A DNA stretch of 64,000 nucleotides from NCBI GenBank assembly GCA_048884965.1, contig JBHLQH010000003.1, positions 67,304-131,303 of the forward strand. The letters are read 5' to 3'. The stretch is from Candidatus Thorarchaeota archaeon (lineage in GTDB: Archaea; Asgardarchaeota; Thorarchaeia; Thorarchaeales; Thorarchaeaceae). This document shows, piece after piece, positions 1 to 64,000 of the stretch. The translations under genes were made by a program, and so were the position numbers. The notes beneath the pieces were generated by a model. The model made no database searches and was not told the DNA's origin. It saw nothing but the letters and a program-made list of their open reading frames with translations. Position 1 is the first letter of the stretch, and each line of letters opens with the position of its first letter.

Positions 1-1
1 T

Positions 2-838
2 GAGGATTGCAGCTGGTCGATATCTCTGAAGCCGCTTCAGACACTCCAGAATACACGCCTTCGCTAATCCCTTTTTCCTGTAGTTTGGATGAGTCCCAAC
101 AGGTTCTAGTTCAGCAATCCTACTTACTGGATCAATCCTGCCTGTGCAAAAAGCCGCAAAAACGCCATCAGTGCTTACAGCAACAATATCCAGATCTGGA
201 TGATAGAATGATGCATTACTGTAAATCTCAAGAATCCTCTTACTCATGCTTTTGATATGGGGAAACACCGCCATCTGAACATCTCTATATTGTGAAAACT
301 CATCGATTATCTCTGCGTTCCTTATTGTGAATCCCACTAGCTCACCATATCCTAGTACTTCCTTATCAGGAGGTCTCACTTGATCTATGCCTTCAATTTC
401 GCCTTTCTTGAATCCGAGGCTCTTCAATAATGCAATTCTTCTGGAATCGTCATCTTCAACGACAAGCCGGAGGCTTTTGCTATCATCAGTATCGGGCTTT
501 GTGTTCTTTATTTGTTCTACTGCCCAGAGAATGATGTGTTTCTCATAGTCTAGGAATTCAGGGTGGATATTTATCCAGCACATGCCCGATGGTTTTAGGA
601 TCGAAACAGCTATTATTCTCGAATCCTGATCCTTTCCGTTTCTAGAAATCTCCCAAATCTTGATGTATTCATCATCCTTGTCCTGATACTCCAATCCGCC
701 TGGCCCAAACTTGAGATTCTCAAACATCGAGGGAATCCAGTTTCGATACAGAGGTCCTGCATTCCATATCTCGATGAGGAACTCTCTAACAGTTTCAAAG
801 TCCTCATTCCAGTGATAATCACGCATTACTATTGACAC
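2..838 (-). CDS. GNAT family N-acetyltransferase (3' end runs off window start; not in ORF track)
   Basis: Manual translation gives an open frame from GTG838/ATG826 to the window edge: ...DLDIVAVSTDGVFAAFCTGRIDPVSRIAELEPVGTHPNYRKKGLAKACILE (GNAT motif A). Confidence 0.85.
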   Translation of the reverse strand, partial: MSIVMRDYHWNEDFETVREFLIEIWNAGPLYRNWIPSMFENLKFGPGGLEYQDKDDEYIKIWEISRNGKDQDSRIIAVSILKPSGMCWINIHPEFLDYEKHIILWAVEQIKNTKPDTDDSKSLRLVVEDDDSRRIALLKSLGFKKGEIEGIDQVRPPDKEVLGYGELVGFTIRNAEIIDEFSQYRDVQMAVFPHIKSMSKRILEIYSNASFYHPDLDIVAVSTDGVFAAFCTGRIDPVSRIAELEPVGTHPNYRKKGLAKACILECLKRLQRYRPAAIL

Positions 839-937
839 AATTGTTCGCCGCACAATGCTTTCATTTCGATAAAACAGTACTGAATAGAGCCTCTCCCCAA
901 ATGTAATACTTTATATTGACTCACGTAATACTATTAC

Positions 938-1942
938 ATGATACAAATGTCTGCAATAAATGGAGCGGCGCATCTACACGCCCTCGCAGATGAGTTTCTA
1001 ATGAATGGAGTATTCAGTCTGGAACGCCCTATAGAGTATGGCAGTTTTTCTTTCGTGCCAATTACCAAAATGCAGTCCCCTGAGGCTGAGATGGACTACA
1101 TCAATGCTGCTGAGGCATTAGAGACCGGAGATTTAGTCATTCTTGAAGGAGGCGATCAAGTAGAAACCCTCATCGCACAGAATAAAGGAACGCAATCAGT
1201 TCTCATTGAAGCTTCTGAGGTCCTCCTTGGAGATGGCAGTCAGGACAGAATCGTTCTCCAAAGCACTATCCTACAACCAGGAGAGGAACGAAGAATTCCG
1301 GTCAAGTGCGTGCATGCACCTCATCCTTTGAGAAGAGGAACTGTGTATAGATCAGTCGGTGCGTCTGGCAAGGACCTTCGAAAGTCAATACATCTGATGA
1401 AGTATCAGAGCATCATGACCGACATTGAACACTATGTTCCAGAAGCCGCAGTTGACCAAGGCGAGGTGTGGGGTGAAGTCAGCGGCTATGCTTCAGGTGC
1501 TGGAGCTAAAGATCCAACCAAGTATACGGAAGCTCTGGAGAAGAAGCAGAAAGAAGTGACCAAGGCTGCTGACCAGATTCGGAACCAGCTGCCCGAACAT
1601 ACCTGTGGATTGATAGTAATCAAGCGGGAAAGTGGAATACAAGCATTCGAACTATACCGATCTTCGAAGGCTTTTCAGAAGCGCGCAGGATTCATTGAAT
1701 CACTTCTCATGGACGATATTGTTACAGATGCTTGGCCACTTGAAGGTGAGGCTGCCTGGGCAACTGCAATTCAACTCATCTATCGCCTAAGAGAGGTGAC
1801 TGAAAAGGAAGTCATAGTCAAGGAAGGTTCGAGCAATCTTCACATCGGCGTTGACGAACTTGTAGGAGAGGCCATTGTCGCACAGAACCTAGAAGTTCCT
1901 GATCAAAGTATCCTCTATTGCACGCTCTCTCCATCCTCCTGA
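938..1942 (+). CDS. ARPP-1/DUF6569 family protein
   Basis: 334 aa; V-x-x-L-x-x-x-N, QDRI, IPVKCV and Q-x-x-VW motifs typical of DUF6569; TATA (TTTATA) at ~910, leaderless. Confidence 0.7.
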   Translation: MIQMSAINGAAHLHALADEFLMNGVFSLERPIEYGSFSFVPITKMQSPEAEMDYINAAEALETGDLVILEGGDQVETLIAQNKGTQSVLIEASEVLLGDGSQDRIVLQSTILQPGEERRIPVKCVHAPHPLRRGTVYRSVGASGKDLRKSIHLMKYQSIMTDIEHYVPEAAVDQGEVWGEVSGYASGAGAKDPTKYTEALEKKQKEVTKAADQIRNQLPEHTCGLIVIKRESGIQAFELYRSSKAFQKRAGFIESLLMDDIVTDAWPLEGEAAWATAIQLIYRLREVTEKEVIVKEGSSNLHIGVDELVGEAIVAQNLEVPDQSILYCTLSPSS

Positions 1943-2095
1943 AACTCACACGAGACTGGACCGCACGACGCTGAGGAGTCGACCATCCACGCCTAATCCA
2001 ATTCATGAGGCTCCCCAGCGTCAACCTATTTTTGACCGTAGCCTTTTTACCTAGATTATCGTGATATTGTATATCCGGTCTAGGAAGAATTAACC

Positions 2096-2755
2096 ATGGC
2101 ATTCTCTCGTATTTTTGGCACTGGAGATAAAGACCTGCAAAAGAAGGCTGATGAGCTTCTGCTAGAACTCAGTAAGGGCATGCAATCAGTAAGTGCCAAA
2201 TTATGCGTTGCCTCGAAGGTTTGGGAAGAAGGCAATATTGATGTCCTAAAGGAACTCGAGTATGAAATAATAACTCTAGAACGAGAGATGGATGTAATCA
2301 AAGAAGATATCGTCGAGAACATTCTAACTAAGTCTGCTTTTCTTCCTCAAGCGGCTTTGGAGCGACATACTATTGTCAAAGCGCTAGATGATGTAATTGA
2401 TGCCGCAGAAAATGCAATTCGTGTCATGGTGATGGGCAAGCGTATGAAACCCCCGTCAGAGATACGTGAAATTGGGAAACAGCTTTGGATATGCACCGAT
2501 CTGCTTCAGGACAGTATCAAGTATCTTTACACCGACTTTACAAATGCTATCGACATTACCAGAAAACTCGACAAAGAGCGAGAAAAAGCGCGTGACATCC
2601 AATTTGAGCTGATGGGCAAGCTATTCACAAATCCTGATTTCAGGCACAATGAGATTGTATTCTTTCAAACCGTTTCTGAGCGGATGGTCAAGGTTGCCCA
2701 ACAAGCTGAGGATGCTGGAGATTACATTAGAGAGCTAGCAGTCAGGTACAGCTAA
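2096..2755 (+). CDS. DUF47 / PhoU-like phosphate transport regulator
   Basis: LERE-x-D, DDVID-x-x-E and AEDAGD motifs; directly upstream of a PiT transporter. Confidence 0.9.
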   Translation: MAFSRIFGTGDKDLQKKADELLLELSKGMQSVSAKLCVASKVWEEGNIDVLKELEYEIITLEREMDVIKEDIVENILTKSAFLPQAALERHTIVKALDDVIDAAENAIRVMVMGKRMKPPSEIREIGKQLWICTDLLQDSIKYLYTDFTNAIDITRKLDKEREKARDIQFELMGKLFTNPDFRHNEIVFFQTVSERMVKVAQQAEDAGDYIRELAVRYS

Positions 2756-2771
2756 ATCCGAGGGTTGTGTA

Positions 2772-3800
2772 TTGGATCTGCTCTTGCTACTTGCATTGCT
2801 CGTCATTTGCTTTATCGTGGCATTTGCCATTGGCAGCAACGATGAAACGATGAGCCCGGCTGTTGGTTCAAGGGTTTTTTCTATTCGAACTGCAGTATTA
2901 GCAGGTGGCTTGATCAACATCATTGGAGCAATATCACTTGGAGGAGGAGTATCTGAAAAAGTAGGCTCCGATCTTGTTGGCGGTGCGTCATTGACCACGA
3001 GTATGATTTTTGCGATTCTCATCGCAATGGCTATCTGGCTCCTACTTGCTTCAGCCACAAAGGGATTGCCCATAAGTACAACACAGTGTATCGTTGGCTC
3101 AGTTATCGGAGTCGCAATCGGTGCTCCCTTGATCGGCATTGTTGGATGGGGAGTAGAGAGTGTCGATTGGTATGTAGTGTTTGAAATCTTCATTGGATGG
3201 GTGATATCTCCAGTGATTGGATTCTTCATTGCAGGAGTTGTCTTCGCTGGTGTCAGAAAGCTTCAGAAAAGGGCACCTGGTCTATCAGCTCGAGAGCGTC
3301 AAGAGCGTCTAGCTGCTTATGGACTCGCAATATTCTTGATATTTACCGGGTTGAGTAGAGGCGGAAATGATGTCGCAAATGCGGTGTCTCCCCTTATCGC
3401 TATGGAAGACTTTCAGGGCACAATAGACTTGGGAGGCATTGTTTTTGGAGCTTTTGTAATCCCACTTCTTGTGGGGGGTCTAGGCATGGCAATCGGATTG
3501 GCAGTAGTCGGCCGCAAAGTAATACAGACTCTTTCGATGGAAGTAGTTACTTTATCCCCCTCTTCCGCATTATCTGCAAGTATCTCTGTTTCTCTGGTGA
3601 TGTTTGTTGGCACCTTCTTTGGTCTACCACTCAGCGGAACCCACGTTCTTGTTGCCGCATTAATTGCAGTGGGTTTTGTATCTCAAGAACCAGTTCAAAA
3701 GAAACAAGTGAGACAGATCCTAATCTCGTGGATTATCACCGTGCCAATTTCTGCAATTCTTGGCTTCTTCGTCCTCGCCCTTACGAACTTAGTTCTCTAG
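2772..3800 (+). CDS. pit: Inorganic phosphate transporter, PiT/PHO4 family
   Basis: GSND, GLPISTT, GGNDVANA and GLPLSGTH signature repeats; hydrophobic. Confidence 0.92.
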   Translation: MDLLLLLALLVICFIVAFAIGSNDETMSPAVGSRVFSIRTAVLAGGLINIIGAISLGGGVSEKVGSDLVGGASLTTSMIFAILIAMAIWLLLASATKGLPISTTQCIVGSVIGVAIGAPLIGIVGWGVESVDWYVVFEIFIGWVISPVIGFFIAGVVFAGVRKLQKRAPGLSARERQERLAAYGLAIFLIFTGLSRGGNDVANAVSPLIAMEDFQGTIDLGGIVFGAFVIPLLVGGLGMAIGLAVVGRKVIQTLSMEVVTLSPSSALSASISVSLVMFVGTFFGLPLSGTHVLVAALIAVGFVSQEPVQKKQVRQILISWIITVPISAILGFFVLALTNLVL

Positions 3801-3802
3801 AT

Positions 3803-4558
3803 TCATTTGGTGAAAACATCCCTTCCAGCGTCAGGCTTTCTATGAATCAATAGAAATTCCTTGGCTTTTCTTCCTAGTTCTCGAGCTTCAAGTTCAATCA
3901 AATGTACTTTCCTTTTTGGGTCTGGATGCTGTTCATATGTCGCCTCAATGATCGCTAAATCTGCGTCTGTCGCTAGATCCGCGAGGCCTTGACACATCCT
4001 GCTATCTCCCGTAAATGACACTATGGTCCCACCGATGTTGACCCTGTATCCATGAGCTGGCATCAGGATGTCCATATTGGTATTGTTCTCCATTCCGTAA
4101 TGCTCGACCCCAATCGATTTAATCTTGAAGAAATCAGTATCAAAGCCTGACCCGTGTTGAAGTTCGAAGACATTGATCTGGAACGGTAGGGTTTCGTAAT
4201 AGCACCCCTTGAAAGCTTTTACGATCTGTGTGACCTCTGTGCACCCTCTCGGTGCGAGAATATTCAATGGCTCTTTTCTTCCCAACATCCTAAGGAATCC
4301 GAGTAACGTCCAGAGACCACCTACATGGTCAAAGTGTCCATGTGTGATTGCAATCAAATCGATCTCATTGACGAATTCAAGATCCCCACTAGAAAGAAGG
4401 TCTCTCACAGCACCATCTCCAACATCCAATAGGAGCATGCGCCCTGTGAATTTTGACGTTAGAATTATAGTAGTACCCACACCCGCCGCACTGTAGGGTA
4501 TTGATACCCGCACCTCATCATTTTCCCAGTGCGAAACATGCCTTGCTGGCGACATCAT
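3803..4558 (-). CDS. MBL-fold metallo-hydrolase (RNase Z-like)
   Basis: LLDVGDG, THGHFDH, FTGD, IEAT and LIH motifs; AGGAGG precedes ATG4558. Confidence 0.8.
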   Translation of the reverse strand: MMSPARHVSHWENDEVRVSIPYSAAGVGTTIILTSKFTGRMLLLDVGDGAVRDLLSSGDLEFVNEIDLIAITHGHFDHVGGLWTLLGFLRMLGRKEPLNILAPRGCTEVTQIVKAFKGCYYETLPFQINVFELQHGSGFDTDFFKIKSIGVEHYGMENNTNMDILMPAHGYRVNIGGTIVSFTGDSRMCQGLADLATDADLAIIEATYEQHPDPKRKVHLIELEARELGRKAKEFLLIHRKPDAGRDVFTK

Positions 4559-4710
4559 ATTGTTTTGTTTCCTCCTGAATGTCCATCTTCTACTCTTGAG
4601 GAGATAGGTCAAAAAGGTGTCGATGATTCAGACATTTAGGATAAGCTTGTACGAACCAGTCAAAAAGAAGGAGGATGATGCGAGAACACCGTCCCGCATC
4701 AAACAGGGTA

Positions 4711-5826
4711 TCAATCGTACCCAAGTTTTGGCACTCGTGCTAGCCATGCCATGAAGTAGCCCACGACCACTGAAATGACAAGACCCGCAATCACAGAAAA
4801 GACAACCGTCAGCATATCAGGCGTTACGCTGTAGAACAGCTGCATGATGCTCCAATAAGTGAATGCAAGGGACATTCCTGAGAACGCCACCTTCTTCAAT
4901 GGTGTCTTTACACTTCTCGTCTGGAACACTCCCATCTCTGTCATGGCTGCTGCTAGAGTTCCGCCTTGATCCCGCTTTATGTGAAGTGCCTTCGACAGTT
5001 TACCTACAGGTACCTTTGATTTTGGACGTACGACATCCATCGCCTTTGGAGCATATTTTGATACGCTGTCTGCTCCTGGTATCGCCTGTGCAACGCGATT
5101 GATCAGCTCATCTTTGGAAATCTTCTCTCCCTTCTTGGGATGCCTTCTTAGCACAACTGGCGCTGGGAAGACCCCGATCTCTTTAGCTGTCTTGCCCTTT
5201 CGCATCTTATGCGCTGCTAGGATACCTTTCTGGAATTCATCAAGAGAGAGTAGGAGACTGAATACTGCCATTACTGCAAAACCAACGGTGATCATACCAG
5301 TGATAGACCCCAAAGCTGCGACACCCGATGCGCCAATCGCTAGAACGAAGTTCTCAGAAACAGTGACGTTCTCGGTCGATCCAAACAATGTGTAGGTGAA
5401 CGCAAACACTCCTTCTATCGTCCCAGAGATTAGATCGATTCCTCCTGGTATCAAAGAGCCAAGGTCAAGTGATGAATTGAGGATTGTTGCAGACATTCCT
5501 TCAAGGGCAGGAATGTTAAGGTCAAATGGTTGTGTGAATATTGGTATTCCCAAGTATAACATTGAAAATGACCCCGATTTCAGAGTGAGATTGGCTCCAA
5601 CATCAATAGTGATCTCAAGATCGATTGGATCTGAAAGATTCACAGGTATTGGATTTCCAGAATCTGAATCCGCTGCAGAGATATCGTTTACTTCAAGTAG
5701 GAACGCGAGGTTCTCATCTCCACTCCAGCCTGGTGGCTGTGCTTGCGCCGGCATCAACAGGAAGGCACCAACCAAGCATACCAAGATGGATGCTGTTGCT
5801 AGGTGACGCATCATACGGACCATCAT
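4711..5826 (-). CDS. Membrane protein: signal peptide, extracellular beta domain, TM, basic cytoplasmic wHTH-like region, 2 TM
   Basis: 371 aa ORF, hydropathy pattern. Confidence 0.7.
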   Translation of the reverse strand: MMVRMMRHLATASILVCLVGAFLLMPAQAQPPGWSGDENLAFLLEVNDISAADSDSGNPIPVNLSDPIDLEITIDVGANLTLKSGSFSMLYLGIPIFTQPFDLNIPALEGMSATILNSSLDLGSLIPGGIDLISGTIEGVFAFTYTLFGSTENVTVSENFVLAIGASGVAALGSITGMITVGFAVMAVFSLLLSLDEFQKGILAAHKMRKGKTAKEIGVFPAPVVLRRHPKKGEKISKDELINRVAQAIPGADSVSKYAPKAMDVVRPKSKVPVGKLSKALHIKRDQGGTLAAAMTEMGVFQTRSVKTPLKKVAFSGMSLAFTYWSIMQLFYSVTPDMLTVVFSVIAGLVISVVVGYFMAWLARVPKLGYD

Positions 5827-5906
5827 ATCTTCTCCATTCTATTATGATATTACCGTTTGAGAATACAAAAAGGGACTTTAATCTTGGGGTGATGCTGTCA
5901 TCAAAG

Positions 5907-6272
5907 CTAGGAAGAATCTCCAAGGGCTTTCTCAATCTCTCTATCGAACTCATCATCATCATCGGGGTGGAAGTACACATATCTCTTTGATTGTTTCATT
6001 GGTGGAGGTGCCCAATTTAGTGATTCACCAAAAAGCGTAGCCGTTAGGCATGCTATCACAGAGAGGAGCATTTCCGAGCTTCCGGTTGATAGCACCATTT
6101 CAAGCGTAATGCTAATGATGATTCCTCCAATAAACCCACAGATTGCCCCAAGGAGGACCCTGTCTACAGGCTTCAAGGCTTTTTGTCCTCCGAGAGCATA
6201 TCCCATAAGCATCCCTATGCCAATTGCTGTTATGACAACAATGAGAACAGAGAGATCAAAGAACGCTTGCAG
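5907..6272 (-). CDS. Small membrane protein with acidic C-terminal tail (probable CTG start)
   Basis: Frame is open and hydrophobic upstream of ATG6212 (QAFFDLSVLIVVITAIGIG); GGGGAGG sits 8 nt before CTG6272. Confidence 0.65.
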   Translation of the reverse strand: MQAFFDLSVLIVVITAIGIGMLMGYALGGQKALKPVDRVLLGAICGFIGGIIISITLEMVLSTGSSEMLLSVIACLTATLFGESLNWAPPPMKQSKRYVYFHPDDDDEFDREIEKALGDSS

Positions 6273-6335
6273 TGGTGTCGCCTCCCCATCTATAGATATG
6301 CATAATTAGTTCACATAATCCTTTGCATGGAGTGG

Positions 6336-6884
6336 TTACCATCTATCATAGTGGACAATCTCTTCGAAGGCTTTCCTTTTCCGAGGGGCTTCTTCTCTCC
6401 CCTGATTCCTCTCATCAAGGACGCTGACATCGCCCTTGTATCCAATGAAGATAACAGTCCCAATTCTATAGTCCTTGGGAATGCCAAGCGTTTCCTTCAG
6501 CATTTTTTCATCCCATCCCGCTGTCGGATGTGCTATCAGTCCAAGATGAAAAGACTGTAGGAGGATATTCTGTGTTGCAAGACCAACATCCATCATCCAA
6601 TATGGTAGATTGTGTGCTCCGCAACCTCCACCTTCTTTAGTGACCACAACGAGCATGATTGGTGCGCGCTTACCCCAGTAGTTACCCCCACTCACAGCTT
6701 CGTGCGCTTCTTCAAGCGCTTCCTTGTCTCTTATCGCAATGAAGCTCCATTCCTGCGTATTTGCACATGATGGTGCCAGTCTTCCTGCTTCAAGTATCGA
6801 TTCCAGCATCTCATCTGATATTGGCTTGCTGTCAAAAGCACGTTGACTTGTCTTTTCATGAATCTCCTTGAGTACATCTACCAT
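6336..6884 (-). CDS. Nitroreductase family protein
   Basis: S-x-RAF, LAPSCANTQEW and DVGLATQNILL motifs. Confidence 0.92.
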   Translation of the reverse strand: MVDVLKEIHEKTSQRAFDSKPISDEMLESILEAGRLAPSCANTQEWSFIAIRDKEALEEAHEAVSGGNYWGKRAPIMLVVVTKEGGGCGAHNLPYWMMDVGLATQNILLQSFHLGLIAHPTAGWDEKMLKETLGIPKDYRIGTVIFIGYKGDVSVLDERNQGREEAPRKRKAFEEIVHYDRW

Positions 6885-6941
6885 TGTAATTCCCTACACT
6901 AGTTGAAATCCTGTGAAGGATTTCATTTCTAGTTTTCTAAT

Positions 6942-7109
6942 CTATGGTTTTACTTCCATATAGGTGCCGCAATGCTTGGGAAGGTCCTGCACACCACATG
7001 CTGGTCCCATCCAACAAACGAGTTGTTCTCCTTCTCGATGCATTTCCCGTCCACAATGAACAGGGACACTTGTTTCTTCTCCACACATTGGACATACTAG
7101 CTTAGACAT
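6942..7109 (-). CDS. 55-aa metal-binding protein with a duplicated C..CG...HCG..M motif (desulforedoxin-like)
   Basis: MSKLVCPMCG...HCGREM...LVCWMGPACG...HCGTYM. Confidence 0.7.
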   Translation of the reverse strand: MSKLVCPMCGEETSVPVHCGREMHREGEQLVCWMGPACGVQDLPKHCGTYMEVKP

Positions 7110-7229
7110 GATACGATTCACCTTTATATTCGAAGAGTATGAATTAACAATATTTAACCTTGTTGTATGGGCATAGAATCTGCAAAGCAAAAGAGAGAAA
7201 ACCCTTAGGATAACGTATAGTGAATTACA

Positions 7230-7571
7230 ATGACCGAGATTCTTGCCTGCCTAATTCTGGATGAGGATACCCAGAAACCCTTGTACAGTCATTTTATCGA
7301 TAGTGAACTCAAGAAGAATCCTTCACTCATACCCAAAAAGTTACAGACTGGCGAGCTAGTTATGATTCATGAGCTTGGCATTGACTTGAACTTGGTTTTC
7401 TCGCTCCTCGTAAGAGCCGAAAGTCCTGAGCTGAGAGAGATGTTAAAGAAGTTCAGGGATCGGGTTGAGAAGACATACCCTCAGGGCATGAAGGCAGGTA
7501 GTGGAAATTGGGCTGACTATGTAATCCTTGAGGGTATGGTTAAGTCCATCTTCATTGATCAGGATGAGTAA
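7230..7571 (+). CDS. Small longin/roadblock-like protein
   Basis: Beta-hairpin start (ILACLILDEDTQKPLYSHF) and C-terminal helices (LREMLKKFRDRVEKTY) resemble the longin fold. Confidence 0.55.
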   Translation: MTEILACLILDEDTQKPLYSHFIDSELKKNPSLIPKKLQTGELVMIHELGIDLNLVFSLLVRAESPELREMLKKFRDRVEKTYPQGMKAGSGNWADYVILEGMVKSIFIDQDE

Positions 7572-7580
7572 TGTTACTCG

Positions 7581-8840
7581 CTATTCAGGGTAGTATTTTT
7601 TGATATCCTCAGTATAGACCTTCTCGGATACCTTATGGGCTCCAGGTGTATCTAGTTCGACATCTCGCTTGAGGGACCTATCTTCTTCTAGAATCTCCTT
7701 GAAGACCTCATTCTGAATGATTAGTCTTTGCACCTCATTGCTTCCCGTCCAGATAGTTGCCAGACGCGCATCTCTATACAGACGTTCAATGGGATAAACG
7801 TCAGTATATCCAATTCCTCCCATAATTTGCATCGCTTCGTGCACCGCTTTGAATCCTGCTTCAGTACCAAAAGCTTTTGCCATCGAAACTTCTTTTCTGC
7901 ACCATGCTCCCGTGTCTGCAACTTTTGCTGCACGATACACCAAACCTCGAGCTGCATCTAGTTCTATGGCACAATCAGCAACCTTGAAGCTTATCGCTTC
8001 GAATTTCCGAATCGTTCTCCCAAATGCTTCACGTTTGTCAGCATATCTAGCTGCAATCTCGATCGCTGCTCTACCCATACCAATTGGTCCCGCTGCTGAA
8101 GTCAATCTCTCTGGGACCATCATACTATTGAAGACAGAATTTCCATCATGTGGGTCACCCACCAGATTTGCTTCAGGAACCTCGACATCCTTCATGACGA
8201 TCCTAGCTGCACCCATGCCTCTGCAACCCATGAGCTCATACTCTTCCTCCACCTTAACTCCTGAATCTCTATCAACCAAGAATGCACTCAGTGATTTGTG
8301 CGGTGGTGCTTCGAAGTCTGTTTTTGCATAGATGATGAAATAGTCAGCCCCGACGCCTCCTGCGACAAATCGTTTCTCACCATTGATGAGGTAGTTCTCT
8401 CCTTTCTTGATTGCAGTAGTGTTCGTCCCAAAGAAATCTGAACCACCACGTGGCTCAGTAAGTCCTTCTCCGCAAATCTTCTCTCCTCTTAGAGTTGGAA
8501 GGAGATAGTTCTTCTTCAACTCCTCAGATCCGTGCTTGTTGATTCCCTCTCCTATGATGCTAGGAAGAGAATATGCACAACCTATCGCGATTCCTAGTAC
8601 CCCAATCTCTTCGATCGCGACCATCTCAGAAACCCAACCGAGTCCTCTTCCACCATACTTCTCCGGAAACCTTAGCCCTAAGAGATTCTCTTTAGCCGCA
8701 GCTTTGACAAACTCATATGGATATTCCTTCTCCTTGGAGTCCATGGCAATCAGAAGATCTCTGCTTACCTTGTCCCGCACGAAGCGACGTGTTTCCTCTT
8801 TGATAGCCTTCTCTTCAGACGTCAATAGCACATCAAACAT
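7581..8840 (-). CDS. acd: Acyl-CoA dehydrogenase
   Basis: LTEPRGGSD, NGEKRFV, REAFGRTI and QIMGGIGY...YRDAR motifs. Confidence 0.95.
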   Translation of the reverse strand: MFDVLLTSEEKAIKEETRRFVRDKVSRDLLIAMDSKEKEYPYEFVKAAAKENLLGLRFPEKYGGRGLGWVSEMVAIEEIGVLGIAIGCAYSLPSIIGEGINKHGSEELKKNYLLPTLRGEKICGEGLTEPRGGSDFFGTNTTAIKKGENYLINGEKRFVAGGVGADYFIIYAKTDFEAPPHKSLSAFLVDRDSGVKVEEEYELMGCRGMGAARIVMKDVEVPEANLVGDPHDGNSVFNSMMVPERLTSAAGPIGMGRAAIEIAARYADKREAFGRTIRKFEAISFKVADCAIELDAARGLVYRAAKVADTGAWCRKEVSMAKAFGTEAGFKAVHEAMQIMGGIGYTDVYPIERLYRDARLATIWTGSNEVQRLIIQNEVFKEILEEDRSLKRDVELDTPGAHKVSEKVYTEDIKKYYPE

Positions 8841-8943
8841 TGTCCTAACCTCTCGCAAAGGGAATAGCACAATCACAGATAAAGACCCTAGGTTTTAGAA
8901 ATGGAACTGGTCCTTTTTGATCAATATGAATCGCGGTAGTGGA

Positions 8944-9249
8944 CTAAGGTCTCGGAGATTGTTTGCTCCTAATTTCCAAGATGCGTTCGGCTATTTTTGG
9001 GATGAAATCATCCCAATCATTGAGTATCTTTCGAAAAGTCTGCATCTCTTCCTTGCCATGCTCATCACTCGTTGAGCTTTCTATCTTTGCTAATTCCATA
9101 TGGTAGTCCCTAATCTTGTCGTAAAATGATTCTAAGATTACGAGATAGTAATCTAGTGAGAACGACATCCTCAGAGTGTTACTTGCAAACCAGAGAAGTA
9201 TTTCCACTTGCCTTTCCAATAGTCTTGTGTAGTCTTGTTTCATCGACAA
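8944..9249 (-). CDS. Hypothetical helical protein
   Basis: 101 aa ORF filling the gap, co-oriented with neighbours. Confidence 0.55.
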   Translation of the reverse strand: MSMKQDYTRLLERQVEILLWFASNTLRMSFSLDYYLVILESFYDKIRDYHMELAKIESSTSDEHGKEEMQTFRKILNDWDDFIPKIAERILEIRSKQSPRP

Positions 9250-9299
9250 ATAGCTCTACTCCTATTAAGCGGATATCTTTTCAGCTTGATATAGGATTT

Positions 9300-9692
9300 C
9301 TAGACATTTCCTAATAAGGAATCCAGAGTCGCATCAGAGCCTACATGTTTATCCACACTTATCGCATCCGTTGGGCATACTAGCTCACATACCATACAGA
9401 AGATGCAGTCATTCTCATTGGCAGGAGTTACGATATCAGGCATATTGCTCGATAGAGTGGCAAAGACATTAGTAGGACAGGCATTATAGCATTTCATACA
9501 AGCTATGCATGAGTCTATGTGCACTCCCACTACTGTTCCATGTATCTCACCTTCATACTCATTGGATCTCCAAATGGAGTATCTTTCTATTCTTGAAGCA
9601 ATACGCCATGTTGCTCGATAGGTCCTATCTATTGGCACTAGATATCTCTCATCTCCCCTCGTTTTGAGCGATATGGCTGGGGGCTCATTCAA
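9300..9692 (-). CDS. 2x[4Fe-4S] ferredoxin (archaeal type with N-terminal extension; true start probably the GTG of VPID)
   Basis: CIACMKCYNACP and CIFCMVCELVCP. Confidence 0.9.
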   Translation of the reverse strand: MNEPPAISLKTRGDERYLVPIDRTYRATWRIASRIERYSIWRSNEYEGEIHGTVVGVHIDSCIACMKCYNACPTNVFATLSSNMPDIVTPANENDCIFCMVCELVCPTDAISVDKHVGSDATLDSLLGNV

Positions 9693-10152
9693 AATCTCCT
9701 AGCCTATTCTCCCCCTTAATTGTCTGCAATGGAGTTAGATTGATACTCGCCTCAAGGGTTCCAAGATAGGTACCATTTTCATCTCGTATCGCAAGATAAC
9801 GGATCATCACCTTACTAGGAGTGCCATTGACAGGCATATCCAGCCAGAAGTCTACATAATCTCGCTCTCCACTCTTGAGATATTCCAAAACCTTGTGTAC
9901 CTTATCGAGGCTTTGAGCGGGATGACACATTCGTACATTCCTACCGATGACAGCAGGCCCTCTTTTGAATATCCTAATTCCATGTCGATTCCAATAGAGT
10001 ACATTGTCCTCAGCGTCAATAACTGAGAAATCAACAGGAAGGACATCGTGCATTGATGAGAGAAAATCAGGTGACATCCTCTCTAATGCATTGATCAATG
10101 GTTCAATCTTCATAATGACTGACATGGACCTCATCCACCCTAAAAAAACCAT
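9685..10152 (-). CDS. Stand-alone PAS domain protein (PAS_10/DUF438-associated type)
   Basis: LPVDFSVID, IFKR, GRNVRMCHP and G-x-YLGTLE motifs. Confidence 0.85.
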   Translation of the reverse strand: MVFLGWMRSMSVIMKIEPLINALERMSPDFLSSMHDVLPVDFSVIDAEDNVLYWNRHGIRIFKRGPAVIGRNVRMCHPAQSLDKVHKVLEYLKSGERDYVDFWLDMPVNGTPSKVMIRYLAIRDENGTYLGTLEASINLTPLQTIKGENRLGDFE

Positions 10153-10245
10153 GCGCCACAGAAGGAATTATTCAATATCAGCACTCAAAATAGTACTTTG
10201 CTTGCTATCTCCCCTTAATATTCCAATACACCCACCTTATGGTGT

Positions 10246-10470
10246 GTGGACATGACCTTTACAACATCGACAAATCCGGACCATCTTTCGAAGCAAGAGA
10301 TTGTTCAATTGATAACTTCATGCCCGGTCTGCTCCACACCTTGGCCTAAAGGAAAATACGAATGCGCAAATGAGAAGTGCGGAGTAAAGCTCAGAGTTGA
10401 GCCCAAAGCTCTGAACTGGTGGATGTTCTACCCGCCCTGTAATGGCTGGGGGCACCTCTCTCCTAGCTAG
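10246..10470 (+). CDS. Small Zn-ribbon protein (possibly frameshifted relative to the next ORF)
   Basis: CPVC and CANEKC; TATA-like at ~10215. Confidence 0.5.
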   Translation: MDMTFTTSTNPDHLSKQEIVQLITSCPVCSTPWPKGKYECANEKCGVKLRVEPKALNWWMFYPPCNGWGHLSPS

Positions 10471-10570
10471 ATATGTTGAAGATGCAGCGGGTCAATTCTT
10501 AAGAGGTTATGAGACGGTGAAAGAACAATACTATCCGTCCGTCGTAAAGAATTGCTTGGAGGTAGATTTC

Positions 10571-11056
10571 TTGGAGGAAGTAATCATCAGATTCCTGACA
10601 ACCAATGGGCTCGAAAAGACACAGGTGATTGATATCCATGAGACCGCATTGAATCTCGAGCTGAGAAATATTGATGAAATTGATCTACTCCCTCTAATAT
10701 GGTGCACCAAGCTTGAGAAGATCACATTACGTCATAATCAGATTACCGATATTGATCTTACTCCCCTGAGTAAATGCATCAACCTTGAAACAATCTATCT
10801 GAGCCATAATAGACTTGGCTCGATCGATTTGCATCCCTTGAGCGATAGTCCACACCTCCGAGAGGTCGATTTGAGGCATAACCTTCTATCTACTATTGAC
10901 ATCTCTCCGCTATTCCACTGCTCTGAATTGCAAGAGTTGTTGCTTGATCCTGATGTCACACTCACGGCAGACCTATTACTACGCTCGATTGGTAGCTGGC
11001 CTGATGTACTAGTTGACCAATTCCATCGAATTCTCTGGAAATCATCCGATCTCTAA
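10571..11056 (+). CDS. Leucine-rich repeat protein
   Basis: Repeats LEKITLRHNQITDIDLTPL / LETIYLSHNRLGSIDLHPL / LREVDLRHNLLSTIDISPL; GGAGGT before TTG10571 (frame open from 10442). Confidence 0.9.
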   Translation: MEEVIIRFLTTNGLEKTQVIDIHETALNLELRNIDEIDLLPLIWCTKLEKITLRHNQITDIDLTPLSKCINLETIYLSHNRLGSIDLHPLSDSPHLREVDLRHNLLSTIDISPLFHCSELQELLLDPDVTLTADLLLRSIGSWPDVLVDQFHRILWKSSDL

Positions 11057-11081
11057 ACCAAGGATTCAGGAGTGACGAGAT

Positions 11082-11906
11082 ATGGATCTAGGGCTAACGA
11101 ACAAACATGTCATCATAACTGGAGCATCAAGTGGCATTGGATTGGAAACTACTAGAAAATTCCTACAGGAAGGCGCTCAGGTTACCGCATGCTTTAGAAC
11201 TGACCCTCGACAGCTCACAGATATTGAAGAAGAATATAGTTCACATCTTAATCTTGTAAAGGCTGACATATCAAAGGAATCTGACGTTGAATTTCTCTTT
11301 GCTGAAGCTTGCAACGGGTATGGTCGAGTTGACATAGCTGTCGCAAATGCTGGTATCGCAAACCATGAAGGGATTGGAGTTCATGAGATGTCCCTCGAAC
11401 AATGGAATCGTATCGTGAGTGTGAATCTGACTGGTGCATTTCTTACTGCAAAGCACTTCTTTCAGAATCTCGAATCGAATCCTGGGGATCACGCATCCTT
11501 GGTACTAATTGGATCCACCGCAGGAGTCTTTGGAGAGGCATGGTACTCAGACTATTCCACATCAAAGGCTGGGATGCACGGACTCATGATGAGCCTGAAA
11601 AATGAGATTGTACATCTTGCAGAGCGAGGTCGGGTGAATATAGTGAATCCGGGATGGACACTCACTCCTATGGCCGAGGAGGCGATGGCTGATTCAATAA
11701 TGGTATCGCGCATTTTTCAGACATTGCCTATGCGAAAGATTGCGACTTCGTCAGATATCGCCAATGCCATCCTCTTTCTTTCATCTGACACAACTGCCGG
11801 TCATATAAGTGGACAGACAATTACCCTTGCTGGTGGCATGGAAGGCCGTGTTCTCTTCACACCCGATGAAGTCAAGGAATATGTTGACCGGTTGACTTCT
11901 CGATAG
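11082..11906 (+). CDS. SDR family oxidoreductase
   Basis: TGASSGIG, ANAG and YSTSK motifs. Confidence 0.93.
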   Translation: MDLGLTNKHVIITGASSGIGLETTRKFLQEGAQVTACFRTDPRQLTDIEEEYSSHLNLVKADISKESDVEFLFAEACNGYGRVDIAVANAGIANHEGIGVHEMSLEQWNRIVSVNLTGAFLTAKHFFQNLESNPGDHASLVLIGSTAGVFGEAWYSDYSTSKAGMHGLMMSLKNEIVHLAERGRVNIVNPGWTLTPMAEEAMADSIMVSRIFQTLPMRKIATSSDIANAILFLSSDTTAGHISGQTITLAGGMEGRVLFTPDEVKEYVDRLTSR

Positions 11907-11908
11907 AG

Positions 11909-12679
11909 GTGATATTCATGACTGTCTTTGATGAGCTTGCCTTGGCATATGACAACACTATTGATTGGAAATCTCGATTGGAACGTGAAATGCCCTTCAT
12001 CATCACTAGTATAGTAGATACAGATAGAGGGAGAGCATTGGATATTGCCTGTGGAAGTGGACGGCATGCGATAGAATTAGCTAAGAAGGGCTTTGCCGTA
12101 TCAGCTTTTGACAACAGTCAGTCCATGATTGCTGCCGCAAAACAGCATGCACATAGTCAGGGCTTAGAGATCGATTTCCGTGTTCTGAGTATGCAGGATA
12201 TGAATAAGGTGTACCATGGAGGATTCAGTCTAGTTCTCTGCTTGGGCAATTCATTGGCCCTACTTCCATCGATTGCTGCATTGAAGCAGATGATTGCATC
12301 AATCCACGAGCAAATGCTCTCTAATGGTGTCTTAATTTTCCAGACTCTCAACTTCGAAGCAGTTGAAGAACAAGGTATCAGATTCATGCCATCCAAAACA
12401 GGCGTTCTCAGTACAGGCGAGAAGGTCACATTTAGTAGGTTTTTGGATTATACTCAAGGTGATGCGGAAAAGGCTATTCTCGTGTTGTCATCACTCATAG
12501 AGTCAGATGATGCTAAGCCTGTTGTAGAATCTCAAGAGGTCCTTCGTATCACTGGTCCGCTTATTGAGGAATCTCTCTCGGATGCTGGGTTCACCACTTA
12601 TGAGGTCTTTTCTGATTATGCTAGTAGTCCCTTTCAGAGAGAATTTGACCGAAGTATAGTAGTCCGCGCCATCAAATAG
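11909..12679 (+). CDS. Class I SAM-dependent methyltransferase (glycine/sarcosine N-methyltransferase-like)
   Basis: LDIACGSGRH and CLGNSL motifs. Confidence 0.88.
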   Translation: MIFMTVFDELALAYDNTIDWKSRLEREMPFIITSIVDTDRGRALDIACGSGRHAIELAKKGFAVSAFDNSQSMIAAAKQHAHSQGLEIDFRVLSMQDMNKVYHGGFSLVLCLGNSLALLPSIAALKQMIASIHEQMLSNGVLIFQTLNFEAVEEQGIRFMPSKTGVLSTGEKVTFSRFLDYTQGDAEKAILVLSSLIESDDAKPVVESQEVLRITGPLIEESLSDAGFTTYEVFSDYASSPFQREFDRSIVVRAIK

Positions 12680-12680
12680 T

Positions 12681-13259
12681 CTATTCACCAATCCAGAGAC
12701 GGTGCCATCTATTTTCTTTCGTTCTGATAATGATAAGTAGAAAAACTGGGACTATGACAATGTGTGTAAGTAGATTGGCTACATAGTATCCTGTCATTAT
12801 GTCTGTACTAAGAACATTAGCGAAAAATATGCACAATGGTCCAGCGATTGCATAGGGATCAGCTATCCATGGCCAGAGTATTGGATTATACCAGTGATGG
12901 AGTATGTCTACCAAGAGATGCGAAACGATACCAAGAATGGCTGATGCGACAAGGGCGCGTGATATGAGGCACTTCTGCTTTAATTCTTGTTTATCCAGTT
13001 TGAAGATTGAACCAATCACTGTAGGGTATGCATATCTTGTTATCAAAACTGCTAGTACTAGACCTCCTGAAAGGGCTCCAACAAGACTATGCAGTACAAA
13101 ATGATCTGGAAATACTCCTTGAAAGAACAGGAATAGCAAGGGTACCTCTATATCTGGAATCACTGCTCCTACTAGCAGTGCTGGCATATTGAGTCTTTTA
13201 CTTGTTTTAGAAAGGCCATATCCAAATGGATAGTGGAATAGAGTGAATGGCATGTTCAT
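12681..13259 (-). CDS. DUF4184 / membrane metal-dependent hydrolase
   Basis: MPFTLFH, PDIE, HS and SHLLVD motifs. Confidence 0.85.
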   Translation of the reverse strand: MNMPFTLFHYPFGYGLSKTSKRLNMPALLVGAVIPDIEVPLLFLFFQGVFPDHFVLHSLVGALSGGLVLAVLITRYAYPTVIGSIFKLDKQELKQKCLISRALVASAILGIVSHLLVDILHHWYNPILWPWIADPYAIAGPLCIFFANVLSTDIMTGYYVANLLTHIVIVPVFLLIIIRTKENRWHRLWIGE

Positions 13260-13345
13260 TCCTTGAATACCGAAGCAATATGAATGTCTGCCTTTTCAAT
13301 AGTCTAAAAAGTACAAGAGCAATTGCTGGTGCAGGTGTTAACAGA

Positions 13346-13861
13346 ATGGGTCTCTTCGAGTTTGATGGAAAAAAACCTACGGTACATCACAATGCGTATG
13401 TATCACCTCGAGCATCTCTACTTGGCGATGTAGAGATTGGTGAGGATAGTAGTGTCTGGGAATTTGCTGTGCTCAGAGGCGACATGAACTACATCAAGGT
13501 GGGACGCGGTTCATCAATTCAGGATAATGCAACGGTTCATTGCGAATTCATGAATCCTACAAATATAGGCGACAACGTAACGGCAGGTCATAACTGCGTC
13601 ATTCATGGTGCTGAGATCGGAGATAATGTTGTGATTGGGATTGGAGCAATTGTACTATCTGGAGCCAAGATTGGAGAGAATAGTGTCATCGGAGCAGGTT
13701 CTGTGGTCACAGAGAGAACTGAGATACCTCCAAACTCACTGGTCTTGGGCATTCCTGGAAAAGTAGTCAAAGAGGTTTCCGAAGGAATGATTGAAGGATT
13801 CAGGGCCAATGCACAACTCTACGTTGAACTAGGAAAGAAGCACAAAGAAATACATGGGTAA
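13346..13861 (+). CDS. Gamma carbonic anhydrase family (hexapeptide repeat) protein
   Basis: LRGD, QDNATVH and GHNCVIHG motifs; RBS precedes ATG13346. Confidence 0.93.
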   Translation: MGLFEFDGKKPTVHHNAYVSPRASLLGDVEIGEDSSVWEFAVLRGDMNYIKVGRGSSIQDNATVHCEFMNPTNIGDNVTAGHNCVIHGAEIGDNVVIGIGAIVLSGAKIGENSVIGAGSVVTERTEIPPNSLVLGIPGKVVKEVSEGMIEGFRANAQLYVELGKKHKEIHG

Positions 13862-13907
13862 TCTTCAAGGAGTAAAGCTATGAAAAAACGAACGATGGTG
13901 ATTCCAG

Positions 13908-15488
13908 ATGACTAGTCATTCCCTTGAAGCAATCATGATTCTCGACAGAGGTGGAGCTCCTAGGTTCTATATGCAGCTTGACCCCCGTGCATTCGATATG
14001 GACCCCTTTCTTGGATCGAGTTTTTTTGCTGCAATAGACATGTTCTCAACACAGATTATCGAACAGAGCGAACCTTTTTTCCAGGTTGACTATGGAGCAA
14101 GAGTCTTCACTATCATTCACGGAGTCGAAACAAACCTGGTGGCTGTATGTAAAAGGCGTCTTTCAGATGAAACCTTGGAGATATTGGACTCCCTTCTTGC
14201 AGAATTCGAGCTTGACTGGATTCCCGCTGCTGAGGCATTCGAATTGGACGACTCATTCATCGAGGTCTATCTAGAGTCCTTTGGAGAGCGTGTATTGAAC
14301 AAGATTTCATTCCAAGAGATTCCTGATTCATGGGTTCCGTATTTTACTGATAGACCTGACGACCTTCTTCCTGATTTTAGCCCTGTCATCAAATTCATCA
14401 ATGGTTCCAGAAGTGTGAAAGAGATACGCGAATTGAGTGGAGTCACTCAGAGTGAAATGTTAGTTGATATGTCCAAGTTATGGGCACAGAGAGTCATCCG
14501 ATTTCGAAACATGCTAAGCTTCAAGGACTTCCTGAGTGCTCGGACGAAATTCCTCAGGTACACTCAGGCTACATCCACCGAGGTACGGGGTCTCTTAGAC
14601 CTACATCCCGAGATGGTTGGGATAATTCCACGACTAGCAGGTCTGATAGACGGTCGTCGGACCGTGAGGGAACTGCTTGATGAGCTCGGAAGCTATTACG
14701 ATGAACGAGAGGTGCTTCGAGTGCTGGATTATCTACGAGAGAATGAAGTAATCGAAGTTCTTTCCCATGAGAAAAGAAGGATACTGCTTGCAAAGGAATT
14801 GGTTTCTTTCTCTCTACGTTCAGCAGAAGAAATCTGGGGCATACGTGATATCACAACAATCGTAAGGACTATCGTGAACAGGGTTCAAGCGCCGGAGATT
14901 ATAGGTCAACTCACCTTGAAAGATGGACAATGGTTTGTGGATTTTGATTTTAAGCCGCTAGAAGGGCTTGAAACTAACAGATTGAGTCTCATGTATGGTG
15001 AGTGGATGAAGATACTTGCCCAATTCTCAGCAGCACTTGATAGAAAGCAACTTAATGCATTCATCATTTCGCTCACACAGAAGTTCTTCAATCGAATCAT
15101 AGATCGTTATGCTATCTTTGATTTGCGGGGGTTGGAGGAGTTCTCATTCTGGCTAGAACAACTGGAAACAGAGAGCTGGCCTCGTGCAGAAATTGACCGG
15201 ACCTACCCTCTTGAGAAAATCGATAATACTGTACTAGAGGATTTGGTCCATATTCTTATTGAACGTGGACAGACAATCTATGGGTCTGAGATGATTGTTG
15301 GGATATCTGGCTCAGCGGGAATCCCTCTTGTTGATGGAATGCCTGTGACAAGATCTATGGGAAGCCGAAGTGATTCATTCAAGTATTTCATGAATGAGTA
15401 CTCAAAAATCAGTTCCGCAGCTAAACTGACTGTTCTTATTCTCTCACGACAACGTGGAATCCCTATACCCTCGGAGATTACCATGTAG
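13908..15488 (+). CDS. Longin domain + tandem winged-helix protein (NPRL2/GATOR1-like architecture)
   Basis: N-terminal Asgard-type longin motif DPFLGSSFFAAIDMF; two wHTH repeats FINGSRSVKEI and LIDGRRTVREL. Confidence 0.65.
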   Translation: MTSHSLEAIMILDRGGAPRFYMQLDPRAFDMDPFLGSSFFAAIDMFSTQIIEQSEPFFQVDYGARVFTIIHGVETNLVAVCKRRLSDETLEILDSLLAEFELDWIPAAEAFELDDSFIEVYLESFGERVLNKISFQEIPDSWVPYFTDRPDDLLPDFSPVIKFINGSRSVKEIRELSGVTQSEMLVDMSKLWAQRVIRFRNMLSFKDFLSARTKFLRYTQATSTEVRGLLDLHPEMVGIIPRLAGLIDGRRTVRELLDELGSYYDEREVLRVLDYLRENEVIEVLSHEKRRILLAKELVSFSLRSAEEIWGIRDITTIVRTIVNRVQAPEIIGQLTLKDGQWFVDFDFKPLEGLETNRLSLMYGEWMKILAQFSAALDRKQLNAFIISLTQKFFNRIIDRYAIFDLRGLEEFSFWLEQLETESWPRAEIDRTYPLEKIDNTVLEDLVHILIERGQTIYGSEMIVGISGSAGIPLVDGMPVTRSMGSRSDSFKYFMNEYSKISSAAKLTVLILSRQRGIPIPSEITM

Positions 15489-15560
15489 TACTCTATCACG
15501 ACAATGGTTATCTGATAAGCATCACATTAGATAATTTGTGCGCATAGAAGGAGGACCTGT

Positions 15561-16088
15561 ATGAGTCCAACATATCTCTTAAAGCTGGTAACGGTCGGTT
15601 CCGCTTCTGTCGGGAAAACAAGTATGATAATTCGCTATTCAACAGGAACGTTTCGAGAGCACTATTCTCCAACTCTGGGAACCGGCTTTGCGTACAAGAA
15701 GATGATGCTTGATGACAACTTTGCGACTCTTCAGATTTGGGATCTGGGATCTCAGGACTTCTTGGAGCGCGTTCGTTCGAATTACTATATTGGCACACAA
15801 GGCGTCCTCATTGTATTCGATGTGACGAGTTGGGAATCATACAATGATGTCATCGAGTGGAAGAACGAGGTAGATAGGAATATTGATGAGCCTTATGCAG
15901 CTCTCCTCATTGGTAATAAGACCGATCGTGCCATAGATCGTGTCGTTGCAACAGAGGAGGGTGAGATGCTTGCATCGCAATTGGGTATGGAGTATCTTGA
16001 AGTATCAGTTCTATTGAATAAGAATGTGAATGAAACTTTTGCCAAAATAACCAGAAAAATCATCCATCTATATGATGAAGAAGAATGA
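15561..16088 (+). CDS. Rab-like small GTPase
   Basis: G1 GSASVGKTS, G2 YSPTLG, G3 WDLGSQ, G4 NKTD, G5 EVSVL; no CAAX/CC tail. Confidence 0.93.
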   Translation: MSPTYLLKLVTVGSASVGKTSMIIRYSTGTFREHYSPTLGTGFAYKKMMLDDNFATLQIWDLGSQDFLERVRSNYYIGTQGVLIVFDVTSWESYNDVIEWKNEVDRNIDEPYAALLIGNKTDRAIDRVVATEEGEMLASQLGMEYLEVSVLLNKNVNETFAKITRKIIHLYDEEE

Positions 16089-16135
16089 TTCAGTGAATGC
16101 AAAGATTTCTATCACATGATTCATTTTTGTAAGCG

Positions 16136-17158
16136 ATGAAACCATCAGAAATCTTGGTGTTGGGTGCAACTGGATATGTAGGATCACGACTTGTACACTC
16201 TTTGATAGATAGTGGCTATTCAGTACGAGCATCCTACCGCACTGAGGAAAAAGCAAGACAGTGCACCTGGTTTGGGCTTGAAGGGGTTACATCCGTTAAA
16301 GCCGATGTACTGGAATACGAATCACTTCTGGAGGTATCTCGGGATATAGATGTCATCTATTATCTAATACATTCGATGTATGGAAGTGGCAATTTTGTAC
16401 AAACAGATCGAAGAGCAGCAAGGAACACGGCTTCTGTGGCAAAGCATAATGGCGTGCAACGAATTGTGTACCTTGGTGGGTTAGGTGAGGAGAGCGGCAA
16501 GCTAAGCAAGCATCTGAAATCGAGGATTGAGGTGCGGGACATCTTGGAAACGAGTGAAATACCTGTCACTACGTTGAGAGCGGCAATGATTGTGGGGTCT
16601 GGAAGCGCATCATTCGAGATAATGCGTTATCTTGTAGATAGACTTCCTGTCATGACCACGCCGAGGTGGGTTCGTACTCTTAGTCAACCCATTGCAATTA
16701 GCAATGTACTACAATATCTTGTTGGTGCTCTTGAAGAATCACGTACGATAGGAAAGGTTCTTGACATTGGCGGCCCTCAAATACTACGATATCACGATCT
16801 CATGACAACCTATGCTGAAGAAGCCGGACTAATCAGACGACTGATTATCCCTCTTCCTATCTTATCTCCACAGCTTTCCTCTTATTGGGTGGACTTGGTA
16901 ACGCCAATCCCTGCTTCCATCGCTCGACCCTTGGTTGAGGGTCTACAGAATGAAACCATTTGTACCAATACTGATATCCTAGGAATGATACCACTTGACT
17001 TGTTGTCTATACGTGATGCCATTAGACTTGCACTCAGTCAACGGATGCACCTCTCCTCTAAGAAGTTCATCCCGGAATGGACACAGCCAAATGACCCTCC
17101 ATGGAGTGGTTCCAAACAACAGCTCCTTCCAATTCACTTTCCACTTCTTCGTCTGTAG
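16136..17158 (+). CDS. Atypical SDR / NAD(P)-binding epimerase family protein
   Basis: GATGYVG, YYLIHSM and GSGSASFE motifs. Confidence 0.88.
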   Translation: MKPSEILVLGATGYVGSRLVHSLIDSGYSVRASYRTEEKARQCTWFGLEGVTSVKADVLEYESLLEVSRDIDVIYYLIHSMYGSGNFVQTDRRAARNTASVAKHNGVQRIVYLGGLGEESGKLSKHLKSRIEVRDILETSEIPVTTLRAAMIVGSGSASFEIMRYLVDRLPVMTTPRWVRTLSQPIAISNVLQYLVGALEESRTIGKVLDIGGPQILRYHDLMTTYAEEAGLIRRLIIPLPILSPQLSSYWVDLVTPIPASIARPLVEGLQNETICTNTDILGMIPLDLLSIRDAIRLALSQRMHLSSKKFIPEWTQPNDPPWSGSKQQLLPIHFPLLRL

Positions 17159-17176
17159 AGCATTCAGCTAGCTCAC

Positions 17177-18382
17177 TTAGAAGAATATATTCATACATGC
17201 TACCCCTCGCGAAACGGGGTTGCCCAAGGGGTAGGGTAGCTTCTCAATCACATTTATCGTCAGGTCGTGTACAAAGAACCTCCCTTTCTTCGCTACTTCC
17301 TCTCCTTTGAGATAGCCACTCAGCTTGAGAAGGTTCGCTACGGTTCTGATACTAAAAGGCATCGTCTTGAGGAAGTCCTTACTCATACGTAGATCATAGA
17401 GATTGTGTGCAAACCGTCGCCAATTGTCAAATCCGTCATCAAAACTGATCTTGAAGCCATAGCATTTTCCTTCACCAATATGTTTGAGATAGTCATCCAA
17501 AGGTGGATTAACGATTTGCAAATTACCAACCTTACTGAACGCTGAAGGTCCGAATCCCTGATAGTCATCTGGATGCTCCTTAGGAGCCTTCTTTGCAAGT
17601 TCAGGTGTAGAGAATACCCATACGTTCTCTCTGATATATCCCATATCTATCAACAGATCGTTTGCGCTCTCTATCATCTCAAAGATATCCCTTGATGTGA
17701 TATCCTTGTGCATCTTTGCCCCTGGTGCCTTGGTATAGGGATATGTCGTGATTTGATCAATTCCCGTTTCAGCGATTTTCGTGATATCCAAGAGGAAGTC
17801 TGCTCGATATTGTAATGGGAGTCCTACCATCAGGTCTGCATTCACAGCAATCCCGAGATCGTGAGCATCATCGACGATCCTTTGGATGAGAGGGAGGTCC
17901 GTGCGATCACGCTCCACATGTTTCAGTGTTTCAGGTTTTAGGGTTTCAACTCCCATGCTGATTTTCGATATCTCATGTGTCTGAACAGATTCAAGGTATT
18001 TCCTTGTGAAGAAAGGAGGTTTTCCTTCCATGGCAATATCTTCACAATCAACATATTGTTCAAACGCTCCTAGAATAGAGCCAATCTCGTCAGGTGTCAG
18101 GAGATTTGGTGTTCCACCTCCGAGATACACCCATTCTACGCGACCTTCTAAATCCCTCAGCTCAATCTCTTTGAGGAGGGCTTCCATGTACATATTCTTC
18201 CTCTTCTCATCATAAAGCTCTCTGTGAAAAGGACAGAAGGCACAAAGTCGTTCACAAAAAGGGACATGCACATAGAGTCCTAGATTTGTCGTTATAACAG
18301 GCTTCCAATCAATCTCTGCGAACTCATACTTAAGTTCGCGCATACTCTTTCCAAGCATTCGTTGTGCAGTACTATTGATCAA
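17177..18382 (-). CDS. HemN-like (class C) radical SAM protein
   Basis: LYVHVPFCERLCAFC, GGGTP, SMGVE and DLMVGLP motifs. Confidence 0.88.
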   Translation of the reverse strand: MINSTAQRMLGKSMRELKYEFAEIDWKPVITTNLGLYVHVPFCERLCAFCPFHRELYDEKRKNMYMEALLKEIELRDLEGRVEWVYLGGGTPNLLTPDEIGSILGAFEQYVDCEDIAMEGKPPFFTRKYLESVQTHEISKISMGVETLKPETLKHVERDRTDLPLIQRIVDDAHDLGIAVNADLMVGLPLQYRADFLLDITKIAETGIDQITTYPYTKAPGAKMHKDITSRDIFEMIESANDLLIDMGYIRENVWVFSTPELAKKAPKEHPDDYQGFGPSAFSKVGNLQIVNPPLDDYLKHIGEGKCYGFKISFDDGFDNWRRFAHNLYDLRMSKDFLKTMPFSIRTVANLLKLSGYLKGEEVAKKGRFFVHDLTINVIEKLPYPLGNPVSRGVACMNIFF

Positions 18383-18398
18383 GTGTTTGACCTCTATC

Positions 18399-20159
18399 TT
18401 AAGATAGCCCTCGTTTCTTCAGTTCTGCCTCTCTTAGTTCTCGCCTTAGTACTTTGCCAACGTTACTAAGTGGAAGCTCGGATACAAACTCAACTTCCTT
18501 TGGCCGTTTGTACCCTGCCATTCGAGACCTGCACCACTCGATGATTTCTTCTTGGGTAGCAGTTTCTCCGTCCTTTAGGATGATATACGCTTTAGGATAC
18601 TCATTGGACGGGTCATCAGTTCTGGGTAGTCCGACGACGGCTGCATTCTTTACCTTTGGATTCTCGAATAGCACGTCCTCTATTTCTCTTGGATATGCCT
18701 TGAGCCCTCCGACATTGATCATCTGCTTCTTGCGGTCACTGATGTACGTGTAGCCAAGACCATCAATATGTCCAATGTCCCCTGTCAGGAAATACCGTTT
18801 ACCGTCAATCTCCCGCATTACATGCTTGGTCTCCTCAGGTTGATTATAGTAGCCTTTCATTACTTGAGGGCCGTGGATGGCTATCTCTCCCACCTCTCCA
18901 ATTGGCAGCTCCTTTGTCCCAGTTTCTGGATCAAGGATTTTGCAGATCGTATCAGCAACAGGTAGTCCAATCGACCCGAATTTTCTGAACTTTCTGTTCG
19001 TGGGATTGATATGTGTAACAGGAGAGGTCTCTGTAAGTCCGTATCCTTCGAAGAGCAATGCTCCGGTCACAGCCTCAAAGCTCTTGGCCAATTCGGGCGG
19101 AAGCGGAGCTGCGCCAGAGCTGCAAATAGATATCGACGAGAGGTCGTAGTTCTTCACCTGTGGGTGATTAGCTATGCCTGCGTAGAGTGCAGGGACACAG
19201 TTCAAGACAGTACCCTTGCTCTTCGCTAAATCTGACAATAGATCAGAAAGAGGTGGGTTGCCTGCTCTTGGATCAGGAACGCATACCAGTTTTCCTGCGT
19301 ACCATACCGACATGAGGAGCGTCAGAGTCAATCCATAGCTATGGTACCACGGCACAGCCCCTACAAACACCTCCTCACCATAGCGGACGCCACCTGATGG
19401 TCGTGGAGCTGCATCATTTGCTTCTAGGTATACCCAATCTCCTATCTGAAGGACATTCGATATCAGGTTCATATGGGTGAGCTCTGCGCCTTTTGGCGTT
19501 CCCGTTGTTCCCCCTGTATATATGAGAATGGCTGTATCATCGGGATCCACACTTGGGAAGGTTTTCTCTGGAGTATACTCTGACATAATCCGATGGTAAT
19601 GGAAGGTCTTATCACCCTCATAGTATGGACTCTTCGGGATTTTCCCTAAGAGCCCTCCGATCATTGCCTTCGCCTTTGGGATGAAGGGTTTGAGGCTGCA
19701 CACGACTACCGTTTCAACATCAGTGTCCTTGATAGCTTCGTAGCATGTTGGAGTAAAGGTTGGATGGTCAAGGACAAAGACGACTGTTGCTTTTGTGTCT
19801 TTCAGCTGGTGATTCAGCTCCGCTGCCTTATACAACGGATTGCATGTGACAACCTTCGCTCCTGCTTTCAGAGTACCGAAGAATATTGCTGGAAAATGAG
19901 GTACATTTGGTAGGAAGATTGCTACCATTCCATCCTCCTTCACACCTCTGGTTCTCAGGAAGCTTGCTATTCTATCAGCATCCTCTCTCACTTCAGTGAA
20001 GGTTCGTGTTTGACCCATGAACCAAGTGAATGGGAGGTTCCCGCTCTTTTCCGCAGCTCTATCGAGCATGGCAAATAGAGGCTCACGGGGATATTCAATC
20101 GACTTTGCAGCATTCTTTGGCCAAGCTGCTCCATCCTGCCAGAATAGATCACCCAACAT
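18399..20159 (-). CDS. fadD: Long-chain-fatty-acid--CoA ligase (paralog 1)
   Basis: YTGGTTGTPKG, EGYGLTE, TGD and VGKVLRR motifs. Confidence 0.92.
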   Translation of the reverse strand: MLGDLFWQDGAAWPKNAAKSIEYPREPLFAMLDRAAEKSGNLPFTWFMGQTRTFTEVREDADRIASFLRTRGVKEDGMVAIFLPNVPHFPAIFFGTLKAGAKVVTCNPLYKAAELNHQLKDTKATVVFVLDHPTFTPTCYEAIKDTDVETVVVCSLKPFIPKAKAMIGGLLGKIPKSPYYEGDKTFHYHRIMSEYTPEKTFPSVDPDDTAILIYTGGTTGTPKGAELTHMNLISNVLQIGDWVYLEANDAAPRPSGGVRYGEEVFVGAVPWYHSYGLTLTLLMSVWYAGKLVCVPDPRAGNPPLSDLLSDLAKSKGTVLNCVPALYAGIANHPQVKNYDLSSISICSSGAAPLPPELAKSFEAVTGALLFEGYGLTETSPVTHINPTNRKFRKFGSIGLPVADTICKILDPETGTKELPIGEVGEIAIHGPQVMKGYYNQPEETKHVMREIDGKRYFLTGDIGHIDGLGYTYISDRKKQMINVGGLKAYPREIEDVLFENPKVKNAAVVGLPRTDDPSNEYPKAYIILKDGETATQEEIIEWCRSRMAGYKRPKEVEFVSELPLSNVGKVLRRELREAELKKRGLS

Positions 20160-20231
20160 ATATCATCTCCAGAAAATAAACGACAAATGCTAGTTCCTAC
20201 TTATTGTAACCAAGCTTCTTAATTCTTGGGG

Positions 20232-20266
20232 AAAAAAGAAAAGATGGAAGAGCCTATCGCTCTTCC
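20232..20266 (-). terminator. Hairpin + T-tract terminator after fadD paralog 2
   Basis: GGAAGAGC-ctatc-GCTCTTCC (20246-20266), followed on the minus strand by a T-rich run. Confidence 0.7.
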
Positions 20267-20278
20267 AAGTAATATCCA

Positions 20279-22024
20279 CTACTTGCCTCTCTTCTTGAGT
20301 TCGGCATCACGAAGTTCTCGTCGTAGCACTTTTCCGACCTGACTGAGCGGCAACGAGCTTACAAATTCGACTTCCTTGGGTCGCTTGTACCCTGCCATCT
20401 TGTCCCTTGCCCACTCGATGAACTCCTCTTCTGTTGCGCTTTCGCCCTCTTTGAGAACGATGTAGGTTTTCACGTATTCATTGGTTGGATCATCTTCTCT
20501 GGGAAGTCCTATGACTGCCGCCATCTGGACCTTCGGATGGGTATAGAAGATATCTTCAATCTCACGTGGATATGCCTTCAGTCCGCCTACGTTCACCATA
20601 TCCTTCTTCCTATCGGAGATGACGAAGTAGCCTTCCTCGTCCATATGCCCAATGTCCCCGGTGAGGAAGAATCGCTTTCCATTAATAGTACGCATTACTT
20701 CATCTGTTTCTTTGGGCTTGTTATAGTAGCCCATCATCACCTGTGGACCGTGGATCGCAATCTCGCCGGTTTCACCTTGATTAAGGACTTTGGTACCAGT
20801 TTCCAAATCCACGATGAATGCTATGGTATTGGGAACAGGCTTACCGATAGAACCAAACTTCCTATCCTTCTTTGTAGTAGGATTGATGTGTGTGACTGGC
20901 GAGGTTTCGCTCAAGCCATACCCCTCAAAGAGGATAGCCCCAGTAACGGCTTCAAAGCCCTTGGCAAGCTCTGGAGGAAGTGGAGCAGCTCCTGAGCTGC
21001 AGATCTTTACCGAGCTCAAATCATGTTTTGAAACATTGGGATGGTTAACGACTCCTGCATATAGAGCTGGGACACAGTTGAAGATAGTTCCCCTATTATG
21101 GTCAAGCTCCTTTAGCAATACCGCGAGTGGTGGTTTTCCAGCACGGGGATCGGGTATACAGACTAGTTTACAGGATAGCTCTGTAGCCATCAGCATCGTG
21201 AGTGTAAGTCCATAGCTATGATACCACGGAAGGGCTCCTACGAAAACCTCCGTTTCTCGTTGAATCTTCTTAGGCGCATCAATATCATCTGGTGAGAGGG
21301 TCACCCACTCATAGACTTGATGTACATTCGCAACAAGATTCGAGTGCATGAGTGCAGCACCCTTGGGTGTGCCAGTGGTTCCTCCAGTATATAGGATAAG
21401 GGCTAACTCATCAGGATCGATGTCAACAGCTGGTGCTTTTGGTTCATAGTTATCGACGATATCGTCATAGAAGAATGTAACACCTTCCTTGTAATAGGGG
21501 CTTTTTGGTATCTTACCAAGGAGGCCTCCGATGACAGCTTTTGCCTTTGGCAAGAAGCGTTTCACCCCGCATACGATCACGGTTTTGACATTTGTTCCCT
21601 CAATTGCCTCATATGCGACAGGTGTAAAGGACGGATGGTCCATTACAAAGACTGCCATGGCCCCAGAATCTTTCAACTGATGGTTCAGCTCGCCCGCCTT
21701 ATATGCAGGATTGCAAGTGACAGTTGTTGCACCTGCCTTCAACGAACCAAAGAATACAGGGGGATAATGTGGCAAGTTCGGCAGGAAAATAGCAACCTTG
21801 TCACCCTTCTTGATTCCTCTACTCGCCAGGAAATTGGCGACTCGATTCGCATCATCTCGCACCTCACCGAATGTCCATGACTGTCCATCATAAACAGTGT
21901 AGGGGTTGTTCGGCGTTTTATCAGCAGCTCTGTCTAGCATCGCAAAGAGGGGCTCTTTTGGAATGTCAATTTCCTTCTTGACATCCTCTGGCCATCTATG
22001 CTTATGCCAAAGATACTCTTCCAT
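20279..22024 (-). CDS. fadD: Long-chain-fatty-acid--CoA ligase (paralog 2)
   Basis: Same motifs; clearly homologous to 18399-20159; start at MEEYLWHK. Confidence 0.92.
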   Translation of the reverse strand: MEEYLWHKHRWPEDVKKEIDIPKEPLFAMLDRAADKTPNNPYTVYDGQSWTFGEVRDDANRVANFLASRGIKKGDKVAIFLPNLPHYPPVFFGSLKAGATTVTCNPAYKAGELNHQLKDSGAMAVFVMDHPSFTPVAYEAIEGTNVKTVIVCGVKRFLPKAKAVIGGLLGKIPKSPYYKEGVTFFYDDIVDNYEPKAPAVDIDPDELALILYTGGTTGTPKGAALMHSNLVANVHQVYEWVTLSPDDIDAPKKIQRETEVFVGALPWYHSYGLTLTMLMATELSCKLVCIPDPRAGKPPLAVLLKELDHNRGTIFNCVPALYAGVVNHPNVSKHDLSSVKICSSGAAPLPPELAKGFEAVTGAILFEGYGLSETSPVTHINPTTKKDRKFGSIGKPVPNTIAFIVDLETGTKVLNQGETGEIAIHGPQVMMGYYNKPKETDEVMRTINGKRFFLTGDIGHMDEEGYFVISDRKKDMVNVGGLKAYPREIEDIFYTHPKVQMAAVIGLPREDDPTNEYVKTYIVLKEGESATEEEFIEWARDKMAGYKRPKEVEFVSSLPLSQVGKVLRRELRDAELKKRGK

Positions 22025-22231
22025 TTTTCTCACTCCATTGCTCTCGCGTTTTTTTTCAGTACAAGTTTTTGCTTGCACAATAGCTCTCAGATATGTATTC
22101 CAGCTAGATATGTCCTTCTACAGCCAAGAAAACACTCAGGAATGCTGATTTGACGACAAACTCTATCCAACACAAGAGATAAGACGGCGAAGATAGAGTG
22201 AACAACGATATACATAAGGTGGAATGAACGC

Positions 22232-23431
22232 TTGAGTCACGGAGAGGCCATTGATAGCTCTACAGAACGATTACGCACTTTGAACGAGAGAGGTGGTATC
22301 ATTGTCGGATACCTATATCCGCATACCCCCATTGAGCTGATCCTAGCACATGGACTAACTCCATCTCTGATACGAGTCAGCCCGATTGTATCCTCAGGAT
22401 TCGAAGATAGTCTACAGACCTTTTCCTGTGCCTTCAGTAGGAATATCTTCTCACAACGAGCGCGAGGTGGGTTCGTCGAGTTTGATGGCTTTTTATTCCC
22501 AGGAAATACCTGTGACGCACTACAGAACGTAGGTGATGTCTGGAAACAACGTTTTCCAAAAGACAAGGTCTTCAGATTGACATATCCTGTGTCATCCTAC
22601 TCCGCTGGTTCAATCGATTTCTTTACAGAGGAACTAAAGATATTGAGCGCTGCAATAGCAGAGATTTATGGAAAGCCTTTCTCTCCGACAGACTATGCAG
22701 CAGCTGTTTCACTAGTCAATGATTTCAGACACGCAGCTCAATTTCTTTATGCTAGCAGGATAATCAATCCAGCTACAATTTCCTATTCCGACCTAGTGGA
22801 ATTGGTCACACACTTTCTGATAGCACCAGAACAGCAGGTCCTAGACGATGCTGATGAGAGGGTGGCAGCTGCTGAGAGCATTTTGAAAGAGCACGACCAG
22901 GTCGCGCTTACTGAGAATCTCATGAGAGGCCTAATTGCCAGCAATCTGACTGACATCTCTCTTGAGAAGGCAATTACAGGTCCTCGTCTTCTAGTGGTAG
23001 GCGGGATGGTCGACCCGCAGAATCTAGCCGGACTCTTTGCAGGATTGGAGAACAGCTCCGATGATGTTGTAGGACTTGACCTTCTTAGCTTCAGTTTCAA
23101 ATCGGTATTTACTCCAGAGGTTGGTCCAAAAGGAGACCCCTTCAGGTCCATGGCAGAATCCATACTTCGTGCTCCTGCAGAACCAACTCAAGAAGGCCTG
23201 ACCCAAAGGACAACTTATCTCAAGGAGTTGATGCGGTCGATCCCGTTCGATGGATTAGTCGTCTGCGAGCAATCCTTCTGTGATCCTGATGAGTTTGAAA
23301 CACCGTCTCTCCTTCGAGCTGCCGATGACGTTGGAATACCTTCATTGCGGCTACCAATAGATCCCGAAATATCAGACCGCGGCCGTCTCGTTGGACGTCT
23401 TCAGACATTCCTTGAAACATTGGAGGGATAA
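22232..23431 (+). CDS. 2-hydroxyacyl-CoA dehydratase beta subunit / BcrC-like (HGD-D family)
   Basis: PIELILAHG, FSC, NTCD, FCDP and RLQTFLE motifs. Confidence 0.85.
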   Translation: MSHGEAIDSSTERLRTLNERGGIIVGYLYPHTPIELILAHGLTPSLIRVSPIVSSGFEDSLQTFSCAFSRNIFSQRARGGFVEFDGFLFPGNTCDALQNVGDVWKQRFPKDKVFRLTYPVSSYSAGSIDFFTEELKILSAAIAEIYGKPFSPTDYAAAVSLVNDFRHAAQFLYASRIINPATISYSDLVELVTHFLIAPEQQVLDDADERVAAAESILKEHDQVALTENLMRGLIASNLTDISLEKAITGPRLLVVGGMVDPQNLAGLFAGLENSSDDVVGLDLLSFSFKSVFTPEVGPKGDPFRSMAESILRAPAEPTQEGLTQRTTYLKELMRSIPFDGLVVCEQSFCDPDEFETPSLLRAADDVGIPSLRLPIDPEISDRGRLVGRLQTFLETLEG

Positions 23432-23434
23432 TAG

Positions 23435-24640
23435 ATGAGTGAAGAGAAAGCATATCGACGACTTGAGACTTCTAAACAGCTCCAGCAGTTGTCCTTTAGA
23501 CACATGTTAGAGGCGCACGCTGCTAGTGAAGAAGGAAGATTGGCATGGGTCACTTCTGGATTCCCCGTAGAGATACCAGCTGCTATGGATGTGGGAGTAG
23601 TCTATCCAGAACAATACGCTGCTATTGTAGGTGCTCAAAAGGTCGGTCCAATCATTTGTGGATACGCTGAAGATTATGGCTATTCAAATGAGCTCTGTTC
23701 CTATGCAAGAGCAAGTATCGGTGCTGCATTGAAACCAGGCGAAAGTCCCCTCGAAGGTCTTCCCAAACCTCAGGCATTGCTTGCCTGTAATAATATCTGT
23801 GGCACAGTCCTACGATGGTACGACGCAGTCTCCGAAATTACTGGAGCTCCTGTATATCTATTTGATACACCTCCAATAGACACTGAGCAGAAGCCACATC
23901 ACATTGCATATGTTCGCCAAGGCGTTCATAATCTGGTTGATTTCCTTGCAAACACCTTCAAAGTCGAGATGAGAGAAGAGCGTCTTCGTGAGGTCGCCAG
24001 ACTGTCAAGCGAGGCTATTCGTCTATGGACCAAATCGCTTGAGGCTTGTAAGAACAAGCCCACACCACTCAATTGCGCTGATAGGTTCTTGACCATGGCA
24101 CCAGTTGTTAGCAGCCGAGGCAAGGACTATTGCGTCGAGTTCTACCAAGCTCTCTATGATGAAGTGCAGGGTCGGGTCAACGAAGGAATCGGGGCAATTA
24201 GAGAGGAGAAGATCCGTTTGCTCTGGGACAATATCCCTCCTTGGTTTCAAATCTTCAATTTCTTCAATAGCTTGGCTCAAAAAGGGGTGTCGTTCCCTGC
24301 TGATACGTATACTCATGCATGGTCGGGCGAGATAGCTGGAGATGACCTCTATGACAGTGTCACACAGATCTATAGTAATGTCTACTTGAATATGGGTCTA
24401 GAGGCCAAAGCTGACAAGATGGTACAATTGATCAATGACTACAATCTTGATGGATTCATCATGTTCTCAGTACGTTCCTGTAAGAGATATTCTCTTGGTC
24501 AAATGGTCACACGTGAACTGGTCACTGAGCGAACTGGTGTGCCTGGAACGATAATTGAAGGGGACATGGTTGACAGTCGTTTGTTCAATGACGCTCAAAT
24601 TCAGACCAGAGTGGAAGCCCTTCTTGAGATGTTCGTGTGA
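23435..24640 (+). CDS. 2-hydroxyacyl-CoA dehydratase alpha subunit / BcrB-like (HGD-D family)
   Basis: YPE, LCSYAR, CNNIC, RSCK and TRVEALLE motifs. Confidence 0.88.
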   Translation: MSEEKAYRRLETSKQLQQLSFRHMLEAHAASEEGRLAWVTSGFPVEIPAAMDVGVVYPEQYAAIVGAQKVGPIICGYAEDYGYSNELCSYARASIGAALKPGESPLEGLPKPQALLACNNICGTVLRWYDAVSEITGAPVYLFDTPPIDTEQKPHHIAYVRQGVHNLVDFLANTFKVEMREERLREVARLSSEAIRLWTKSLEACKNKPTPLNCADRFLTMAPVVSSRGKDYCVEFYQALYDEVQGRVNEGIGAIREEKIRLLWDNIPPWFQIFNFFNSLAQKGVSFPADTYTHAWSGEIAGDDLYDSVTQIYSNVYLNMGLEAKADKMVQLINDYNLDGFIMFSVRSCKRYSLGQMVTRELVTERTGVPGTIIEGDMVDSRLFNDAQIQTRVEALLEMFV

Positions 24641-25428
24641 GGGATGTTACCATGGTGTCCGATTTTGGTGTTGGAGTTGATGTTGGCTCTACCACAACAA
24701 AGGCTGTCATGGTAGACCATAGTGGAAAGGTTATCGCGTCACATCTCATGATGACCGGTGGTACTGCTGCAAATTCAGCATCAAAGTGTGTTGAAGAGAT
24801 AACCCGTAAGGCTTCAGTTAGTCCGTCTGATATCTCGATTGTGAGTACAGGATATGGTCGCGCACAGGTAGATGGGGCAACTCAAAGGATTACTGAGATT
24901 ACCTGTCACAGCATTGGAGTCTATCATTTGAATCCCCAAATCGCATTCTTAATCGATGTAGGTGGGCAGGATTCAAAGGTGATTAGGATTGGAAAAAATG
25001 GGCGCCCACAAGACTTTGAGATCAATGACAAATGCAGTGCAGGCACAGGGAGATTCCTAGAAGTGATGTCCCGAGTGCTTGAAAAATCGCTTTCTGAGCT
25101 CAGTTCTCTGGCCTTAGAGTCTACATCACCTTCTACAATCAGTAGCACATGTACTGTCTTTGCTGAAAGCGAAGTCATTGGCAGAATAGGCTCGGGTGAT
25201 TCGGTCCAAGATATCGCCGCAGGCATTCATCTCTCGATGGCATCCAAGATTGCGACACTATCTCGTAGGGTTGGTGTCATAGAGCCAGTTTGTGTGACTG
25301 GAGGAGTAGCCTTGAATCCAGCGTTCAGATTCTATCTTTCGAAACAGCTCGGTTTCGAACTGTGGGTTCCCTCCGAACCTCAGCTTACTGGAGCTCTTGG
25401 CGCTGCGGTTCTAGCATTGCAAGACTAA
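24637..25428 (+). CDS. ATP-dependent [4Fe-4S] activator (BadF/BadG/BcrA/BcrD, HgdC-like)
   Basis: GVDVGSTTTK, TEITCH, DVGGQD, NDKCSAGTGRFLE and STCTVFAESE motifs. Confidence 0.93.
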   Translation: MRDVTMVSDFGVGVDVGSTTTKAVMVDHSGKVIASHLMMTGGTAANSASKCVEEITRKASVSPSDISIVSTGYGRAQVDGATQRITEITCHSIGVYHLNPQIAFLIDVGGQDSKVIRIGKNGRPQDFEINDKCSAGTGRFLEVMSRVLEKSLSELSSLALESTSPSTISSTCTVFAESEVIGRIGSGDSVQDIAAGIHLSMASKIATLSRRVGVIEPVCVTGGVALNPAFRFYLSKQLGFELWVPSEPQLTGALGAAVLALQD

Positions 25429-25548
25429 TATCCAACTTAGGATGTACGAATCACTGCAAATTGGATTATCCGCTTGAGTTGTAGTATCTGTACTCTAGTC
25501 TAGGAAGGATTGAGTGCGAATCGAAATACGATAATAAATACAAAGAAT

Positions 25549-26103
25549 CTATTCTGCAGCCAATGCTGCTTCTCCAGCTTTGATTCCTAGGTCAAGAGCT
25601 TTGAAGTTAGTTTCAGTGAAGCGAGGCCATCTGTCTTTGATAGCTTTCTTGAGTCCGTCATGTGATACTATGCCAGTGATAGCTGCAAGCGCTCCCAACA
25701 TTACGACGTTCGTTGCCTGCTTGTTCCCGACATCCTTGTCTGCGATTCGAGTCGCTGGAACCTTGTACACCTTGACTCCTTCTGGCAGGTCTCCTTCTAT
25801 CTCAACAAGATCCTCATCAAGAATCAGTATCCCGTTTTCCTTTAGCCCCCCGATGTATTCGAGGTACGCAGCTCTACTTAGAACCACAAAGACATCTGGT
25901 TCTTCCACCTTGGGGTAGTCGACTTCCTCATCATCGACCACTATCTCACTCTTACTTGCTCCACCTCGAGCCTCTGGGCCATAGCTCTGGGTCTGGACAC
26001 ATTGCCTGCCTTCAACAAGGGAGAGAGTCTCTCCAAGCACAACAGCCATAGTGACAACGCCTTGACCACCAAAGCCTCCGATGCGAATCTCTGTTCGAGC
26101 CAT
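25549..26103 (-). CDS. korC: 2-oxoacid:ferredoxin oxidoreductase gamma subunit
   Basis: GFGGQG, QSYGPEARGG and NVVMLGA motifs. Confidence 0.92.
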   Translation of the reverse strand: MARTEIRIGGFGGQGVVTMAVVLGETLSLVEGRQCVQTQSYGPEARGGASKSEIVVDDEEVDYPKVEEPDVFVVLSRAAYLEYIGGLKENGILILDEDLVEIEGDLPEGVKVYKVPATRIADKDVGNKQATNVVMLGALAAITGIVSHDGLKKAIKDRWPRFTETNFKALDLGIKAGEAALAAE

Positions 26104-26951
26104 TATTTGCCACCTCTTGCCTTTGCATGTGCTGCACGAAGAACTGCTGTATACTCTGGTTTCTCGATATCCAAGAACTCACCGCAGATGATCTTGGAAT
26201 CATACTCAAGCTCAGCCTCATGAGGTGGGAGACCATTCTTGATCTCTGCAACTTCTAGGAGATGCTGGTGCATCTGGAGACCATCTCCAAGTCTGTTCAT
26301 TCGACCATAGGCTGTTGGGCAAGCTCCGATAATCTCGACAAATGAGAAGCCTTGCTTCTTGATGGCCTTCTGAATGGAACTTGTTGCGCGTCGTGCCTGC
26401 ACGGCTGTCCATCGGGCTACAAAGGTTGCACCGGATGAGGCTGCAAGCTTGACGAGGTTGAAGGGATGCTCAATGTTCCCTATGGGTCTGGGACTGGTCT
26501 GTGAGTATCTTTCGTGCTCAGTAGTTGGACCGAATTGACCACCTGTCATGCCATAGTTGAAGTTATTGATACATACGACCGTTATGTCGATGTTCCTCCT
26601 ACATGCGTGAATAAGGTGATTTCCACCGATAGCAGCGAGGTCACCATCTCCAGAAACAACAATCACCTCGAGCTCTGGATTGGCAATCTTTACGCCCTCT
26701 GCGAATGCAATGGCACGTCCATGTGTCGTGTGATAGGTTCCGGTCTTGAAGTAACCTGAGGTCCTGCCTGTACAACCGATCCCGCTCACAACGACTACTT
26801 TACTAAAGTCGATGCCAAGATTATCGATTGCACGAGCAATCATGTTCGTGACCACGCCAATTGAGCAACCTGGACAGTATATCCATGGTTGTCGGTCTTC
26901 GCGAATGTATTTCGCCATTGGATGTTTGAGGACGGGGGCAGACTCAGTCAT
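26103..26951 (-). CDS. korB: 2-oxoacid:ferredoxin oxidoreductase beta subunit (TPP-binding)
   Basis: CPGC, SGIGC, HGRA and GDGD...YGMTGGQ motifs; start at MTESAP. Confidence 0.93.
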   Translation of the reverse strand: MTESAPVLKHPMAKYIREDRQPWIYCPGCSIGVVTNMIARAIDNLGIDFSKVVVVSGIGCTGRTSGYFKTGTYHTTHGRAIAFAEGVKIANPELEVIVVSGDGDLAAIGGNHLIHACRRNIDITVVCINNFNYGMTGGQFGPTTEHERYSQTSPRPIGNIEHPFNLVKLAASSGATFVARWTAVQARRATSSIQKAIKKQGFSFVEIIGACPTAYGRMNRLGDGLQMHQHLLEVAEIKNGLPPHEAELEYDSKIICGEFLDIEKPEYTAVLRAAHAKARGGK

Positions 26952-27028
26952 TGAGGGGTTCTCCAAATCCCTTGGGGTATCTGCGTCTTTTCGTGAAGTA
27001 TCCCGATAAAAGAGTTGTTGCTGAGGAT

Positions 27029-27041
27029 GTAACAACGTTAA
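27029..27041. promoter_or_regulatory. TTAAC-N3-GTTAA-type palindrome upstream of the korB promoter
   Basis: gTAACaacGTTAA, ~19 bp upstream of the minus-strand TTTTAT at 27011-27006. Confidence 0.55.
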
Positions 27042-27105
27042 GAATCTTGGACACTCTTACTCTACAAACTACTCCATTGTGCTGCCGCTTTTTGTGATCC
27101 CAATG

Positions 27106-27840
27106 TTAGAATCCAATATCTAGTATCAGCATTGGTAAGAAAAATGTCACCACGAATACAATCCCCACCGCAACATGGAATTTCAAGCTGCCACGATTAA
27201 TATCCGGAGCAAACAGTCCTGCCTTTAGCTCAGCAGTAAGATCCGAATTTACCTTGGCAAATTCTTCCTTAAACTTCTCATTGGTTAAAATAACCTTTTC
27301 ACCCTCTGTGATTCTCACATAAGCTGCGAATGGCTTGTCATCAATAATCCATTGGACTTCTTTTGAGAGTTTGTCGAATTCTCCTCTGAACCCATAAATC
27401 AGCAATAGAAGGGTGAAGAAATTGAATGCTACTAGAGTCCAGTATGTGATTAATTCAGGAATCCACATAGGCCGCTCCAAGACATTCAGATAATGAATGA
27501 AGCTTACAGCTACCAATGAAAGTAGTCCCAGAACAACAGTAAGCACTCTGAATTGATCGTACTTCTTTTGCTTTATCTTGAAATGATTTTTCGCCTTAAT
27601 CGAGCAAGAATCACATACTTTGTAGTTACCTCGAAGGTATATTGTGATGACTTCCTCATGTTCTCCATACTTTCTCTGGTATTTCTTGGTGGATACGCTT
27701 GAATCATATGATCTGAATCCAACCTCAGAGCTTTCTAGATTACTACCACAACCAACACAGTATGAAGGTATTTCACAATCAACTTTTTTATCAGAATGCT
27801 TGACTATTCTAGGCCCCGCAGGTACACGAACACTTGCCAT
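27106..27840 (-). CDS. Zn-finger membrane protein
   Basis: CVGC...CDSC, then 2 TM, N-x-x-F-x-EEF-x-x-x-N, and a C-terminal TM. Confidence 0.7.
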   Translation of the reverse strand: MASVRVPAGPRIVKHSDKKVDCEIPSYCVGCGSNLESSEVGFRSYDSSVSTKKYQRKYGEHEEVITIYLRGNYKVCDSCSIKAKNHFKIKQKKYDQFRVLTVVLGLLSLVAVSFIHYLNVLERPMWIPELITYWTLVAFNFFTLLLLIYGFRGEFDKLSKEVQWIIDDKPFAAYVRITEGEKVILTNEKFKEEFAKVNSDLTAELKAGLFAPDINRGSLKFHVAVGIVFVVTFFLPMLILDIGF

Positions 27841-27928
27841 TAACCCACATCTCCTATAGTAAAAGTGGATGCAAAGTTAGCTCGAGCATCTATTAAGGCT
27901 TTGCTCATCCCACTAGAAAAGAAAGTCA

Positions 27929-27945
27929 CTAGTGATTATCACTAG
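27929..27945. promoter_or_regulatory. Perfect inverted repeat, putative operator
   Basis: CTAGTGAT-t-ATCACTAG. Confidence 0.45.
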
Positions 27946-28128
27946 AGATGGCCTGTAATTTGCTTCTTTATCGTTTCGTCAATCTTCTTATTCAATATGG
28001 TAGCTATTCCTACTCAACTAGAGTATTCTCCATTCATAAAATAAATGGTTATGAAGATCTCCTTTTTAGAATTTAGGGATTTTAAACCCTTATTTCTTCT
28101 TTTTAAGTCTTATAAAACCGTCTTAATA

Positions 28129-28188
28129 AGTTGCATGAATTTAGTTAACTTTATATGCATTCAATGAGTTGCATAGAATTGGTTAACT
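28129..28188. promoter_or_regulatory. Two 22-bp direct repeats (AGTT-N14-AACT), putative operators of the HTH regulator
   Basis: agttgcatgaatttagttaact (28129-28150) and agttgcatagaattggttaact (28167-28188), flanking TTTATA. Confidence 0.7.
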
Positions 28189-28190
28189 CA

Positions 28191-28670
28191 ATGCGATCCA
28201 AAAAATCACTTAGATATCCAACAATTGAGCAAGGCAAGGTATGGGAGAAACGGAGAGAAGGTTCTCAACCATCCGATATCGCTGATGAGATGGGGGTTTC
28301 CAGACCCTATGTAAGTCAAGCACAGCGAATCGCTGAAGAACGAATTGAGGACCTCATGAAGCATACTGCCAAAGTTCTGCATACAGAGATTCAACACATC
28401 AGCACTCAATATGGGATCGCAGTTGGGTATTGCCATGCTTTTGATACGATGGTCTTCATCACATATTCCTCGGCCAAGGGAATTCAGACTTGGTACAATC
28501 ACAAAGGGGATTGCGGGAGGTGTGATAAGCATGAAGAGTGCGAGAAGATCATTGATACTCTATCAGAGGAGTGGGGAGTTTCACTTGCAGATTCGGGTAC
28601 TCCATCTGAGAAAGGAAGCAGGTTGTTTAATCGAATCATGGAGATTTTAGGATGGGACATAGAAGTATAG
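28191..28670 (+). CDS. HTH transcriptional regulator with C-terminal H-x3-C-x2-C-x5-C metal site
   Basis: PSDIADEMGVSRPYVSQ helix-turn-helix; HKGDCGRCDKHEEC. Confidence 0.85.
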   Translation: MRSKKSLRYPTIEQGKVWEKRREGSQPSDIADEMGVSRPYVSQAQRIAEERIEDLMKHTAKVLHTEIQHISTQYGIAVGYCHAFDTMVFITYSSAKGIQTWYNHKGDCGRCDKHEECEKIIDTLSEEWGVSLADSGTPSEKGSRLFNRIMEILGWDIEV

Positions 28671-28753
28671 ATGATAATCTGGAAATGGACTCTAGCAATG
28701 TCTGTAGACTGATGCCTACTTATCCAATGAACACACCCAGTAGAAGGACATGG

Positions 28754-29173
28754 ATGACCTCTCGAAATCTTGGATGGCTCTTTACGATTCTTGGATTGAG
28801 CGTGTTCCTTCTTCTCTTGTTACCTGGATTGATGATTCTGGCATTGGATTCAAGGGATCAAATTAGACAGAAACTCCAATTCTCTAACAAGCAGAAGGCA
28901 GGCATCATTGTTGCCTTTCTATTCGTAGGTCTATTTGCGTGGAGTCCGTGGCTGTCAATTGATGTTGCAGAGGATGCAGTGGTTGAGAGCTTGGGTGGAC
29001 CCGATGCAATGTATAACTATCTTGGTGAGAATCGCTCATTACGGGACATTCCAATGAACTCCATCAAGGTACCTTTCGGAGTCCTTGTGTATTTCCCCTT
29101 CGAAGCTGTATATATTGTCCCCTTCTGGGGTATTGTTATTGATCCGCCTGACGTATTCTATGAGAGTGACTAG
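28754..29173 (+). CDS. Hypothetical membrane protein
   Basis: Two hydrophobic segments; frame open from 28652. Confidence 0.6.
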   Translation: MTSRNLGWLFTILGLSVFLLLLLPGLMILALDSRDQIRQKLQFSNKQKAGIIVAFLFVGLFAWSPWLSIDVAEDAVVESLGGPDAMYNYLGENRSLRDIPMNSIKVPFGVLVYFPFEAVYIVPFWGIVIDPPDVFYESD

Positions 29174-29188
29174 GTCCTTCAGGAGTTC

Positions 29189-30325
29189 CTAAAGCGATTT
29201 GACCTCTCGAATCTTGGACAGGATCTCATGTGGTAACTGAGGCATACCTGCTGGTTTCGTCATAAGATGAATCGGAGTAGGCGCTGCAGCGGATCGAACC
29301 ATGTGATAGACCTGTCCGAGATTCTGCTCTGCTACAATGATATGCTTGACCTCTGTACCTAGATTTGCGACAGCTTCCTCTGGGAATGGCCAGACAGTCT
29401 TCAGACGTAGCATTCCGACCTTGATACCCTCTGCACGAGCATCCTTGATAGCCTTACGAGCGCTTCTAGATGGCGTCCCATAGGCTATGACAGCTATGTC
29501 TGCATCATCAAGCATGAATCGCTCCAAGTCAATGATATCATCAGAGTTCTTGAGAATCTTATCATTCAATCGTGTGATCAGTTCGATTTGGACATGCTCT
29601 TTGTCACTTGGATATCCTCGTTCATCATGTGTCAGGCCTGTTGCATAGAATTGATATTTCGAACCAAGAAGTGCCATTGGTGGCACGAGGTCAGCATCCG
29701 CTTTGAAAGGCAAGTAGTCCTCAGGCGGACCTGATGGCTGTTTTCTGTATACCAAGTTCAAATCCTTCTCATCAGGAATGACAAGACGCTCTCTCATGTG
29801 ACCCACGGTTTCGTCTGCGAGAATAAATACAGGTGTTCTGTACTTCTCAGATAGATTGAATGCTTGAACAGTCTGATCGAACATCTCTTGAACTGAAGCT
29901 GGTGTCAATGCGATGATTTGATAGTCTCCGTGACTTCCCCACTTTGCTTGCATCACGTCTCCTTGCTGTCCCTTGGTAGGTTGTCCTGTGCTTGGACCAC
30001 CACGCATGATGTTGACAAGAACTAATGGGGTTTCGGTCATGACCGCAAGACCGACGGCTTCTAGCATGAGGCTTACACCCGGACCTGAGGTCGCGGTCAT
30101 CGCCTTCACACCTGTCCAAGAAGCACCTATTACGCTCGTAATTGATGCAATCTCGTCCTCATATTGGACATATGCGCCACCGAGTTCTGGCATCCTGAGG
30201 GCCATCCATTCTGCTATCTCTGTTGCAGGAGTAATGGGATAACCTCCGAAATATTTGCATCCTGCGCTGAGTGCCCCTTCAGCACAGGCTATGTCACCCA
30301 TTGTGAACATTACTCGTTCTGGCAT
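29189..30325 (-). CDS. korA: 2-oxoacid:ferredoxin oxidoreductase alpha subunit
   Basis: GYPITP, EDEIAS, TATSGPG and RGGPSTG motifs. Confidence 0.94.
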   Translation of the reverse strand: MPERVMFTMGDIACAEGALSAGCKYFGGYPITPATEIAEWMALRMPELGGAYVQYEDEIASITSVIGASWTGVKAMTATSGPGVSLMLEAVGLAVMTETPLVLVNIMRGGPSTGQPTKGQQGDVMQAKWGSHGDYQIIALTPASVQEMFDQTVQAFNLSEKYRTPVFILADETVGHMRERLVIPDEKDLNLVYRKQPSGPPEDYLPFKADADLVPPMALLGSKYQFYATGLTHDERGYPSDKEHVQIELITRLNDKILKNSDDIIDLERFMLDDADIAVIAYGTPSRSARKAIKDARAEGIKVGMLRLKTVWPFPEEAVANLGTEVKHIIVAEQNLGQVYHMVRSAAAPTPIHLMTKPAGMPQLPHEILSKIREVKSL

Positions 30326-30681
30326 TATTTTGCACCCTCCTCTGGCTCACGTCCATCTCCCATGTACTCAGGAATGAGAGTGCCTTCTTGCATTGCTCCT
30401 TTCTTATAGGCATCCTCTGCCTCCTCTCTCTCTGTAAGAAAGATTGCCATGTCAGGACAAATCATCTCACAGAAACCACAGTTAACGCAGGCTTCCAGAT
30501 CACAAGCCGTGACGGGATGATACCCTTTCTTGTTGTATTTTGTTTCATCTGCACATAGGACTTTCTTTGGACAGAATTCTATGCACAGCTCACACTGCTT
30601 GCATTGCTCTTGTAATATGACAAGGACTTTTTGCCTTGTTCGAGGGGGTTTTGGAGTTATGGGCTTTCGCGCTGTCGACAT
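30325..30681 (-). CDS. korD: 2-oxoacid:ferredoxin oxidoreductase delta (ferredoxin) subunit
   Basis: CKQCELCIEFCP and CVNCGFCEMICPD; overlaps the korA start. Confidence 0.9.
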   Translation of the reverse strand: MSTARKPITPKPPRTRQKVLVILQEQCKQCELCIEFCPKKVLCADETKYNKKGYHPVTACDLEACVNCGFCEMICPDMAIFLTEREEAEDAYKKGAMQEGTLIPEYMGDGREPEEGAK

Positions 30682-30900
30682 TGCTGTGCTTCTCCGCCTA
30701 TGTCATTTCGGAGCATATTGCCAGACATATTCGGCTGGCTGACACTGCGCTTGAAGCTCACCTATTTTAGGCTTGCCGTGCAGGATACAATCTCCTTTTG
30801 CAGGTCTGAACGGGTACTATTGAATTGCCGATAGGGAAGAGACATAGTTAAAGGCAATTCAGTACATGCATCAACTACAAAGTGTTGGAGGAGTAGGTGA

Positions 30901-31365
30901 TTGCCTAAAGAGGAACCGTCAGAAGAAGATCTGGCAAGAGACCTCAAAGGCAAGACATTACGGGTCTATTGGTATATGCTTCGACATCCAGTACCTATGA
31001 CTGCTAGAGAAATCCAACGAGGCGCTGAGTTGTCCAGTCCTTCTTTATCCATGCACCATCTTGAGAAACTTAAGGAGATGGGGTTAGTCGATAAAGACGT
31101 GCATGGTCAATACACTGTAAAACGAGATGTTCGAGTAGGAGTACTCAAGCTATTTGTTGGTAAAGGTAGGATTATGGTCCCGCGCTTCTTGTTCTATGCC
31201 ACGTTCTATACATCAGTAACAGCTGCTTTGGCAACAATGCTATTTCGTTTCTTTGAATGGTATTCATTGATTCTTCTTGCGATTTTGATATCTCTGTGTT
31301 GTGTTCTATGGTACGAAGCACTCAGAATTTGGAGGGAACAACCATTTCCGGAGAGAGACGAATGA
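30901..31365 (+). CDS. ArsR-type winged-helix regulator with two C-terminal TM helices
   Basis: LKGKTLRVYWY...AREIQRGAELSSPSLSMHHLEKL; TM tail. Confidence 0.85.
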   Translation: MPKEEPSEEDLARDLKGKTLRVYWYMLRHPVPMTAREIQRGAELSSPSLSMHHLEKLKEMGLVDKDVHGQYTVKRDVRVGVLKLFVGKGRIMVPRFLFYATFYTSVTAALATMLFRFFEWYSLILLAILISLCCVLWYEALRIWREQPFPERDE

Positions 31366-31439
31366 GTTCTAAAAATAGAACTATGTACGATATTTGTACA
31401 GATAGAATGATGTTCAGAAAGGAAGTTACGCATGTACTA

Positions 31440-32378
31440 ATGGAAGGCTTTCGTAGCTTAGTGAGGATAAGGAAAAGACACACACTCTTATCATTCGGAC
31501 TTCTCATCCTGTTTATCCTACCTTTCTCTAGCACTGTCTTTTGTCAACCCGCGACATTCTCTTCCAACAAGACCACCAATTTCTCTTCTGCTGCAGAGCC
31601 TCCTATATTGACACTTACATATCACACCAAGGTAAACACGACACCAGCACCACTTGTATCTGGGGCTCGCATATCTGGAGACCACATCTTCATAACTGGT
31701 ACGTGGCTGCCTAAGGAAAACGTCAATGGGACGAAAATCGTGGTGAATGCACCTGCAATTCCTCGGTCAATCGAATCTGTAAGCACGAATAACAGCGTCG
31801 AGATTGACACCAAGGCTTTAGGTAATAATGCAACATGTATCGTGAATGCTACGACTTGGCTTTTGAACGGAACCGCAATTTCGCAAATCTTCACGAATAT
31901 CTTTCTTGGCAATTTCTTTGTTCCAAATGTAAAGGTCCTCTCTCCAAATGGAGGTGAGATTTGGACAAGCACTCACAATATCACTTGGCTCGCATCTGAC
32001 AAGAATGCAGATGACCTTCTGACCTTCGAGGTTCACCTTTCCTCAGACAACGGCGCAAGCTTTCAGCTTCTGGGCTCTGACATCTCAAAAACATGGATTT
32101 CATGGGACTTTTCTGAATTCCAAAACCTCTCTTCCTATGTGATTGAGATTCAGGCTTCTGATGGCATCTACCAATCTCTGGATAAATCTGATCATAACTT
32201 CACAGCTGGAACCGTGAATCCTACCTCCACGATCACCTCGCCTACTACAACTACATCTGATACTATTCCACCTCCAGTATCCGAAGCAACCCAGACAGCA
32301 CTGTTCATAGCTGCAGCTATCATCATGAGTGCTTTCCTGTCAGTCATTGTATACTATCAGGCGAAGAAACTGTCCTAG
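31440..32378 (+). CDS. Cell-surface protein with Ig-like domains, Thr-rich linker and C-terminal TM anchor
   Basis: Signal-like segment, VLSPNGGEIW...ITW, S/T-rich linker, TM + KK; many N-x-S/T sites. Confidence 0.75.
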   Translation: MEGFRSLVRIRKRHTLLSFGLLILFILPFSSTVFCQPATFSSNKTTNFSSAAEPPILTLTYHTKVNTTPAPLVSGARISGDHIFITGTWLPKENVNGTKIVVNAPAIPRSIESVSTNNSVEIDTKALGNNATCIVNATTWLLNGTAISQIFTNIFLGNFFVPNVKVLSPNGGEIWTSTHNITWLASDKNADDLLTFEVHLSSDNGASFQLLGSDISKTWISWDFSEFQNLSSYVIEIQASDGIYQSLDKSDHNFTAGTVNPTSTITSPTTTTSDTIPPPVSEATQTALFIAAAIIMSAFLSVIVYYQAKKLS

Positions 32379-33268
32379 AGAATCTTGTCCAAAATAGGCT
32401 GAGTAGAAACAACGTGTTTACTAAGACCTAGATCATCTGGATCAAGACCCAGTGCAAGACCGATCAGTTGAGTGATGTAGATTACTGGGATATGGTACTT
32501 GATTTCGCCAAGTTCCTTGTTCAACTGGGTCTGTGAAACTTCGAATTGCAAGTGACAGAATGAGCAAGCATCGAGGATACAATCAGCCTCGGCATCTTGT
32601 ACATTATCGAACTTCTCTTTCGCAATATCGACTGACACGGTCGTGTTACTCGCTCGAACTCCTCCACCTGCACCACAACATGTGTATTTGTCCTTGTACT
32701 TGACACTCTCTGCACCAGTTGCTTCAACTATCTCATCAAGGAAGGTGTGTTTCTGTTTTTGTTGCCAAGGTCTCAGTTTACTTGGTTTCAGAAGATGACA
32801 TCCGTAATGTACTGCAACCCTGAGTCCCTTGAGTGGACGTTTTACTAGCTTCTTGATCTTTTCTGGCCCGATTTCATAGATGAGCTCAACGATATGCTTC
32901 GCATCAACAGTTGCTTGATATTTGTATCCAACGTCCTTCAAGATCTTTTGGACGCCTTCAAGTTTCTCAGGATTCTGATGAACGATATGAAGAGCTTCTT
33001 TGAATGTTCCATAGCAACCATTGCACCCTGTCAATATGTCATTGCCTGCCTTCTCCGCAAGTGCAAGATTCCTACTTGCAAGGGCTAGCCAAGTTGGTTC
33101 ATCGAAGGAGCGAACAACTCCTGGTGCTGGACAACAACTAGCTCCTTCAAGCTCCTCAAGATTGATGCCAAGTTCTGGTAAAACAGTCCTAATGCTCTTC
33201 TCGATGTTTGGGAATCGATTTGGCATCACACAACCCAAAAAGAATGAATATGTCTGTGCTTCCGTCAT
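32375..33268 (-). CDS. hdrB: Heterodisulfide reductase subunit B (copy 1)
   Basis: Two CCG domains: FLGC, SCCPAPG, CNGC, HYGCH, CCGAGGG, CSFC. Confidence 0.95.
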   Translation of the reverse strand: MTEAQTYSFFLGCVMPNRFPNIEKSIRTVLPELGINLEELEGASCCPAPGVVRSFDEPTWLALASRNLALAEKAGNDILTGCNGCYGTFKEALHIVHQNPEKLEGVQKILKDVGYKYQATVDAKHIVELIYEIGPEKIKKLVKRPLKGLRVAVHYGCHLLKPSKLRPWQQKQKHTFLDEIVEATGAESVKYKDKYTCCGAGGGVRASNTTVSVDIAKEKFDNVQDAEADCILDACSFCHLQFEVSQTQLNKELGEIKYHIPVIYITQLIGLALGLDPDDLGLSKHVVSTQPILDKIL

Positions 33269-33273
33269 GGGTT

Positions 33274-33822
33274 TTAGCTCTCCACTTCTTCTTCTCCTTC
33301 AATGAGTTTCTTGAAACCCGTCTTCTTCATGATTTTCTGCACCTCTTTGAGGGCATCATCGTGAGAGTGGACCGTTGGAGGCACTTCATCAATCTCAAGA
33401 TCCTTTCGCATCTCTCTGTTGGCTTCATCTAGCGCAACAGCATGACCAGTTTCAAGTAGTATCTTTGCAGTCTTCTTATGCTGGGGAAGCATGTAGCCCT
33501 CCTCGACTGCCATATTCCTCATGATTATGATTGCGTCAGTGGTCTTAATTTGTCGAGGGCAACGCTCAAGACATGTTAGACAGGTCGCACACAGCCAAAG
33601 GTCTGGGCTTGACAGCACTTCATCCTTTAGTCCTAGGACCGCCTTCCTCATCAACTCTCTTGTTCGAAAGGCTGTACGTCGTCCACTGGGACAAACACTT
33701 GAACATGTTCCACATTGGATACAAGTTCGGATTCTATCAGCACCAGCTTCGACGAGTCTATCAACGAATTCTGGGTCGATTTTGTCAGTGTCAATATTAT
33801 CGCTTTTCATGCTGTCGTTCAT
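33274..33822 (-). CDS. hdrC: Heterodisulfide reductase subunit C (copy 1)
   Basis: CIQCGTCSSVCP and CATCLTCLERCP. Confidence 0.95.
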   Translation of the reverse strand: MNDSMKSDNIDTDKIDPEFVDRLVEAGADRIRTCIQCGTCSSVCPSGRRTAFRTRELMRKAVLGLKDEVLSSPDLWLCATCLTCLERCPRQIKTTDAIIIMRNMAVEEGYMLPQHKKTAKILLETGHAVALDEANREMRKDLEIDEVPPTVHSHDDALKEVQKIMKKTGFKKLIEGEEEVES

Positions 33823-33925
33823 CTTTGAAGCCCCTGGCAGACATCTCTTGCACTCGTCGGCGAATTAACCCATGATATAAGAGTGGCGCTTTCGACAAAC
33901 AATGTGTAAAGTAAAGAGGTTTGTG

Positions 33926-34567
33926 TTAGTTCACTATCTGGGTCAAGGTTACATTGAATGCATAGTCCACTCCATGACTTCGGTAGTAGCTTATTCTCGT
34001 TGGAACTCCCTCTTCGAATGATATATCGCTCCTTAGACGTGTTGTGAGGTCGATATCCAGACTATCATATCCCAAATGAAACGATGTATCAGACGACGTT
34101 GTGTAGGTTGGTGGATAGGGGAACGATGTTGCAGTGTCTGGATAGAACCAATCAATGAGGTACCAGCCTCCGATTGGCAAGAAGCAATTTGAGATTATAC
34201 GTTCTGTGATGTCAGAAAGCTCTGTAGGTGTGTCTGTCCCGTTTTCAAAAACCACCTGCACCTTTTGATGAGTAATGACTTGCTTGAAATCGTTTCCGCT
34301 AAGATAAAGTCCTAGAACAGGTAGGTCAACTACTTCAGCGATTATACTCAATCCATCATATCTCATGAGATGTGAGGGGATTTGTTGGTGATATGATCCG
34401 GTATAATTGAGATCCCAACCATCCACCGCAATATGATACGAGAAAGAATCTCCGACATCTACACCCCACTCAAGATATGATGATGCAGCTATTGGGAATA
34501 GAACCAGTGCTGCTGAAACCACTATGATGCAAACAAACAGAATTCCTAGCACACTTTTCCTCTTCAA
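33926..34567 (-). CDS. Secreted/anchored protein, WGVxxGD family (copy 1)
   Basis: N-terminal hydrophobic anchor; LEWGVDVGDSFSY, FENGT and PIGGW motifs. Confidence 0.7.
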   Translation of the reverse strand: MKRKSVLGILFVCIIVVSAALVLFPIAASSYLEWGVDVGDSFSYHIAVDGWDLNYTGSYHQQIPSHLMRYDGLSIIAEVVDLPVLGLYLSGNDFKQVITHQKVQVVFENGTDTPTELSDITERIISNCFLPIGGWYLIDWFYPDTATSFPYPPTYTTSSDTSFHLGYDSLDIDLTTRLRSDISFEEGVPTRISYYRSHGVDYAFNVTLTQIVN

Positions 34568-34621
34568 GGAAACTCACCCAACTGGAATACCGCAAAGATG
34601 GATATGATTCTATTTCTTTAA

Positions 34622-35701
34622 TCATTCGTAGTTGTAGTCTTCCCTTGTGAGTAGTCCCTGATTACCGATTCTAACATTTTCCAACCCACAAGCTTTTGCT
34701 AGATGAAGAGCGGCATGCGCATGGTTCATACTTGTTCTAGGAAGATCTCTCATGTAATGTTTCGGAGCAAACCCGAGGAGGGCAGTCGGTATTGATGGGT
34801 CACACTCAGCTATGAATTCGCACAGGCGCTCGATCTCTTCAAGGTTAACATATTCTGGAATCAAGAGAATACTGGCAATAAGCAGCTCTTCCTCTCTCTG
34901 CTCTCCAATCTCTGCAAGTGTTCTGAAGTTGTCAATGACTATTGCGTTCTCTGTACCAGTCAACGCTCTATATAGCTTGGGAGTGATAGCCTTCAGATCG
35001 AACTTGATAGTACCTCTACTTCTCTTTACAGTATCAACAATATCTGGCAACCATTTAGATGATATTCTTCCATTTGTTTCATAACAGATAGGCATACTGT
35101 ATCCGTTGAGAAGAATCCTTGACACTTCAATGGAATGTTGTGGGTTACATGCCGGATCTCCTCCAAAATAGCACACACATGCAGTTGCATCGTCGACGAC
35201 TCTTGCGAGATCCTCTGGAGTCATCAATGGGGCTCCTGTTCGCATCATCTCTTGATAGCTTGCATTCTGACAAAAAAGACAATTCGAATTACACGAACCG
35301 TAGAATACGGCCAAGTTCTTGAAGCGCTTTCTCTCATTTCTCAATTCCTTCATCTTACTAATCGGACAGACCCAGTCTGCGACACAATTTGTTGGCAGTG
35401 GGTCATAGTACCAAGAGACAGGCGCTGCTTCTCTATACCTGTTCCCAATCACACTACTTGTAGCGACTCTGTTGTGACAGAAACCGATCTCTCCAACCTG
35501 TAATTTGCAATGGTTACCGCAATCTGGACATACTATCATACCTTCTGTAGGAATCCTAGGAACCAATCCTGCTTTCTTTCGAATACTAGCATGGGTATCA
35601 TCTATTTTGCCAGATATCTTGGAATCACCTACTATGCACACACTACAGACCTGCAAGATGTCAGATGCAACTCTATGTTCATGATTTGGACATTTCATCA
35701 T
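34622..35701 (-). CDS. Radical SAM protein, PFL-activase/AmmeMemoRadiSam-like, with extra Cys clusters
   Basis: CNSNCLFCQN, FGGDP, ETNG and FDLK motifs; N-terminal CPDCGNHC. Confidence 0.88.
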   Translation of the reverse strand: MMKCPNHEHRVASDILQVCSVCIVGDSKISGKIDDTHASIRKKAGLVPRIPTEGMIVCPDCGNHCKLQVGEIGFCHNRVATSSVIGNRYREAAPVSWYYDPLPTNCVADWVCPISKMKELRNERKRFKNLAVFYGSCNSNCLFCQNASYQEMMRTGAPLMTPEDLARVVDDATACVCYFGGDPACNPQHSIEVSRILLNGYSMPICYETNGRISSKWLPDIVDTVKRSRGTIKFDLKAITPKLYRALTGTENAIVIDNFRTLAEIGEQREEELLIASILLIPEYVNLEEIERLCEFIAECDPSIPTALLGFAPKHYMRDLPRTSMNHAHAALHLAKACGLENVRIGNQGLLTREDYNYE

Positions 35702-35741
35702 ACATGGTTATGATTCTCCAGTGATGAAGATTTTCCCACAC

Positions 35742-35754
35742 TTAACGGAGTTAA
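35742..35754. promoter_or_regulatory. TTAAC-N3-GTTAA palindrome upstream of hdrC copy 2
   Basis: TTAACggaGTTAA, ~28 bp before TTTAAG at 35782. Confidence 0.55.
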
Positions 35755-35816
35755 TTCTAGACGCTACCATGTGGTAATGGATTTAAGGCCGAAAACCTAG
35801 CGAGAGACACCAGTCG

Positions 35817-36380
35817 GTGGCTAAATTGACCAGTGCTGAAGAGAGAGTACCAATCGATATTGACGAGGTTGATAAGGACTTCGTAGCTATGATAAAGAAG
35901 ACCGGAGGTCCCAATATCCAAAGCTGCTATCAATGTGGGACCTGCAGTGGAAGTTGTCCTGCTGGCGCCCGTACGAACTACCTAGTTAGAGGCATTATCC
36001 GAAAGGCGCTTCTTGGTCTAAAGGAGCAGTGTATTTCCTCTCCAGAGCTCTGGTTCTGTACTACTTGCTACACCTGTACTGATCGCTGTCCTCAGGATGT
36101 CAGTCCGACTGAGGTCATAAAGGCAATTCGAAATATAGCTGTACAATCTGGGTATATGCTTGAACCACACCAGAAGGTGGCATTGAATGTACTGAAGACT
36201 GGTCACGCCGTACCTCTGGCTGGTGAAGCATGGGAGAAATTACGACAAAAAGTGGGCCTCGAACCCAAACCTCCGAATGCAAGCAGCCACCCAGATGCAA
36301 TCGAGGAGATAGTGAAGATTGCCAAGGCAAGTGGCTTTGATAAGCTAGTCGAGGAGAAAGAATCGGAGAAGAAGGAGTGA
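35817..36380 (+). CDS. hdrC: Heterodisulfide reductase subunit C (copy 2)
   Basis: CYQCGTCSGSCP and CTTCYTCTDRCP. Confidence 0.95.
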   Translation: MAKLTSAEERVPIDIDEVDKDFVAMIKKTGGPNIQSCYQCGTCSGSCPAGARTNYLVRGIIRKALLGLKEQCISSPELWFCTTCYTCTDRCPQDVSPTEVIKAIRNIAVQSGYMLEPHQKVALNVLKTGHAVPLAGEAWEKLRQKVGLEPKPPNASSHPDAIEEIVKIAKASGFDKLVEEKESEKKE

Positions 36381-36385
36381 TTATC

Positions 36386-37327
36386 ATGGCAAAGGACAAG
36401 TTCATGCATTTCTTAGGGTGTATTATTCCCCATCGATACCCTAGCGTTGAGAAGGCCGCCAAACTGGTCTTCGCGGACTTGGGAATGGAGCTCCTTGATA
36501 TGGAGAAAGCTACTTGTTGTCCCGCACCAGGAGTGTTCGGCTCATTTGATCGAGTCACTTGGGCAACAATCTCTGCCAGAAATCTGACCATTGCTGAAGA
36601 GGCAGGACACAACATCACTACAGGATGCAACGGCTGTTTCGCAAGTCTTTGGGATGCTAATCATGAACTCAAGCACGATGATGAGCTCCGTGCTGCAGTC
36701 AATGAGAATCTAGCAGTCATTGATCGCGAGTTTAAAGGTACTATTGAAGTCACTCACTATGTTGATGCGCTATATTCCTATGCAGGCCTTGAGAAGATAC
36801 GCAAAATGGTCACAAGACCATTTGAGGGAGTAAGGATGGCACTACACCCTGGCTGTCACTGGATGCGTCCAAAGAACATCAAGAAGAAGGACGACTCGGA
36901 GCACCCTCATATCTTCAGGGAGCTCTGTGAAACATCAGGTGCCACCTACGTGCCTTACAAGGATGAGCTGATCTGCTGTGGTGCTGGTGGTGCAGTCAGG
37001 ACTGCTGATGTGAAGACCGCGCTTGATTTCACCAAGCAGAAGTTCGACAGTCTCTTGGAGGCTGGCGGAGCCGATATTATCGTTACACCTTGTCCATTCT
37101 GTGAGCTGCAGCTGGACTTGGGACAGGTTGAAATCCAGAAATTCTTTGAGGCAGAATATCGCTTCGATGTGATGCATGTAGTTGAACTTCTGGCTCTAGC
37201 CTTTGGCCACGACCCTGATGAGTTTGGACTGGCGACCCATCTGCAATATCAACAAAGAAAGAGCCAGCCAAATTGGGAAGTTCTTGGATTCAAAAACGAG
37301 GCTGAAGACATCGTTACTACAAAATGA
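36386..37327 (+). CDS. hdrB: Heterodisulfide reductase subunit B (copy 2, methanogen-like)
   Basis: CCPAPGVFGSFD, CNGC, HPGCH, CCGAGG and CPFC motifs. Confidence 0.95.
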   Translation: MAKDKFMHFLGCIIPHRYPSVEKAAKLVFADLGMELLDMEKATCCPAPGVFGSFDRVTWATISARNLTIAEEAGHNITTGCNGCFASLWDANHELKHDDELRAAVNENLAVIDREFKGTIEVTHYVDALYSYAGLEKIRKMVTRPFEGVRMALHPGCHWMRPKNIKKKDDSEHPHIFRELCETSGATYVPYKDELICCGAGGAVRTADVKTALDFTKQKFDSLLEAGGADIIVTPCPFCELQLDLGQVEIQKFFEAEYRFDVMHVVELLALAFGHDPDEFGLATHLQYQQRKSQPNWEVLGFKNEAEDIVTTK

Positions 37328-37478
37328 AATAAACGGTGGGGTTGCTCTGGTGGTTGGAGAGAATCCCACTTCTTTAGCTGATATAATATAATAACCCTTA
37401 ATAGGAATGAGTCCTAGCTTGTCATTGTATCGCATGCCTTGCCATAGGGAGCTAGACATACCTCATGGAGGGCGACGA

Positions 37479-37757
37479 ATGCCACTACCTGATACCAGAT
37501 CATTGGATGACAGAACCAAATTGAAGTCCCGTGGAACGACCATCAAGACCTACAACTACACTCTGAAGGTCTATAACACATTGCTCGAAGAGCTTCGGTC
37601 ACAGCGCGGAGAGATCAATCTGAAACGTGAGCGAGGAGAGGTCTCGTTCAGGGAGTATTGGGATCTGCGAATGAGCATTGAGCACAAGATACAGGATGCC
37701 TTAGAGATGCGGGATGCTATCATGAAGGACATGATAGCTGGGCTGTCTGGAAGATAG
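37479..37757 (+). CDS. Hypothetical coiled-coil protein
   Basis: GGAGG before ATG37479; helical, charged sequence. Confidence 0.65.
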   Translation: MPLPDTRSLDDRTKLKSRGTTIKTYNYTLKVYNTLLEELRSQRGEINLKRERGEVSFREYWDLRMSIEHKIQDALEMRDAIMKDMIAGLSGR

Positions 37758-37896
37758 GGAATCCCTATATTCCAGATGATCGGTCCCAACACATATGCTC
37801 TAGTAAGTCATAAATGAGTATGCTGCACTATCGTACTCCCCGAATACCTGATTGGCTTGCTTTGACAGAAGAGAATCACGCTGGAGCAGAGCGACC

Positions 37897-38952
37897 ATGC
37901 AACACACCCCACACAAATCCCTATCAGACACTCCCATAAAGGAACGTTCCTCGTGGTGCAGACAGGCACTGGACCTTCTCAGTGACCCCCTGCATGTGGT
38001 TGATAAAGACCTGAGGATCCTTGCCATGAACCAGACTTGCCATGAGTGGCTTGAAACGTTCGGTCTTGAAGACTCATTGATAGGACGAAGCATTCCGGAG
38101 GTCTTCCCGTTCCTTCCTGCGAAGGTCTGCGATGAATACCAGTACGTGTTCGAAACCGGTGAGATACTCGTCACCTCGGAACGGACTCTCATTGAGCCCA
38201 GAGAGGTCTATACTGAGACGAGGAAGCTACCCGTCGTACAGGATGGCGAGGTGATCAGAGTCGTCACGATTATCCACGACATCACTGACCAACGGCTGTT
38301 CCAGAGCATCCTAGAAGACTACGGTGAGCAGTTCTACCAGTATCGGGTGGACACAGACCAGCGGTTCCGTGCCATCTTCGACGCGTCCCCGGTGAGTATC
38401 TGTATCATCGACAGCGAGGGAACCCTTACTGATGCGAATCCTGCCTGTGCGAGGTTGTTCGGAATCAGGAACACCAACACGCTCATCGGTTTTGATATCT
38501 TCGAAGCTCCTTATGTGTCCGACTGGGTAAAGGAGAAGGTGCGGACCGGTGAGCAGGTGGACTTCGAGTGGGTGCTTGACATGGACCAGTTCAATGCGAG
38601 TGTGAAGTGTGGGTCATCCCGAACAGGGAATCTGCATATCGGAGTGATCGTGTCCCCCCTGCTTGATAACAAGTCCGTGAAGGGGTGGATCGTGCAGATG
38701 CAGGATATCACGCGCTGGCGATATGCCCAGATGGAGCTGCAGCAGGCGCAGGAGGTAGCGATGGGCTACATGGACATGATGACCCACGGTATCGCGAACC
38801 ACCTGCAATCGATGCTGCTGTGCACAGGCCTCCTTGCAGAGGTCGCACGTAAGGAGGGAAAGGGGAATATCTTGAACATCCTTGACTCGTCCATCGCAGA
38901 GTGCATCGACATCATCATGCAGGTTCGAAAGCTTTCAGAGGATGGAGAGTAG
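37897..38952 (+). CDS. PAS-PAS sensor with HisKA-like helix but no HATPase domain
   Basis: Two PAS/PAC domains ending DIT; H-box MTHGIANHLQ; stop codon before any ATPase domain. Confidence 0.85.
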   Translation: MQHTPHKSLSDTPIKERSSWCRQALDLLSDPLHVVDKDLRILAMNQTCHEWLETFGLEDSLIGRSIPEVFPFLPAKVCDEYQYVFETGEILVTSERTLIEPREVYTETRKLPVVQDGEVIRVVTIIHDITDQRLFQSILEDYGEQFYQYRVDTDQRFRAIFDASPVSICIIDSEGTLTDANPACARLFGIRNTNTLIGFDIFEAPYVSDWVKEKVRTGEQVDFEWVLDMDQFNASVKCGSSRTGNLHIGVIVSPLLDNKSVKGWIVQMQDITRWRYAQMELQQAQEVAMGYMDMMTHGIANHLQSMLLCTGLLAEVARKEGKGNILNILDSSIAECIDIIMQVRKLSEDGE

Positions 38953-39016
38953 GTCTCTTACGTTCAAGGATTCTTCGCATTGGTGACGCAAAACCCCAGC
39001 TCTCAAAAATAAGATA

Positions 39017-39036
39017 GCTGGGCTTGAACGCCCAGC
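39017..39036. terminator. GC-rich hairpin between convergent genes
   Basis: GCTGGGC-ttgaac-GCCCAGC. Confidence 0.65.
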
Positions 39037-39050
39037 GCAGTTGAGGTATC

Positions 39051-39458
39051 TTAGTAGATTATTATGGTGTTCGACAGCGTTCCGTAGACACCGCTTGTCG
39101 ATTCGTCAATGAACTTATCTCCTGACTGGAATGCGATTCCAGGATACGATATGACATGCGAAGCCCATGAACCCGTATTGCTCCAAAGTTCCGTTGTTCC
39201 ACGCAGGATGAACATATTCACGACTCCATTGCATGAGAGCCACCATTGTCCATCGTTCGGCTTCATCTGCATCGTGTGTTCCAGCTTGTACCAAGTGGTA
39301 CTGATCAGCCTGATCCTTCCATAGTTATCCTCTCGATACTTGTATCTGATCGTTGCTACTGAGTGCAGCCAGTAAGTGTAGCCATCAGGGTCCGTCTCAA
39401 CGTAGTAATCGTCTGCGGAATATGAATGGTACTCGTACCACTCATAGTAGGCAGTCAT
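39051..39458 (-). CDS. Tyr/Trp-rich predicted beta-strand protein
   Basis: 135 aa, MTAYYEWYEYHSYSADDYY...; third gene of a compact operon. Confidence 0.7.
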   Translation of the reverse strand: MTAYYEWYEYHSYSADDYYVETDPDGYTYWLHSVATIRYKYREDNYGRIRLISTTWYKLEHTMQMKPNDGQWWLSCNGVVNMFILRGTTELWSNTGSWASHVISYPGIAFQSGDKFIDESTSGVYGTLSNTIIIY

Positions 39459-39482
39459 ATTTCACTCTTGTTCGTTCCTTCT

Positions 39483-39872
39483 CTAGAGTCTTCTCAGTGC
39501 GATGCTCTCTGGAGTTATCTCGATGACACATTCTATCCTCCAGTGAGGCATACCTCTCACACCGACCCATGCATGCAGGTTGACGCCATACTTCTGAATA
39601 CCTACCTTTTCGAGGGTATCCTTGATGCCATCGAGGGTGGGTCGTATTGGAGCCATGATGAGTGGTTCCCACGCGAACTTCCGTGCATCAGGAAAGAGGG
39701 ACTCGGTCTCTAAAGTGGTATACTGTAGCACATCGATACCCGCATCATGAACGGCTCGTGCAAAGATGTCGCTATCGATTACCTCTAATCCTCCACGCAC
39801 GAAACCTTTCATATCCGAGGGGGGAACGAAGATGAGCCTGTCATTCTCAGACTCATCATTACTGGTGTTCAA
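39483..39872 (-). CDS. Hypothetical protein; C-terminal half resembles the upstream small protein
   Basis: 4-nt TTGA overlap with the upstream gene; TLDGIKDTLEKVGIQKYGVNL. Confidence 0.7.
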   Translation of the reverse strand: MNTSNDESENDRLIFVPPSDMKGFVRGGLEVIDSDIFARAVHDAGIDVLQYTTLETESLFPDARKFAWEPLIMAPIRPTLDGIKDTLEKVGIQKYGVNLHAWVGVRGMPHWRIECVIEITPESIALRRL

Positions 39873-40090
39873 GCCAATTCTCCTTCAGCCCAGAACTCAG
39901 CCTTGATCCCGAGGGACAGAAGTCCAGCGTTCAAGATCAGCTCTCCTGATACCTTGAAGCCCCACTTCTTCACTCCTGTGATGTCAAAGGCTTGTTTCAT
40001 GGCCCTGAGAAGCACATCGAGTGTGACATCCTTTGCCTTATCGTCCTTGGTGCCTAGTCGAAAATCTGATGGTTTGATATCCGTTGACAA
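39869..40090 (-). CDS. 73-aa Pepco/Trypco-like small protein
   Basis: GAGGAGG RBS before TTG; helix VTLDVLLRAMKQAF followed by Gly-rich beta strands. Confidence 0.65.
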   Translation of the reverse strand: MSTDIKPSDFRLGTKDDKAKDVTLDVLLRAMKQAFDITGVKKWGFKVSGELILNAGLLSLGIKAEFWAEGELA

Positions 40091-40309
40091 TTATTCTTCC
40101 TCCTCGCCTAGAATCCCACAAAGAGGGGTGTATCTCTCTTTCACATAAATTGATTGGTCATACGTAGAGATACTTGTGAAATACCAAATAGAGGTCTATC
40201 CTAGTCGTTTTCGCTTTATGCGCATCTATTATTCATCTGATTCCCATCTAGTAGAATATACATGGATTTCTCCTTCTCCCGAAACTAACTTGCATACTCA
40301 CCCCATCCA

Positions 40310-40614
40310 CTTCCTTGCTCTTGCGAGACTGTGGTCCTATGTGGGGATGATGCACAGACTGCACATGAGAAAGTGTAGAAAAGCTGCAAAATAGGTTTCA
40401 CTTCTCACCTGAAGAAACTGAAGGCTTAAATCAAGAAGAAGCTGGATGAGTACCAACAGGTCTTGCGGGGCGGTCATGCCATATGAGCGACAAGGGAGAA
40501 GAGACCTGTACAGAAGTTCTCGTTGATGCTGGACTTGATGATTTAGATGCAATCAGAGAAGAGATTGCTATCAGGATCTTCTTTCTCACTTACTTTCTGC
40601 GGGTGATCGCCTGA
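40310..40614 (+). pseudogene. Probable decayed coding remnant
   Basis: Protein-like frames broken by stops (...AQTAHEKV*...HLKKLKA*IKKKLDEYQQVL...; EVLVDAGLDDLDAIREEIAI). Confidence 0.3.
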
Positions 40615-40763
40615 TGTCATCGGGTCCAGTGAGGTCAGGGGCCATACCACGGCGGTCCCTCCTCGCTGAGCTCACCTGTATTCTATGCAATGAGGTGTCA
40701 TTCTTGTTGTTTTGGGAATCTGAAAAGACTATCTTCATAAACTATCTGACCCTAGTTGCATCA

Positions 40764-41246
40764 ATGAGAATCAAGAGAAATACACTGCTGAAAAAGATGA
40801 AACACTTACGGAAGCGGTGGGATTCAACGATTGGATCCATTATTGAAAAAGGCCTAGAATCTGAACCCATTTCACAAAAATGGTATCTGAAAGATGTAAT
40901 CGCGCACATAACCTGGTATGATAGAGAATTGCTCAATGCTTTGGAAGCGAAATCTATCGTTGATAGCAGTTTCTGGAACATGGATGTCGAAGCACGCAAT
41001 GAAATGATTTTCAAGAACACTCAAGATCGGACGATTGAGGAACTTCTTCAGGAATCTAAGGAAATCTTCGAAGGTTTATTAAAAGCAATCGAATTGATCG
41101 GTGAAGATGATCTAAATTCAGAGGTTTATATCAAGAGGAAGGAAGGAACAAGAGTTACACATGATTTCATCGGTGGCATTACTTTCTGGCATTATGAAGA
41201 ACATGAAGATATTCTTGTTGACCTTTTTGACTTGGATTACATGTGA
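40764..41246 (+). CDS. DinB/ClbS/DfsB-like four-helix protein
   Basis: W-x-LKDVIAHITW, N-x-x-IF and HYEEH motifs. Confidence 0.85.
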   Translation: MRIKRNTLLKKMKHLRKRWDSTIGSIIEKGLESEPISQKWYLKDVIAHITWYDRELLNALEAKSIVDSSFWNMDVEARNEMIFKNTQDRTIEELLQESKEIFEGLLKAIELIGEDDLNSEVYIKRKEGTRVTHDFIGGITFWHYEEHEDILVDLFDLDYM

Positions 41247-41448
41247 TGAAAAAAGAATCAATATCAAATCAAAACACAAGAAACTAGACGGATTCTCTAT
41301 CATTTGACTTCTTTCGACTCATCATTGAAGTACGAGAACGGAAGAGTATACCCAGGTCGTGGTCTATCGTATACCAACCTATGCGTGAACTATCTTCTGC
41401 ATACGGAAGATAGCCGCCTACGCACCTGCTCATGGAAAAGCATACCTT

Positions 41449-41535
41449 TTCCTTCACCAAAGAAAGAGTAAACCCGCTTGGGAAGTTCTTGGTATTGAAA
41501 GGACGAAAACGGAAGATGTAGCAGCACCAGAATGA
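41449..41535 (+). pseudogene. Remnant of an hdrB 3' end
   Basis: Translates to FLHQRKSKPAWEVLGIERTKTEDVAAPE*, versus the hdrB copy 2 C-terminus QYQQRKSQPNWEVLGFKNEAEDIVTTK*. Confidence 0.8.
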
Positions 41536-41632
41536 TGTTTTCACCTCCAAACTTGGTCATAAAATAGCCGTATCATCTCAGATGATGCACTTTATTTGAC
41601 CAAAGTCATATAGAAGCATAGTGTGGTAGGAT

Positions 41633-42358
41633 ATGAATCATAAGAATAGTAGTGCAATTTTCATATCTGTTATTCTTTTTCTAGGTCCTGTTTTTGTTTC
41701 AGCACAGAGTACGTATGGGTTTAGCTGGGGCGTATCAATTGGTGATCAGATTCACTATAGCATTCTTATAGTTCTTGAAGGATCAGATAGTCCCACTCGA
41801 ACATTTTCTGAAGATGTAGTCCTGACTATTGAGGATCTTGCGGATCTTACAGAGTACTCAAGCTATGCAGGCTTTCCCCCACCGGCTCAAGCAAACACTA
41901 CTTATGTAAATGGAACTCAAATTGGACTGGACGATCCCATCTTTCAATATTCGTTCACTATAATCGTCTTTCCCATAGGAAATTGGACACATTATCGCTA
42001 TCTAACTGAAGGCATGGATATATCGGATGATGATTCAATGGTCTATGAATTCTCTGAAGACCTATCAAGCTGGTCCCTAGACTTTGACATATCCTATTCG
42101 AATGATTATCGAAACACGACCTATCAGTTCTCGAAAACGGATGGTGCTCTTTTATCTTTGTTATCTTACTATTACCATGAAATTGCTATCGAAAATGAAA
42201 CTCTATTTACACAAACTGATACCGTCGAGATAACACGAACCAATTTTGGAGTTCTTGGACCTATCTCTACTCTGTCAGCTATTGCCATCATAGTAGAGAT
42301 CATCATCGTTGTAGAGCTATTCCGTAGATATAAAGGACGAAATGCATTGAAAGGGTAA
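41633..42358 (+). CDS. Secreted, C-terminally anchored protein, WGVxxGD family (copy 2)
   Basis: Signal peptide; FSWGVSIGDQIHY, YVNGT, PIGNW and SKTDG motifs; TM + RR. Confidence 0.75.
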   Translation: MNHKNSSAIFISVILFLGPVFVSAQSTYGFSWGVSIGDQIHYSILIVLEGSDSPTRTFSEDVVLTIEDLADLTEYSSYAGFPPPAQANTTYVNGTQIGLDDPIFQYSFTIIVFPIGNWTHYRYLTEGMDISDDDSMVYEFSEDLSSWSLDFDISYSNDYRNTTYQFSKTDGALLSLLSYYYHEIAIENETLFTQTDTVEITRTNFGVLGPISTLSAIAIIVEIIIVVELFRRYKGRNALKG

Positions 42359-42392
42359 CTCCCCCCTCCTCCCTTTCTTATTGCGCGAGTAT

Positions 42393-42677
42393 CTAATCCG
42401 TCCCATACGCACTATGACGACGTCTTTGCTTCAAACCTTGGCAGCCGTATAGGATCTGTACCTTTTGGTCATCAGGTCGTTCCATTGATCTATGAAGCAA
42501 CTCGTCAGGGTCTATTTCCTCAGAGCGACCTTCAGATGCTAGTATTTGCTTCTCGAACGCATCTACATAGACGCTATATCCCTTGGAATACGCATCAAGC
42601 GCACCTGTTCCGTAGGCAAGAACTAGAAATAGAAACATCACAGCACTGAAGAGAACAATAGTGAACGCATCGCTCAT
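42393..42677 (-). CDS. Small membrane-anchored hypothetical protein
   Basis: GAGGTG RBS before MSDAFTIVLF; one TM. Confidence 0.6.
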   Translation of the reverse strand: MSDAFTIVLFSAVMFLFLVLAYGTGALDAYSKGYSVYVDAFEKQILASEGRSEEIDPDELLHRSMERPDDQKVQILYGCQGLKQRRRHSAYGTD

Positions 42678-42778
42678 TTTTCTTTTCACCTCATCTTTTG
42701 ACCTTCTCTGAGGACATATTCGTTTCAATGCATATAGGTCATTGTCATATGCTTCATATGCTACGGAATGAAACCTCA

Positions 42779-43357
42779 CTAGAACGAGCGAGTGACCTTA
42801 AGCAATTTGGCAGACATCGGATTCAGCCTTAGGAGCTCATCAGCATACTCCTTGCTACGAATCTCAAGTACCATCATACCGAATCCTTCAGTGCTATCTA
42901 GAACCTTAACAGATTTCTCCAGTCCTGTTGGACCGCTCCCAATCCATGTAATCACAAGCCCGATGACTGAAAGACCGAAAAGAACTAGAATCATAAGATC
43001 TGGACCTCCGACCAACATAGAGCCCAGTATCGACACGCTCAGGAATATTGTCAGGATGATTAGAAGTCCATTACAGACACCACAAGGAGCTCTCAATCTT
43101 GCTGTTTCTTCAAACGATATCGCATGCCTCTCGCACGCCGGAATGGTGAATCGATTGACTGCGCCAAGTCGTGCCCTCACTTGTGAGGAGCCAAAATAGC
43201 CACTCCTTCCCCTAGACATGAAGTGACCACTACCCGCGAATGAAGAGTGACGTGTGGCTTCTTGAGATATTCCTCTATCCATTGCAGACATAGCTGGAAC
43301 AGTGCCCTCATCTGTTGCTGGATCCCCACACACAGGGCATCTCATCGGTAGACTCAC
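42779..43357 (-). CDS. Zn-finger membrane protein
   Basis: CPVC...CERH, 2 TM, EYADELLRLN. Confidence 0.7.
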   Translation of the reverse strand: MSLPMRCPVCGDPATDEGTVPAMSAMDRGISQEATRHSSFAGSGHFMSRGRSGYFGSSQVRARLGAVNRFTIPACERHAISFEETARLRAPCGVCNGLLIILTIFLSVSILGSMLVGGPDLMILVLFGLSVIGLVITWIGSGPTGLEKSVKVLDSTEGFGMMVLEIRSKEYADELLRLNPMSAKLLKVTRSF

Positions 43358-43491
43358 CTTGTTGCTAGTGATTTGAATTACATACTCCTCGTTCAGCTTA
43401 ATCCATCTCCATAATCCTACGATTTCACGTAATCATACTGCTTCTTGATTTGAAAGGTTTTACTCTTTTCCTTGATTATTCACACTGCTAT

Positions 43492-44766
43492 CTATAGAAA
43501 GAAGAGGCTGAGTAGTGCGCAGTAGACTGTTGATATGATAAGATGGACTATCCCCAATGGGATGACTGCGCGATTGAACTCGGACCAGCTGAGTGGCTTC
43601 AAGTGTTTCTCTGCTGTTCGTACGACCACTACATTTGGGGCATCTCCAAAAGGAACCACATATCCACCTGCATTGGTGCCTATTGTTAGAGATAAGGGGA
43701 TTATTGGGTTTGTGGAATCCAGATTTCCTGCTATGGGTGCGAGGAGAACACCAACAGCTTTCGCGTCGACAGGTGCCATGAGAGCACCCGGTATCCAAAG
43801 CATTAGGATTATTGCAACGATTGTATTATCTCCAATCAACCATTGAAAGCCTAAAGTCAGGTCATCTATGACTCCCGCTAGAACCATTGCTTGAACGACT
43901 CCTATCAATCCCAAAAGGAAGAAGACTGTGTCCCATGATAGGTGTTGTAGCAATTTCTTTGCCTGTTCCCCTGAGAGGATAAGTAACATAGTTGCTATAA
44001 CCAAAGCAATAATCGCTCCTTGGTCCGGAAGGAGAACAAGACCTATCACAAGCGCTCCCAATGAGATAATTGAAACAAAGAAGTCCCTATGCGATTTCAT
44101 CATCGTTCGCGGATCTATTGAGAATAGATCTGTAAGCTCACGTTCCTCCGATCCTTGAAGTTCATTCTTATAGTACCTGAGCATGTACCAGATAGTTATA
44201 CCGAATAAAATGACTGTCAGAGGCATCAGACCGAGAATCATCAGTCCACTGTTGATGTCTGCGATATAGACAATTACGAGGTTAGTCACTGAGCCAATTG
44301 GCGAGGGGAAGGATGCGACATTAGCAACAACTACTTCTGATACCAAAAACGGTCTGAAGTCCGCGTCAATCGCATTACAGACCTCTACTGTTACGGGACT
44401 AACGATCAGCATGGTTGGTAATGGGTCGAAGAAGAGTGAGAGTACAAACACTACTATCAAGAGATAGAGATAGGTTTGGCGTAGTTGTCCGCCAGTTCTA
44501 TGAGCAAGAACCACCGCCGTATACTGGAACAGACCTGAAGCACCGACAACTGAAACGATGATCATCATTGCTGCAATGAACAGGATGATGTCCCATCCCA
44601 TCGTGGATAGGAGGCTGCTAAAAGAAATTCCATTAGATGTAAAGAGTATGAAGGCAGATATCGCTAATGCAAGTAGGGCTGTTGCCGTGTCGTTGACACG
44701 CTCACTCATTATTGCTAAGAGAGCGGCAATGAAGATGACCAGTATCAAGATTCCAGCTGCATCCAT
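43492..44766 (-). CDS. ArsB/NhaD (SLC13/IT superfamily) transporter
   Basis: WD-x-ILFIAAMM, PIGSVTNL and PFGDAPN motifs; ~12 TM. Confidence 0.85.
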   Translation of the reverse strand: MDAAGILILVIFIAALLAIMSERVNDTATALLALAISAFILFTSNGISFSSLLSTMGWDIILFIAAMMIIVSVVGASGLFQYTAVVLAHRTGGQLRQTYLYLLIVVFVLSLFFDPLPTMLIVSPVTVEVCNAIDADFRPFLVSEVVVANVASFPSPIGSVTNLVIVYIADINSGLMILGLMPLTVILFGITIWYMLRYYKNELQGSEERELTDLFSIDPRTMMKSHRDFFVSIISLGALVIGLVLLPDQGAIIALVIATMLLILSGEQAKKLLQHLSWDTVFFLLGLIGVVQAMVLAGVIDDLTLGFQWLIGDNTIVAIILMLWIPGALMAPVDAKAVGVLLAPIAGNLDSTNPIIPLSLTIGTNAGGYVVPFGDAPNVVVVRTAEKHLKPLSWSEFNRAVIPLGIVHLIISTVYCALLSLFFL

Positions 44767-44836
44767 ATGAGTCGAGGATTATTGTGACAACACTTGCTCA
44801 TAAGCTACATCATCGATTCAAATTCCTTGAATCCCA

Positions 44837-46162
44837 TCAGCGCCTTCTATAATAGATGAGAGCTAGAATCACGAATAGAACTCCTGTTCCTCCTCCTACG
44901 ACCAGCAATTCAATGGAGGCGTTTGAGATTGTAGGAGCTGTACCACTCCCATTGGTTGTTGATGTTGATGATTCAGCAGTTGTCATTTCCGTACTATCTG
45001 GTTCAATTACCATCTCGTCGACCGGAGCCCTTTGATCGGGATTATTCCTAGAAGTTACAGGATACTGATCTCTATTCTGAGCATTACCACCTATCTCAAA
45101 TGCTGAATCAAACACGCCATCATGATTTTCATCAATTGCCAAGAACCCGTCCCAATAGTTCATTTCGAAGACATTAAGCAGTCCATGGTCAACAGCATAT
45201 GGCTTCTCTGACTCTCCGAGGAAGTCATTGTATCGGACTATACACTTTGCTGATTGCATGATGAAAATCGATTCAAGTGTACAGTTTATCATCGAGTTAT
45301 GAAGCACTGTTGTTCTATTAGCTGCAGGTGCAAGATAGATGCCTCTGTACTCTGGCTCAACAATGATATTGTCCGATATGAGGTTGTCAGCCTCAAAGAC
45401 TCGAATGCCATCTCCAGAGGTCTTGTATATGAGATTCTGCCGCACTTCATTCTCAGTTGTTTCTAGGTCCACACCAGAAATTCTGGTTCGTTCAATCGTA
45501 TTATTGATGACATAGTTCCTGTTGGAACCAGAGCGGAAAGCGACTCCCCAATCGCTATCAATAATCAGGTTATTCGATACAACATTCTGAGTGGATCCTG
45601 TCCATCCCATCACTCCAGTTTCTTTGTTGTCATAGCAGTAATTATCAGTGATGATATTGCCTGTGCTTCCGCTATCCATGAAGACAGCATCAAAACCAGA
45701 ATCGTAGATAGTATTCCTTGTAACCAAGGAATCGTTAGCCGCGAGAAGATGCACTCCAATTGCACCTCCGAAGATAGTGTTATTGCAAATTATCACATTC
45801 TTGGTGAGTGATATCACTAAGGCGCACCATGTATGATGCATTCCTTCAACCCAGTTATTGGTGAAATTCACGTAGAGGTCGGTGTGACTTATGGTGAACA
45901 TGTGCATATCACTATGGAATCGATATCCTTGGATGACTATTGGATCCTCTTTCGTTCCCGTTCCAGGCCAATCATTCTCAGCAGCTTTCTGCAATAATTC
46001 ATCATTACCAGAGATATGCATTGGTGGCTCGATATCTTCTTGATTTAGTTCTACAGACACCTCTTTGACAGGCTCTGCTTCAACTGATATTGAAAACCCT
46101 GTGACTAACAGGAGCATGAAACTAAGAACGGCATAGGACTTCATTGTAAATTGCAAACCCAA
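44837..46162 (-). CDS. NosD/CASH right-handed beta-helix cell-surface protein
   Basis: WPGTGTKEDP, parallel beta-helix repeats, NYW...DENHDG...D-x-YP, TM + RRR. Confidence 0.88.
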   Translation of the reverse strand: MGLQFTMKSYAVLSFMLLLVTGFSISVEAEPVKEVSVELNQEDIEPPMHISGNDELLQKAAENDWPGTGTKEDPIVIQGYRFHSDMHMFTISHTDLYVNFTNNWVEGMHHTWCALVISLTKNVIICNNTIFGGAIGVHLLAANDSLVTRNTIYDSGFDAVFMDSGSTGNIITDNYCYDNKETGVMGWTGSTQNVVSNNLIIDSDWGVAFRSGSNRNYVINNTIERTRISGVDLETTENEVRQNLIYKTSGDGIRVFEADNLISDNIIVEPEYRGIYLAPAANRTTVLHNSMINCTLESIFIMQSAKCIVRYNDFLGESEKPYAVDHGLLNVFEMNYWDGFLAIDENHDGVFDSAFEIGGNAQNRDQYPVTSRNNPDQRAPVDEMVIEPDSTEMTTAESSTSTTNGSGTAPTISNASIELLVVGGGTGVLFVILALIYYRRR

Positions 46163-46248
46163 TCCACCGAAATATCGTAGCTCCTCACCCTATATTAGGA
46201 AAGCAATCTCAGCAAAGGCATCATATGATTCATGTAATTCACGAGGTC

Positions 46249-47259
46249 CTATTCCTCCACTAGATGAACAACGTTTTCTCTCCCTTCTCTGAACCTTTTG
46301 ATCATACCTCGTTGTTCAAGTCCTGTGAGAATCATGCTTGCTAGGGACTGTGACATGTCAAGTTCTCGGTAGATGTCCCTCTGGAGGCTCGAACCCCCTT
46401 TCTTACTGAGAAATCTCAGGATCTCATTCTCATGATCCGTCACTCCCGTTTCTGCAATAATCCTTGGAGCTCTAAGTGCCTTTATCACATTCGGAGCACG
46501 TTCGATGACAATTACCGCGAATGCACCTCCTAGAACAGCTACAAGCATCAGAAGGATGTCGGTCATTTCTGTATCGATGGCAGCAAGAGATGTCATTGGT
46601 ATCCCATACTTTACGATGTATACTCGTTCTTGGCCTGGTAAGATTTGCTCAGCTTCCCAGACGAATACCAGACTCAGACCATCCGTGTGATTACTTGTAG
46701 GAATAGGATACAAAGGAGGGCTTTCCGTATCTAAGACTGCATGCTGCGGCAAAGTCGCGGTGAATCTGAAATTCTGAAACTCATTGAATGGCCTTACATA
46801 GTATATCATGTTCTCCAAGCAAAGGCCTCTTTCCTCACAAAGCCCCACCTGTTCCTGTAGGGACTCACTCACTATTATCATCGATATGTGAACTGAGGAT
46901 GCTACTTCGATCTGTGTAGAAGGCGCGATTACTACTCGGGTGTATCTATCTTCCTCGACGCTTTCTACAGAAGTGTCCATTCCATCAACAAGCGCTTCGA
47001 CTATGACTATACTTCGTAACTCAATACGTACGTTAAGGCTTGATACTCCTGTAGACCCTCTATTGGTCACTTTCGCAGAGAATTGAACATAACTAGTTCC
47101 ATTGCTATGTAGCTTTACGTCTATTTCGACATCACTCATCAAGATGTCACTTACTTGGGCTTCAACTGGGTTGGGTGATAGTAGCAACATCCCTGACATC
47201 AGCAGCAACATAAGCAGGCGTGTCTTTCTAGTCCCAGTTGAGAACATGGTGGTCAACAT
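46249..47259 (-). CDS. Membrane-anchored regulator: extracellular domain, TM, cytoplasmic MarR-like wHTH
   Basis: C-terminal E-x-EIL-x-FL...GG-x-x-LQRDI...S...LEQRGMI-x-R-x-x-x-GREN. Confidence 0.85.
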   Translation of the reverse strand: MLTTMFSTGTRKTRLLMLLLMSGMLLLSPNPVEAQVSDILMSDVEIDVKLHSNGTSYVQFSAKVTNRGSTGVSSLNVRIELRSIVIVEALVDGMDTSVESVEEDRYTRVVIAPSTQIEVASSVHISMIIVSESLQEQVGLCEERGLCLENMIYYVRPFNEFQNFRFTATLPQHAVLDTESPPLYPIPTSNHTDGLSLVFVWEAEQILPGQERVYIVKYGIPMTSLAAIDTEMTDILLMLVAVLGGAFAVIVIERAPNVIKALRAPRIIAETGVTDHENEILRFLSKKGGSSLQRDIYRELDMSQSLASMILTGLEQRGMIKRFREGRENVVHLVEE

Positions 47260-47295
47260 CCTATGTCTTTTCTAATATACTCTTCACAATAGCCC

Positions 47296-47315
47296 AAGAG
47301 ATGCTAACATCTCTT
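47296..47315 (-). terminator. Hairpin downstream of the acidic surface-protein gene
   Basis: AAGAGATG-ctaa-CATCTCTT. Confidence 0.5.
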
Positions 47316-47322
47316 TGGCATC

Positions 47323-48651
47323 TCATCTCTTTTTGATGGCGATGCCAATAAGGGCTATTGCAAAGATGCCTATGATTACACTCATAGTGATTTCTATGGG
47401 GACCTCAAGGCTGCCAGGTAGGATTGGTACTGGTGAAGAAGTTTCGATAAGCTTCAATGAGGGATCATGAAGAACGCTTCCCCCATCGAAATTCGGGTAC
47501 GCAAAGAACAGCAGAAGTGCTGAGCCATCCGCCCAATAGGAGGCCTCGACATCTACTGCCTCGGAAGTTCCATTGGGTAGGGTTTGTACTGCTTTATCTA
47601 ACCACCGATAGAACCCACGGGTGGTGTTTGTAGATGCCTCGAGTAAGGATAGACCTTGCACATCATTTTCATTTCCATCATCATTATCATCGATATCATT
47701 GAATTTCTCTCCGAGATCATCATTAATTTCCCATTCATCCTCTGATTCTATCTCATGGTCTTGGTCATCTTCGTTGAGTTCAAAGATGTGATTCTTACCC
47801 TCAGAAGCTAGGTCTTCCTGAAGGTAGTTCAAGACTGCTACCTTTGATGTGTCCGAGAGATATGGAAAATTACCAATCTCGATATCGATCTTAAGTTCAA
47901 CTCCCGCCGCGACAGTGTATTCAGCTTTTACACCTTCATCATCATTCACAGTTCCATTGTAATCATCCATATAGATATGGGCATAGAACTGCATGGTCAT
48001 GGATTCGAACTGCTCGAGATTGAGGGTTTCATAGTCGTCCTCTTCATCCTCTGTGCTGTTGTCGTCATCATCTGCTAGGTTAAGCGTATCCTCGCCATCT
48101 TCTCCGCTATATCCTGGCATCCAATTTTCGAACCAGTCATCGTTCCAATCCTCTCCTGTCAATCCGCCCTTGACATAGGATGCATAGACCTCTGAGTTGT
48201 GACCTGCTGTATCAATTACTGAACCAGTAATCAGGTTCCAATCAAACGCCTCAAGAGGAGCGAATTGTAATGTTTCATTGATTTGATAAACACCATCGCC
48301 ATTATAGTCCTCGAATTCGATAACCATTGGATAGCTCACACTGAACCTTGCTAGACTCCCGTTCTCATCAGGTGTATACCAGTATTGATATGCAGGTATC
48401 TTGGGATCCAACATTACAGTCATTATCTCAGTTTGAATCCATACAGTGCCGTCATCATCCCGTTCATATTCTGGCTCATCCTCTTCATCATGATCATCAT
48501 CTGTGATTTGCTCATCCTCGTTATCATCATCTGTTGTTTGTGCATTCACAGGGAAAGATGTCGATATCACTAGAAAGAGCATCAATACAAGTAGTGCCTT
48601 ACTTATCAGTGCGTGCTTCATTATTGGTTCACACCCACACGTTTCTTTCAA
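47323..48651 (-). CDS. Highly acidic secreted, TM-anchored protein
   Basis: Signal peptide, D/E-rich tracts, EFEDYNGDG, YPNF...HDP, TM + KKR. Confidence 0.8.
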   Translation of the reverse strand: MKETCGCEPIMKHALISKALLVLMLFLVISTSFPVNAQTTDDDNEDEQITDDDHDEEDEPEYERDDDGTVWIQTEIMTVMLDPKIPAYQYWYTPDENGSLARFSVSYPMVIEFEDYNGDGVYQINETLQFAPLEAFDWNLITGSVIDTAGHNSEVYASYVKGGLTGEDWNDDWFENWMPGYSGEDGEDTLNLADDDDNSTEDEEDDYETLNLEQFESMTMQFYAHIYMDDYNGTVNDDEGVKAEYTVAAGVELKIDIEIGNFPYLSDTSKVAVLNYLQEDLASEGKNHIFELNEDDQDHEIESEDEWEINDDLGEKFNDIDDNDDGNENDVQGLSLLEASTNTTRGFYRWLDKAVQTLPNGTSEAVDVEASYWADGSALLLFFAYPNFDGGSVLHDPSLKLIETSSPVPILPGSLEVPIEITMSVIIGIFAIALIGIAIKKR

Positions 48652-48846
48652 TATATATAACGAACGTTAAGCAGAATCAAAAATGCACTGAAATCAGAGG
48701 TTCCATATTGTCGCTATTATTGCTATCTCGACTATGAAAATTCAAAATCCTTCAAAAAGAGCTATGCAATACTATTGCGTTACAGTGATGGGATACATTA
48801 TATTCCTTCAGTCATCCAGAATCCTTGAGTTTTCGGTGGTAATTCG

Positions 48847-49506
48847 ATGAGGCGTAGTATTGCTTACTTGGTCGTGATTACTTTCTTCCTACTTTCACCT
48901 TTGGTGCAAGCCCAAGATACATACAATCTCTCTTGGGGTGTGGAAGAAGGCGATGTTTTCATTTACAATCTCACCCATAGATTGACCTATATGGGAGAGT
49001 TGAGGATCGATGAATTTGAGGTACAGGTCACCGTTGTAGACTTGCCAACTATACCCAATCCTGTGCAGAATCTCTCCGTCGTACCATCAGTGGATCTCTC
49101 AATTACTTTCACGAACGGGTCATCGATAGGTGCAGCGAGTGCATATACAGGTTTCATCGAAATTGTCCCGCTTGGCACCTGTGAGATAATGCGACCTGAT
49201 GAGGAGATTTCAGTCGAAGGCAACTCTATTGCCTATTGGGTTGAAGATAGCCAATCCTTCGGCTTCGAATCAGGTTGGTCGAATATCATTGCAATCATGA
49301 ACACAACATTCTCATACTCAAAAATAGATGGTACTCTCCTCTTGCTAACCTCATCTTGGATTGACATTGCATCTGGATTAGAAATGGAATACTTGCGAAT
49401 CACACGTGCTGGGGACCCCCTTCCTCTTGTGATAGCAGGTGGATCGATTTGTATGATTGTCGTGGTAATTATCTTCTTTGAGAGAAGGAAACGGTCGAGA
49501 ATCTAG
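48847..49506 (+). CDS. Secreted, C-terminally anchored protein, WGVxxGD family (copy 3)
   Basis: LSWGVEEGDVFIY, VVDLP, FTNGS and SKIDG motifs; TM + RRKR. Confidence 0.75.
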   Translation: MRRSIAYLVVITFFLLSPLVQAQDTYNLSWGVEEGDVFIYNLTHRLTYMGELRIDEFEVQVTVVDLPTIPNPVQNLSVVPSVDLSITFTNGSSIGAASAYTGFIEIVPLGTCEIMRPDEEISVEGNSIAYWVEDSQSFGFESGWSNIIAIMNTTFSYSKIDGTLLLLTSSWIDIASGLEMEYLRITRAGDPLPLVIAGGSICMIVVVIIFFERRKRSRI

Positions 49507-49568
49507 TGTGTATAAGACGATGCGGCGTGCAGCGGCCATGTGTGACAGGGACTAATACATCGAGAGGG

Positions 49569-49694
49569 CTATTTAGCGTGAGCTCGGGGTTTAATCTGAA
49601 TCTCGATTTGACTGAGATCATCAAATCGCGTGCCCTCCTCCCTTGACCTGATGCGTGTCAGGTAAGCACGCGTGTAGAGCCTAGCAGCCTTCAT
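49569..49694 (-). CDS. 41-aa basic small protein, leaderless (not in ORF track)
   Basis: MKAARLYTRAYLTRIRSREEGTRFDDLSQIEIQIKPRAHAK*; minus-strand TTATATAT at 49725-49718, ~28 nt before the ATG. Confidence 0.5.
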   Translation of the reverse strand: MKAARLYTRAYLTRIRSREEGTRFDDLSQIEIQIKPRAHAK

Positions 49695-49989
49695 AATACC
49701 TATGTGTTATGCCCGTAATATATAACTTCCACAGTTTTTCTTCATAGAATAGCTGAACTTCGATGATTTTTGGCGCCATACCTACCTACAGACTTGACGA
49801 AAAAACGACGCTGTTTTGAACGGTCTGGAATATGATAGCAGCCTTCCTTGAAGCAGAGGGTGTGAAGCTTTATATGAATTCGAATCTCAGGCTGGCTGTG
49901 GAACCTTTGTTTTACGTATACTATGATATCATGTGTGGACGAGGCTAGGTCCGCGCCCTTCGGGGCACGTGGCCAGGTATGTAAAAATA

Positions 49990-50166
49990 TTGCCACACAA
50001 GAAATCGGGACATTCCCGAAATCCGGGTAAGCAGAGGCACTCTCATTCTTGGAAGAGGTGCACTCTCAACATTGCACCCAACTGCAAGGGCTGGGTTAAT
50101 GCTAACACCATGCCTTTGCCTGATGTCTGCAAGCGCTGCTGGCAGGCACTCAACTCTCAAGAGTAA
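49990..50166 (+). CDS. 58-aa basic, Cys4 Zn-binding small protein
   Basis: TTG start, MPHKKSGHSRNPGKQRHSHSWKRC...C...CKRC; followed by a terminator. Confidence 0.65.
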   Translation: MPHKKSGHSRNPGKQRHSHSWKRCTLNIAPNCKGWVNANTMPLPDVCKRCWQALNSQE

Positions 50167-50196
50167 GGGGATTATTCCCCTTCTCATTGTTTTTTT
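50165..50196 (+). terminator. Intrinsic terminator
   Basis: AAGGGGA-ttat-TCCCCTT followed by T7. Confidence 0.75.
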
Positions 50197-50260
50197 GATT
50201 TGATGCATAGCTTCTCACAGAAAGATGGCGTGAATCACATGTCCTTTATAGCGACCGAAA

Positions 50261-50878
50261 TTGGAGGTTTCTATGACATCCGAGAAAATCACTTCGATAT
50301 GGTTCGTCTTTGTTGGTATTTCCATTACGTCTCTTTGGATTATCCTATTCCTAACTAGCTCAGTGAATGAATCTCACATTAGTTTCATACTACATCTCTC
50401 CGCAGAGGGAATCACTGCTTTCTTTGGATTGTATGTTGGACTAACTCATCTACTTGGAGGGAAGGTTATACGACCGACCATGTTCTTCACTTTGGGACTG
50501 ATCTTAGCTTCGTCCGCTGGCGCTGGAGGTTACTATCTTGCAGAAATGGGCGACATAGGATTCTTCCTGCTTCTCGAAACCATTGCTCTAATCACTATGA
50601 CATTGTTCATCATTCTCTACAAGAATGAGTCTATACAGCTCGCTGTAATCTCGATTGGTAGCACACAGATGGACTCGCGACTCTCCAAATTGATCAACTT
50701 CAGTATTGGCTTAGCCGTGTATGTTTCTCTGAACAGTGCCACTTACTTCGGTGAGAGTGGAAATTGGTTCATGGTTCTTGTCCATATTGTAACTACACTA
50801 TCACTTCTTTACATTCATCTCGTGTCTATACGAGGGAAGAATATTTTATCAACTCAGGACTCTATTCAGAAGTTATAG
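50261..50878 (+). CDS. Hypothetical polytopic membrane protein
   Basis: ~6 TM segments; H-x-x-AE motif. Confidence 0.7.
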   Translation: MEVSMTSEKITSIWFVFVGISITSLWIILFLTSSVNESHISFILHLSAEGITAFFGLYVGLTHLLGGKVIRPTMFFTLGLILASSAGAGGYYLAEMGDIGFFLLLETIALITMTLFIILYKNESIQLAVISIGSTQMDSRLSKLINFSIGLAVYVSLNSATYFGESGNWFMVLVHIVTTLSLLYIHLVSIRGKNILSTQDSIQKL

Positions 50879-50899
50879 TCCTGAACTGGAGAGATATCA

Positions 50900-51433
50900 T
50901 TGCTTGTTGGTGAAAAAGTCCGGCTTGTGCCATTAGAAGAAGAGAAGCATCTGGATCATATTATGGAACACTTCAACAATCCAGAACTGAGAGTGTTTCT
51001 TGGCGGTTATATGCCATTTACGCGCAATATCGAAAGAGAATGGATTCTGTCTGCAGAGGAAGACCAAAAGAAGCGGAAATCTTTCCACTTTGCCATTGAA
51101 ACTCACCCTGAAGGATATATGATTGGCACCCTTGGGCTACATGATATTGACTGGCTATCCAGATCCTGCACCCTTGGAATTGCGATATACGAATCCAAGT
51201 ACTGGGGGAAAGGACTTGGCACTGAGGCAATGCGGCTGTTGATTGATTTCGGTTGGACTCACCTGAATCTTAGACGTATTGAGCTAAGCGTTCATGCTTT
51301 CAATGAACGAGCGATCAAGGCATACCAGAAACTCGGGTTTGAGAGATATGGGACCGCGCATCAAAAGTACTACATGGGTGGAAGTTATGTAGATACACAT
51401 TATATGGAGCTCTTCCGAAAAATGGAAGAATAG
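50900..51433 (+). CDS. RimJ/RimL-type GNAT acetyltransferase
   Basis: YWGKGLGTEA and NERAIKAYQKLGF motifs. Confidence 0.92.
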   Translation: MLVGEKVRLVPLEEEKHLDHIMEHFNNPELRVFLGGYMPFTRNIEREWILSAEEDQKKRKSFHFAIETHPEGYMIGTLGLHDIDWLSRSCTLGIAIYESKYWGKGLGTEAMRLLIDFGWTHLNLRRIELSVHAFNERAIKAYQKLGFERYGTAHQKYYMGGSYVDTHYMELFRKMEE

Positions 51434-51451
51434 GATAGGGGTCTGCTTAGG

Positions 51452-51464
51452 TTAACAATGTTAG
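51452..51464. promoter_or_regulatory. TTAAC-N3-GTTAA-type palindrome upstream of hdrA-mvhD, inside a 10-bp hairpin (51434-51474)
   Basis: TTAACaatGTTAg, ~38 bp before ATTAAAT at 51501. Confidence 0.55.
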
Positions 51465-51556
51465 GACTCCTATCGCCTGTTTCGCTGTCGCAGGGCAAAC
51501 ATTAAATCACGGGCTTTTCAACTGCCGCAGGTATCACCCGCGGAGTGAACTCAGTA

Positions 51557-54500
51557 ATGGCAGAGTCAATCAAGCCGGTTGTAGTCATTGGCGCAGGAAT
51601 TGCAGGAATGCGTGCAGCCCTGGATCTTGCTGGCATGGGCGCTAAGGTGTACATGATCGAGAGGCTACCCTCAATCGGAGGTCATATGAGCCAACTGGAT
51701 AAGACATTTCCAACGCTCGATTGTAGCATGTGTATTCAGGGACCTTGGATGGTCGATTGCTCACGTCACCCCAACATTGAGATACTTGCATATTCGAACG
51801 TCCAAGAGGTTACAGGAGCGCAGGGCGATTTCAGAGTGAAGGTCCTGAAACGTACTCGAAGAGTGAATGCTGAGAAATGTACAGGCTGCGGCGACTGTCA
51901 ACGGGTGTGCCCAATTGAAGTACCAAATGAATATGACATGGGTCTCAAGATGCGAAAGGCGTCCTATATCCCATTTCCGCAGGCAGTGCCCAATATTGCC
52001 ACAGTTGACATCGAGAATTGCATTCAATGTATGATGTGCAAGAACACCTGCAAAGCAGAGGCAATAGACTTCGATATCAAGGATGAAATCATCGAGATCA
52101 ATGCTGGCTCGATCATCGTTGCGACTGGCTATGAGTTGCTAGATCCCTCAACAGTACCTGAGTATGGATACGGTCGCTTCCCTAATGTTGTAAGTGCGCT
52201 TGAGTACGAACGGATGGTTTCAGCAAGTGGACCTACTGGAGGCGTCGTCATGCGCCCCTCTGATGGTCGCGAGCCTCACAAGATCGCATTCGTACAGTGC
52301 GTTGGTTCCAGAGATGTTAATCACTGCTCATACTGCTCTAAGATTTGCTGTACATACGCGACCAAGGAGGCCATTATCACAAAGGAGCACACTCCCGAGG
52401 TTCACATTGATATTCTTTACAACGACATGCGTGCGTTTGGCAAGGGATTCGAGGAATTCCTCGTTCGTGGCGAGAATGATTATGCAATCAACTATGTTAA
52501 GGGCCTCCCGAGTGAGATAATGGAAGACCCCTCCACTAGGGGCCTGCTGGTCCGTCATAGCAATTCAAAGGGTCATGAGGTTCTCCTTGACCACTACGAC
52601 CTAGTCGTTCTGTGCCCTGCAATGATTCCATCATCTGATACTGATGTCTTTGAGAAACTTGGCATTCAGGCTGATGACTATGGATTCCTTCATGCTGCAG
52701 GAACATTCCAGAAGACTGTTGGTACAACAGTCCCTGGCATCCACATGTGTGGAGCATGTGATGAGCCCAAGGACATACCTGACTCTGTAGCACAAGGAAG
52801 TGCTGCAGCAGCTTTAGCCGCATTAGATATCACGATTCCAAAGCCCGAGGAGGGTGAATTACTTACTGAAGCCGATCTTGAGTTGATGGCAGCAGAACCA
52901 AGGATCGGAGTAATAGTCTGTTCCTGTGGAATCAACATTGCTGGAACCGTAGACGTAGCAGAGGTCACGGAATATGCTAAGTCATTACCAAATGTCGTTT
53001 ACGCAGAGAATTTGCTCTATTCCTGTTCATCAGACTCTCAAGAAGTGATCAAGGATGCCATCAAGGAACACAAGCTCAATCGCGTTGTTGTTGCATCATG
53101 CACCCCTCGAACTCACGAGCCTCTGTTCCGAGCCACGATTGAAGAAGCAGGACTGAACAAGTACCTCTTCGACCTTGCAAATATCCGAGAACATTGTTCA
53201 TGGGTCCACCAAGCTGACAAGGATGAGGCAACCTCGAAGGCAATGGACCTTCTTAGGATGTCCGTATCCCGAGCGAAGCTTCTTGAAGCACAAGATGAGG
53301 CTGTGACCCAGATAGAACCTGTAGCCCTTGTGATAGGTGCAGGTGTGTCTGGCATCTCTGCAGCCGATGTTATCGCCAAGAAAGGATTCAAGGTATACCT
53401 CGTTGAGAGGGATGAGAAGATAGGTGGATTCCTTAACGAGCTAAGCACAGTGAATTTCAGCCATCAGCCAACATCTGAAATCATAGTTGACTTTGAGAAG
53501 AAGATCAAAAGCAACTCGAACATCGAGCTACTTCTCAATACAGAAGTAGCAGAGGCAAAGGGCTCAATTGGCGACTTCGATATCGTGCTCAAGACTGGTC
53601 GGGAGAAGAAGGAGATCAAAGTTGGAGTTGTCATCGTCGCAACTGGAGCAACTGCTTTGGAAGAGAAGGGTCTCTACGGTTTCCACAAGCTCCCTGAGGT
53701 CATGACTGAGGGTGAATTCAATAATCGTCTGGTCGCAGGTGAGGGATTCAAGGATGGCGAGACCTTTGCAGTCATCCATTGCGCAGGTTCTCGTGAAGAG
53801 GAGTCCCTTGAGGGTTCAAGGACTTGGTGCTCCGGTATCTGCTGTACCATTGCCCTTGAGCATTCGTTAGAATTACTTGAGAAATATCCAAACTCCAGAG
53901 TATTCCATCTCTACAGAGACCTTCGCGTCTTCTACAAGGTAGAGGACAAGTATAGAGAAGCACGAAAGAAAGGTGTCGTATTCCTCAGATTCGATAAAGA
54001 CGCTCCACCTGAGGTCACGAAAGGGAAGAGTAAAGAATTGCGAGTCGAGGTCATGGACCAAGTATTCGGTGCAGAGATTGGACTGGATGTTGACCATGTG
54101 GTCTTGGCCACTGCAATGGTTCCTAGGGAAAACAAGCATATCTCAGAGCTGTTCAAGGTGCCATTGAACATGTCAGGATTCTTCATGGAAGCCCATCCCA
54201 AGCTCCGACCTGTCGACTTCCAGACTGACGGTGTATTCGTATCAGGCACTGCTACAGCACCGAAGAGTATTGCAGAGTCTATCTCACAAGGACAGGCTGC
54301 TGGCTCAAGAGCTCTGATCCCTCTCATTAGAGGTATCCGAAAGGCAGAGGCCATCGTTTCAGTGGTCGATCCAGAGGTCTGTGTGGGATGTGGCACGTGT
54401 GAGATCAATTGTGCTTACAATGCAATAGAGGTCGTGCCTGGAGATGGTGGACATGACTATGCTGTGAGCAACCCGGTTCTGTGTCAGGGCTGTGGCAAAT

Positions 54501-55009
54501 GTGCTGCAGGGTGTCCTTCAGGTGCTATCACCATGAAGCACTTCACTGACGATCAGATTCTCTCACAGGTCCGTTCTGCCTTGGAGAACCTATCTCCCAC
54601 ATCACCTACCATTGTGACTATCATGTGTAACTGGTGTACCTATGCAGGAGCTGATTCTGCTGGAGTCGCCAGACTGCAGCAACCGACCAACGTCCGTGAT
54701 ATTCGTGTGATGTGTACAGGGCGTGTCAGCGTGACGCACATCCTTGAGGCGTTCCGAATGGGCGCTGATATGGTCTGGATTTCAGGGTGTCACTTTGGTG
54801 ATTGCCATTATGTAGATGGAAATGTTTCGTTCGAACGGCGTTTTGCCATCGCAAAGAAGATCATTGAGAAGGCAGGGCTTGAGACTGAGCGACTGCAATT
54901 CACGCAGATCAGTGCAAGTGAAGGGCCTATCTGGGCTGAGACTGTCAAGAAGTTCTCAGCACTTGCAGAGAAGCTGGGACCAAGTCCTTTGAGACCAAGG
55001 GGGCGATAA
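51557..55009 (+). CDS. hdrA: Double-FAD heterodisulfide reductase subunit A fused to MvhD
   Basis: GAGIAG and GAGVSG Rossmann motifs, DKTFPTLDC, inserted and C-terminal ferredoxins, CSCGINI; MvhD motifs CNWC, MCTGRV and GCHFGDCHY. Confidence 0.95.
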   Translation: MAESIKPVVVIGAGIAGMRAALDLAGMGAKVYMIERLPSIGGHMSQLDKTFPTLDCSMCIQGPWMVDCSRHPNIEILAYSNVQEVTGAQGDFRVKVLKRTRRVNAEKCTGCGDCQRVCPIEVPNEYDMGLKMRKASYIPFPQAVPNIATVDIENCIQCMMCKNTCKAEAIDFDIKDEIIEINAGSIIVATGYELLDPSTVPEYGYGRFPNVVSALEYERMVSASGPTGGVVMRPSDGREPHKIAFVQCVGSRDVNHCSYCSKICCTYATKEAIITKEHTPEVHIDILYNDMRAFGKGFEEFLVRGENDYAINYVKGLPSEIMEDPSTRGLLVRHSNSKGHEVLLDHYDLVVLCPAMIPSSDTDVFEKLGIQADDYGFLHAAGTFQKTVGTTVPGIHMCGACDEPKDIPDSVAQGSAAAALAALDITIPKPEEGELLTEADLELMAAEPRIGVIVCSCGINIAGTVDVAEVTEYAKSLPNVVYAENLLYSCSSDSQEVIKDAIKEHKLNRVVVASCTPRTHEPLFRATIEEAGLNKYLFDLANIREHCSWVHQADKDEATSKAMDLLRMSVSRAKLLEAQDEAVTQIEPVALVIGAGVSGISAADVIAKKGFKVYLVERDEKIGGFLNELSTVNFSHQPTSEIIVDFEKKIKSNSNIELLLNTEVAEAKGSIGDFDIVLKTGREKKEIKVGVVIVATGATALEEKGLYGFHKLPEVMTEGEFNNRLVAGEGFKDGETFAVIHCAGSREEESLEGSRTWCSGICCTIALEHSLELLEKYPNSRVFHLYRDLRVFYKVEDKYREARKKGVVFLRFDKDAPPEVTKGKSKELRVEVMDQVFGAEIGLDVDHVVLATAMVPRENKHISELFKVPLNMSGFFMEAHPKLRPVDFQTDGVFVSGTATAPKSIAESISQGQAAGSRALIPLIRGIRKAEAIVSVVDPEVCVGCGTCEINCAYNAIEVVPGDGGHDYAVSNPVLCQGCGKCAAGCPSGAITMKHFTDDQILSQVRSALENLSPTSPTIVTIMCNWCTYAGADSAGVARLQQPTNVRDIRVMCTGRVSVTHILEAFRMGADMVWISGCHFGDCHYVDGNVSFERRFAIAKKIIEKAGLETERLQFTQISASEGPIWAETVKKFSALAEKLGPSPLRPRGR

Positions 55010-55013
55010 GAAG

Positions 55014-55532
55014 ATGTCAGAGAGTTGGGGTCAGTTCAAATCCTTTGAAGGAAAGAAATTCGAAGCATTGGACAAGAAGTTCACAGAAGAGGCTTCCAAA
55101 TTGATTGGCGGACAGGACCTTTCCGCTTGCTTCCAGTGTGCGAAATGTTCTGCCGGCTGTCCAGTTAGTGATAAGGTGAATATCCAGATCCATGAGGTCA
55201 TGCGAATGCTCCTCTTTGGGCTCAAAGAGGTCTTGGACACTGACATGGTCTGGCTATGCACGACTTGCTATACATGCCAAGAGCGTTGTCCACAGGGCAT
55301 TGACATCACTGATATCCTATTTGGGCTCAAGAATATGGCATTCAAAGTCGGTAAGTCACCTCCTGGCTACGTTTCGGCTAGACAAGGCTTGTATGATACA
55401 GGTAGACTGTATCCGCCAACGGACTGGGAGCGTGAGGACCTAGAGCTTGATGAGGTTCCAGAGTTGAACATCGAAGATACCAAGAAGGTACTAGACAAGA
55501 TGGGTTTGATGAAGCTTAGGGAGGACGATTAA
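55014..55532 (+). CDS. hdrC: Heterodisulfide reductase subunit C (copy 3)
   Basis: CFQCAKCSAGCP and CTTCYTCQERCP. Confidence 0.93.
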   Translation: MSESWGQFKSFEGKKFEALDKKFTEEASKLIGGQDLSACFQCAKCSAGCPVSDKVNIQIHEVMRMLLFGLKEVLDTDMVWLCTTCYTCQERCPQGIDITDILFGLKNMAFKVGKSPPGYVSARQGLYDTGRLYPPTDWEREDLELDEVPELNIEDTKKVLDKMGLMKLREDD

Positions 55533-56408
55533 ATGACTCAATCATACGAAGTATTCCTTGGATGCGCTATTCCAAATCGATTCAATAACTACGAATCCTC
55601 CATGCGACTTGTCGCAAAAGAGCTGGGTATCGAGCTCATTGACTTTGAGGGAGCCTCCTGTTGTGGTACTGTTGTCCTCAAGTCAATCGATGAGGAGAAT
55701 TGGCTTGCTCTCTCAGGTAGAAACATTGCTCTCGCAGAGAGCCGAGGTCATGATATCGTCACTCCATGTAACGGGTGTTTCGGCTCTCTAAAGGACACCA
55801 ACCATGTTCTACATGACAGTGAAGAGCATCGAGCAAAGATAAACAAGGCATTGAAAGAAGTTGGCCTAGAATTCACGGGTAAAGCAAAGGTACGTCACTT
55901 CGTAGAGGTTCTCTACGATATGAAGGAAGAGATCAAGGAGAAGATCGTCAATCCCCTTGATGGTCTACGCATCGCATTCCATCCCGGATGTCACCTCCTA
56001 CGGCCCTCCAAAGTTGCGGGTTTTGATGATCCAGAGCTGCCCAGAAAGGTAGACGAGCTTTTGGAGCTGACTGGCGCAAAGAGCGTTCCATGGAACCTAA
56101 AACTACGCTGTTGCGGCTCCCCACTTCTCATCGCCAGTGAGAATGTCGCAACACAGATCATCATGGAGAAGAACTCCTCAGCAATCGAGGCTGGTGCCAA
56201 TTGCGTTGTCACCAACTGCCCTGCATGCCATACCCAGTTCGATGTTCAAGCTCTTGGTCTTAAGGATGAGAAAGACCAGTCCTTGGAACTCCCCGCGCTA
56301 TTCGTCACTCAGGTGCTTGGTGCAGCTATGAATCTAGATCGTGAGAAGCTTGGATTCGAATTGAATAGGGTCTCGCTCGCACCGATTGAGGATATCTTGG
56401 GATTGTAG
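55533..56408 (+). CDS. hdrB: Heterodisulfide reductase subunit B (copy 3, divergent)
   Basis: FLGC, SCCG, CNGC, HPGCH, CCGS and CPAC motifs. Confidence 0.93.
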   Translation: MTQSYEVFLGCAIPNRFNNYESSMRLVAKELGIELIDFEGASCCGTVVLKSIDEENWLALSGRNIALAESRGHDIVTPCNGCFGSLKDTNHVLHDSEEHRAKINKALKEVGLEFTGKAKVRHFVEVLYDMKEEIKEKIVNPLDGLRIAFHPGCHLLRPSKVAGFDDPELPRKVDELLELTGAKSVPWNLKLRCCGSPLLIASENVATQIIMEKNSSAIEAGANCVVTNCPACHTQFDVQALGLKDEKDQSLELPALFVTQVLGAAMNLDREKLGFELNRVSLAPIEDILGL

Positions 56409-56467
56409 GCATCCTCGTGCTAAATGCTTCCTGTGAATGGAGTGACAATCTCTCCTCCCACATCCTC

Positions 56468-56818
56468 TCAAATATGTGTAGAACGCGTGGGTACGAGCGA
56501 GTTCTTTTGCATGAGAGTATAGTTAGGATGATAGACGTCCTTTACATCAACTTCCCAAGCGCCACCTAAGGTGCCAGATATCTCGATGGCCGCAAAGCCA
56601 TCCCTATTTGTCAGAGTACTAAGAGAAACACTCTCTCCATCTGGGTCTTGGATTCGTATTCTGACTCGGGCGTGTTCTATTGGTGTTGAGCATCTATCCA
56701 CTATCCTGACAAGGGTTTGGAGATAGTGCTCTGCCTTGCTGTATGATTTGAGAAAATCGATTGATTCGACCTTCATCTCAGTACATCTAGGTTTTCCCAT
56801 TCGCCCCATATGCGACAC
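56468..56818 (-). CDS. Small Ig/transthyretin-like beta-sandwich protein
   Basis: V-x-IVD...PIEHA-x-V...TNRDG-x-A pattern. Confidence 0.65.
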   Translation of the reverse strand: MSHMGRMGKPRCTEMKVESIDFLKSYSKAEHYLQTLVRIVDRCSTPIEHARVRIRIQDPDGESVSLSTLTNRDGFAAIEISGTLGGAWEVDVKDVYHPNYTLMQKNSLVPTRSTHI

Positions 56819-56940
56819 TCTTCGGTATAATAGTAAATAGATGGGGTATATATATTTACTTTTCTACCACCAATAGTCGCGGCCTCAAGAGAGATACCGC
56901 ACGATAGAAAGACAAATGGATCATGCGAGACTGAGAATTC

Positions 56941-57522
56941 CTAGTTTTCTGGCTTTATCTTGCTCTTCCCGTAGAAAAGCTCGCCAAGCCGTTTCATGGC
57001 ATCCCTGACGCAATCTTTGTTGCCGCTCACCTGTAGATGCCTATCTCCATCTAATTGAATCAGTACCCCACAATCCTCTGCAATCTCACCAACGGTTTCT
57101 ACTGGTATATCTTCGGGTAGCTTGATTCTGAAGAATCCAATATCTTTCTCTCTTGGTAACTCAGAGATGTGCACAGGTGTGTCTTCAATCGTAGGTACTA
57201 TACGCCCGTCAAGTGAGTCCTGAAATCTCTGCTCCCATTCCTTTCTGATGTCGACTCCATTCTTCTCTTCCATCCATACCATCATGGTCTCTCTGAGTCG
57301 AAGGATTCTGAGTTCAAGCTCCTCTCGAAGCTGTTGGTCTGCCTGGGAATGCGCAATATCCTCTTGAAACGATCTCAGGTATTCTATTGACATCTTCGAG
57401 TTTCTAAGGTCGGCAAAGGTCAGGTCTGGGATGAACACTCCTGAGGATTGTAGCTCTCCGAGGAGGTCATTCAGGACCATCCACGCAGCATAGAGTCCAT
57501 CCAGAGATACCATCCAGATCAC
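56941..57522 (-). CDS. DUF2096 family protein
   Basis: W-x-VL-x-DLL-x-EL...IP...DLR-x-x-K motif; 4-nt overlap with hdrA. Confidence 0.7.
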   Translation of the reverse strand: MIWMVSLDGLYAAWMVLNDLLGELQSSGVFIPDLTFADLRNSKMSIEYLRSFQEDIAHSQADQQLREELELRILRLRETMMVWMEEKNGVDIRKEWEQRFQDSLDGRIVPTIEDTPVHISELPREKDIGFFRIKLPEDIPVETVGEIAEDCGVLIQLDGDRHLQVSGNKDCVRDAMKRLGELFYGKSKIKPEN

Positions 57523-60500
57523 TCCTTGAGCATCTCTTCGACCTCATCAAGGAAGCTCCTCTCACGCCACCATCGAAGGTCTCGCGCGCCTGTTGGGCAG
57601 ATGGCAGTACATGCTCCGCACCCCTCGCACTTCATCTCATCAGTCACGCTCTTCTTGACTCCGGGAGTACGTTCGATCATCGATACTGCATCATAGGGGC
57701 AGATCTCTGAGTAGTGACACAGGTCGCAACCAACACAGAGGTCCTCATCCACTTCTGCAGTCAGAAGCTCAATTGCTACTGTGCCAAGGTTCAATGGGAT
57801 GGTTGCAGCGCTTGCTGCTCCTCGTGCTTGATTGACTGAATCCTGAACGTTCTTTGCGTAGGTGACTCCTAGGAATACTCCAGGCACCGTCGTTTCGACT
57901 GGGCGATACTTCATGTGCATCTCTGCAAGGAAACCGTCTTGTCCCCTATTGATGCCTATCGCCTTTGAAAGCCCATCCACGTCGTGTGGGGCTTCAAGCC
58001 CTAGTGCAAGAACTACCATGTTAGAGCGAATCTTGAAGGTTTCTTGTGACAATGTGTCATAAATCGTAACAATGGCCTCATCTGAGTCAGGAGCCTTCTC
58101 CACAGTTATAGGCTTCTCGCGTATCCATCGGAGATAGGAAACGCCATGCCGTCTGTTCTCACGCCACATCTCCTCCATTCCATTCGCATAGGGCCTGATG
58201 TGCTCCTTATACGCTGAGAATATCTTGATGTCCGGGAACAACTCCCTGAGCTCATTCTGCATGGATATGACTGCAGAACAACAGACTCTCGAGCAATACC
58301 TATTGCCTTCTCCGGGTGATTGACGAGAACCAACACAATGGATGAATATTGGGTTCTTTGGCGGCTTCTTCAACTCCCCGGCTTTCAGCATCTTCTCAAG
58401 CTGCAGGGTCGAGATGACAGCTGGGACTTGATTCCACCCGTACTCTTCTTCCTTAGGCTCATAGACATCCGTACCTATTGTAATCACAATTGTTCCAACA
58501 CGATAGACTGACTCTTCCTCTGTTTCGACATTCATAACGGTGATATCGTAGTTACCATAGGAGCCATCACGTTTCATTGGTATCGTGTTGAATAGGACCT
58601 TGATTCTCTTCTCTTTCTCAACTCTACTTTTCAGGTCATCAACGATATCTTGTGAGCTCTCCATCTTTGGGAATAGGCGATAGAGCTCATTGAGTCGTCC
58701 ACCTAGTTTGTCCTGTTTCTCTACAAGGATGACCTCAAAGCCTTTCCTTGCAATATCAAGTGCTGCAGTCATTCCAGACACGCCCCCACCCACTACCATT
58801 GTAGCTCGTGTTACTTCTACTTCCTTCAGGGGGATGTCCTCGTTGTTGATGGCCTTAGCAACAGCACTACGAATCATGTCCTGAGCTTTTTCCTGTCGCT
58901 CCTCTCGCGGTGCCTTTGTGTGTACAAGTGCAAGATGCTCTCTAAGACCGACAGGTCCTACGAGATAATATGGTGACAATCCTGCTGCCTCTAGGGCACG
59001 TCTAAACGTCGCCTCATGTTGTAGGGGTGAGCAAGATCCCACTACAACTCGATTGAGTTTGTGCTCTTTGATTGCCTGAGTCACTAGTTCCTGTCCCGGA
59101 TCGCTGCACATGAAGATGTAGTCAGTGCTGTATGCAACGTTCGGAAGGTCCTTTGCCCAATCTGCCAGCCCTGGGGAGCTGATCTCATTTCCAATGATAC
59201 CACCACAATGGCATATGAACACACCAACTCTCGGCTCCTCGGTGATTTCAGCTGGCTCTATCACTTCCTTCTCAGGGGGCACGGGAATTGGCAGGATGGA
59301 ATGAGCTACCATTGCTGCTCCCTTTCCCTCATTCACAGTATCAGTACCATCCCTGGGACCATGGGCGCAACCGGCAACATAGACCCCCGCTCGACTGGTT
59401 TCCAGACCATGAGCGTTGGAATGCTTCTCCTTGATCCAGCCGTTCTCATCAAGCTCGATATTGAGGATTCTCGCAAGATCTTCGTTCTCTGGGTGCGGTC
59501 TGAAGCTAGAGTTCAGGACCACCATGGAAATGTTGTCTATCTCAATGATCTTGCCATTGTCCGTATCTTCCATCTTCACGAATAAGTCATGGGTATCTGG
59601 GTCCTCGCTGATCTCCGCGACACGACCCCTGATGAAATCGATTCCCTGATTGTGTTGACTGTCCCACAGGAACTCCTCAAGCGCCTTTCCAGCAGTCCTC
59701 ATATCCATGTAGGTATAGATGATCTCACAATGGTCCTCAGGATAGTGCATTCTGGTGACTTGTGCTAGCTTTGCGCCGAATGAACAACAGACCTTGTTAC
59801 AATGATGAGCATAACCAGAAATATTCTCACGAACATCCCTACTTCCAACGCAGTTCACAAAGAGGATCTTCTCAGGTTCCTTTCCATCCGATGGCCTGAC
59901 CATGTGTGAGTCGGTCGGTCCAGTTGGGTGCGACTGCCTGTCATATTCTAAGGAGGTGACGACGTTGGGGTAGATCCCATAGCCATACTCACCATAGTCA
60001 TTCGGTTTGTACTCCTTGAATCCTGTCGCAACGATGATTGAACCAACATCTAGGTCATAGACCTTGTCCTCATCATCATACATGATGCAATCCTGTGGAC
60101 AGACCCCTGCGCAAGTACCACATCCAATGCATGCTTCCCTGTCAATGGTCGCGATGAGAGGGACCTGCTGGGGGAAGTTCATGTAGATTGCTTTTCGCAA
60201 TGAGAGACCTTCGTCATAGTCATTTGGTACTTCGACTGGACATGAGCGGATGCACAGCTGACATCCGGTGCATTTGTCCGCGTTCACATACCGCGCTCTC
60301 TTTCGGACCGTGACAGTAAAGTCACCTGCACGACCTGAAACCTTCTCCACCTGGGAGAGAGGATGAACTGTGATGTTTGGATGCTTTCCGACATAGGATG
60401 TGAGGGGAGTCATGACGCAGGCTGAACACTCTAAAGCAGGGAATATCTTGTAAACAGCAACGTAATTGCCACCGATATTCACAGACTTCTCTATGATATG

Positions 60501-60623
60501 TGCACGATGGCCTCCTTCCGCAAGGGCGATTGCCGCGTTGATTCCAGCCATTCCGCCACCGATGACGAGTACATCAGTAGGCTTTGAAGGAACATCCGAC
60601 TTTGGTGCTGATTCGCTGACCAT
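57519..60623 (-). CDS. hdrA: Double-FAD heterodisulfide reductase subunit A (no MvhD)
   Basis: GGGMAG and GGGVSG motifs, inserted and C-terminal ferredoxins, CHCGG. Confidence 0.95.
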   Translation of the reverse strand: MVSESAPKSDVPSKPTDVLVIGGGMAGINAAIALAEGGHRAHIIEKSVNIGGNYVAVYKIFPALECSACVMTPLTSYVGKHPNITVHPLSQVEKVSGRAGDFTVTVRKRARYVNADKCTGCQLCIRSCPVEVPNDYDEGLSLRKAIYMNFPQQVPLIATIDREACIGCGTCAGVCPQDCIMYDDEDKVYDLDVGSIIVATGFKEYKPNDYGEYGYGIYPNVVTSLEYDRQSHPTGPTDSHMVRPSDGKEPEKILFVNCVGSRDVRENISGYAHHCNKVCCSFGAKLAQVTRMHYPEDHCEIIYTYMDMRTAGKALEEFLWDSQHNQGIDFIRGRVAEISEDPDTHDLFVKMEDTDNGKIIEIDNISMVVLNSSFRPHPENEDLARILNIELDENGWIKEKHSNAHGLETSRAGVYVAGCAHGPRDGTDTVNEGKGAAMVAHSILPIPVPPEKEVIEPAEITEEPRVGVFICHCGGIIGNEISSPGLADWAKDLPNVAYSTDYIFMCSDPGQELVTQAIKEHKLNRVVVGSCSPLQHEATFRRALEAAGLSPYYLVGPVGLREHLALVHTKAPREERQEKAQDMIRSAVAKAINNEDIPLKEVEVTRATMVVGGGVSGMTAALDIARKGFEVILVEKQDKLGGRLNELYRLFPKMESSQDIVDDLKSRVEKEKRIKVLFNTIPMKRDGSYGNYDITVMNVETEEESVYRVGTIVITIGTDVYEPKEEEYGWNQVPAVISTLQLEKMLKAGELKKPPKNPIFIHCVGSRQSPGEGNRYCSRVCCSAVISMQNELRELFPDIKIFSAYKEHIRPYANGMEEMWRENRRHGVSYLRWIREKPITVEKAPDSDEAIVTIYDTLSQETFKIRSNMVVLALGLEAPHDVDGLSKAIGINRGQDGFLAEMHMKYRPVETTVPGVFLGVTYAKNVQDSVNQARGAASAATIPLNLGTVAIELLTAEVDEDLCVGCDLCHYSEICPYDAVSMIERTPGVKKSVTDEMKCEGCGACTAICPTGARDLRWWRERSFLDEVEEMLKE

Positions 60624-60705
60624 GAAACAAGTCTCCAGCAGGGATTACAACGAAGGCGTGGTCGATTTGAACGATATAATCTTTCTGTCTTGACATCATT
60701 CGGCC

Positions 60706-60718
60706 TTTACGTTGTTAA
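60706..60718. promoter_or_regulatory. TTAAC-N3-GTTAA-type site upstream of the second hdrA
   Basis: Minus-strand TTAACaacGTAAA, ~27 bp before ATTATAT at 60680. Confidence 0.5.
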
Positions 60719-60785
60719 GATTGAACTCCATGCCTTCTTCTCTCTAGAAAGTGGAAATCAGGGCCAAGAGCATTGCGTCAACAGA

Positions 60786-61202
60786 TTATCTACAATCTTT
60801 GCATGTAGTATAGAGATCCAAACGTTGTCCTACAGCTGTTGTACCAACTAATTCAACAATCTCGTTCCATTTGATTTCTATATCTTTAGACTCATAGTCC
60901 CAAATTCTGCCGCATTGCTGACATATCACATTTACGTGGACTGAGGTATTTGGATCATACCTTGATGAGTTCTCATAACGTAATTCCTGTACCAGATTCA
61001 ATTCAATCAACATATCCATTGTAAGATAGATCGTATTCATGCTAATGGTTGGATGCGTTTTCGAGATTTCAGTACGAATCTCTTCTACAGTAGGATGTTT
61101 GTCACTGGCTAAAACATACAAACAGATTGCAAGCCGCTGAGGTGTAACTTTATACCCTTTGTCACGTAGTAGCGTGATTAGTTGGTCTTTGGTTACTTTC
61201 AT
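60786..61202 (-). CDS. perR: Fur family regulator, PerR-like
   Basis: TPQR, HPT, TIY, RYD, CQQC and CKDC motifs; divergent from catalase. Confidence 0.85.
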   Translation of the reverse strand: MKVTKDQLITLLRDKGYKVTPQRLAICLYVLASDKHPTVEEIRTEISKTHPTISMNTIYLTMDMLIELNLVQELRYENSSRYDPNTSVHVNVICQQCGRIWDYESKDIEIKWNEIVELVGTTAVGQRLDLYTTCKDCR

Positions 61203-61277
61203 AGTCTTGCATCCATTTGGTCTAATTATACCGTCTTTTTAATCCTTTATCACCTGAACAAAAGCATTAAATGAAAC

Positions 61278-61295
61278 AATTACTAATTAGTAATT
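61278..61295. promoter_or_regulatory. PerR/Fur-type operator
   Basis: Perfect 18-bp palindrome AATTACTAATTAGTAATT just downstream of the catalase TATA-like ATTAAAT. Confidence 0.8.
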
Positions 61296-61331
61296 ATTCC
61301 TATTAAGCGATTTGCTTATGGGACTAGAGGG

Positions 61332-62786
61332 ATGTGTAAACCTATGCCAAAGGAAAAGAAAATGACGACTGCATCAGGCATTCCTGTTGCAGACAATCAA
61401 AACTCACTAACCGCAGGAGAGAGAGGTCCAGTGCTTTTGCAGGATTTTCATCTCCTGGAGAAACTTGCTCATTTCAATAGAGAACGAATTCCTGAAAGAG
61501 TAGTTCATGCCAAGGGTGCAGGAGCTTTCGGGACTCTTACAGTAACGCATGATATAACGAAATACACCAAAGCCAAGTTGTTCTCGAAGGTTGGAAAACA
61601 GACGGATCTCCTCCTTCGTTTCTCAACCGTAGCAGGAGAAAAAGGTTCAGCAGACACCGTAAGAGACGTACGGGGCTTTGCCATCAAGTTCTATACCGAG
61701 GAAGGTAATTGGGACTTGGTCGGCAACAATACTCCAGTCTTCTTCCTTCGTGATCCCCTTAAGTTTCCTGACTTCATCCACACGCAGAAACGCGTTCCAC
61801 AGACCAATCTGAAATCTGATGAGATACAGTGGGATTTCTGGTCTCTGGTGCCTGAGTCCCTACATCAAGTCACGATCTTGTTCTCCGACCGAGGAACTCC
61901 GAAAGGATACGCCCACATCAACGGATATGGAAGTCATACATACAGTTTCATCAATGCTAAGGATGAACGATTCTGGGTGAAATTTCATTTTAAAACGGCT
62001 CAAGGTATTGAGAACTTCGCCGCAGAGGAAGCGGCTAAACTGACATCTGAGGACCCCGATTGGGCTACCAGAGATCTATTCGAACGTATCAAAAGAGGTG
62101 ATTTTCCCAAATGGAATTTCAAGGTCCAAATCATGCCTGAAGATGAAGCTGCTAGCTATAGATGGAATCCATTCGACCTTACCAAGGTATGGCCACATGC
62201 AGACTATCCCCTAATCGATGTAGGTGTCTTGGAACTTAACCACAATCCGATGAACTATTTCGCTGATATCGAACAGGCGGCTTTTGCTCCATCTAATATA
62301 GTACCTGGAATCTCATTCTCACCTGATAAGATGCTGCAAGCTCGCATCTTTTCATATGCCGATGCTCATAGATATCGACTCGGTGTCAATCACCAATTGC
62401 TCCCAGTGAACAGAGCGAAGCATGCTGAAGTCCACAGCAATCAACGAGATGGATTCATGAGGCTTGATGACAACGGAGGAGCTACATTCAACTACGAGCC
62501 AGATAGTTTTGGAGGTCCCAAGGCGGACTCGGCGTATCGAGAGCCTCCGCTGAGGATTTCAGGTGATGCTGATAGGTATGATCAACCCAGAGGTGTGGAT
62601 GATGACTACATCCAACCCGGCAATCTATTCCGACTGATGACCCCAGCTGAGCAGGCAAGGCTAATGGATAATATTGTTGGATCCCTGAGAAAGACGTCTA
62701 AGGAGATTCAAGAGAGAATGGTTAAACATTTCACCAAGGCTGACCCTGCATATGGTAAGGGCATCAAAGATCGGCTTGGTCATTAG
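61332..62786 (+). CDS. katA: Monofunctional small-subunit heme catalase
   Basis: [19 protein letters not shown] and RIFSYADAH motifs. Confidence 0.96.
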
Positions 62787-62805
62787 GAAACTAATAGGAT
62801 ACAGA

Positions 62806-62823
62806 GGCGGTATGAATGCCGCC
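62806..62823 (+). terminator. Hairpin after the catalase gene
   Basis: GGCGGTA-tgaa-TGCCGCC. Confidence 0.55.
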
Positions 62824-62933
62824 ATCTCTATTACTTTCAAACTTGCTGTGTACAACAGCATTAAGTATCTAATCAGAAGGAACTTGTCATTCAGTTATCT
62901 TGCCTTCATATAGCTGATTGAGGGTACTCAGAG

Positions 62934-64000
62934 ATGGAATTGGAACAAACAGCATCCGTTAGTAGGTTCTATTCGTGGCTTGGTGTAGATTCCCTTAGTG
63001 GTGAGCTTAGAAAGGCCATTCGAGCTCGGATGATGGTCAACTTCCCTCGGATATTCGCGGGGAATTTTCTGATCATCACCTTGACCCTTTTCTATCTCGA
63101 TACCCTCAATCCCTTAGAGATTGGTGCTGTCTGGAGTGTCTATTTTACCACCCTTGCGCTTCTCGACTACGTTTCAGGAACCATCGGTGATCAGATTGGG
63201 TACAAACGGGTTCTTCTTGGTGCATATATCTCTAAACTAATCGCTATTCCTTTCCTGTTATTTGGAACCACGTTCGCTTGGTATGCACTGTTCATGGTTC
63301 TGCTCGCAATAGGAGATTCACAGGAGAGCGGAGCACTTGAGGCGTGGTTCGATAACTACTATCGTCCTCGAGCAGAGATAGAGGATCCAGAGCGCAAGAT
63401 ATACACTCAGTTCATAGCTCGAGCCACTCCGTTCTACAATCTTATGACCATCTCTGGATTCGTTGTTGGAGGATTCATTGCCACTGAGATATCCCGCCAG
63501 ACTGTCTTCGCTGTATTTGCGTTCCTCTTGGTCTTCGAACTTGTGTTGATTCAAAAGGTGATTTGGGAAGATGTGAACAGGACTTCAGAGCAACAGTCAA
63601 CTGGTTACCTAGGAAGGATACGTGAGAGCCTTTCCATCTTCGTGAACTCGCGTACCATCTTCTTCTATTTCCTTGGTATCGCAGCAATATGGGCTGCGAA
63701 CGAATCGGTCTGGCATACCTTCATCTCTATCAAGATATACCTCGAATATACCGGCTCTGATGCAGGCGCGGGTGTGCTTCGCTCAGCAGTCTTCGCAAGT
63801 GCACTTCTCTGGCAATTACTGGTCATCAAGTTCATTGACCGATTCAAGAGACCTCACCTCTATGTCTTCCTTTCGACAGTGGTCAGCAATGCGATGTTCT
63901 TTGCAATGATTCTCACTTACTACCAAGCAGTTCCACCAAATAGTGTTGATATCCTACCAGCTGTTGGTATCTTGCTACTATATCAGATTCCTGCAGCATG
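62934..64000 (+). CDS. MFS transporter (runs off window end; not in ORF track)
   Basis: Frame read from ATG62934; motif A LDYVSGTIGDQIGYKRVL and ESGALEAWF. Confidence 0.88.
   Translation, partial: MELEQTASVSRFYSWLGVDSLSGELRKAIRARMMVNFPRIFAGNFLIITLTLFYLDTLNPLEIGAVWSVYFTTLALLDYVSGTIGDQIGYKRVLLGAYISKLIAIPFLLFGTTFAWYALFMVLLAIGDSQESGALEAWFDNYYRPRAEIEDPERKIYTQFIARATPFYNLMTISGFVVGGFIATEISRQTVFAVFAFLLVFELVLIQKVIWEDVNRTSEQQSTGYLGRIRESLSIFVNSRTIFFYFLGIAAIWAANESVWHTFISIKIYLEYTGSDAGAGVLRSAVFASALLWQLLVIKFIDRFKRPHLYVFLSTVVSNAMFFAMILTYYQAVPPNSVDILPAVGILLLYQIPAA

What the first reader, a model, noticed from the sequence alone, without database searches (positions are those of the whole stretch)
13908..16088. 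NPRL2/GATOR1-like longin-wHTH protein paired with a non-canonical Rab-like GTPase
Seen: a 526-aa protein with an N-terminal longin-type motif and two winged-helix repeats (VIKFINGSRSVKEIRELSGVTQSEMLVDMSKLWAQRVI; LAGLIDGRRTVRELLDEL...VLDYLRENEVI), 72 bp upstream of a co-oriented small GTPase. Known: eukaryotic NPRL2/NPRL3 (GATOR1, the RagA/B GAP) are longin + wHTH proteins with a similar I(D/N)G-x-R-x-V-x-x-I segment, and longin proteins are GEF/GAP platforms. Inference: a two-gene prokaryotic GTPase switch with a GATOR1-like regulator, a possible precursor of nutrient or trafficking signalling. Bacterial DUF4388-type wHTH proteins are an alternative relationship.
Basis: partly seen in the sequence, partly recalled or inferred. 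Interest (0 to 1): 0.75.

Follow-up and report, generated by a model that had tools for sequence, protein, structure and literature searches.

The report
Archaeal NPRL2-like regulator with own GTPase
A Thorarchaeota (Asgard archaea) genome encodes a true relative of the eukaryotic nutrient-signalling protein NPRL2 directly upstream of its own Rab-like GTPase; the protein family was already reported, but the conserved pairing gives a regulator-GTPase pair that can be tested at the bench.

Summary
A 526-aa ORF (13908-15488, +) is followed after 72 nt by a 175-aa Ras/Rab-family GTPase (15561-16088, +).

The NPRL2 reading holds.
- Residues 1-132 fold as a longin domain.
- Two winged helices follow.
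- A diverse family profile hits only human NPRL2 in the PDB (E 7e-10), and hhalign gives 92% probability.
- The 13 best Foldseek hits are all GATOR1/SEAC complex entries.

The linkage is strong. In 42 of 46 testable loci of the fused clade, and 17 of 19 of a sister clade, the GTPase lies downstream. The linked GTPases form one clade apart from 21 paralogues in this genome. They share an odd G3 box, WD(L/M)GSQ.

New details:
- The last 85 residues are a four-helix module with no known fold relative. It is a separate gene in the sister clade.
- This genome has one copy only and no DEPDC5/Iml1 homologue.
- The client GTPase is Rab-like, not Rag-like.
- No Arg sits in the loop that I infer corresponds to the one holding NPRL2 Arg78.

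The NPRL2-like family in Thorarchaeota was published by Liu et al. (2020/2021). This scan has also seen the same system in other Thorarchaeota genomes. GAP, GEF or effector activity is untested.

The parts
13908..15488 (+). Gene for the 526-aa NPRL2-like protein (P0001): longin, tandem winged helices, a helical region and a C-terminal helical module
   Evidence: ORF and translation; about 100 homologues, mostly Thorarchaeota; AF2 model at pLDDT 81; NPRL2 hits
13908..14303 (+). Longin domain, residues 1-132. Family motifs are GxP in the beta1-beta2 loop (P18) and DYGxR (Y62, G63, R65) in the beta3-beta4 loop
   Evidence: DSSP order bbabbbaa; VIA-align Z 10-12.4 to sigma/mu-adaptin, TRAPP and Sec22b longins over residues 3-138; column counts
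14385..14765 (+). Two winged-helix units (residues about 160-212 and 234-286), homologous to the NPRL2 C-terminal domain
   Evidence: hmmsearch of profile A4 against the PDB: NPRL2 121-328, E 7.4e-10; hhalign 91.6%; weak Pfam HTH_NPRL3 hits in 5 of 40 members
14766..15167 (+). Helical region (residues 287-420) that starts with the invariant E-K-R-R-x-L-x-x-K motif. It is the end of the about 420-aa core shared by all clades
   Evidence: Invariant columns E288, R290, R291, L293, K296; DSSP; core-only proteins of 417-425 aa in clades B and H
15231..15485 (+). C-terminal four-helix module (residues 442-526, motifs RGQxIYG and EYSxLGPAAKLTLLIL). It is fused here and is a separate gene of about 109 aa in clades B and H
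   Evidence: Stand-alone homologues; L049 6266-6595 and L067 6976-7302; model at pLDDT 82; no PDB relative; no Pfam hit
15489..15560 (+). 72-nt intergenic spacer with GGAGG at 15550-15554, 6 nt before the GTPase ATG
   Evidence: Read directly from the sequence
15561..16088 (+). Gene for the cognate 175-aa Rab-like small GTPase (P0002). G1 is GSASVGKTS, the switch I Thr is in YSPTLG, G3 is WDLGSQ, G4 is NKTD and G5 is SVL. It has no roadblock C-terminal domain and no prenylation Cys
   Evidence: Pfam Ras 1e-44; best PDB matches are Thorarchaeota Rab 7ezb, Rab35 and Rab1; motif table; tree

Best explanation
This is a two-gene operon of a Thorarchaeota genome. Gene 1 encodes a homologue of eukaryotic NPRL2/NPRL3. 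It has an N-terminal longin domain and tandem winged helices, then an archaea-specific helical region and a four-helix module. That module is a separate small gene in the sister clade. Gene 2 encodes a dedicated Rab-like GTPase with a family-specific G3 box, WDxGSQ, and an intact catalytic Gln.

I infer that the NPRL2-like protein binds this GTPase and sets or reads its nucleotide state. [quoted passage not shown] Because this genome has a single copy, it probably acts as a homodimer.

Shown here: the folds, the homology to NPRL2, the conserved adjacency and the co-divergence of the two genes. Inferred only: physical binding, GAP activity and dimerisation. The confidence given is for the whole statement with GAP as the activity. 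That the two proteins are a cognate functional pair of some kind I put at about 0.8.
For: - Homology: profile A4 against the PDB hits NPRL2 at E 7.4e-10 with no competing hit. hhalign gives 91.6% probability, E 8e-7. The 13 best Foldseek hits are all chains of GATOR1/SEAC complex entries, at E 2.6e-6 to 4e-3 over 330-492 columns, while generic longins reach only about 1e-2. ESM Atlas structure neighbours include three eukaryotic NPR2 clusters.
- Longin fold: VIA Z 12.4.
- Linkage: the GTPase lies within 300 nt downstream in 42 of 46 clade-A loci and 13 of 19 clade-B loci; 4 more clade-B loci have one gene inserted between.
- Co-divergence: all 58 linked GTPases form one clade (100/100) that excludes 21 paralogues of this genome, and the A-linked GTPases are monophyletic (100/100). 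The regulator tree shows the same A/B split.
- Translation signal: GGAGG lies 6 nt before the GTPase start.
- GTPase competence: G1, the switch I Thr, the catalytic Gln and NKxD are conserved.
- Literature: NPRL2 is the catalytic GAP subunit for RagA (PMC8534245). Liu et al. report an NPRL2-like family in most Thorarchaeota MAGs (10.1101/2020.10.19.343400).
Against: - No binding or activity data exist, and no complex prediction could be run here.
- The Pfam NPR2 model does not match.
- The longin domains do not align at sequence level.
- The beta4-beta5 loop (residues 71-74) has no Arg. From my own secondary-structure reading of the NPRL2 sequence, this is the loop that should hold Arg78.
- The conserved Arg65 (DYGxR) sits one hairpin earlier and is His in 8 of 40 members.
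- Most longin-domain regulators are GEFs or platforms, not GAPs (PMC8534245).
- Related core-plus-module pairs in clade H sit beside an ODP-family di-iron protein instead of a GTPase. A fused sub-clade, A', has no adjacent GTPase. The scaffold is therefore not tied to a GTPase in every lineage.
Confidence: 0.45

Rival explanations
1. The NPRL2-like protein is an exchange factor (GEF) or a passive longin platform for the Rab-like GTPase, as Mon1-Ccz1, TRAPP, DENN and Ragulator are. It is not a GAP.
For: Most longin or roadblock regulators are GEFs or platforms (PMC8534245; PMC3747258). No Arg sits in the loop inferred to correspond to the one holding the NPRL2 Arg finger. The best rigid-body longin matches are TRAPP and adaptor longins.
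Against: The specific relatives found by sequence profile and by whole-chain fold are NPRL2/NPRL3, members of the longin GAP group. A GxP motif lies at the place of the GP motif that PMC12290439 reports only in GAP-type longins. MglB shows that a GAP of this fold class need not supply an Arg (own knowledge).
Confidence: 0.25
2. The protein is an effector or output device. The GTPase, in one nucleotide state, controls the winged-helix part, which binds DNA or another partner, giving a GTPase-gated regulator.
For: There are two winged helices, and the first is basic (net +5, pI 10.9). Weak Pfam hits go to DNA-binding wHTH families (MarR, TrmB-type and PqqD-like). In clade H the same scaffold pairs with an ODP sensor protein instead of a GTPase, as expected of a signal-output scaffold.
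Against: The whole protein is strongly acidic (net -22, pI 4.9) and the second winged helix is acidic. In NPRL2/NPRL3 the homologous domains serve protein-protein contacts (PMC8534245).
Confidence: 0.12
3. The resemblance to NPRL2 is convergent: a generic longin plus generic winged helices, possibly of the bacterial DUF4388 type. The adjacency to the GTPase has no functional meaning.
For: The Pfam NPR2 HMM gives no hit. Foldseek TM-scores are low (0.18-0.27). With the narrow alignment A1 the PDB hit was only E 0.014.
Against: The diverse profile raises the NPRL2 hit to E 7.4e-10 over about 200 residues with no rival. No DUF4388 hit appears in 40 members at E up to 1. Adjacency holds in 59 of 65 testable loci of clades A and B, counting 4 with one inserted gene, and the trees are matched.
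Confidence: 0.04

Closest known systems
NPRL2-NPRL3 of GATOR1 (yeast Npr2-Npr3 of SEACIT), the GAP for RagA/Gtr1; PDB 6CES, 7T3A-C, 8ADL, 9O5A
   Same: Both have an N-terminal longin domain followed by tandem winged helices. Profile-level homology covers NPRL2 residues 121-328. Whole-chain fold matches rank first. A Gly/Pro motif lies in the beta1-beta2 loop. Both are linked to a small GTPase.
   Different: This genome has one copy, not a heterodimer of paralogues. It has no DEPDC5/Iml1. The client is a 175-aa Rab-like GTPase without a roadblock domain, not a Rag heterodimer. The protein carries an extra helical region and a four-helix module. No Arg sits in the loop inferred to be equivalent to the one holding Arg78. 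The Pfam NPR2 model does not match.
Asgard 'NPRL2-like' family of Liu et al. (bioRxiv 10.1101/2020.10.19.343400; Nature 2021), asCOG 'NPRL2-like longin domain'
   Same: This is very probably the same family. [quoted passage not shown] That fits the distribution found here: 65 of 85 genomes of the window's family and few elsewhere.
   Different: The held text says nothing about a dedicated downstream GTPase, the fused or split helical module, or the WDxGSQ G3 box. I could not see their figure 5c or their supplements.
Asgard LAMTOR1-like roadblock, Rab-like GTPase and DENN operon (Liu et al.), and bacterial MglA-MglB
   Same: In each, a prokaryotic small GTPase is encoded next to a longin or roadblock regulator.
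   Different: The regulator architecture differs (roadblock or DENN versus NPRL2-like longin plus winged helices). The GTPase clade also differs: the linked GTPases here form their own clade.
Thorarchaeota Rab (PDB 7EZB; PMC10933270)
   Same: It is the best solved relative of the GTPase (E 1.1e-33). It is also a short Rab-like protein without a prenylation tail.
   Different: It is a different paralogue, on a different contig of Thorarchaeota SMTZ1-45 from the orthologue of this pair (L030). That paper states that Asgard GTPases are generally not in operons with regulators.

Membership tests
NPRL2/NPRL3 (GATOR1/SEACIT longin subunits) | N-terminal longin domain | tested here: met
   AF2 DSSP shows bbabbbaa at residues 6-132. 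VIA Z is 10-12.4 to longins over residues 3-138.
NPRL2/NPRL3 (GATOR1/SEACIT longin subunits) | NPRL2-type C-terminal domain (tandem winged helices) detectable by sequence profile | tested here: met
   hmmsearch of A4 against the PDB hits NPRL2 at E 7.4e-10 over residues 121-328, with the next hit at 0.069. hhalign gives 91.6%. The 13 best Foldseek hits are all chains of GATOR1/SEAC complex entries.
NPRL2/NPRL3 (GATOR1/SEACIT longin subunits) | Match to Pfam NPR2 (PF06218) or NPR3 above the gathering score | tested here: not met
   No NPR2 or NPR3 hit for P0001 or any of 40 members at E up to 1. There is none in the whole genome. Only sub-threshold HTH_NPRL3 hits appear, in 5 of 40 members (17.8 bits against a cut-off of 27.2).
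NPRL2/NPRL3 (GATOR1/SEACIT longin subunits) | Catalytic arginine finger on a longin loop (NPRL2 Arg78) | tested here: inconclusive
   Residues 71-74 (beta4-beta5 loop) have no Arg. The conserved Arg65 in DYGxR lies in the beta3-beta4 loop (R in 32 and H in 8 of 40 members). No residue-level superposition was possible. The placement of Arg78 in the beta4-beta5 loop of NPRL2 is my own reading of its sequence.
NPRL2/NPRL3 (GATOR1/SEACIT longin subunits) | GP motif before beta2, reported in GAP-type longins (PMC12290439) | tested here: inconclusive
   The family has G-x-P (G16 in 34 of 40, P18 in 38 of 40) at the beta1-beta2 loop, not a contiguous GP.
NPRL2/NPRL3 (GATOR1/SEACIT longin subunits) | Heterodimer of two paralogues plus DEPDC5/Iml1 | tested here: not met
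   This genome (95.7% complete) has one copy. There is no IML1 match (best E 0.15). Other Thorarchaeota genomes hold two or three paralogues.
NPRL2/NPRL3 (GATOR1/SEACIT longin subunits) | Client is a Rag-type GTPase (G domain plus roadblock C-terminal domain) | tested here: not met
   The neighbour is 175 aa. It matches Pfam Ras at 1e-44 and Gtr1_RagA only at 0.014. Its best PDB matches are Rab proteins.
Rab-like small GTPase (Ras superfamily) | Pfam Ras match and G1-G5 boxes | tested here: met
   Ras scores 152 bits. G1, the switch I Thr, the catalytic Gln and NKxD are conserved. G3 deviates as WD(L/M)GSQ in 59 of 60 orthologues, and G5 is SV(R/K/L).
Rab-like small GTPase (Ras superfamily) | C-terminal Cys prenylation motif of eukaryotic Rabs | tested here: not met
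   The protein ends ...HLYDEEE, and no orthologue has a Cys in its tail.
   It is not among the hits at E up to 1 for P0001 or any of the 40 family members.

The most novel reading that the evidence does not exclude
The operon is a minimal, free-standing form of the GATOR1-type switch. A homodimeric NPRL2-like protein, helped by its four-helix module, acts as the GAP of one dedicated Rab-like GTPase, using a catalytic arrangement other than the Arg78 finger. This would show that NPRL2-type longin GAPs existed in archaea before they specialised on Rag GTPases and nutrient signalling.
Probability: 0.3. Interest if true: 0.75.

Novelty: new variant of a known kind. Interest (0 to 1): 0.55.

Why it matters
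Asgard archaea carry dozens of eukaryote-like small GTPases; this genome has 24 such loci. They also carry many longin or roadblock proteins. Who regulates whom is almost unknown. PMC10933270 states that the genome layout rarely pairs them.

Here a real NPRL2 homologue is tied to one specific GTPase clade across Thorarchaeota. The pair can be expressed and assayed directly. The result would show whether the longin GAP mechanism of GATOR1, folliculin and C9orf72-SMCR8 predates eukaryotes, and on what kind of GTPase it first acted.

The value is tempered because the protein family itself is already in the literature.

Tried and rejected
Synteny was taken from the search for related loci instead.
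- Pfam NPR2 was searched against the protein, 40 family members and the whole genome, with no match.
- The narrow alignment A1 gave only E 0.014 against the PDB and 52.7% in hhalign. The diverse alignment A4 was needed.
- hhalign restricted to the two longin domains gave no alignment. Arg78 equivalence therefore could not be settled by sequence.
- VIA-align on the full model listed only generic longins. It gave no ranges for the C-terminal domains.
- The C-terminal module was folded alone. Foldseek's best E was 1.8 and VIA-wide's best Z was 6.9, to dynein fragments. Pfam gave nothing. I assign it no fold family.
- The 420-aa gene between the module and the GTPase in some clade-B loci is a serine beta-lactamase-family protein, not a second copy of the regulator.
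- The flanking genes in the window (hexapeptide transferase, NmrA-like) are not conserved neighbours: 6 and 1 tblastn hits across the 78 loci.
- Supplements of Liu et al. and Shen et al. 2019 (JBC) were not held.
- No complex (multimer) prediction is offered by the tools.
Full report
**Observation.** The window holds a 526-aa ORF at 13908-15488 (+) and a 175-aa ORF at 15561-16088 (+), separated by 72 nt. A GGAGG lies 6 nt before the second start codon. The second protein matches Pfam Ras at 1e-44. The first has no Pfam or NCBIfam assignment.

**Organism and family.** The first protein has about 100 homologues. Nearly all are labelled Thorarchaeota, with a few other Asgard labels, and all are annotated as hypothetical. 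In a survey of 400 species-level genomes of the phylum, 82 have a match at E 1e-10 or better. That includes 65 of 85 genomes in the window's family and all 6 other genomes of its genus. The window's own genome (95.7% complete) has a single copy.

**Fold.** AlphaFold2 with a 40-sequence alignment gave mean pLDDT 81. The model has these parts:
- Residues 6-132 have the order beta-beta-alpha-beta-beta-beta-alpha-alpha, which is the longin order.
- Two helix-helix-strand-strand units (winged helices) lie at about 160-212 and 234-285.
- A helical region spans 287-420.
- A low-confidence linker spans 421-441.
- A helical module spans 442-526.

VIA-align matched residues 3-138 to adaptor sigma/mu, TRAPP and Sec22b longins at Z 10-12.4. 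With the whole model, the 13 best Foldseek hits in the PDB are all chains of GATOR1, SEAC and related complex entries. Their E-values run from 2.6e-6 to 4e-3 over 330-492 aligned columns. Generic longin and roadblock proteins start only at about 6e-3. TM-scores are low (about 0.2-0.27), as expected for a multi-domain chain with flexible domain orientation. ESM Atlas structure neighbours also include three eukaryotic NPR2 clusters.

**Sequence-level homology.** The narrow alignment A1 gave only a marginal NPRL2 hit (E 0.014; hhalign 52.7%). I then built a more diverse alignment, A4, from 50%-identity cluster representatives (37 sequences, 15-74% identity). Its profile hits human NPRL2 at E 7.4e-10 (41 bits), covering NPRL2 residues 121-328. 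The next hit is a MarR protein at 0.069, and yeast Npr2 appears at 0.25. hhalign of A4 against a vertebrate NPRL2 alignment gives 91.6% probability and E 8e-7, for residues 124-287 against NPRL2 154-328. The second repeat aligns with NPRL2 SPGTTVRDLI and the following DER helix. I take homology to NPRL2 over the end of the longin domain and both winged helices as established. The curated Pfam NPR2 model nevertheless does not match.

**Catalytic features.** The family conserves G-x-P at the beta1-beta2 loop (P18 in 38 of 40). PMC12290439 describes a GP motif specific to GAP-type longins at this place. The family also conserves D-Y-G-x-R (Y62 and G63 invariant; R65 in 32 of 40, His in 8). By strand count, Arg65 lies in the beta3-beta4 loop. 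From my own secondary-structure reading of the NPRL2 sequence, Arg78 lies in the beta4-beta5 loop. The equivalent loop here (residues 71-74) has no Arg. The longin domains do not align by sequence, and the tools give no residue-level superposition. The Arg-finger question therefore stays open. Invariant R290 and R291 at the start of the helical region are further candidates.

**The GTPase.** Its best solved relatives are the Thorarchaeota Rab (7EZB), Rab35, Rab1 and Ypt1. It has no roadblock C-terminal domain and no prenylation Cys. G1, the switch I Thr, the catalytic Gln and NKxD are intact. G3 reads WD(L/M)GSQ in 59 of 60 linked orthologues. A Ser sits where the canonical DxxGQ has its Gly, and a Gly sits one residue earlier.

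**Linkage.** The search for related loci returned 77 loci. By identity and tree, the regulators fall into these groups:
- Clade A: 42-74% identical, fused proteins of about 526 aa. It includes the sub-clade A'.
- Clade B: 35-39% identical, with a core of about 422 aa.
- Clade H: about 31-34% identical, with Heimdall or Bathyarchaeia labels.

Among loci with enough downstream sequence, the GTPase lies within 300 nt downstream in 42 of 46 clade-A loci and 13 of 19 clade-B loci. Four more clade-B loci have one inserted gene, a serine beta-lactamase-family protein. The four clade-A exceptions are second copies in genomes that also have a linked copy. Those complete enough to enter the regulator tree (L011, L057, together with L040) form the sub-clade A'.

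In a maximum-likelihood tree, all 58 linked GTPases form one clade (100/100) that excludes 21 paralogues of this genome. The A-linked GTPases are monophyletic (100/100). The regulator tree shows the matching split: A plus A' at 0.998 and B at 0.78, rooted on clade H. The pair has therefore been inherited and duplicated as a unit. The flanking genes in the window (hexapeptide transferase at 13247-13861, NmrA-like at 16136-17158) are not conserved neighbours.

**The C-terminal module.** In clades B and H, the last 85 residues are encoded by a separate gene of about 109 aa. In clade B it lies between the core and the GTPase (L049: 4962-6269, 6266-6595, 6622-7161). Folded alone (pLDDT 82), the module is a four-helix bundle with no convincing relative (Foldseek best E 1.8; VIA-wide best Z 6.9) and no Pfam match. 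In clade H, the gene between core and module is an ODP-family di-iron protein (Pfam ODP 2.4e-50), and no GTPase is nearby. The core-plus-module scaffold can thus serve partners other than a GTPase.

**Differences from GATOR1.** This genome has no second paralogue and no Iml1/DEPDC5. Its Rag-like G domains lie elsewhere, on contig 39, not next to this gene.

**Mechanism.** I infer that the NPRL2-like protein, probably as a homodimer, binds the co-encoded Rab-like GTPase and controls its nucleotide state. GAP is the most likely activity because the nearest relatives are the longin GAPs. GEF or platform, and effector, remain live alternatives. None of this was tested biochemically, and no complex prediction was available.

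**What is known.** Liu et al. (bioRxiv 10.1101/2020.10.19.343400) already state that a family with the NPRL2 domain organisation occurs in most Thorarchaeota MAGs and a few Lokiarchaeota MAGs. 'NPRL2-like longin domain' is an asCOG category (PMC9834061). In the held literature I found no mention of the dedicated GTPase, the split or fused module, or the WDxGSQ box. PMC10933270 notes that Asgard GTPases are generally not in operons with regulators. This scan has reported the same system before in other Thorarchaeota genomes. My results were obtained independently and agree with those reports.

**Verdict.** This is a new variant (operon and architecture) of a known kind. Interest is moderate.

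Noticed in passing
L067:4977-7302 (also L066, L068, L069): In the most distant clade (Heimdall- and Bathyarchaeia-labelled contigs), the NPRL2-like core is followed by an ODP-family (oxygen-binding di-iron, metallo-beta-lactamase fold) protein and then the small helical module. No GTPase lies within 5 kb. The same scaffold may couple to a redox or oxygen sensor.
   Followed up: partly
L011:4992-6590, L012:4992-6749, L040, L057: Sub-clade A' consists of second, fused copies (N-terminus ...SGxPKF...) in genomes that also hold the GTPase-linked copy. They are followed by opposite-strand genes and have no GTPase. They could be an NPRL3-like partner, but this was not tested.
   Followed up: partly
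L063:6705-7967 (also L051, L062, L065): In one clade-B lineage, a serine beta-lactamase-family gene (Pfam Beta-lactamase 1.5e-24) is inserted between the small module gene and the GTPase gene.
   Followed up: partly
G000, 24 places; G000:C39:13139-14188: The genome holds 24 Ras-superfamily GTPase loci. None is more than 41% identical to the linked one. Two adjacent genes on contig 39 give the best Gtr1/RagA matches (E 1.6e-10 and 4e-9).
   Followed up: no
Genomes G135, G138, G228, G079, G080: The C-terminal module alone (profile positions about 435-525) is found in other Asgard families where the core is not detected at E 1e-10. It may accompany more diverged cores.
   Followed up: no
L049:4653-4952: A 99-aa ORF without any Pfam match ends 10 nt before the clade-B core gene. 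There is no counterpart in the window, where a hexapeptide-repeat gene ends 46 nt upstream.
   Followed up: no
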